Shown here: positions 1 to 6,785 of the stretch, piece after piece
Layout of the letters: every line of letters begins with the position of its first letter
Numbering within the stretch: the stretch's first letter is position 1
IMG/VR virus record: IMGVR_UViG_2563366923_000007
Strand: one strand, 5' to 3'
Origin: a virus
Lineage: Duplodnaviria; Heunggongvirae; Uroviricota; Caudoviricetes
Length of the DNA stretch: 6,785 nt
Program-made: the position numbers and the translations under genes
Notes under the pieces: generated by a model
What the model was told of the DNA's origin: nothing
The model's input: only the letters and a program-made list of their open reading frames with translations
The model's database searches: none

Positions 1-756
1 TTACGGGGTAATGCCAACCGCTGCCGCCACTTTGTCGCCACTAGTGCTTTGTTTTTCGAATTCATCTAAGGCTCTTTCAACATCAGAAAGATACTCTTTG
101 AATGAGTTCAAGATCATGCTTAACGAGCCCCCCATAAATAGGACCTGTTTTCCATCTTTTTTAAAAAAATCAGGATATTTTTCTATAAGTTCAATAATGC
201 TTTTAATATTTTGCCCATCGTTTTCTAAGTATTTTGCATCATTATGCGCACAACTGTTTCTTAATTTTGTTATTTTTTTGATATTCGAATAGTGGGATGT
301 TGACTTCATCCCTATCATTTTTTTGATAAATAGATGGCTCCTCTCAAATCCACTTCCTTTGAGATCTGAAACATTTATAGGAGAATGATGTCTATTAGCA
401 AAGTTGTTACAGAATTTTTCTATTTCGTGTTCAAAAATTCCGAATATAGTTAAGAATACTGACCTGCGGATAATACTTGGGTAGTATTCTAAAAACATTT
501 CATCGAGATCTAGCGATGAGCTGGTGAGTCCCATGTAATGATCAATTGACTGATATACACCATCTTCCGGAGATATTTCAATTATATATTCTTCAGGTCC
601 TTTGTCTTTATATTCTGCTATGCCCTTAGCGATTGATGATTCGCTATGAGTGATTAACGTCTCGATAATATCAAATGTTAAGGAGAAGTCGAATATTGGG
701 AATTGAAACAAAAACTTAACCATGCTTGAACCTTTAAGAATCTGATTTAGTAACAT
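1..756 (-). CDS. Hypothetical AT-rich cargo protein (251 aa) with a HEPN-like R-x4-H motif; candidate RNase-type defence or toxin protein
   Basis: Complete ORF; the stop codon TAA is the reverse complement of 1..3. The longest start (ATG 754..756) overlaps the int stop by 23 nt; an alternative ATG at 721..723 (M12) lies 10 nt after the int stop and has an AAAGG Shine-Dalgarno-like sequence about 7 nt upstream, giving 240 aa. Hand counts of a few 60-nt blocks give about 27-35% G+C versus about 55% in a block of the adjacent int. Motif KLRNSCAHND (aa 165-174) fits the HEPN R-[X]4-6-H signature, with an upstream helix-like segment FGIFEHEIEKF. I recognise no close family. Confidence 0.75.
   Translation of the reverse strand: MLLNQILKGSSMVKFLFQFPIFDFSLTFDIIETLITHSESSIAKGIAEYKDKGPEEYIIEISPEDGVYQSIDHYMGLTSSSLDLDEMFLEYYPSIIRRSVFLTIFGIFEHEIEKFCNNFANRHHSPINVSDLKGSGFERSHLFIKKMIGMKSTSHYSNIKKITKLRNSCAHNDAKYLENDGQNIKSIIELIEKYPDFFKKDGKQVLFMGGSLSMILNSFKEYLSDVERALDEFEKQSTSGDKVAAAVGITP
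19..40. repeat. attL core-like direct repeat (cgctgccgccactttgtcgcca)
   Basis: Position-by-position match to 3931..3952 with a single mismatch (c at 30 versus t at 3942). Flanking bases on both sides differ. The two copies bracket the whole phage-like block. Confidence 0.7.
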
Positions 757-1765
757 CCAAAGTTGCTAGTGGATTGAAACGAAGAGCTGTCTCTAAGTGA
801 TCAGGTGATAGATGAGCATAACGCATAGTCATTTTTATGTCGTGATGTCCGAGGATTTTTTGCAAAGCAAGGATGTTTCCACCCGACATCATGAAATGCG
901 CCGCAAACGTATGACGCAGAACGTGTGTAAGTTGACCGCGAGGGAGCACGATAGACGTTTTTTCCATCACGGATAAAAATTGAAAATAGCAGTCTGTGAA
1001 GAAATTGAACCCATCAAGCGCTATGATCTCTTCATAAAGCTCTTTACTGATAGGGATGCTTCTGTTTTTCTTCCCCTTCGTTCTTACAAAGGTAATTCGG
1101 TATTTGGTCACCTGTGATCGGGTAAGGTTTATTGCTTCTCGCCAGCGTGCGCCTGTGCTTAAGCATATCTTGACTACCAGTGCCAGAATTGGGTCCTGAC
1201 GTTTGCAATCATCCAGCAGTTCAACAATCTGCTCATGGGTAAGCCATGCCATCTCTTTTTCTGCGATGGTGAATTTTCGCATGTTCTCCAGTGGGTTTGG
1301 ATACGACCATTCGCCCAGGCGGGATAGTTCGCTAAAAACACTACTTAGATAGCTTTGCTCCAGGTTAATGGTGACCGGGCTGGCCCCTTTCTTCCATTTC
1401 TCGCTGAAGTAGATCTCACCTGTCAGTCGTTTATCTCGATAATGGGCAAACATTTTAGATGTGAGATCGGTTGCAAGGGGATTGCCCAGAGCGTCAACCA
1501 TCAGCAGCAATTTGTCATAGACATGCTGCCCAGCAGTCAGAGATTTACCATGTAGTTTGAACCATAGCTCAACCACGTCTTTCAGGGTTCGACGATCTAC
1601 TGATTCGCCCAGCCAGGGCTTTGCTTCGGTTTCTTCCATCGTGTGACGCTCAAAAGCCAGTGCTTCGCCTTTGGTGGCGAATTGTTTACGCACACGACGC
1701 CCACTACGTCCGGCGGGGTAACATTCGCAAAGCCATTTTCCTGTGGTGAGTTTTCGTACTGCCAT
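734..1765 (-). CDS. int: Phage tyrosine integrase (P2/186-like site-specific recombinase)
   Basis: Translation contains the tyrosine-recombinase signatures: STGARWREA (box I Arg), HVLRHTFA (H-x-x-R) and GHHDIKMTMRYAHL (catalytic Tyr). Likely start is ATG 1763..1765 (MAVRKLTTGKW..., 343 aa) with GGAGGG 7 nt upstream. The track ORF extends to 1843 but that upstream part has no Shine-Dalgarno sequence. Confidence 0.93.
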   Translation of the reverse strand: MAVRKLTTGKWLCECYPAGRSGRRVRKQFATKGEALAFERHTMEETEAKPWLGESVDRRTLKDVVELWFKLHGKSLTAGQHVYDKLLLMVDALGNPLATDLTSKMFAHYRDKRLTGEIYFSEKWKKGASPVTINLEQSYLSSVFSELSRLGEWSYPNPLENMRKFTIAEKEMAWLTHEQIVELLDDCKRQDPILALVVKICLSTGARWREAINLTRSQVTKYRITFVRTKGKKNRSIPISKELYEEIIALDGFNFFTDCYFQFLSVMEKTSIVLPRGQLTHVLRHTFAAHFMMSGGNILALQKILGHHDIKMTMRYAHLSPDHLETALRFNPLATLDVTKSDS

Positions 1766-1951
1766 AAAAAATGCCCTCCAATAGAGAGCATTTTTACTGT
1801 ATGTATAACCAGTGTCAATGTATGAAATCTTGCGACCATACATCTCACTGAAGCCATAATGAAGTTGGCTATTTTTTGCTATGTGAGTATGTGACTTTTG
1901 CGGTTAGCCTGCGGCTCATTGTTATATTAGGCGCAGATATAAAAGCAAAAA

Positions 1952-2143
1952 TTATCGCGAGTTTTTAGTACAGATTTTTTTTGATTTACTAATAGTTCCA
2001 TCATTGCAAACGAACTTTCCATCGGAGGTACAGTGAGAGACACCTCCCTTTTTCCCAGAACAAGGATAATTTTTAGCATAGGTAGTTAGTGGGTTTAATA
2101 ACAAAGAGCATGATAAAACCACAAAAAATACCTTACCAAGCAT
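1952..2143 (-). CDS. Small secreted Cys-rich, Lys-rich protein (63 aa precursor; predicted signal peptide, mature about 40 aa with 4 Cys)
   Basis: ATG at 2141..2143 is preceded by GGGAGG about 5 nt upstream, directly after the cI stop at 2159..2161, so it is probably co-transcribed with cI and int. N-terminus [23 protein letters not shown] has the n/h/c-region look of an SPase I signal peptide. Mature part [40 protein letters not shown]. Moderately AT-rich. Confidence 0.6.
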
Positions 2144-2158
2144 AGTTTCCTCCCGGTA

Positions 2159-2728
2159 TTACCTAACGTACTTAATTGTTAAACTTATAATTTTTCCAAT
2201 TATTTCAACATCTTCTATCTTGCACTCGAAGGCTCTGTTTCCACCTTCAACGAAGATTCTTCCACCGGGTAAACGAGTAATGTCGCGGATTGTTATTTCG
2301 CCATCAATACTTATTACCCATTTACCATCACGTATATCATCAAATTCTTTATCACAAATAAATTCAGAATTGTTATCTGTGATGACAAAAGGTTTTTTAA
2401 ACGTAGAGGGTAGAAATCCCTTATCAAAAATATAAAAACCGTCTTCACGCAAGGCACCATCAGATAATACATATTTAGCAACTTCCATCGTATTTGTATT
2501 ACCTGAAGTTTGCTTTGAACCATGTCCAGTTGTGAGCCAATTAAGCGAGGTGCCCGTTTCAAGGGCGCACTGGATTACCCATTCTGCTGGGAATGAGTCA
2601 CGCATGTAGCGTGTAGCGAGTGTACTTTTAGAGATTCCTAAATGATCGCACAACGCCTGTCGAGTTTTGAATCCATAAGCTTCTACCATGCGCTCTATAG
2701 CGCCTCGTCCGCCTTTCTCCAAATTCAT
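2159..2728 (-). CDS. cI: Phage 186 CI-like immunity repressor (N-terminal HTH, C-terminal oligomerisation domain)
   Basis: About 190 aa, matching the size of 186 CI. Shows the N-terminal pattern EAYGF...LCDHLGISKSTLATRY and the C-terminal RLPGGRIFVEGG...FEC that I recall for 186 CI-type repressors. Sits divergent to an Apl/Cox-like gene and upstream of int, as in 186. Likely start is ATG 2726..2728 (GGAG 5 nt upstream); the track begins at GTG 2734. Confidence 0.8.
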   Translation of the reverse strand: MNLEKGGRGAIERMVEAYGFKTRQALCDHLGISKSTLATRYMRDSFPAEWVIQCALETGTSLNWLTTGHGSKQTSGNTNTMEVAKYVLSDGALREDGFYIFDKGFLPSTFKKPFVITDNNSEFICDKEFDDIRDGKWVISIDGEITIRDITRLPGGRIFVEGGNRAFECKIEDVEIIGKIISLTIKYVR

Positions 2729-2853
2729 GGTCACTCCAAGTGAACTTTTATCTTAACGATTTCATCGTGCGATCGTATGTTTATGGTGTTCACAAAATAC
2801 AAACGATCCGTATTCGTCCTGATTAATCATCATTAAACGAGGAATGTTGCATC
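2729..2853. promoter_or_regulatory. Lysis/lysogeny switch region between cI and the apl-like gene; candidate rightward lytic promoter and operator repeats
   Basis: 125-bp divergent intergenic region. Candidate sigma70 promoter on the + strand: TTAACG (2753..2758), 17-bp spacer, TATGTT (2776..2781). Inverted GTGAAC (2740..2745) / GTTCAC (2788..2793) pair. Repeated ATCGT (2764..2768, 2772..2776) and ACGAT (2756..2760, 2803..2807). Two GATC sites. Not verified. Confidence 0.4.
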
Positions 2854-3075
2854 ATGAGACCTAACATTTCAATCACTCTTACCACGCCTCATGTGACTAT
2901 TGAACGCTATAGCGAGCTGACAGGACTGTCCATCGATACCATCAATGACATGTTGGCTGATGGACGCCTTATCCGTCACCGTTTGCGCAAAGATAAAAAA
3001 CGCGAAAAAGTGATGATCAACATAGCAGCCATGACCGTTGATGCGCTTTCAGAATGCAATCTAAACCTTAATTAG
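2854..3075 (+). CDS. Apl/Cox-like small DNA-binding protein (excisionase and lytic-switch regulator class), 73 aa
   Basis: First gene of the rightward operon, divergent from cI, which is the position of apl in 186 and cox in P2. GAGGA lies 10 nt upstream of the ATG. HTH-like segment [23 protein letters not shown]. Assignment is by synteny and size, not sequence identity. Confidence 0.55.
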
Positions 3076-3107
3076 TTCGATTCTGAAATACATCAGAGGC
3101 ATTGACC

Positions 3108-3332
3108 ATGTTTGATTACCAAGTTTCCAAACATCCACATTTTGATGAAGCCTGTCGTGCATTTGCACTGCGCCACAATCTGGTGCAACTGGCAGAACGT
3201 GCAGGCATGAATGTGCAGATTCTGCGGAACAAGCTGAACCCAGCTCAGCCTCATTTATTAACCGCACCAGAAATCTGGCTGCTTACCGATCTGACTGAAG
3301 ATTCAACGCTGGTACCTGGTGGGGACGGATGA
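3108..3332 (+). pseudogene. CII-like HTH regulator, N-terminal fragment (about 74 aa) truncated by an internal prophage deletion
   Basis: ATG 3108 with GAGG 8 nt upstream (track starts at TTG 3102). HTH-like segment [20 protein letters not shown]. Lies immediately downstream of apl, as cII does in 186 (169 aa from memory). The ORF ends after ...DSTLVPGGDG, where the frame runs into gpD-like sequence in another frame. Confidence 0.5.
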
Positions 3333-3621
3333 AAACGTGCTGGTACTTAATCGCACTTATGCCAACCGGAGCAACGCCGAACGAGCGGCAAAAATGCAGT
3401 GGGAACGCCTGCAACGCGGCGTTGCGTCATTCTCGCTACAACTGGCGGAAGGGCGGGCAGATCTCTACACGGAAATGCCAGTGAAAGTCAGTGGCTTTAA
3501 ACAGCCGATAGATGATGCGGAATGGACCATTACGACTCTGACACATACTGTCAGCCCGGATAACGGTTTTACAACCAGTATTGAACTCGAAGTGAAGATT
3601 GATGATTTCGAAATGGAATGA
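3319..3621 (+). pseudogene. Phage tail / late-control protein D (gpD family), C-terminal fragment of about 100 aa
   Basis: The frame is open from 3295 after a TGA at 3292..3294 and has no credible start or Shine-Dalgarno sequence. It sits immediately upstream of ogr, as D does in P2/186 (full-length D is about 390 aa). The C-terminal sequence ...WERLQRGVASF...VSGF...WTIT..THT...GFTTSIELEV is consistent with my recollection of the gpD family. Confidence 0.6.
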
Positions 3622-3646
3622 TTCTTCGCAATGGAGAACTTTTAAG

Positions 3647-3674
3647 TTTGCAAAATGGAATAATAAGGTATCAT
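3647..3674 (+). promoter_or_regulatory. Candidate sigma70 promoter for ogr
   Basis: TTTGCA (3647..3652), 16-bp spacer, TATCAT (3669..3674), then GGGGAG (3696..3701) and the ATG at 3712. Hexamer match only. Confidence 0.35.
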
Positions 3675-3711
3675 TATTGTGAATTTAGCAAAAATGGGGA
3701 GAACTCGAAAA

Positions 3712-3930
3712 ATGATGATTTGCCCACTGTGTGGAAGTGCCGCCCATACTCGCAGCAGTTTTCAGGTATCTTCATTGACCAAAGAGCGTTACAACCAGTG
3801 CCAGAACATTAACTGCAGCCATACTTTTGTTACCCATGAAACTTTTGTTCGTTCGATTGCAACGCCAAAAGAGTCAAATCCGGTTCAGCCGCATCCAATG
3901 AAATCAGGACAGGTGGCGCTCTCTCTTTGA
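3712..3930 (+). CDS. ogr: Ogr/B/Delta-family zinc-finger late-gene transcriptional activator (72 aa)
   Basis: MMICPLCGSAAH...KERYNQCQNINCSHTF... carries the C-x2-C ... C-x4-C zinc-finger spacing and the KERY(H/N)QCQN(V/I)NCS core typical of P2 Ogr. Start ATG 3712 has GGGGAG 10 nt upstream; the track start at GTG 3679 would add 11 residues. The stop TGA at 3928..3930 directly abuts the attR core. Confidence 0.88.
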   Translation: MMICPLCGSAAHTRSSFQVSSLTKERYNQCQNINCSHTFVTHETFVRSIATPKESNPVQPHPMKSGQVALSL

Positions 3931-3952
3931 CGCTGCCGCCATTTTGTCGCCA
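3931..3952. repeat. attR core-like direct repeat (cgctgccgccattttgtcgcca)
   Basis: 21/22 identical to 19..40. Immediately followed by chromosomal sequence leading into ybjL. Confidence 0.7.
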
Positions 3953-4004
3953 TCGTTAAAAAGCAGTGCTTCTAACATCATGATTTTAAAAGGCATAAAT
4001 TTCA

Positions 4005-4053
4005 GACAACAAAAAACCCATCAACCTTGAACCGAAATGGCGGGGTTGATGGG
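4005..4053 (-). terminator. Rho-independent terminator downstream of ybjL
   Basis: 10-bp stem CCCATCAACC (4017..4026) pairs with GGTTGATGGG (4044..4053), 17-nt loop. On the minus strand the stem is followed by TTTTTTGTTG (complement of 4007..4016). Lies about 110 nt after the ybjL stop. Confidence 0.55.
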
Positions 4054-4165
4054 CTCCACAAAATGGGGACATCAAAGAAAAGCAGTGGCACTAATTAAGA
4101 CTGATGCCCTGCGGAAAAGTTCTGCGGTTGTGCAAAAAAATTTCATTTTCAGGGCAACTTCAGTT

Positions 4166-5851
4166 TTATCCTAATCCTGGCCATACCATGACGATGATTG
4201 TCCCTGCCAGCGTCAGCAGGACGTTGGCGATTGCATAGGTGCCCGCATAGCCCAGCGCCGGGATGTTACTGCGAGCTGTATCACTGATGATCTCCATTGC
4301 CGGCGCGCAGGTACGTGCGCCCATCATTGCGCCGAACAACAGCGCGCGGTTCATTCGCAATACATAAGCACCGAACAAGAAACAGATAACCACGGGCACC
4401 AGACTGACAATCAATCCGGCAATCAACATCTGACCGCCAATCGCGCCCAGGCCGTTATTAATACCGCTACCGGCGCTCAGACCAACGCCTGCCATAAACA
4501 CCATCAAGCCGAACTCTTTCACCATGCTTAATGCACCCTGCGGAATGTAACCGAAGGTCGGGTGGTTAGCACGCATAAAGCCCAGCATAATTCCGGCGAA
4601 TAACAACCCGGCAGCGTTCCCCATGCCGAAACTGAATGTGCTGAACTGGAAGGTGATCATCCCGATCATCAGCCCAATAACAAAGAAGGCGCAGAATGCC
4701 AGCAGGTCAGTGACCTGGCTGTGAATCGAGATAAAGCCGATGCGATCGGCGATGGTTTTTACGCGGCGGGCATCGCCGCTGACTTGTAAAACGTCACCTT
4801 TGTTAAGCACGACGTTGTCATCTATCGGCATCTCAATCTGGCTACGAATGACGCGGTTAAGGAAGCAACCGTGATCGGTCAACTTCAGTTGTGCGAGACG
4901 TTTACCTACAGCGTTATGGTTTTTAACGACCACTTCTTCAGTGACGATACGCATGTCGAGAAGGTCACGATCGAAAACTTCTTTACCGTTACGGAAGCTG
5001 GGATCGAGTCGGGCATGGGCGTCGGGATAGCCTACCAACGCTATTTCATCGCCCATTTGTAGCACGGCATCACCGTCTGGATTTGCCAGAATCCCGTTAC
5101 GTCGAATACGTTCAATGTAGCAGCCGGTTTGTCGATAAATACCCAGTTCACGCAGATTTTTGCCGTCGGTCCAGGCCACCAGTTCCGGGCCGACGCGATA
5201 GGCGCGGATCACCGGTAAATAAACCTTACGGTTGGCATCAGTGTCCAGGCCACGTTCGCGGGCGATTTGCTGGGCGCTGGTCTGTAAGTCCTGATGCTGC
5301 AATTTCGGCAAGTAACGCGCACCAACAATCAAACTCACCAGACCGATTAAATAGGTTAAGGCATACCCGAGGCTCAGATTATCCAGTGCCAGTGAGAGCT
5401 GCCTGCTTTCCATGCCGGAATGACGCAGTGTATCGCCAGCACCGACCAGAACCGGTGTCGACGTCATAGAGCCTGCTAACATACCGGCCGTCAGGCCAAT
5501 ATCCCAGCCAAACAGCTTACCTAACCCTAAGGCGATCACCAGCGCACTGCCAACCATCACCAGTGCTAACATTAGGTAATTTTTCCCATCGCGAAAAAAA
5601 ATGGAAAAAAAGTTCGGTCCGGCTTCGACCCCGACGCAGAAAATAAACAGCATAAAGCCAAGATTAAGCGCATCGGTGTTAATGCTGAAATGTTGTTGGC
5701 CTAATAACAGCGATACGACTAAAACGCCAATGGAATTACCCAGTTGGATCGAACCAAGTCGTAACTTTCCGAGACATAGCCCAAGCGCGAGGACCACAAA
5801 TAATAACAGAATGTAATTCCCATTTAACAATTCGGCGACGTTTATATTCAC
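4166..5851 (-). CDS. ybjL: Putative transporter YbjL (AAE-family membrane protein with central cytoplasmic domains), 561 aa
   Basis: Full-length translation [29 protein letters not shown]... matches my recollection of E. coli YbjL in length and sequence. Hydrophobic N- and C-terminal halves with a central soluble region. Start is GTG per the track. Confidence 0.88.
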
Positions 5852-6120
5852 GGAGGCTAACTTCTTGTTTACTAGTAAGCTGTTGAAAGAAATGGTAATT
5901 TACGATAATGTTTTTTACCAGAATTCAGGGCGCAGATTCATTCAGCGCACCTAAACGATAGTAAAGTAACAATATATTTTACTAGTGTAATCACATTAGG
6001 TATCAACGGCTATATGAATTGCGTTGGCCTATATTAGCATGGAATGCGAAGCGGCTTTATCTTACTGAACGCCACACTGGCGAAAAATGTGTTCGATAGA
6101 CGCAGTGTCAGGAGGAACGA

Positions 6121-6498
6121 GTGAAACATAAACAACGTTGGGCGGGGGCAATCTGCTGTTTTGTCCTCTTCATTGTGGTGTGCCTTTTTCTGGCGACGCA
6201 CATGAAAGGCGCTTTTCGGGCTGCCGGGCATCCTGAAATCGGCTTGCTATTTTTCATTCTTCCTGGAGCAGTCGCCAGCTTCTTTTCACAGCGTAGAGAA
6301 GTCCTGAAACCTCTGTTTGGCGCAATGCTGGCGGCACCCTGTTCGATGCTCATTATGCGGCTGTTTTTTTCACCGACGCGCTCATTCTGGCAAGAGCTGG
6401 CATGGTTATTAAGTGCGGTGTTCTGGTGTGCGCTGGGGGCACTGTGTTTCTTATTTATCAGTAGTTTGTTTAAACCACAGCACAGAAAAAATCAGTAA
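6121..6498 (+). CDS. ybjM: Inner-membrane protein YbjM (125 aa)
   Basis: GTG start at 6121 with GGAGG 5 nt upstream. Hydrophobic, multi-helix translation MKHKQRWAGAICCFVLFIVV.... Divergent from ybjL and convergent with grxA, as in E. coli K-12. Confidence 0.82.
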   Translation: MKHKQRWAGAICCFVLFIVVCLFLATHMKGAFRAAGHPEIGLLFFILPGAVASFFSQRREVLKPLFGAMLAAPCSMLIMRLFFSPTRSFWQELAWLLSAVFWCALGALCFLFISSLFKPQHRKNQ

Positions 6499-6518
6499 AG
6501 CCCTCAACGCGAGGGCTT
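6485..6518 (-). terminator. Candidate terminator hairpin between convergent ybjM and grxA
   Basis: 8-bp GC-rich stem AAGCCCTC (6498..6505) pairs with GAGGGCTT (6511..6518), 5-nt loop. On the minus strand a T6 run (complement of 6485..6490) follows 7 nt after the stem. No T-run on the + strand. Confidence 0.45.
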
Positions 6519-6527
6519 GTCAGACGA

Positions 6528-6785
6528 TCAGGCGTCCAGATTTTCTTTCACCCATGCAGCAAAATCGGTATAGCCGCCGATATGTTGCTGATCGACAAAA
6601 ATCTGCGGCACGGTTTCTACGGGTTTACCTGCCTTTTGTTGTAGATCTTCTTTAGTGATCCCTTCCGCACGAATATCTACATAGTGATACTGAAAATCAT
6701 CGTGTTCATTGCTCAATTTCTCAGCCAGATCTTTTGCACGCACACAGTAAGGGCAACCCGGACGACCAAAAATAACGGTTTGCAT
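6528..6785 (-). CDS. grxA: Glutaredoxin 1 (85 aa)
   Basis: MQTVIFGRPGCPYCVRAKDLAEKL... with the CPYC active site and length of E. coli Grx1. The start codon is the last three bases of the window. Confidence 0.92.
   Translation of the reverse strand: MQTVIFGRPGCPYCVRAKDLAEKLSNEHDDFQYHYVDIRAEGITKEDLQQKAGKPVETVPQIFVDQQHIGGYTDFAAWVKENLDA

Follow-up and report, generated by a model that had tools for sequence, protein, structure and literature searches.

Between the integrase gene and the attachment site of a P2/186-like prophage lies an AT-rich open reading frame (ORF), at a place where int would normally abut att. What does this ORF encode, and why is it there? The original prediction, made from the letters of the DNA, saw in it a HEPN-like cargo gene that could act as a single-gene abortive-infection or toxin module. 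We followed up this prediction across the whole 6,785-nucleotide (nt) stretch of DNA, referred to below as the window. It holds an approximately 4-kb remnant of a defective, rybB-integrated P2/186-like prophage of E. coli that has lost all of its structural genes.

Gene extent and integration site

The minus-strand frame is open over positions 1 to 756 with its stop codon at 1 to 3, as predicted, but the proposed 251-amino-acid (aa) product is only the longest mechanical ORF. The HEPN-like cargo gene occupies positions 1 to 723 (minus strand; start ATG at 721 to 723) and encodes a protein of 240 aa. This start is backed by the homologues, which are about 240 aa each and all begin with MVKF or MVKL. 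In addition, the RefSeq coding sequence of WP_000238244.1 in locus L001 is 723 nt long and has the same extent, while one database entry (WP_250185692.1) has the 251-aa form. The in-frame upstream ATG (754 to 756, minus strand), which yields the longer frame, reaches into the 3' end of int and is probably unused.

The cargo gene is real and under purifying selection, with dN/dS values of about 0.1 (0.11 in the comparison with L023 and 0.08 in that with L024); the value for int is similar, at 0.06. Full-length homologues of the 240-aa protein occur in many genera, and the family of approximately 230-aa proteins comprises at least 2129 clusters at 50% identity. The gene itself is carried by 25 of 5426 E. 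coli genomes, and a tblastn search with the protein against 50,697 sequenced phage genomes gave zero matches. A literature search returned no experimental report on any family member, and the accession of the protein appeared in none of the papers searched.

Comparison with the empty site of E. coli K-12, in which rcdA is followed after 19 nt by rybB, placed the true att core, AACAAAAAACCCAT, at the 3' end and terminator of this small RNA gene. The attR copy of the core lies at positions 4008 to 4021, mapped from the prophage junction, the empty site and the Rfam RybB match (105 bits) that defines the sRNA gene at 4008 to 4086 on the minus strand. The attL copy falls outside the window, with its end 74 nt left of position 1. 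The ORF thus does lie between int and attL, as had been claimed, but the direct repeat that had been taken for attL is something else. This 22-nt repeat, CGCTGCCGCCAYTTTGTCGCCA, has a left copy at positions 19 to 40, within the 3'-terminal part of the ORF in a phage-internal remnant of the int tail, and a right copy at 3931 to 3952, directly after the ogr stop codon and 55 nt from the true core; the two are identical at 21 of 22 positions. When the repeat was used as an att core, the attB rebuilt from it was absent from E. coli genomes, with matches only to its rybB-side half. A 243-aa variant of the ORF, read from an attP form, had been built on this wrong core and was discarded; it is moot because the ORF proves to be wholly phage DNA once the true core is known.

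Cassette boundaries and operon context

The P2/186-type tyrosine integrase (343 aa) is encoded at positions 734 to 1765 on the minus strand (Pfam Int_N, 2e-32; Phage_integrase, 8e-22). Its stop codon occupies 734 to 736 and the ATG at 721 to 723 comes 10 nt later, preceded by an AGG (TAA AGGTTCAAGC ATG), a spacing that the original prediction had read correctly. The C-terminal tail of the integrase, DVTKSDS, is specific to the cassette. In an empty-slot relative (L016), int ends with PLATLPSGDKVAAAVGITP directly before its stop codon, and the alignment with the window int diverges after PLATL. The lost ancestral end is found at positions 1 to 45 (minus strand, 58% G+C), where the cargo ORF now has its stop and the codons for its final 13 residues, SGDKVAAAVGITP; this stretch is matched in more than 1100 E. 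coli genomes regardless of the cargo. Between these points lies the inserted cassette (46 to 733, minus strand), made up of a new int tail and stop, the 10-nt AGG spacer and the body of the HEPN-like ORF. By sequence comparison, the insertion point of the cassette lies within the 3' end of int, and it is the old int tail that now supplies the cargo ORF with its last 13 codons and its stop. The ORF had also been described as far more AT-rich than int, at about 30% versus 55% G+C. The direction of this difference is right, but the values are 33.1% for the cassette and 34.4% for the ORF versus 46.4% for int.

On the same strand, int is preceded by a YdcA-family small ORF (1952 to 2143; NCBIfam PRK10040) and the gene for a CI repressor (2159 to 2728; Pfam Phage_CI_repr and Phage_CI_C). 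The minus strand has no terminator-like site from the end of int to the ORF. A promoter scan gave no evidence for a cassette-specific promoter, since σ70-like sites were fewer than in shuffled sequences. The cI gene, the YdcA-like ORF and int are presumed to form a lysogenic operon that would also transcribe the cargo gene.

The cargo protein resembles HEPN RNases

The HEPN superfamily (Pfam clan CL0291) is recognized by an R-x4-6-H motif, commonly R-[NHQD]-x3-H. Its RNases are metal-independent endoribonucleases in which arginine and histidine form a composite site across a dimer. Both segments cited in the original prediction are present: KLRNSCAHND at residues 164 to 173 and FEHEIEKF at residues 108 to 115 of the 251-aa reading. 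R166 and H171 of that reading correspond to R155 and H160 of the 240-aa protein, where R155-N-S-C-A-H160 (positions 244 to 261, minus strand) makes up an R-N-x3-H signature at which all HEPN profile matches are anchored. FEHEIEKF becomes residues 97 to 104 (412 to 435, minus strand), within a long helix of residues 73 to 111.

The motif by itself says little. R-x4-6-H is weak evidence, as 45% of shuffled versions of the protein contain it, while RNxxxH arises in 0.9%. Because such a motif can appear by chance, it is the conservation of R, N and H that carries the HEPN case. In an alignment of 87 diverse homologues, R155 is present in all 87, N156 in 84 and H160 in 86, and this near-absolute conservation holds among homologues that are just 20 to 49% identical. 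According to Anantharaman et al. 2013, such conservation in R-N-x3-H is expected in catalytic HEPN RNases. Outside the motif, R86, E98, E28 and C105 are near invariant. R86 (87/87) falls, together with P82 (85/87), in a second family signature, PSIIRRS (residues 82 to 88; positions 460 to 480, minus strand), and E98 (86/87) in FEHEIEKF.

The profile search proposed with the prediction returned HEPN families, yet the window protein itself reached no curated cut-off. It matched RiboL-PSP-HEPN, Abi_2, PADLOC HEC-01A, Cas13a and RTasHEPN, with scores of 17.4 bits for RiboL-PSP (Pfam PF18735 HEPN_RiboL-PSP; gathering threshold, 28.4 bits) and 14.4 bits for Abi_2 (cut-off, 25.6 bits). Ten diverse homologues checked singly against PF18735 gave 16 to 19 bits or no match, none of them at the cut-off. 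Across the family the picture is clearer. PADLOC RTasHEPN was matched in 64 of 87 members (best E value, 7.5e-10), and RiboL-PSP-HEPN in 17 of 28 and 19 of 87 members in two family scans (best E value, 4.2e-8), with alignments that in some members cover residues 56 to 204 and so extend beyond the motif. Other HEPN Pfam families matched were Abi_2, pEK499_p136, MAE_28990, AbiU2, Apea and Cthe2314. Seven Pfam families were matched by at least three members in either scan, all of them HEPN except for DUF6548 and FWWh. At the level of profiles, the predicted HEPN link of the window protein is significant by transitivity through its family.

Pfam, NCBIfam and PADLOC contain no dedicated model for this family, and the window protein had no match in NCBIfam. 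In PHROGs it matched phrog_21382, of unknown function (E value, 3e-9), and weakly the 'abortive infection' phrog_2158. A near-identical E. coli sequence is named 'Cthe-2314-like HEPN domain-containing protein' in UniRef. Profiles built from two family alignments (A1 and A2) gave only spurious coiled-coil and Cry-toxin matches among PDB sequences. A characterized non-defence protein, which the original prediction had named as contrary evidence, was found in neither the profile nor the PDB sequence searches.

The AF2 model (pLDDT, 86; pTM, 0.81) has an all-alpha, up-and-down helical bundle at its core and best resembles solved HEPN domains, with HepT toxins among the best structural matches, while a Foldseek search against the PDB gave nothing significant. 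The core is extended by an N-terminal helix and beta-hairpin and by a C-terminal hairpin and long helix; residues 230 to 240 have a pLDDT below 50 and form a disordered tail. A structure search of BFVD gave one uncharacterized Myoviridae protein (E value, 2.4e-4) and was uninformative. Taken with the family-wide profile matches and the conserved R, N and H, the helical model supports a HEPN-like, putatively RNase-type identity of the 240-aa protein. Of the contrary results that the original prediction had listed, none that computation can reach was obtained.

A variable slot and mobile relatives

That int normally abuts att was confirmed in related prophages, where 40 of 60 sampled sister junctions are contiguous. 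At least five different cassettes occupy the slot elsewhere, including genes for an 89-aa protein, a 110-aa protein (in BL21) and a DUF2971 protein, as well as a Panacea-antitoxin pair. A slot that is empty in most sisters and filled differently in the rest agrees with the idea of cargo. The gene is dispensable for phage biology, since about two-thirds of the sampled sister prophages lack any insert and the others hold unrelated cassettes. The 251-aa protein associated with Panacea in the same slot of strain LR-24 was tested as a possible homologue, a result that would have favoured a toxin, and is not homologous.

Homologues of the cargo protein are found in several mobile settings. In Enterobacter and Serratia they directly follow a P2-like int, and in Pantoea and Raoultella they adjoin a P4-like primase at the edge of the satellite. 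A Paraburkholderia homologue has a DUF4238 gene as its neighbour in the classical P2 GpA-portal hotspot, and a Vibrio homologue follows a type I restriction-modification (R-M) system with a convergent RVT_1 gene nearby. One homologue has psiB and ssb nearby in the leading region of a plasmid, and one distant homologue adjoins YefM-YoeB. No neighbour gene is constant in 12 contexts; DUF4238 is adjacent in two. A link to Dazbog, suggested by one weak PADLOC hit to DzbB and the DUF4238 neighbours, was rejected: the DUF4238 genes correspond to the single-gene system of that name, and DzbB is not matched by the HEPN-like proteins. From the recurrence of relatives in P2 and P4 hotspots, defence islands and plasmids, we infer a defence role by association only.

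Interpretation and alternatives

Our preferred reading, to which we assign a probability of roughly 60%, is that positions 1 to 723 encode a stand-alone HEPN defence protein, carried as exchangeable int-attL cargo of a rybB P2/186-like prophage. It is plausible, judging from sequence, that the gene is a candidate single-gene HEPN antiphage module of a familiar kind. The find is not conceptually surprising, because HEPN cargo in prophage hotspots is familiar and a near-identical sequence had already been labelled HEPN-like automatically. In the lysogen, the gene would share its transcript with cI and int, its translation would follow directly on that of int, and the protein would rest as an inactive oligomer. 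A component of an infecting phage would then trigger it to cut RNA (tRNA, rRNA or mRNA) through the composite R/H site, so that translation stops and the infection aborts.

The retention of this gene in a remnant stripped of all structural genes could also be explained by addiction: a HEPN toxin would stabilize the prophage remnant under the control of an unrecognized antitoxin (a small RNA, an antisense RNA or a host factor) and have no dedicated antiphage role. The HepT toxins among the structural matches, the Panacea-antitoxin pair in the same slot of another prophage and YefM-YoeB beside a distant homologue all fit such a module. Yet the 688-nt cassette is too small for a protein antitoxin, and across the contexts examined, neither MNT nor any other gene is a conserved partner. 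An antisense ORF at positions 11 to 292, considered as a hidden antitoxin, is open in close relatives only and broken in distant homologues. We regard the addiction account as improbable; toxin-antitoxin function and defence are, moreover, not mutually exclusive.

We see just as little chance that the protein serves the phage, either by RNA processing that tunes int and the lysogenic operon or in counter-defence or superinfection, instead of acting as an abortive-infection effector. The gene does stand directly downstream of int, probably in one transcript, and has the old int tail fused to it; plasmid leading regions, where one homologue lies, are better known for anti-defence genes. Against this, two-thirds of the sampled sisters do without any insert while others carry unrelated cassettes, and the family also occurs far from integrases, in the P2 GpA-portal hotspot, beside R-M systems and on plasmids. 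Some HEPN domains are not nucleases at all, such as those of sacsin and of the kanamycin-nucleotidyltransferase type, and a HEPN-like fold with a role in ligand or nucleotide binding or as a scaffold would sit well with sequence matches that all stay under curated thresholds. The near-absolute R, N and H among members sharing 20 to 49% identity make this quite improbable.

Returning to the defence reading, a more far-reaching version of it would make the family a distinct, self-contained HEPN sensor-effector class and would add a specific route of cassette exchange inside the int 3' end. As a joint claim this is speculative and rather unlikely. Under it, the N-terminal helix and beta-hairpin and the C-terminal hairpin and long helix of the model could recognize the trigger, and R86, E98 and C105 could be extra catalytic or regulatory residues. 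Exchange may proceed by insertion in the int 3' end, at a point upstream of an att-arm element that lies within the coding tail of int, and each cassette may bring a new integrase C terminus and can capture the old one.

Comparison with known systems

The HepT toxins of HepT-MntA (type VII toxin-antitoxin) systems and HI0074 are minimal HEPN domains of approximately 130 aa, always paired with an MNT nucleotidyltransferase antitoxin. HepT and HI0074 structures (PDB 1jog, 5yep, 7ae2 and 8xdj) share 8 to 12% sequence identity with the cargo protein. Whereas HepT-MntA has its MNT antitoxin adjacent, the neighbours of the cargo gene are int and the att site, and no MNT gene was found near it or near any homologue examined.

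The nearest sequence profiles, PF18735 HEPN_RiboL-PSP and PADLOC RTasHEPN, have the same RN-x3-H placement as the cargo family. RTasHEPN denotes HEPN proteins that accompany defence reverse transcriptases (cf. UG22, PMC9226505). The cargo protein differs in having no RidA/L-PSP domain, and a reverse transcriptase is not consistently adjacent, being represented only by RVT_1 in Vibrio.

The P2 int-att interval has been reported as a minor defence hotspot (PMC13586616), whose cargo resembles that described here in its position between integrase and att and in its variable occupancy. Our case documents how such a P2-like hotspot is built, by insertion within the integrase 3' end with the att-proximal 45 nt kept. 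Homologues are also found in the P2 and P4 hotspots of Rousset et al. 2022 (PMC9122126), namely, the GpA-portal hotspot and P4 satellite edges. The family is not among the systems tested in PMC13586616 or PMC9122126; the 'Putative HEPN' of Rousset et al. (pFR103, strain S88) was considered as a member and is an unrelated, longer protein.

The closest functional parallel is HepS, a solo HEPN protein of the Gifsy-1 prophage of Salmonella Typhimurium that both senses and kills (PMC13043305). It is from HepS that the scheme of a latent oligomer, a phage-protein trigger, RNA cleavage and abortive infection is borrowed, by analogy. A profile search of PDB sequences gave no sign of homology to HepS (STM14_3211; PDB 9oik) at E values up to 10. 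The motif is placed differently (R155-H160 versus R100-H105), the terminal extensions of the cargo protein are absent from HepS, and the phage backbone is a P2/186-like myovirus rather than a lambdoid phage. Nevertheless, both are single prophage-encoded proteins of approximately 220 to 240 aa that have a HEPN fold and carry an R-x4-H motif, known here from sequence and model, and both occupy an accessory slot of a temperate phage with no partner or inhibitor gene. If active, a widespread family that has no curated model would be added to the few HEPN defences in which a single protein must combine sensing and killing. With its compact 240-aa protein and well-understood phage backbone, this E. 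coli system would then offer a way to learn how solo HEPN RNases stay silent and what triggers them.

A conserved HEPN-like protein family

The cargo gene (positions 1-723, minus strand) is a real gene. The open reading frame (ORF), the 10-nt gap behind the int stop codon, both protein motifs and the contrast in base composition that had been reported were all found in the sequence. However, the encoded protein is 240 aa long, not 251 aa: it starts at the ATG at 721-723, where its homologues begin with MVKF or MVKL, in agreement with RefSeq entry WP_000238244.1. The cassette that contains the body of the ORF (46-733) is indeed AT-rich, although the difference is smaller than claimed (33% G+C versus 46% in int). 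Full-length homologues with 73 to 79% identity occur in Raoultella, Cronobacter, Phytobacter, Citrobacter, and Enterobacter, followed by homologues in Serratia, Pantoea, and Enterobacter (40 to 60%) and in Vibrio, Photobacterium, and Yersinia (42 to 46%). The dN/dS ratio equals 0.11 when the gene is compared with a 96%-identical copy (28 substitutions) and 0.08 for a copy of 78% identity; the adjacent int has 0.06. An exhaustive profile search yielded 2,129 cluster representatives at an E value of ≤1e-3 and 550 at ≤1e-10; nearly all full-length matches are 210 to 250 aa, with one full-length match each. A 93-codon ORF on the plus strand (11-292), antisense to the last third of the cargo gene, is open in relatives of 78 to 96% nucleotide identity but interrupted in more distant homologues, and so probably arises as a side effect of the sense frame.

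No match to the cargo protein was found in NCBIfam, nor any at or above cut-off in Pfam or PADLOC, and the protein fits no particular Pfam family. The HEPN-like character originally proposed is supported by weak but coherent matches to HEPN families below the cut-offs, a conserved motif, and a confident helical model. The weak matches, to RiboL-PSP-HEPN, Abi_2, HEC-01A, Cas13a, and RTasHEPN, all fall at residues 130 to 200, approximately. Among 28 close relatives, 17 match RiboL-PSP-HEPN and 9 match Abi_2, and others match the pEK499_p136, MAE_28990, AbiU2, Apea, and Cthe2314 HEPN families. In an alignment of 87 diverse members (20 to 49% identity to the query), 64 match PADLOC RTasHEPN (best E value, 7.5e-10) and 19 match RiboL-PSP-HEPN (best E value, 4.2e-8). 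For some members, the profile alignment spans residues 56 to 204 or the helix-2 region alone, so the HEPN likeness exceeds the motif. R86 and R155 are conserved in all 87 members, E28, E98, and H160 in 86, P82 in 85, N156 in 84, and C105 in 83. The AlphaFold2 model (pLDDT, 86; pTM, 0.81) predicts a helix (14-41), a hairpin (44-63), a long helix (73-111), two central helices (125-137 and 145-161, the latter bearing RNSCAH), a further helix (174-182), a second hairpin (187-196), and a C-terminal helix (200-235). UniRef gives the name "Cthe-2314-like HEPN domain-containing protein" to an E. coli sequence almost identical to the cargo protein and also to a homologue from Pantoea. The cargo protein thus very probably belongs to the HEPN superfamily.

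Prophage remnant and attachment site

The window represents the E. coli rcdA-ybjL region, with ybjL (4166-5851, minus strand), ybjM (6121-6498), grxA (6528-6785), and the small RNA gene rybB (4008-4086, minus strand; Rfam RF00110, 105 bits). To the left of rybB lies a P2/186-like prophage remnant of ~4.1 kb. The cargo ORF comes first in the remnant, followed by a P2-type integrase (734-1765; Int_N, 2e-32), a 63-aa YdcA-family ORF (1952-2143, minus strand), the CI repressor (2159-2728), and an apl/cox-like ORF (2854-3075). A truncated cII, matching positions 1 to 63 of 146 of Phage_CP76 and cut at about codon 72, is overlapped at its end, in another frame, by the last ~100 codons of gpD (both within 3102-3621); ogr follows, ending at 3930. 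Everything between the truncated cII and the gpD end is deleted, and ORF and profile annotation of the window found no replication or structural genes left in the remnant. Strain SHP24 has this same left end on a complete prophage. At the same locus in BL21(DE3), cII is similarly truncated. Insertion at rybB is known from E. coli W, B, and Crooks, whose P2-like prophages there are often defective (PMC3032704).

In the empty K-12 site, rcdA, 19 nt, and rybB follow in that order. Mapping of both junctions gave a 14-nt att core, AACAAAAAACCCAT, consisting of the rybB 3' end and terminator. The attR copy lies at 4008-4021, leaving RybB and its terminator intact, and the attL copy lies outside the window, its end 74 nt left of base 1. 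The ORF is therefore located between attL and int, as predicted, yet is wholly phage DNA. The "left direct repeat" proposed as att (19-40; twin at 3931-3952, 21/22 identical) is not the core: the attB rebuilt from this 22-nt repeat is absent from E. coli genomes, and the repeat was rejected. A terminator-like hairpin with a T-run spans the attL core downstream of the cargo ORF; here the phage supplies a new stem, AACCCGTTTACATAAATGGGTT, and T-run, giving a hybrid terminator (5913-5941 in the SHP24 locus).

The 22-nt repeat consists of two 8-mers with an 11-nt period, TGCCGCCA ytt TGTCGCCA. Relative to the core, its copies sit at about -55 and +92 nt in the attP form: one is part of the coding tail of int, and the second comes straight after the ogr stop codon. 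A second tandem pair, AAAACAATAAGTTAG, is found between the att core and the int tail (compare 5946-5982 in the SHP24 locus). Both look like arm sites for the recombinase or accessory factors. Because it lies within 1-45 with its twin across the core, the 22-nt repeat is a putative part of the attP arms, which would explain why insertions leave it untouched.

A variable slot within the 3' end of int

The chromosome of E. coli CFSAN061772 contains an ogr-attP-int junction (2782-4218 of that locus) in which about 165 nt separate ogr from int and the slot is empty, a sign that rybB harbours either a tandem of two P2-like prophages or a duplicated end. This junction served as a natural attP reference. 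Of 5,426 complete E. coli genomes, 1,122 contain the empty-slot junction sequence. Sixty junctions were sampled, spread over the ranks, and 40 of them were contiguous and hence empty, in line with the original prediction that int normally abuts att. Twelve, roughly a fifth, carried an insert of about 353 nt encoding an 89-aa protein (ECCHD184 locus, 2547-2816); four, BL21(DE3) among them, carried about 480 nt encoding a 110-aa protein (2657-2989 in BL21(DE3)); and four gave a larger split or weak match. Larger cassettes include a DUF2971 protein (L026, 5467-6219), a Panacea (SocA-like) antitoxin whose 251-aa partner is unannotated (LR-24, 5122-6350), likely a PanAT toxin-antitoxin pair, and the cargo gene itself, present in 25 of the 5,426 genomes at 99.3 to 100% identity. 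According to a survey published in 2026, 3% of P2 systems reside between int and att, a minor hotspot for defence (PMC13586616).

The empty-slot Int has 350 aa and ends in ...RFNPLATLPSGDKVAAAVGITP. In the window, Int ends in ...RFNPLATLDVTKSDS and the cargo protein in ...KQSTSGDKVAAAVGITP*. Comparison of these tails shows that the cassette was inserted behind codon L336, within the 3' end of int, and brought a new int tail, the stop codon, and the 10-nt spacer with its AGG. The cargo ORF stays in frame across the former int tail (1-45, 58% G+C), which is kept in about 1,100 genomes irrespective of cargo and is predicted to be disordered in the cargo protein (pLDDT of <50, residues 230 to 240). 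ECCHD184 has a different cassette at the identical insertion point and a third int tail, ...PLATLPTSIASF*. After ...PLATL, Int continues with PSGDKVAAAVGITP in the empty slot (CFSAN061772, 3166-3230), DVTKSDS with the HEPN-like cassette (window, 734-760), and PTSIASF with the 89-aa cassette (ECCHD184, 2875-2900). Swapping cargo thus rewrites the last 7 to 14 Int residues, apparently without harm.

The CI-int interval is a second variable slot among the compared loci. It holds the YdcA-family ORF in the window, a DUF4041/T5orf172 protein in ECCHD184 (3990-5045), two proteins and an ASCH protein beside the 96%-identical cargo copy (1677-3881), and a 289-aa protein in Serratia (3966-4835).

Genomic contexts and proposed function

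Homologues in Enterobacter (60% identity) and Serratia (45%) lie directly behind a P2-like int at the prophage edge; so does the 96%-identical copy, which another enterobacterium carries at the homologous locus on the rcdA side. In Pantoea and Raoultella they adjoin a P4-type primase at a satellite edge, and in Paraburkholderia the homologue occupies the classical GpA-portal hotspot of a P2-like prophage. Elsewhere, homologues follow a type I restriction-modification operon with a reverse-transcriptase gene close by (Vibrio), lie near an AAA_15/21 ATPase and a D12 methylase (Yersinia), or adjoin YefM-YoeB (Blastocatellia). No neighbour is constant across these contexts, so the unit is a single gene, and a role as an addiction toxin appears improbable. 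DUF4238, which has been validated as a single-gene defence (Rousset et al. 2022), is located directly upstream in a Raoultella P4-like satellite (4869-5876) and in an unrelated Paraburkholderia P2-like prophage (4783-5832). There is none beside the cargo gene in the window; the adjacency could be hotspot coincidence or functional pairing in one sub-lineage.

The family is also found on 136 plasmid records, once near psiB and ssb. A phage-serving or counter-defence role is likewise improbable. In P2 and 186, int is transcribed together with the repressor gene. Gene order, strand, the 10-nt gap, and a window scan that saw no terminator-like site between int and the cargo ORF suggest that the cargo gene would be expressed in the lysogen from the cI-int transcript, as does a promoter scan of the window, in which promoter-like sites were no commoner than chance. 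Translation just behind int may occur by re-initiation or from the gene's own AGG. The profile matches below cut-offs would speak for a non-catalytic HEPN-like protein, but the near-invariance of R155, N156, and H160 makes this reading improbable.

HEPN cargo in prophage hotspots and single-gene abortive-infection candidates are already well known, an earlier description of the int-att slot exists, and HEPN is hinted at by automated annotation. New are the proposed placement of a large family without a curated model in the HEPN superfamily, based on predicted structure and conservation, its recurring hotspot setting, the exact cassette anatomy (inserted inside int, whose tail it captured), and the correction of the att site to rybB. 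A conserved stand-alone HEPN-like protein occupies a swappable prophage slot. Taken as a whole, it is best read as a lysogen-expressed, phage-activated, RNA-cleaving protein that would abort infection, a reading to which we assign a probability of roughly 0.6. The model is taken from HepS, a solo HEPN abortive-infection protein of the Salmonella Gifsy-1 prophage (PMC13043305). By this analogy, the cargo protein would rest as an inactive oligomer, be activated by a component of the infecting phage, and cleave RNA to abort the infection, while sensing or regulation may fall to the elements that this family has added and to its invariant residues R86, E98, and C105.

Follow-up and report, generated by a model that had tools for sequence, protein, structure and literature searches.

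The locus examined here, a window of 6,785 nucleotides taken as a whole, raises the question of what is represented by the two near-identical 22-mers that bracket its phage genes. The first, CGCTGCCGCCACTTTGTCGCCA, occupies positions 19-40, and a second copy, identical at 21 of the 22 positions, lies on the same strand at 3931-3952, the sole mismatch being C30 versus T3942. A sequence-only reading of this DNA had judged the match to be beyond chance, and indeed none was recovered from 200 dinucleotide-preserving shuffles in which up to three mismatches were allowed. Ungapped extension of the repeat ended at 22 nt, so the 22-mer does not belong to a larger duplication, an outcome on which that reading had depended; its observation that the right copy begins on the base after the ogr stop codon (TGA, 3928-3930) was also confirmed. 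The left copy lies within the final codons of an open reading frame at 1-756 on the minus strand. The identification of the region as a P2/186-like prophage remnant adjoining ybjL, at an integration site other than that of P2, was likewise upheld, the core being AACAAAAAACCCAT in the ybjL terminator. The relevant features are as follows.

1-756, minus strand: cargo open reading frame, 251 amino acids, HEPN-like; likely true start M12 at 721-723.
1-18, plus strand: phage DNA of the P' arm, linking the left core (outside the window) to the P' sites; equal to the KP12 attP segment ttacggggtaatgccaac, contiguous with the core.
19-43, plus strand: P' arm, predicted tandem 186-type Int arm-type sites; units TGCCGCCACTT (22-32) and TGTCGCCACTA (33-43).
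734-1765, minus strand: int, 186-type tyrosine integrase, 343 amino acids; Pfam Int_N and Phage_integrase.
2159-2734, minus strand: CI repressor, 186-type; Pfam Phage_CI_repr and Phage_CI_C.
2854-3075, plus strand: apl/cox-like excisionase-repressor, 73 amino acids; phrog_575 Cox-like excisionase, E 6e-31.
3108-3314, plus strand: cII', the 5' part only; Pfam Phage_CP76, residues 12-71 only.
3313-3621, plus strand: D', the 3'-terminal 309 nt of tail gene D, fused to cII'.
3712-3930, plus strand: ogr, late-gene activator with Zn finger; Pfam Ogr_Delta; annotated as ogr elsewhere (LR-27, strain 200088).
3931-3955, plus strand: P arm, predicted tandem Int arm-type sites; units TGCCGCCATTT (3934-3944) and TGTCGCCATCG (3945-3955).
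3953-4007, plus strand: P-arm spacer, 55 bp of phage DNA; in phage attP, absent from the K-12 empty site.
4008-4021, plus strand: common core AACAAAAAACCCAT, attR copy, strand-exchange region; single copy in the window.
4008-4056, minus strand: ybjL intrinsic terminator, intact at attR; fold -24.1 kcal/mol, hairpin the same as in K-12.

Each 22-mer was found to consist of two tandem 8-mers, TGCCGCCA and TGTCGCCA, spaced 11 bp from start to start, the tandem units taking the forms TGCCGCCAyTT and TGTCGCCAyyn. The motif TGYCGCCA occurs five times in the window versus 0.49 expected, with four of the five inside the two 22-mers and one stray copy in ybjM. [quoted passage not shown] All four units in the window, TGCCGCCACTT, TGTCGCCACTA, TGCCGCCATTT and TGTCGCCATCG, match this consensus, and they are arranged as two units per arm, 11 bp apart and all on one strand, which is the direct-repeat arrangement of the 186 type. 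Our own scan of the 186 attP similarly placed arm units in tandem, 11-12 bp apart, on both arms. The P2-type motif TGTGGACA (tgTGGaCa) was not found in the arms, and the entire window contained only two one-mismatch matches to it, versus 5.1 expected by chance. As a candidate for a third P-arm site, by analogy with 186, an inverted CGCCA unit in the 3' end of ogr (about 3912-3918) was weighed and rejected, being conserved in neither of two related IMG/VR contigs (L096 and L097, described below).

The integrase of the window is 97% identical to that of Klebsiella phage KP12, 56% to 186 Int, and 35% to P2 Int. Residues W/E/Y, as against the P2-type residues, discriminate the N-terminal arm-binding domain of 186-type Int (PMC3448106); the window Int has W11, E14 and Y16, as in 186 Int, where P2 Int has Y, D and R. 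Its C-terminal tail has been replaced via the cargo insertion. We conclude that the two 22-mers are, with high probability, the P-arm and P'-arm integrase-binding sites of a 186-type (PhiECO1 / Fels-2 group) P2-like prophage remnant. The position of the junction, the presence of both copies in attP, the consensus match, the architecture, and the conservation across relatives are established by direct observation.

Recruitment of another protein to the same repeats, which would make them operators of the Apl/Cox directionality factor, of CI or of IHF, and not sites for Int, is a reading that we consider very unlikely. It is true that RDF operators are likewise direct repeats 10-11 bp apart and are present in attP (PMC7498355). 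However, 186 and P2 have their Apl/Cox sites only on the P' side, flanked by the core and the Int arm site, and no fewer than three adjacent operators are required. Operators of Apl or CI must also be present in the cI-apl switch, and TGYCGCCA is absent from 2735-2853. Finally, two independent sources (PMC3448106 and the 186 record) assign to Int a consensus equal to this motif.

The ends of the element were then located with reference to the empty site. In K-12, this site (attB) is the rcdA-ybjL spacer, which reads gataACAAAAAACCCATcaacc beyond the rcdA stop and contains AACAAAAAACCCAT once. Read on the minus strand, the latter makes up the 3' half of the terminator stem of ybjL together with the U-tract; a terminator pattern scan had overlooked this terminator, since its loop is longer than 8 nt, but folding shows the hairpin clearly. 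In LR-27 and 730V1, AACAAAAAACCCAT is present at both prophage junctions, the 22-mers lying 92 bp and 55 bp inside. Overall, AACAAAAAACCCAT is single in attB (K-12) and in attP (KP12), and is found in attL of 730V1 and LR-27 and in attR of the window, with reciprocal flanks; moreover, a T/C polymorphism immediately 5' of it segregates as expected for crossover inside the 14-mer. AACAAAAAACCCAT is the true common core, and crossover occurs there, not at the 22-mer. The left core copy, as placed from relatives, falls outside the window, 75-88 bp before its first position; thus, the window begins inside the element, and the open reading frame at 1-756 is phage cargo. The attL of the window was deduced from 730V1 and two other contigs encoding an identical cargo protein, and additionally from about 25 genomes that are at least 99.7% identical over window positions 1-1900. 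In strain 730V1, the sequence of positions 1-18 continues leftward to the core and then to rcdA. The published left end of PhiECO1 (916812) equals the end of rcdA (916795) plus 17, an offset that LR-27 and 730V1 likewise show for their first core base, and the integration site here is the known PhiECO1 site. Of 5426 complete E. coli genomes, 1102 (about 20%) have this site occupied.

These results bear directly on the possibility that the 22-mer is itself the att core, duplicated on integration and marking precisely where the element ends. In its favor, the direct repeat is nearly perfect, all the phage genes lie between its two copies, and the right copy abuts the ogr stop; the sequence-only reading had expected an empty site with one 22-mer joining position 18 to position 3953. 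The empty site proved otherwise, by the very criterion that this reading had named for its own refutation: the 22-mer is absent from the K-12 rcdA-ybjL region even with three mismatches allowed, in 4315 of 5417 matching genomes the alignment begins only at about 3995, and homology to the empty site starts at about 3995-4008. Phage DNA also runs beyond both the left (92 bp) and the right (55 bp) 22-mer to another duplicated sequence, the 14-mer, and the left copy lies inside int in relatives. Taken with the two copies in unintegrated attP described below, this leaves the duplicated core extremely improbable. The claim that the repeats define attL and attR stands in the broad sense that they lie within these sites, but they are neither the crossover core nor the element edge; the junction is at 4008-4021. 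The upstream gene, which had been taken as a host gene, is the low-GC phage cargo at 1-756; the host neighbor is rcdA, outside the window.

Contigs with attP were retrieved by a gapped pattern scan, and in Klebsiella phage KP12 and the two IMG/VR contigs (L096 and L097) both 22-mers were found in one attP, flanking AACAAAAAACCCAT. Since the two occur together in unintegrated attP, neither is host-derived. The order in attP is ogr, P pair, 55 bp, core, 92 bp, P' pair, and int. L097 (Int 92%, Ogr 73%) shows a diverged spacer and diverged outer flanks but retains both 22-mers, the core and the spacing unchanged. The P' pair lies inside the 3' end of int in KP12 and 4LV2017, and the record of phage 4LV2017 has attL and attR annotated on the AACAAAAAACCCAT sequence. 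A nested arrangement, with the 22-mers as limits of an inner element and AACAAAAAACCCAT as the limit of an older, outer insertion, would also give two concentric pairs of direct repeats, but it is barely credible, considering that an outer shell with a single 22-mer is seen in no genome or phage, that none of the 5426 genomes, among which occupancy is bimodal, has at rcdA-ybjL a shell of about 170 bp with one 22-mer and devoid of phage genes, that free phages carry ogr, 22-mer, core, 22-mer and int as one attP, and that the two-arm design is the same in 186 and P2.

Conservation of the arm sites was examined in 73 species-level relatives (Int identity 48-99%) drawn from GTDB species representatives; the IMG/VR Int relatives (80 loci) were set aside, nearly all being 97-100% identical and ending at the int stop. 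A same-strand tandem CGCCA pair was found at or downstream of the int end in 55 of the 73, with a density of 60 pairs in 109 kb downstream versus 1 in 175 kb of control sequence (upstream plus int body). The core AACAAAAAACCCAT is common to only 15 of these relatives, most of which use other cores, and a tRNA scan of 40 relatives without it revealed no tRNA genes. In 37 relatives, the P' pair is inside int, in the same reading frame throughout; part of its conservation there could thus come from selection on the protein sequence of the Int tail. The non-coding P copy, the arms of 186 and the cargo cases argue for selection on the arm pairs that probably operates at the DNA level.

Comparison with known systems showed the same layout in phages 186 and P2. 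The attP of phage 186 (NC_001317; Dodd/Egan laboratory) has the same unit motif, in direct tandem units 11-12 bp apart on both arms, with a B/ogr homolog on the P side, int on the P' side, and a small extra gene (orf69 of 186) between attP and int; its record also marks IHF and Apl sites. [quoted passage not shown] The curated P2 attP (NC_001895), arranged as Int P arm, IHF, core, Cox, and Int P' arm, matches the present one in the succession of ogr terminator, P arm, core, and P' arm inside the 3' end of int, and in that each arm has two 8-mers 11 bp apart; in P2, however, the units are TGTGGACA, this motif, the core and the host site all differ from those of the window, and the Int is the one only 35% identical. 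Also comparable are the prophages PhiECO1, PhiECO2 and PhiECO3 (E. coli HS, ATCC 8739 and CFT073) and PhiSEN1, described by Nilsson, Cardoso-Palacios and Haggard-Ljungquist in 2011 (PMC3448106), and the Klebsiella phages 4LV2017 and KP12, which share the rcdA-ybjL site, the core AACAAAAAACCCAT, the int/cI/apl/cII module, and the arm 22-mers. Unlike these, the copy in the window is a deletion remnant of about 4.1 kb with a 251-amino acid cargo between int and the P' arm.

As integrase arm sites, the 22-mers suggest the following mechanism. The N-terminal domain of a heterobivalent Int would bind the arm units of about 11 bp (TGYCGCCAyTy), which are spaced by one helical turn, and the core-binding and catalytic domains of the protein would act on AACAAAAAACCCAT. 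Bending of the arms by IHF and Apl/Cox would lead to intasome assembly; the minus strand of the P-arm spacer (3953-4007) has a sequence close to the IHF consensus that may be an IHF site. Once the phage had integrated at the core, in the ybjL terminator of the rcdA-ybjL interval, the P and P' arms would be separated and one arm pair would remain just inside each prophage end, so that the two pairs form a direct repeat around the phage genes. As judged from sequence, physical binding of Int to the 22-mers is likely, as are the roles of IHF and Apl. In phage lambda the principle is the same, as the N-terminal domain of Int binds arm-type sites (P1, P2, and P'1-P'3) distant from the core and arm sites remain just inside the junction at each prophage end; the lambda sites are nonetheless unrelated in motif, number and arrangement, and lambda int is not overlapped by the P' arm.

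The cargo open reading frame, of about 34% GC, is an insertion that separates int from the P' arm, and the orphaned tail of int (SGDKVAAAVGITP) supplies the final 13 codons of the frame and its stop. The HEPN-like gene is thus seen to read through the P' arm sites into this tail. Its protein contains the Rx4-6H motif (R166-N-S-C-A-H171), invariant in 16 homologs, and no homolog of known function was found. It scored 17.2 bits against Pfam HEPN_RiboL-PSP, below the cutoff of 28.4, and E 0.005 against PADLOC HEC-01A, and its top Foldseek matches in the PDB were HepT toxins, at a non-significant E of 0.17-0.34; a PDB sequence search returned nothing meaningful, and NCBIfam had no match. Three contigs encoding an identical cargo protein all carry fuller prophages. 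It is a tentative suggestion that the P' sites, by doubling as the last int codons, form a hard boundary of the cargo hotspot, that the HEPN-like gene could be an uncharacterized phage-borne defense or toxin gene, and that the overlap of site and coding sequence could shape cargo acquisition.

Elsewhere in the element, an internal deletion joins cII' to D' with a breakpoint at 3313/3314 and a 2-bp overlap; the identical junction was not found in any complete RefSeq E. coli genome. The element, about 4.1 kb long, has thus lost the region from cII to D and kept int, apl, cI, and the visible attR.

The pair of 22-mers is a commonplace feature, described before, of a prophage family frequent in E. 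coli, and the heterobivalent Int, the 186-type arm consensus, the PhiECO1 site, and the cargo hotspot between att and int have all been published previously. Its significance is one of caution in annotation: in P2/186-like prophages, the most conspicuous end repeat is that of the Int arm sites and not the core. Adopting the 22-mer as the boundary misplaces the left junction by about 92 bp and the right one by about 70 bp, labels phage cargo as host, and predicts the wrong empty site.

The direct repeat described in the sequence-only reading was confirmed by search and by shuffling: CGCTGCCGCCACTTTGTCGCCA at 19-40 recurs on the same strand at 3931-3952 with a single change, C to T at the 12th base, while 200 dinucleotide-preserving shuffles, with up to three mismatches allowed, produced no 22-mer match. 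The similarity ends at 22 nt on ungapped extension, and the first base of the right copy directly follows the ogr stop codon (3928-3930). Each 22-mer consists of two tandem units, TGCCGCCAyTT and TGTCGCCAyyn, 11 bp apart from start to start, and the positions that vary between the copies all lie outside the TGYCGCCA cores. The phage-derived genes of the window are as follows; past ogr, the window continues with ybjL, ybjM and grxA.

Phage-derived features of the window
1-756, minus strand, cargo ORF of 251 aa, about 34% GC
734-1765, minus strand, tyrosine integrase (int)
1952-2143, minus strand, YdcA-like ORF of 63 aa between int and cI (PF27300, NF007463, phrog_6000)
2159-2734, minus strand, 186-type CI repressor
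2854-3075, plus strand, Cox/Apl-like excisionase
3108-3314, plus strand, truncated cII, fused to D'
3313-3621, plus strand, D', final 309 nt of tail gene D
3712-3930, plus strand, ogr

Members of this prophage family conserve the YdcA-like ORF, whose hydrophobic N-terminus may be a signal peptide.

The repeat units were compared with the known arm consensus sequences, which are tgTGGaCa for P2-type and tgccGCCActt for 186-type integrases (PMC3448106); the latter is literally window positions 22-32, and P2-type arm units were not found in the window. The curated record of phage 186 predicts Int arm-type sequences (consensus YAYCGCCAYTY) on either side of attP, where it also annotates IHF sites; five Apl sites are marked on the int side, and the gene orf69 is placed between int and attP. 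A scan of the 186 sequence put its arm units in tandem at 11-12 bp. The same order is found in the curated P2 record (ogr terminator, Int P arm, IHF, core, Cox, Int P' arm), where the P' arm lies within the int 3' end and each arm is made of two TGTGGACA-like 8-mers, 11 bp apart. The window Int shows 56% identity to the 186 integrase and 35% to that of P2, and carries W/E/Y at the three N-terminal residues that have been proposed to discriminate 186-type from P2-type arm recognition (PMC3448106). From their sequence, the 22-mers are thus predicted to be Int arm-type sites, one pair just inside each prophage end. It is unlikely that they are operators for the recombination directionality factor (RDF) or the repressor, since such operators are confined to one arm and would also have to be present in the cI-apl switch region, from which TGYCGCCA is absent; the motif occurs in the arms only, plus one stray copy in ybjM.

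Conservation of the putative arm sites was examined in 73 Int relatives, each from a different GTDB species and 48-99% identical, a pair being defined as same-strand tandem CGCCA at 10-12 bp spacing, located between -60 and +1500 of the int end. Such a pair was found in 55 of the 73, and the pairs were concentrated near the int end (60 in 108.8 kb, versus 1 in 174.6 kb of upstream sequence and int body). The AACAAAAAACCCAT core accompanied the pair at a constant distance in only 15 of the 55, all with Int at least 85% identical, and the remaining 40 loci represent other integration sites; arms that persist as cores change are what would be expected of arm-type sites. The pair lies within the int tail in 37 loci, in one reading frame in every case, and the tail peptide may therefore add constraint there; in the other 18 it lies 60-1300 bp past int, which suggests inserted cargo. 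Nonetheless, the constraint acts on the DNA, as judged from the non-coding P copy, the non-coding arms of 186 and these cargo cases.

Both 22-mers are present in unintegrated phage DNA. The uninterrupted attP of Klebsiella phage KP12 reads, in order, ogr stop, CTCTGCCGCCAATTTGTCGCCA, 55 bp, AACAAAAAACCCAT, 92 bp, CGCTGCCGCCACTTTGTCGCCA and the int 3' end, and a scan of IMG/VR for two tandem pairs at KP12 spacing retrieved two further intact attPs, on contigs L096 and L097. The latter belongs to a phage that is less closely related (Int 92%, Ogr 73%); in the attP alignment its P-arm spacer and outer flanks are unrelated, with the two 22-mers, the core and their spacing unchanged. In L097 (IMGVR_UViG_3300025711_000083, 2509-5005), ogr is about 1 kb from the P arm and the P' arm about 1.3 kb from int; insertion of cargo may thus occur to the outside of either arm, with the arm-core-arm block fixed. 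The record of Klebsiella phage 4LV2017 annotates attL/attR on AACAAAAAACCCAT, adjoining the Klebsiella ybjL terminator; the core and arms of the rcdA-ybjL element are also used by Klebsiella phages. Both these intact attPs and the fact that occupancy of the site is bimodal contradict a model of nested elements. With an attR probe (3880-4070), 5417 complete E. coli genomes gave a match, 1102 of them full-length and the remainder only from about 3995 onward; this type of attR thus occupies rcdA-ybjL in about 20% of complete E. coli genomes (1102 of 5426).

The proposal that the 22-mer is the att core, duplicated on integration, is refuted by the presence of both copies inside unintegrated attP and by the empty site of E. 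coli K-12 MG1655, which runs from the rcdA stop through tagataagttttagatAACAAAAAACCCATcaaccttgaacc directly into the ybjL terminator and lacks the 22-mer even with three mismatches, although a single copy joining positions 18 and 3953 had been predicted. The 14-mer AACAAAAAACCCAT is found instead at both junctions in two strains, 730V1, which is 100% identical to window 1-1900, and LR-27, whose rcdA-ybjL site holds a related remnant. Their left junction consists of rcdA, 16 bp, AACAAAAAACCCAT, 92 bp of phage sequence and the left 22-mer, and their right junction of the right 22-mer, 55 bp, AACAAAAAACCCAT and host terminator sequence; the 22-mers are therefore not the boundaries of the element, which is about 4.1 kb long. 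Since the window has a single core copy (4008-4021), the layout in the relatives requires that the left core be 75-88 bp upstream of position 1, and the predicted left end, outside the window, is rcdA stop, 16 bp, AACAAAAAACCCAT, ttatgtaaacgggttaatgaaaac...ggtggttat, position 1. In all three contigs encoding the identical 251-aa protein, rcdA is found exactly 104 bp past its stop, so that the window starts within the element; its first 18 positions are phage DNA that matches the KP12 attP exactly, and ORF 1-756, earlier taken for a host gene, is phage cargo. The base just 5' of the core is T in attB (gaT) and attL, and C in attP (gaC) and attR, which places strand exchange within the 14-mer.

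By the paradigm of P2, 186 and lambda, the two DNA-binding domains of Int would link arm sites to core sites, with the arms bent by IHF and Apl/Cox and strands exchanged in the 14-bp core; integration would leave one arm pair just inside either end, which would be the repeat originally observed. In the sequence extending to the left (L004), candidate sites for IHF or Apl/Cox are present in the 60 bp directly upstream of window position 1 (5940-5999), in the P' arm between core and 22-mer: AAAACAATAAGTTAG, which occurs twice at 19-bp spacing, each copy one mismatch off the IHF consensus, and GGTGGTcaGTGGTGGT, in place of which other genera have GTGGCGA, a CGCCA unit in inverted orientation. The core itself is the 3' stem half and U-tract of the ybjL intrinsic terminator (4008-4056, minus strand). 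This terminator is intact in attR (-24.1 kcal/mol, folding as in K-12), and the cargo/int operon is followed at attL by a hybrid terminator (L004 5913-5945), in which a phage hairpin precedes the U-tract of the host.

The cargo protein belongs to an unnamed family that occurs in Enterobacterales and Vibrionaceae and is marked by an invariant HEPN-like motif, LRNSCAHND (Rx4H); the HEPN assignment is tentative, and the gene, located in a known att-int hotspot, may serve as a toxin or in defence. Distant homologues stop near residue 238, and the extra SGDKV(A/T)(A/V)VG(I/T)TP, found only in close homologues of 76-96% identity (P0001, P0002, P0005, P0012), is the Int C-terminus of cargo-free phages, KP12 Int ending in PSGDKVAAAVGITP. 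The cargo thus entered between int and the P' arm, and its reading frame crosses the arm sites into the orphaned int tail, which provides its last 13 codons and stop and is disordered in the AlphaFold model (pLDDT 82). The int stop (734-736) and the cargo ORF start (754-756) delimit a 23-nt overlap, and the window Int ends in NPLATLDVTKSDS versus the ancestral NPLATLPSGDKVAAAVGITP; this departure, after the conserved NPLATL, marks the breakpoint of the cargo insertion.

The integration site is that of PhiECO1, shared by PhiECO2, PhiECO3 (CFT073) and PhiSEN1 (PMC3448106): the left coordinate of PhiECO1, 916812, is the rcdA end in E. coli HS (916795) plus 17, the offset of the first core base in LR-27 and 730V1, and the rcdA-to-cargo spacing of LR-27 equals that of HS. 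The arm consensus and attP architecture are likewise already published, as is the att-int cargo hotspot (PMC13586616); the sole novelty is this deletion derivative. Since it retains int, apl, cI, attR and presumably attL, the remnant may still be excisable. Its internal deletion joins codon ~69 of cII to D with a 2-bp overlap (3313-3314), and this exact junction was absent from the 5426 complete E. coli genomes. Several other, independent cII-to-U/D deletions occupy the same site (e.g. in LR-27 and H120-H128), which suggests that prophages at rcdA-ybjL decay recurrently.

Follow-up and report, generated by a model that had tools for sequence, protein, structure and literature searches.

The small open reading frame (ORF) at positions 1952–2143 of the window, i.e. 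of the whole 6,785-nucleotide stretch of DNA analysed here, encodes a 63-residue pre-protein that, judged by its sequence, belongs with little doubt to the YdcA family. The product is very probably a Sec-exported, signal-peptidase-I-processed, disulfide-stapled and strongly cationic periplasmic mini-protein, encoded where a lysogen would make it together with the phage repressor. Sequence and context are best explained if the gene is a moron, a cargo gene inserted in the lysogenic (pL) unit of a P2/186-like prophage. The best explanation overall is that the moron is expressed along with the repressor and that its product docks to the envelope in the periplasm, which we regard as evenly balanced between right and wrong. 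In kind the gene is ordinary, being a new member of a named, uncharacterised family and common in E. coli, and nothing in the results yet indicates an unusual mechanism.

The window (6.8 kb) is an E. coli chromosomal segment with a deletion remnant of a P2/186-like prophage, placed between rcdA and rybB/ybjL. The divergent apl/cox-like gene and cI flank the pR/pL switch region in the same layout as in phage 186, and the host genes ybjL, ybjM and grxA come after rybB. The following features are referred to in the text:

1–756, minus strand: HEPN/Abi-like cargo gene, 251 aa.
734–1765, minus strand: tyrosine integrase gene int, 343-aa form (Pfam Int_N and Phage_integrase; RefSeq gene length in LR-27).
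1767–1795, minus strand: 12-bp hairpin with U-run before the int ATG at 1765 (inverted repeat I3, RNA fold).
1894–1952, minus strand: long imperfect hairpin beginning at the ORF stop codon, without U-tract (RNA fold).
1952–2143, minus strand: coding sequence of the YdcA-family pre-protein, 63 aa, stop codon at 1952–1954 (ORF list, NF007463, PHROG 6000).
1955–2074, minus strand: mature part of 40 aa, a basic YdcA domain whose four invariant cysteines are C28, C38, C46 and C58 in precursor numbering.
2075–2143, minus strand: predicted Sec (signal peptidase I) signal peptide, residues 1–23, cleavage after T-Y-A (hydrophobicity profile, homolog alignment, dN/dS).
2149–2154, minus strand: Shine-Dalgarno sequence GGGAGG, 5 nt 5′ of the ATG, read from the sequence.
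2159–2728, minus strand: 186-type CI repressor gene cI (Pfam Phage_CI_repr and Phage_CI_C; annotated "phage repressor protein CI").
2854–3075, plus strand: divergent apl/cox-like excisionase-repressor gene (PHROG 575, Cox-like excisionase and repressor, E = 6e-31).
3102–3621, plus strand: truncated cII joined to the 3′-terminal part of tail gene D (gpD).
3679–3930, plus strand: ogr.
4008–4086, minus strand: host sRNA gene rybB, the only Rfam match in the window and outside the ORF.

Of the location given in the original prediction the coordinates stand and the strand is to be corrected to minus. The start codon lies at position 2143 and the TAA stop codon of cI, the gene immediately upstream in the same orientation, at 2159–2161, leaving 15 nt between them as counted from the sequence, not the 16 nt stated previously. 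The Shine-Dalgarno sequence, described as strong, is found as GGGAGG, and related elements (AAGGA or GGAG) are present also in the Escherichia, Hafnia and HP2 copies of the gene.

In the mature region, nine synonymous differences and a single non-synonymous one separate the ORF from the common E. coli allele (omega 0.02). Against the copies from Hafnia, Yersinia, Haemophilus and Moraxella dN of the mature part is 0.03–0.29 with synonymous sites saturated, and purifying selection on this part is strong overall (omega 0.02–0.15). The signal-peptide part, in contrast, evolves close to neutrality (omega, i.e. dN/dS, of 0.5 to above 1), only its hydrophobic layout and the alanine of the cleavage site being kept. 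Constraint confined to the mature part next to a drifting leader is the pattern expected of a real secreted protein. A chance or decaying, unexpressed ORF might be suspected, as the window is a deletion remnant in which cII has been fused to the 3′ end of gpD and as the gene is often unannotated, e.g. in HP2. That origin is practically untenable in view of the low omega of the mature part at saturated synonymous sites, the presence of the gene in intact prophages and in 632 E. coli genomes and a score above the curated cutoff of the family model; on selection and conservation data it can be taken as effectively refuted. The ORF is accordingly a real gene conserved in related elements.

The N-terminus, initially noted as signal-peptide-like, displays the layout of a Sec signal in its hydrophobicity profile, with the n-region MLGK, a 12-residue hydrophobic core (Kyte-Doolittle value above 2.2) and the stretch NPLTTYA, which places Pro at –6, Thr at –3 and Ala at –1 of the predicted cleavage site. 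The Ala at –1 and the arrangement of n-, h- and c-regions are common to at least 90% of the homologs (n = 35) despite the variation of the leader sequence. Processing as a bacterial lipoprotein at Cys12 was considered and rejected: V-L-S-C12 misfits the lipobox [LVI][ASTVI][GAS]C at position –2, the hydrophobic stretch before Cys12 is short with 7 residues, and Cys12 itself lacks conservation. In close relatives with a cysteine at this site the residue at –1 is F, I or V, against the lipobox. The mature peptide of 40 residues (4.27 kDa, pI 9.6) is basic with a net charge of about +7 and contains the four cysteines pointed out before, all of them invariant. The invariant columns among the 35 homologs are P27, C28, S29, K32, G33, G34, C38, F44, C46, G49, S52, S54, K55 and C58, and the same columns are nearly invariant among 149 distant representatives of the family.

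Contrary to the original prediction, in which no homolog was recognised, the ORF has a family. In the profile searches proposed at the time as a check it scores 116.1 bits against the NCBIfam model NF007463 (cutoff 93, residues 5–63 covered) and matches PHROG 6000 with E = 4.6e-34. The score against NF007462, the equivalog model of YdcA from E. coli K-12, is 68 bits and below the 118-bit cutoff; NF007464 was matched as well. These three models (NCBIfam PRK10040 group, NF007462/3/4) and PF27300 constitute the YdcA family. A precomputed Pfam match to PF27300 (YdcA) exists for P0001, which is 97% identical to the ORF product, as for most homologs, and near-identical proteins are named "YdcA family protein". 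A Pfam scan of the ORF with a release older than PF27300 gave a noise match only. An exhaustive profile search yields 461 family clusters (50% identity), of which 270 reach E ≤ 1e-10, and a scan of one genome per species finds members in Gamma-, Beta- and Alphaproteobacteria.

The K-12 paralog YdcA (b1419) is a predicted periplasmic protein of 57 residues and of unknown function (PMC11340327). It shares with the ORF product the Sec signal and a core of about 35 residues with four cysteines, PCSG.KGG(V/I)..C...G.F.CNDG..S.SK..C, and differs from it by belonging to another equivalog and by its chromosomal locus cybB-rydC-ydcA-hokB, whereas the ORF lies in a prophage behind cI. Deletion of ydcA in E. 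coli W causes sensitivity to 300 mM 3-hydroxypropionate, and ydcA expression is reported to be up at pH 5 under YdcI (PMC7642389).

The record of phage 186 annotates pL, cI, int, orf69 and the terminator, in this order, as the lysogenic operon; the cI stop codon overlaps the int start codon by one base and there is no gene between. In the window, cI (2159–2728) and int (734–1765) are separated by the YdcA-like gene together with a spacer of 186 nt, which places the ORF inside the lysogenic (cI–int) transcription unit as had been proposed. The gene is found directly behind cI also in intact prophages of Escherichia, Hafnia and Yersinia, and in the Haemophilus phages HP2/S2 an unannotated ORF of 60 codons (2486–2668) starts with an ATG that shares one base with the cI stop codon. 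This position is kept though cI is only 36–38% and int about 49% identical, and the mature YdcA-like domain is much better conserved than either of them. Conservation above that of repressor and integrase points to a conserved host-side target.

Among 145 phage records with a 186-type cI the gene is present in only three, those of HP2/S2. About 6–8 of the species-level loci (n = 80) lie directly behind a 186-type CI gene, and a few more beside divergent P2-like replication genes. In Moraxella and Acinetobacter siphophages the homolog resides within the head-tail module, and the Moraxella phage copy has a TATAAT-like element upstream. Judged by its gene content, the interval from cI to int is a cargo slot. 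In some prophages the YdcA gene is followed by a KAP NTPase gene that matches the PADLOC candidate system PDC-S20 with 570 bits, a related coliphage carries a different ATPase cargo gene in the slot, and Hafnia and HP2 have unrelated genes of unknown function there. No common partner gene was found after the YdcA-like gene, as HP2 orf1(S), the 347-residue Hafnia protein, the Yersinia proteins and the HEPN-like protein of the window are mutually unrelated; only the downstream neighbours in the Moraxella chromosome and the Moraxella phage are related to each other.

The GC content of the ORF (34.9% against 46.4% for int and about 51% for the host genes) fits acquired cargo. P2 Old and Tin are cytoplasmic proteins, whereas the ORF product is predicted to be secreted and has no known exclusion phenotype. 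With the morons and lysogenic-conversion genes of P2-like phages such as P2 old, tin and fun(Z) (for the moron concept see PMC3594210) the ORF has in common that it is low-GC cargo, absent from 186 and most sequenced relatives, that it sits where the lysogen would express it, and that its family occurs at other positions in unrelated temperate phages. It differs in that its slot is inside the immunity operon between cI and int and in that it appears to use the repressor transcript and not a promoter of its own.

The 15 nt between cI and the ORF leave no promoter between them, and no minus-strand terminator was found in this interval, which makes co-transcription with the repressor the simplest reading and expression of the ORF in the lysogen from the cI transcript plausible. 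Terminator-like hairpins occur downstream of the ORF, where the spacer (1755–1960, minus strand) folds as RNA with a minimum free energy of –55.7 kcal/mol (z = –3.96 versus shuffled sequences). Apart from the imperfect hairpin at the ORF stop codon, this region harbors the hairpin at 1767–1795, which stops 2 nt short of the int ATG and whose 3′ arm includes the Shine-Dalgarno sequence of int (GGAGGG). In the E. coli, Hafnia and Yersinia prophages its structure is kept with different stem sequences, and upon insertion of the KAP NTPase gene a hairpin of this type remains with int. From its position and fold it looks like a terminator or a translational attenuator. A conserved hairpin before int suggests that efficient expression from the cI transcript possibly ends with the ORF, int being attenuated. 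The ORF had been regarded as a mid-operon gene, which holds for its location between cI and int and may not hold for its expression.

Structure prediction, likewise suggested as a check, returns a small β-hairpin domain (AlphaFold2 with a 35-sequence alignment, pLDDT 80.5), for which Dis2/Lpg0823 of Legionella pneumophila is the top match in the PDB. Dis2 is ranked first by Foldseek (TMq 0.62, 36% identity) though with E = 0.52, while no significant match was obtained in the BFVD viral structures. The family profile finds Dis2 as the top PDB match with E = 1.3e-4, and so does the mature peptide alone in phmmer (E = 2.2e-4) with both lobes of Dis2 matched, hence the match is not an artefact of the signal peptide. 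Furthermore, hhalign against an 80-residue Dis2-like fragment, itself with a precomputed PF27300 match, gives P = 2.3e-4. Several chains of plant Pin-II (potato type II) inhibitors appear as weak phmmer matches (E = 0.06–0.95 over about 34 residues), from which a periplasmic protease inhibitor of this kind might be derived. No single match is significant, though, and all belong to one cysteine-rich family and are hence not independent; only three of the four cysteines align, the eight cysteines and the reactive-site loop of the Pin-II repeat are absent from the peptide, and Pin-II is not listed in the Foldseek results for the PDB. A protease inhibitor is highly improbable, and the resemblance is most likely noise of cysteine composition.

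[quoted passage not shown] Its disulfides are seen in the cryo-EM density, and it is described as Legionella-specific and without structural relatives. The Dot/Icm system assembles without it, and no function has been assigned to it (PMC12716638). In the outer-membrane cap (PDB codes 7MUC and 7MUD) each lobe of Dis2 carries, after the Sec signal of the protein, the motif C.SK.GG(I/V)..C...G..VCN(N/D)G..S, which is shared by the ORF product. Dis2 is disulfide-stapled and periplasmic, as is predicted for the ORF product, which may likewise reside under the outer membrane. The ORF product is not an ortholog of Dis2: homology exists at the level of the domain, whereas it has a single lobe with two possible disulfides instead of two lobes with five in a 13-fold machine, and its context is a P2-like prophage in E. 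coli, with no T4BSS genes in the window. Dis2 seems to have arisen by tandem duplication of the YdcA domain, which is widespread, and two to three tandem YdcA domains are present also in some of the 149 distant representatives. Dis2 and YdcA are mentioned together in no paper of the literature searched. As Dis2 has no assigned function, the analogy gives a location for the protein, not an activity.

A second machine is indicated by gene neighbourhood. Of the 80 species-level loci, 19–20 encode a distinct YdcA-domain protein of about 134 residues, comprising a signal peptide, the YdcA domain, a Lys/Ser/Thr-rich linker and a conserved tail (...PTCAPLYMA.KPGYTHLPICSGNQY). In at least 16 of these loci, distributed over many Enterobacterales genera, the gene follows tssF-tssG-tssJ-tssE and precedes a gene with a T5orf172/MUG113 domain. 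This synteny suggests that the protein is probably an accessory of Enterobacterales T6SS clusters, and one YdcA representative is fused to a VasL (T6SS) domain. The remaining YdcA loci are stand-alone genes, some clearly amid housekeeping genes. Enzyme fusions of the YdcA domain in the 149 representatives are confined to secreted nucleases, namely Endonuclease_NS (three cases), SNase and PLDc_2, all above the Pfam cutoffs; weaker fusion signals concern HNH and a PBCV basic-adaptor domain, and also DUF4124.

These contexts bear on the earlier suggestion that the product could be toxin-like or bacteriocin-like. A small, cationic, disulfide-rich and predictedly secreted peptide would suit a toxin, a bacteriocin or an antimicrobial peptide. 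However, an adjacent gene for immunity, modification or dedicated export was found in none of the contexts examined, the leader is an ordinary Sec/SPI signal and not of the double-glycine type, and a Sec signal alone reaches only the periplasm of a Gram-negative cell. In addition the orthologs are single chromosomal genes amid housekeeping genes, and the domain serves as a structural subunit in Dis2 and as the N-terminal module of larger enzymes. The suggestion is not supported, a secreted toxin of any of these kinds being very improbable.

A mechanism consistent with layout and homology can be outlined in four steps. The ORF would be read on the cI transcript of the lysogen, probably constantly, and its strong Shine-Dalgarno sequence would serve its translation, as its layout implies. 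The pre-protein would then be exported by Sec and cut by signal peptidase I after Ala23, in agreement with the sequence rules and the leader layout common to the family. In the periplasm the 40-residue, +7 peptide would fold as a β-hairpin domain held by two disulfides, as argued by the four invariant cysteines and the homologous lobes of Dis2. These three steps taken jointly are very likely on the evidence of sequence. In the fourth step the small cationic peptide may dock, from the periplasm, onto the outer membrane or onto trans-envelope machinery, with precedents in Dis2 of the Dot/Icm cap and probably in the T6SS-cluster accessory protein. The benefit for the lysogen would lie most likely at the envelope, either by blocking incoming injection devices or DNA (superinfection exclusion) or by envelope robustness. 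The occurrence of the YdcA domain in two trans-envelope machines, both around outer-membrane lipoproteins, and N-terminally on secreted nucleases favours an envelope-docking module. Docking and the attendant benefit, drawn by analogy, are a tentative proposal that we hold to be possible and on balance doubtful.

The main biological rival is stress tolerance of the host type, i.e. an envelope or acid-stress fitness factor which adds a copy of a host-type periplasmic protein and has no part in excluding phages. It is suggested by the predicted periplasmic location of the 57-residue K-12 paralog (PMC11340327), by the 3-hydroxypropionate sensitivity of the ydcA deletion and the pH 5 induction via YdcI (PMC7642389), by the many YdcA members amid housekeeping genes and by the lack of a match of the ORF to the PADLOC defence models. 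The ydcA phenotype comes, however, from a single study and is without mechanism, the fixed place of the gene directly behind cI in widely diverged P2-like phages of different hosts speaks for relevance to the phage, and the homologs in T4BSS and T6SS machines are left unexplained. We therefore consider a mere fitness factor rather unlikely.

The main mechanistic rival is a periplasmic nucleic-acid binder, in which the cationic domain would trap or delay incoming DNA during phage superinfection, transformation or conjugation. Both its net charge and the invariant lysines K32 and K55 agree with such an activity, as do the phage copies in Haemophilus, Moraxella and Acinetobacter, genera with natural competence. 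The enzyme fusions, all with secreted nucleases of three unrelated families, are at least as compatible with nucleic-acid binding as with envelope docking. On the other hand, these fusions amount to only about 5 of the 149 representatives, and accessory domains of secreted nucleases can equally be envelope anchors. The contacts of Dis2 in the outer-membrane cap are with protein and not with DNA (PMC12716638), the T6SS has no DNA substrate, and no known DNA-binding fold was recovered. On this evidence a DNA-trapping function is unlikely.

Returning to the envelope-docking reading, superinfection exclusion or lysogenic conversion, as envisaged in the original prediction, is a possibility for the role of the ORF. 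Superinfection exclusion by small envelope proteins of a resident phage that block the entry of other phages is exemplified by T4 Sp and Imm, T5 Llp, phi80 Cor and P22 SieA, among which Llp and Cor are lipoproteins and Imm and SieA membrane proteins. The ORF product, in contrast, is predicted to be a soluble periplasmic peptide, and no similarity to these proteins in sequence or fold was found. Against the docking reading, the ORF matches no PADLOC model, and for host ydcA no effect is evident in the part consulted of a large E. coli phage-resistance screen (PMC7553319). In a more specific version, which is drawn by analogy and quite improbable, the YdcA domain might serve trans-envelope injection machines in general as a periplasmic docking module, and the phage copy, expressed from the immunity operon, might occupy or shield a site under the outer membrane that incoming contractile devices have to cross. 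The free single-lobe copy would then act against the tails of heteroimmune myophages, tailocins or T6SS spikes, or against their DNA or effectors, an idea which we likewise regard as improbable. P2-like phages are themselves contractile injectors.

Three links at the level of the family are new relative to the literature searched, namely those to Dis2, to T6SS synteny and to three families of secreted nucleases, and they yield hypotheses that can be tested for an orphan family with a K-12 y-gene among its members. If it were true that the phage copy blocks the entry of phages, tailocins or T6SS, it would constitute a new exclusion mechanism, and the shielding version, if correct, would represent a class, soluble and periplasmic, that is new to superinfection exclusion or anti-injection protection. 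The system is easy to test, as the peptide has 40 residues and carriers exist among laboratory strains.

The ORF is present in 632 of 5,426 complete E. coli genomes (about 12%), BL21(DE3) among them, where it occupies 873,696–873,887 of NC_012892.2; MG1655 is without the element. In the literature searched, WP_001321204 is mentioned nowhere and no paper links YdcA to a prophage. The UniRef label "Conjugal transfer protein" is taken as an unreliable automatic name, as the plasmid contexts examined have no conjugation genes; the 50-kb Acinetobacter plasmid records may be phage-like elements. The protein is annotated as WP_001321204.1 in LR-27 and in BL21(DE3), in the latter as a hypothetical protein, and the locus tag of the BL21 copy is out of order, which suggests that the gene was absent from the older BL21 annotation.

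The Legionella protein Dis2 (Lpg0823; PDB codes 7MUC and 7MUD, chain AN), which is the top PDB match of the YdcA domain, has been published as a Legionella-specific subunit of the Dot/Icm system without structural relatives. Dis2 seems to have arisen by tandem duplication of the YdcA domain, which is widespread; in a literature search no paper was found in which Dis2 and YdcA are named together.

Within the family the domain is also combined with other modules. In six proteins (P0097, P0162, P0164, P0169, P0177 and P0190) it forms the mature N-terminus and is followed by a secreted nuclease domain, the nucleases belonging to unrelated families, namely SNase, PLDc_2, Endonuclease_NS or, as a weak match, HNH. 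In other YdcA-domain proteins the partner is either a CxC..CTGPRGGxYC module with a weak match to the PBCV basic adaptor domain, or DUF4124.

[quoted passage not shown] It was found at the following loci:

L038, 3926-4327: gene of the ~134-aa YdcA-domain protein, Citrobacter plasmid NZ_CP053574.1
L060, L076-L079, L082-L084, L089-L092, L097, L102, L107-L110, L112 and L120, at ~5000-5400: gene of the ~134-aa YdcA-domain protein

The C-terminus of this protein carries the conserved motif ...PTCAPLYMA.KPGYTHLPICSGNQY, and the protein appears to be a previously undescribed periplasmic component associated with the T6SS.

In Moraxella, the gene following the YdcA-like gene was compared between a chromosomal and a phage locus:

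L032, 3686-4384: gene after the YdcA-like gene, Moraxella bovoculi chromosome
L003, 4126-4578: gene after the YdcA-like gene, Moraxella phage Mcat17

Both products are membrane-anchored at the N-terminus and rich in Glu, Lys and Ala, and they are related to each other (55% identity over 53 aa), a resemblance in sequence which suggests that a two-gene cassette has been swapped between phage and chromosome.

In the window itself, the region between the YdcA-like gene and int contains a putative regulatory element:

1767-1795, minus strand: hairpin and U-run directly upstream of the start codon of int; the 3′ arm of the hairpin contains the int Shine-Dalgarno sequence

The hairpin structure is maintained by compensatory stem changes in prophages of E. 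coli, Hafnia and Yersinia, and upstream of it a conserved block, ACATTGAC.ACTG..T...ATACAGT, extends to ~1830 and includes a promoter-like TTGACA. The hairpin may serve in attenuation of int expression from the immunity transcript, the inferred lysogenic transcript running from cI towards int.

Downstream of int, and overlapping its 3′ end by 23 nt, lies a cargo gene:

1-756, minus strand: 251-aa cargo gene, very AT-rich (34.3% GC)

Its product gives weak HEPN/Abi signals (RiboL-PSP-HEPN, E = 0.005; Abi_2) as well as weak matches to PHROG 2158 "abortive infection" and to PADLOC HEC-01A (E = 0.005). Since the same slot is occupied in other prophages by DUF4917, KAP NTPase or small hypothetical genes, it is likely a defence-gene hotspot. 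Candidate defence cargo is also carried in the interval from cI to int, as follows from the match (570 bits) of a KAP-family NTPase to the PADLOC candidate defence system PDC-S20:

L015-L022, 6198-7529: 443-aa KAP-family NTPase gene inserted after the YdcA-like gene and ahead of int, E. coli prophages carrying the P0010 allele

The right-hand part of the window prophage is defined by two features:

3102-3621, plus strand: truncated cII joined to the end of tail gene D
4008-4086, minus strand: host sRNA gene rybB (Rfam RF00110, 105 bits)

The cII gene is cut off after ~71 codons and fused to the final ~100 codons of tail gene D, with ogr next. Replication, lysis and morphogenesis genes are deleted, and the prophage is therefore a cryptic remnant. 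Because rybB is found at its right end, 78 nt past ogr, the prophage appears to have integrated at or adjoining the rybB 3′ end, between rcdA and ybjL. At the same locus LR-27 and BL21(DE3) have deletion variants that differ, and a retron St85-family effector is retained in the BL21 copy.
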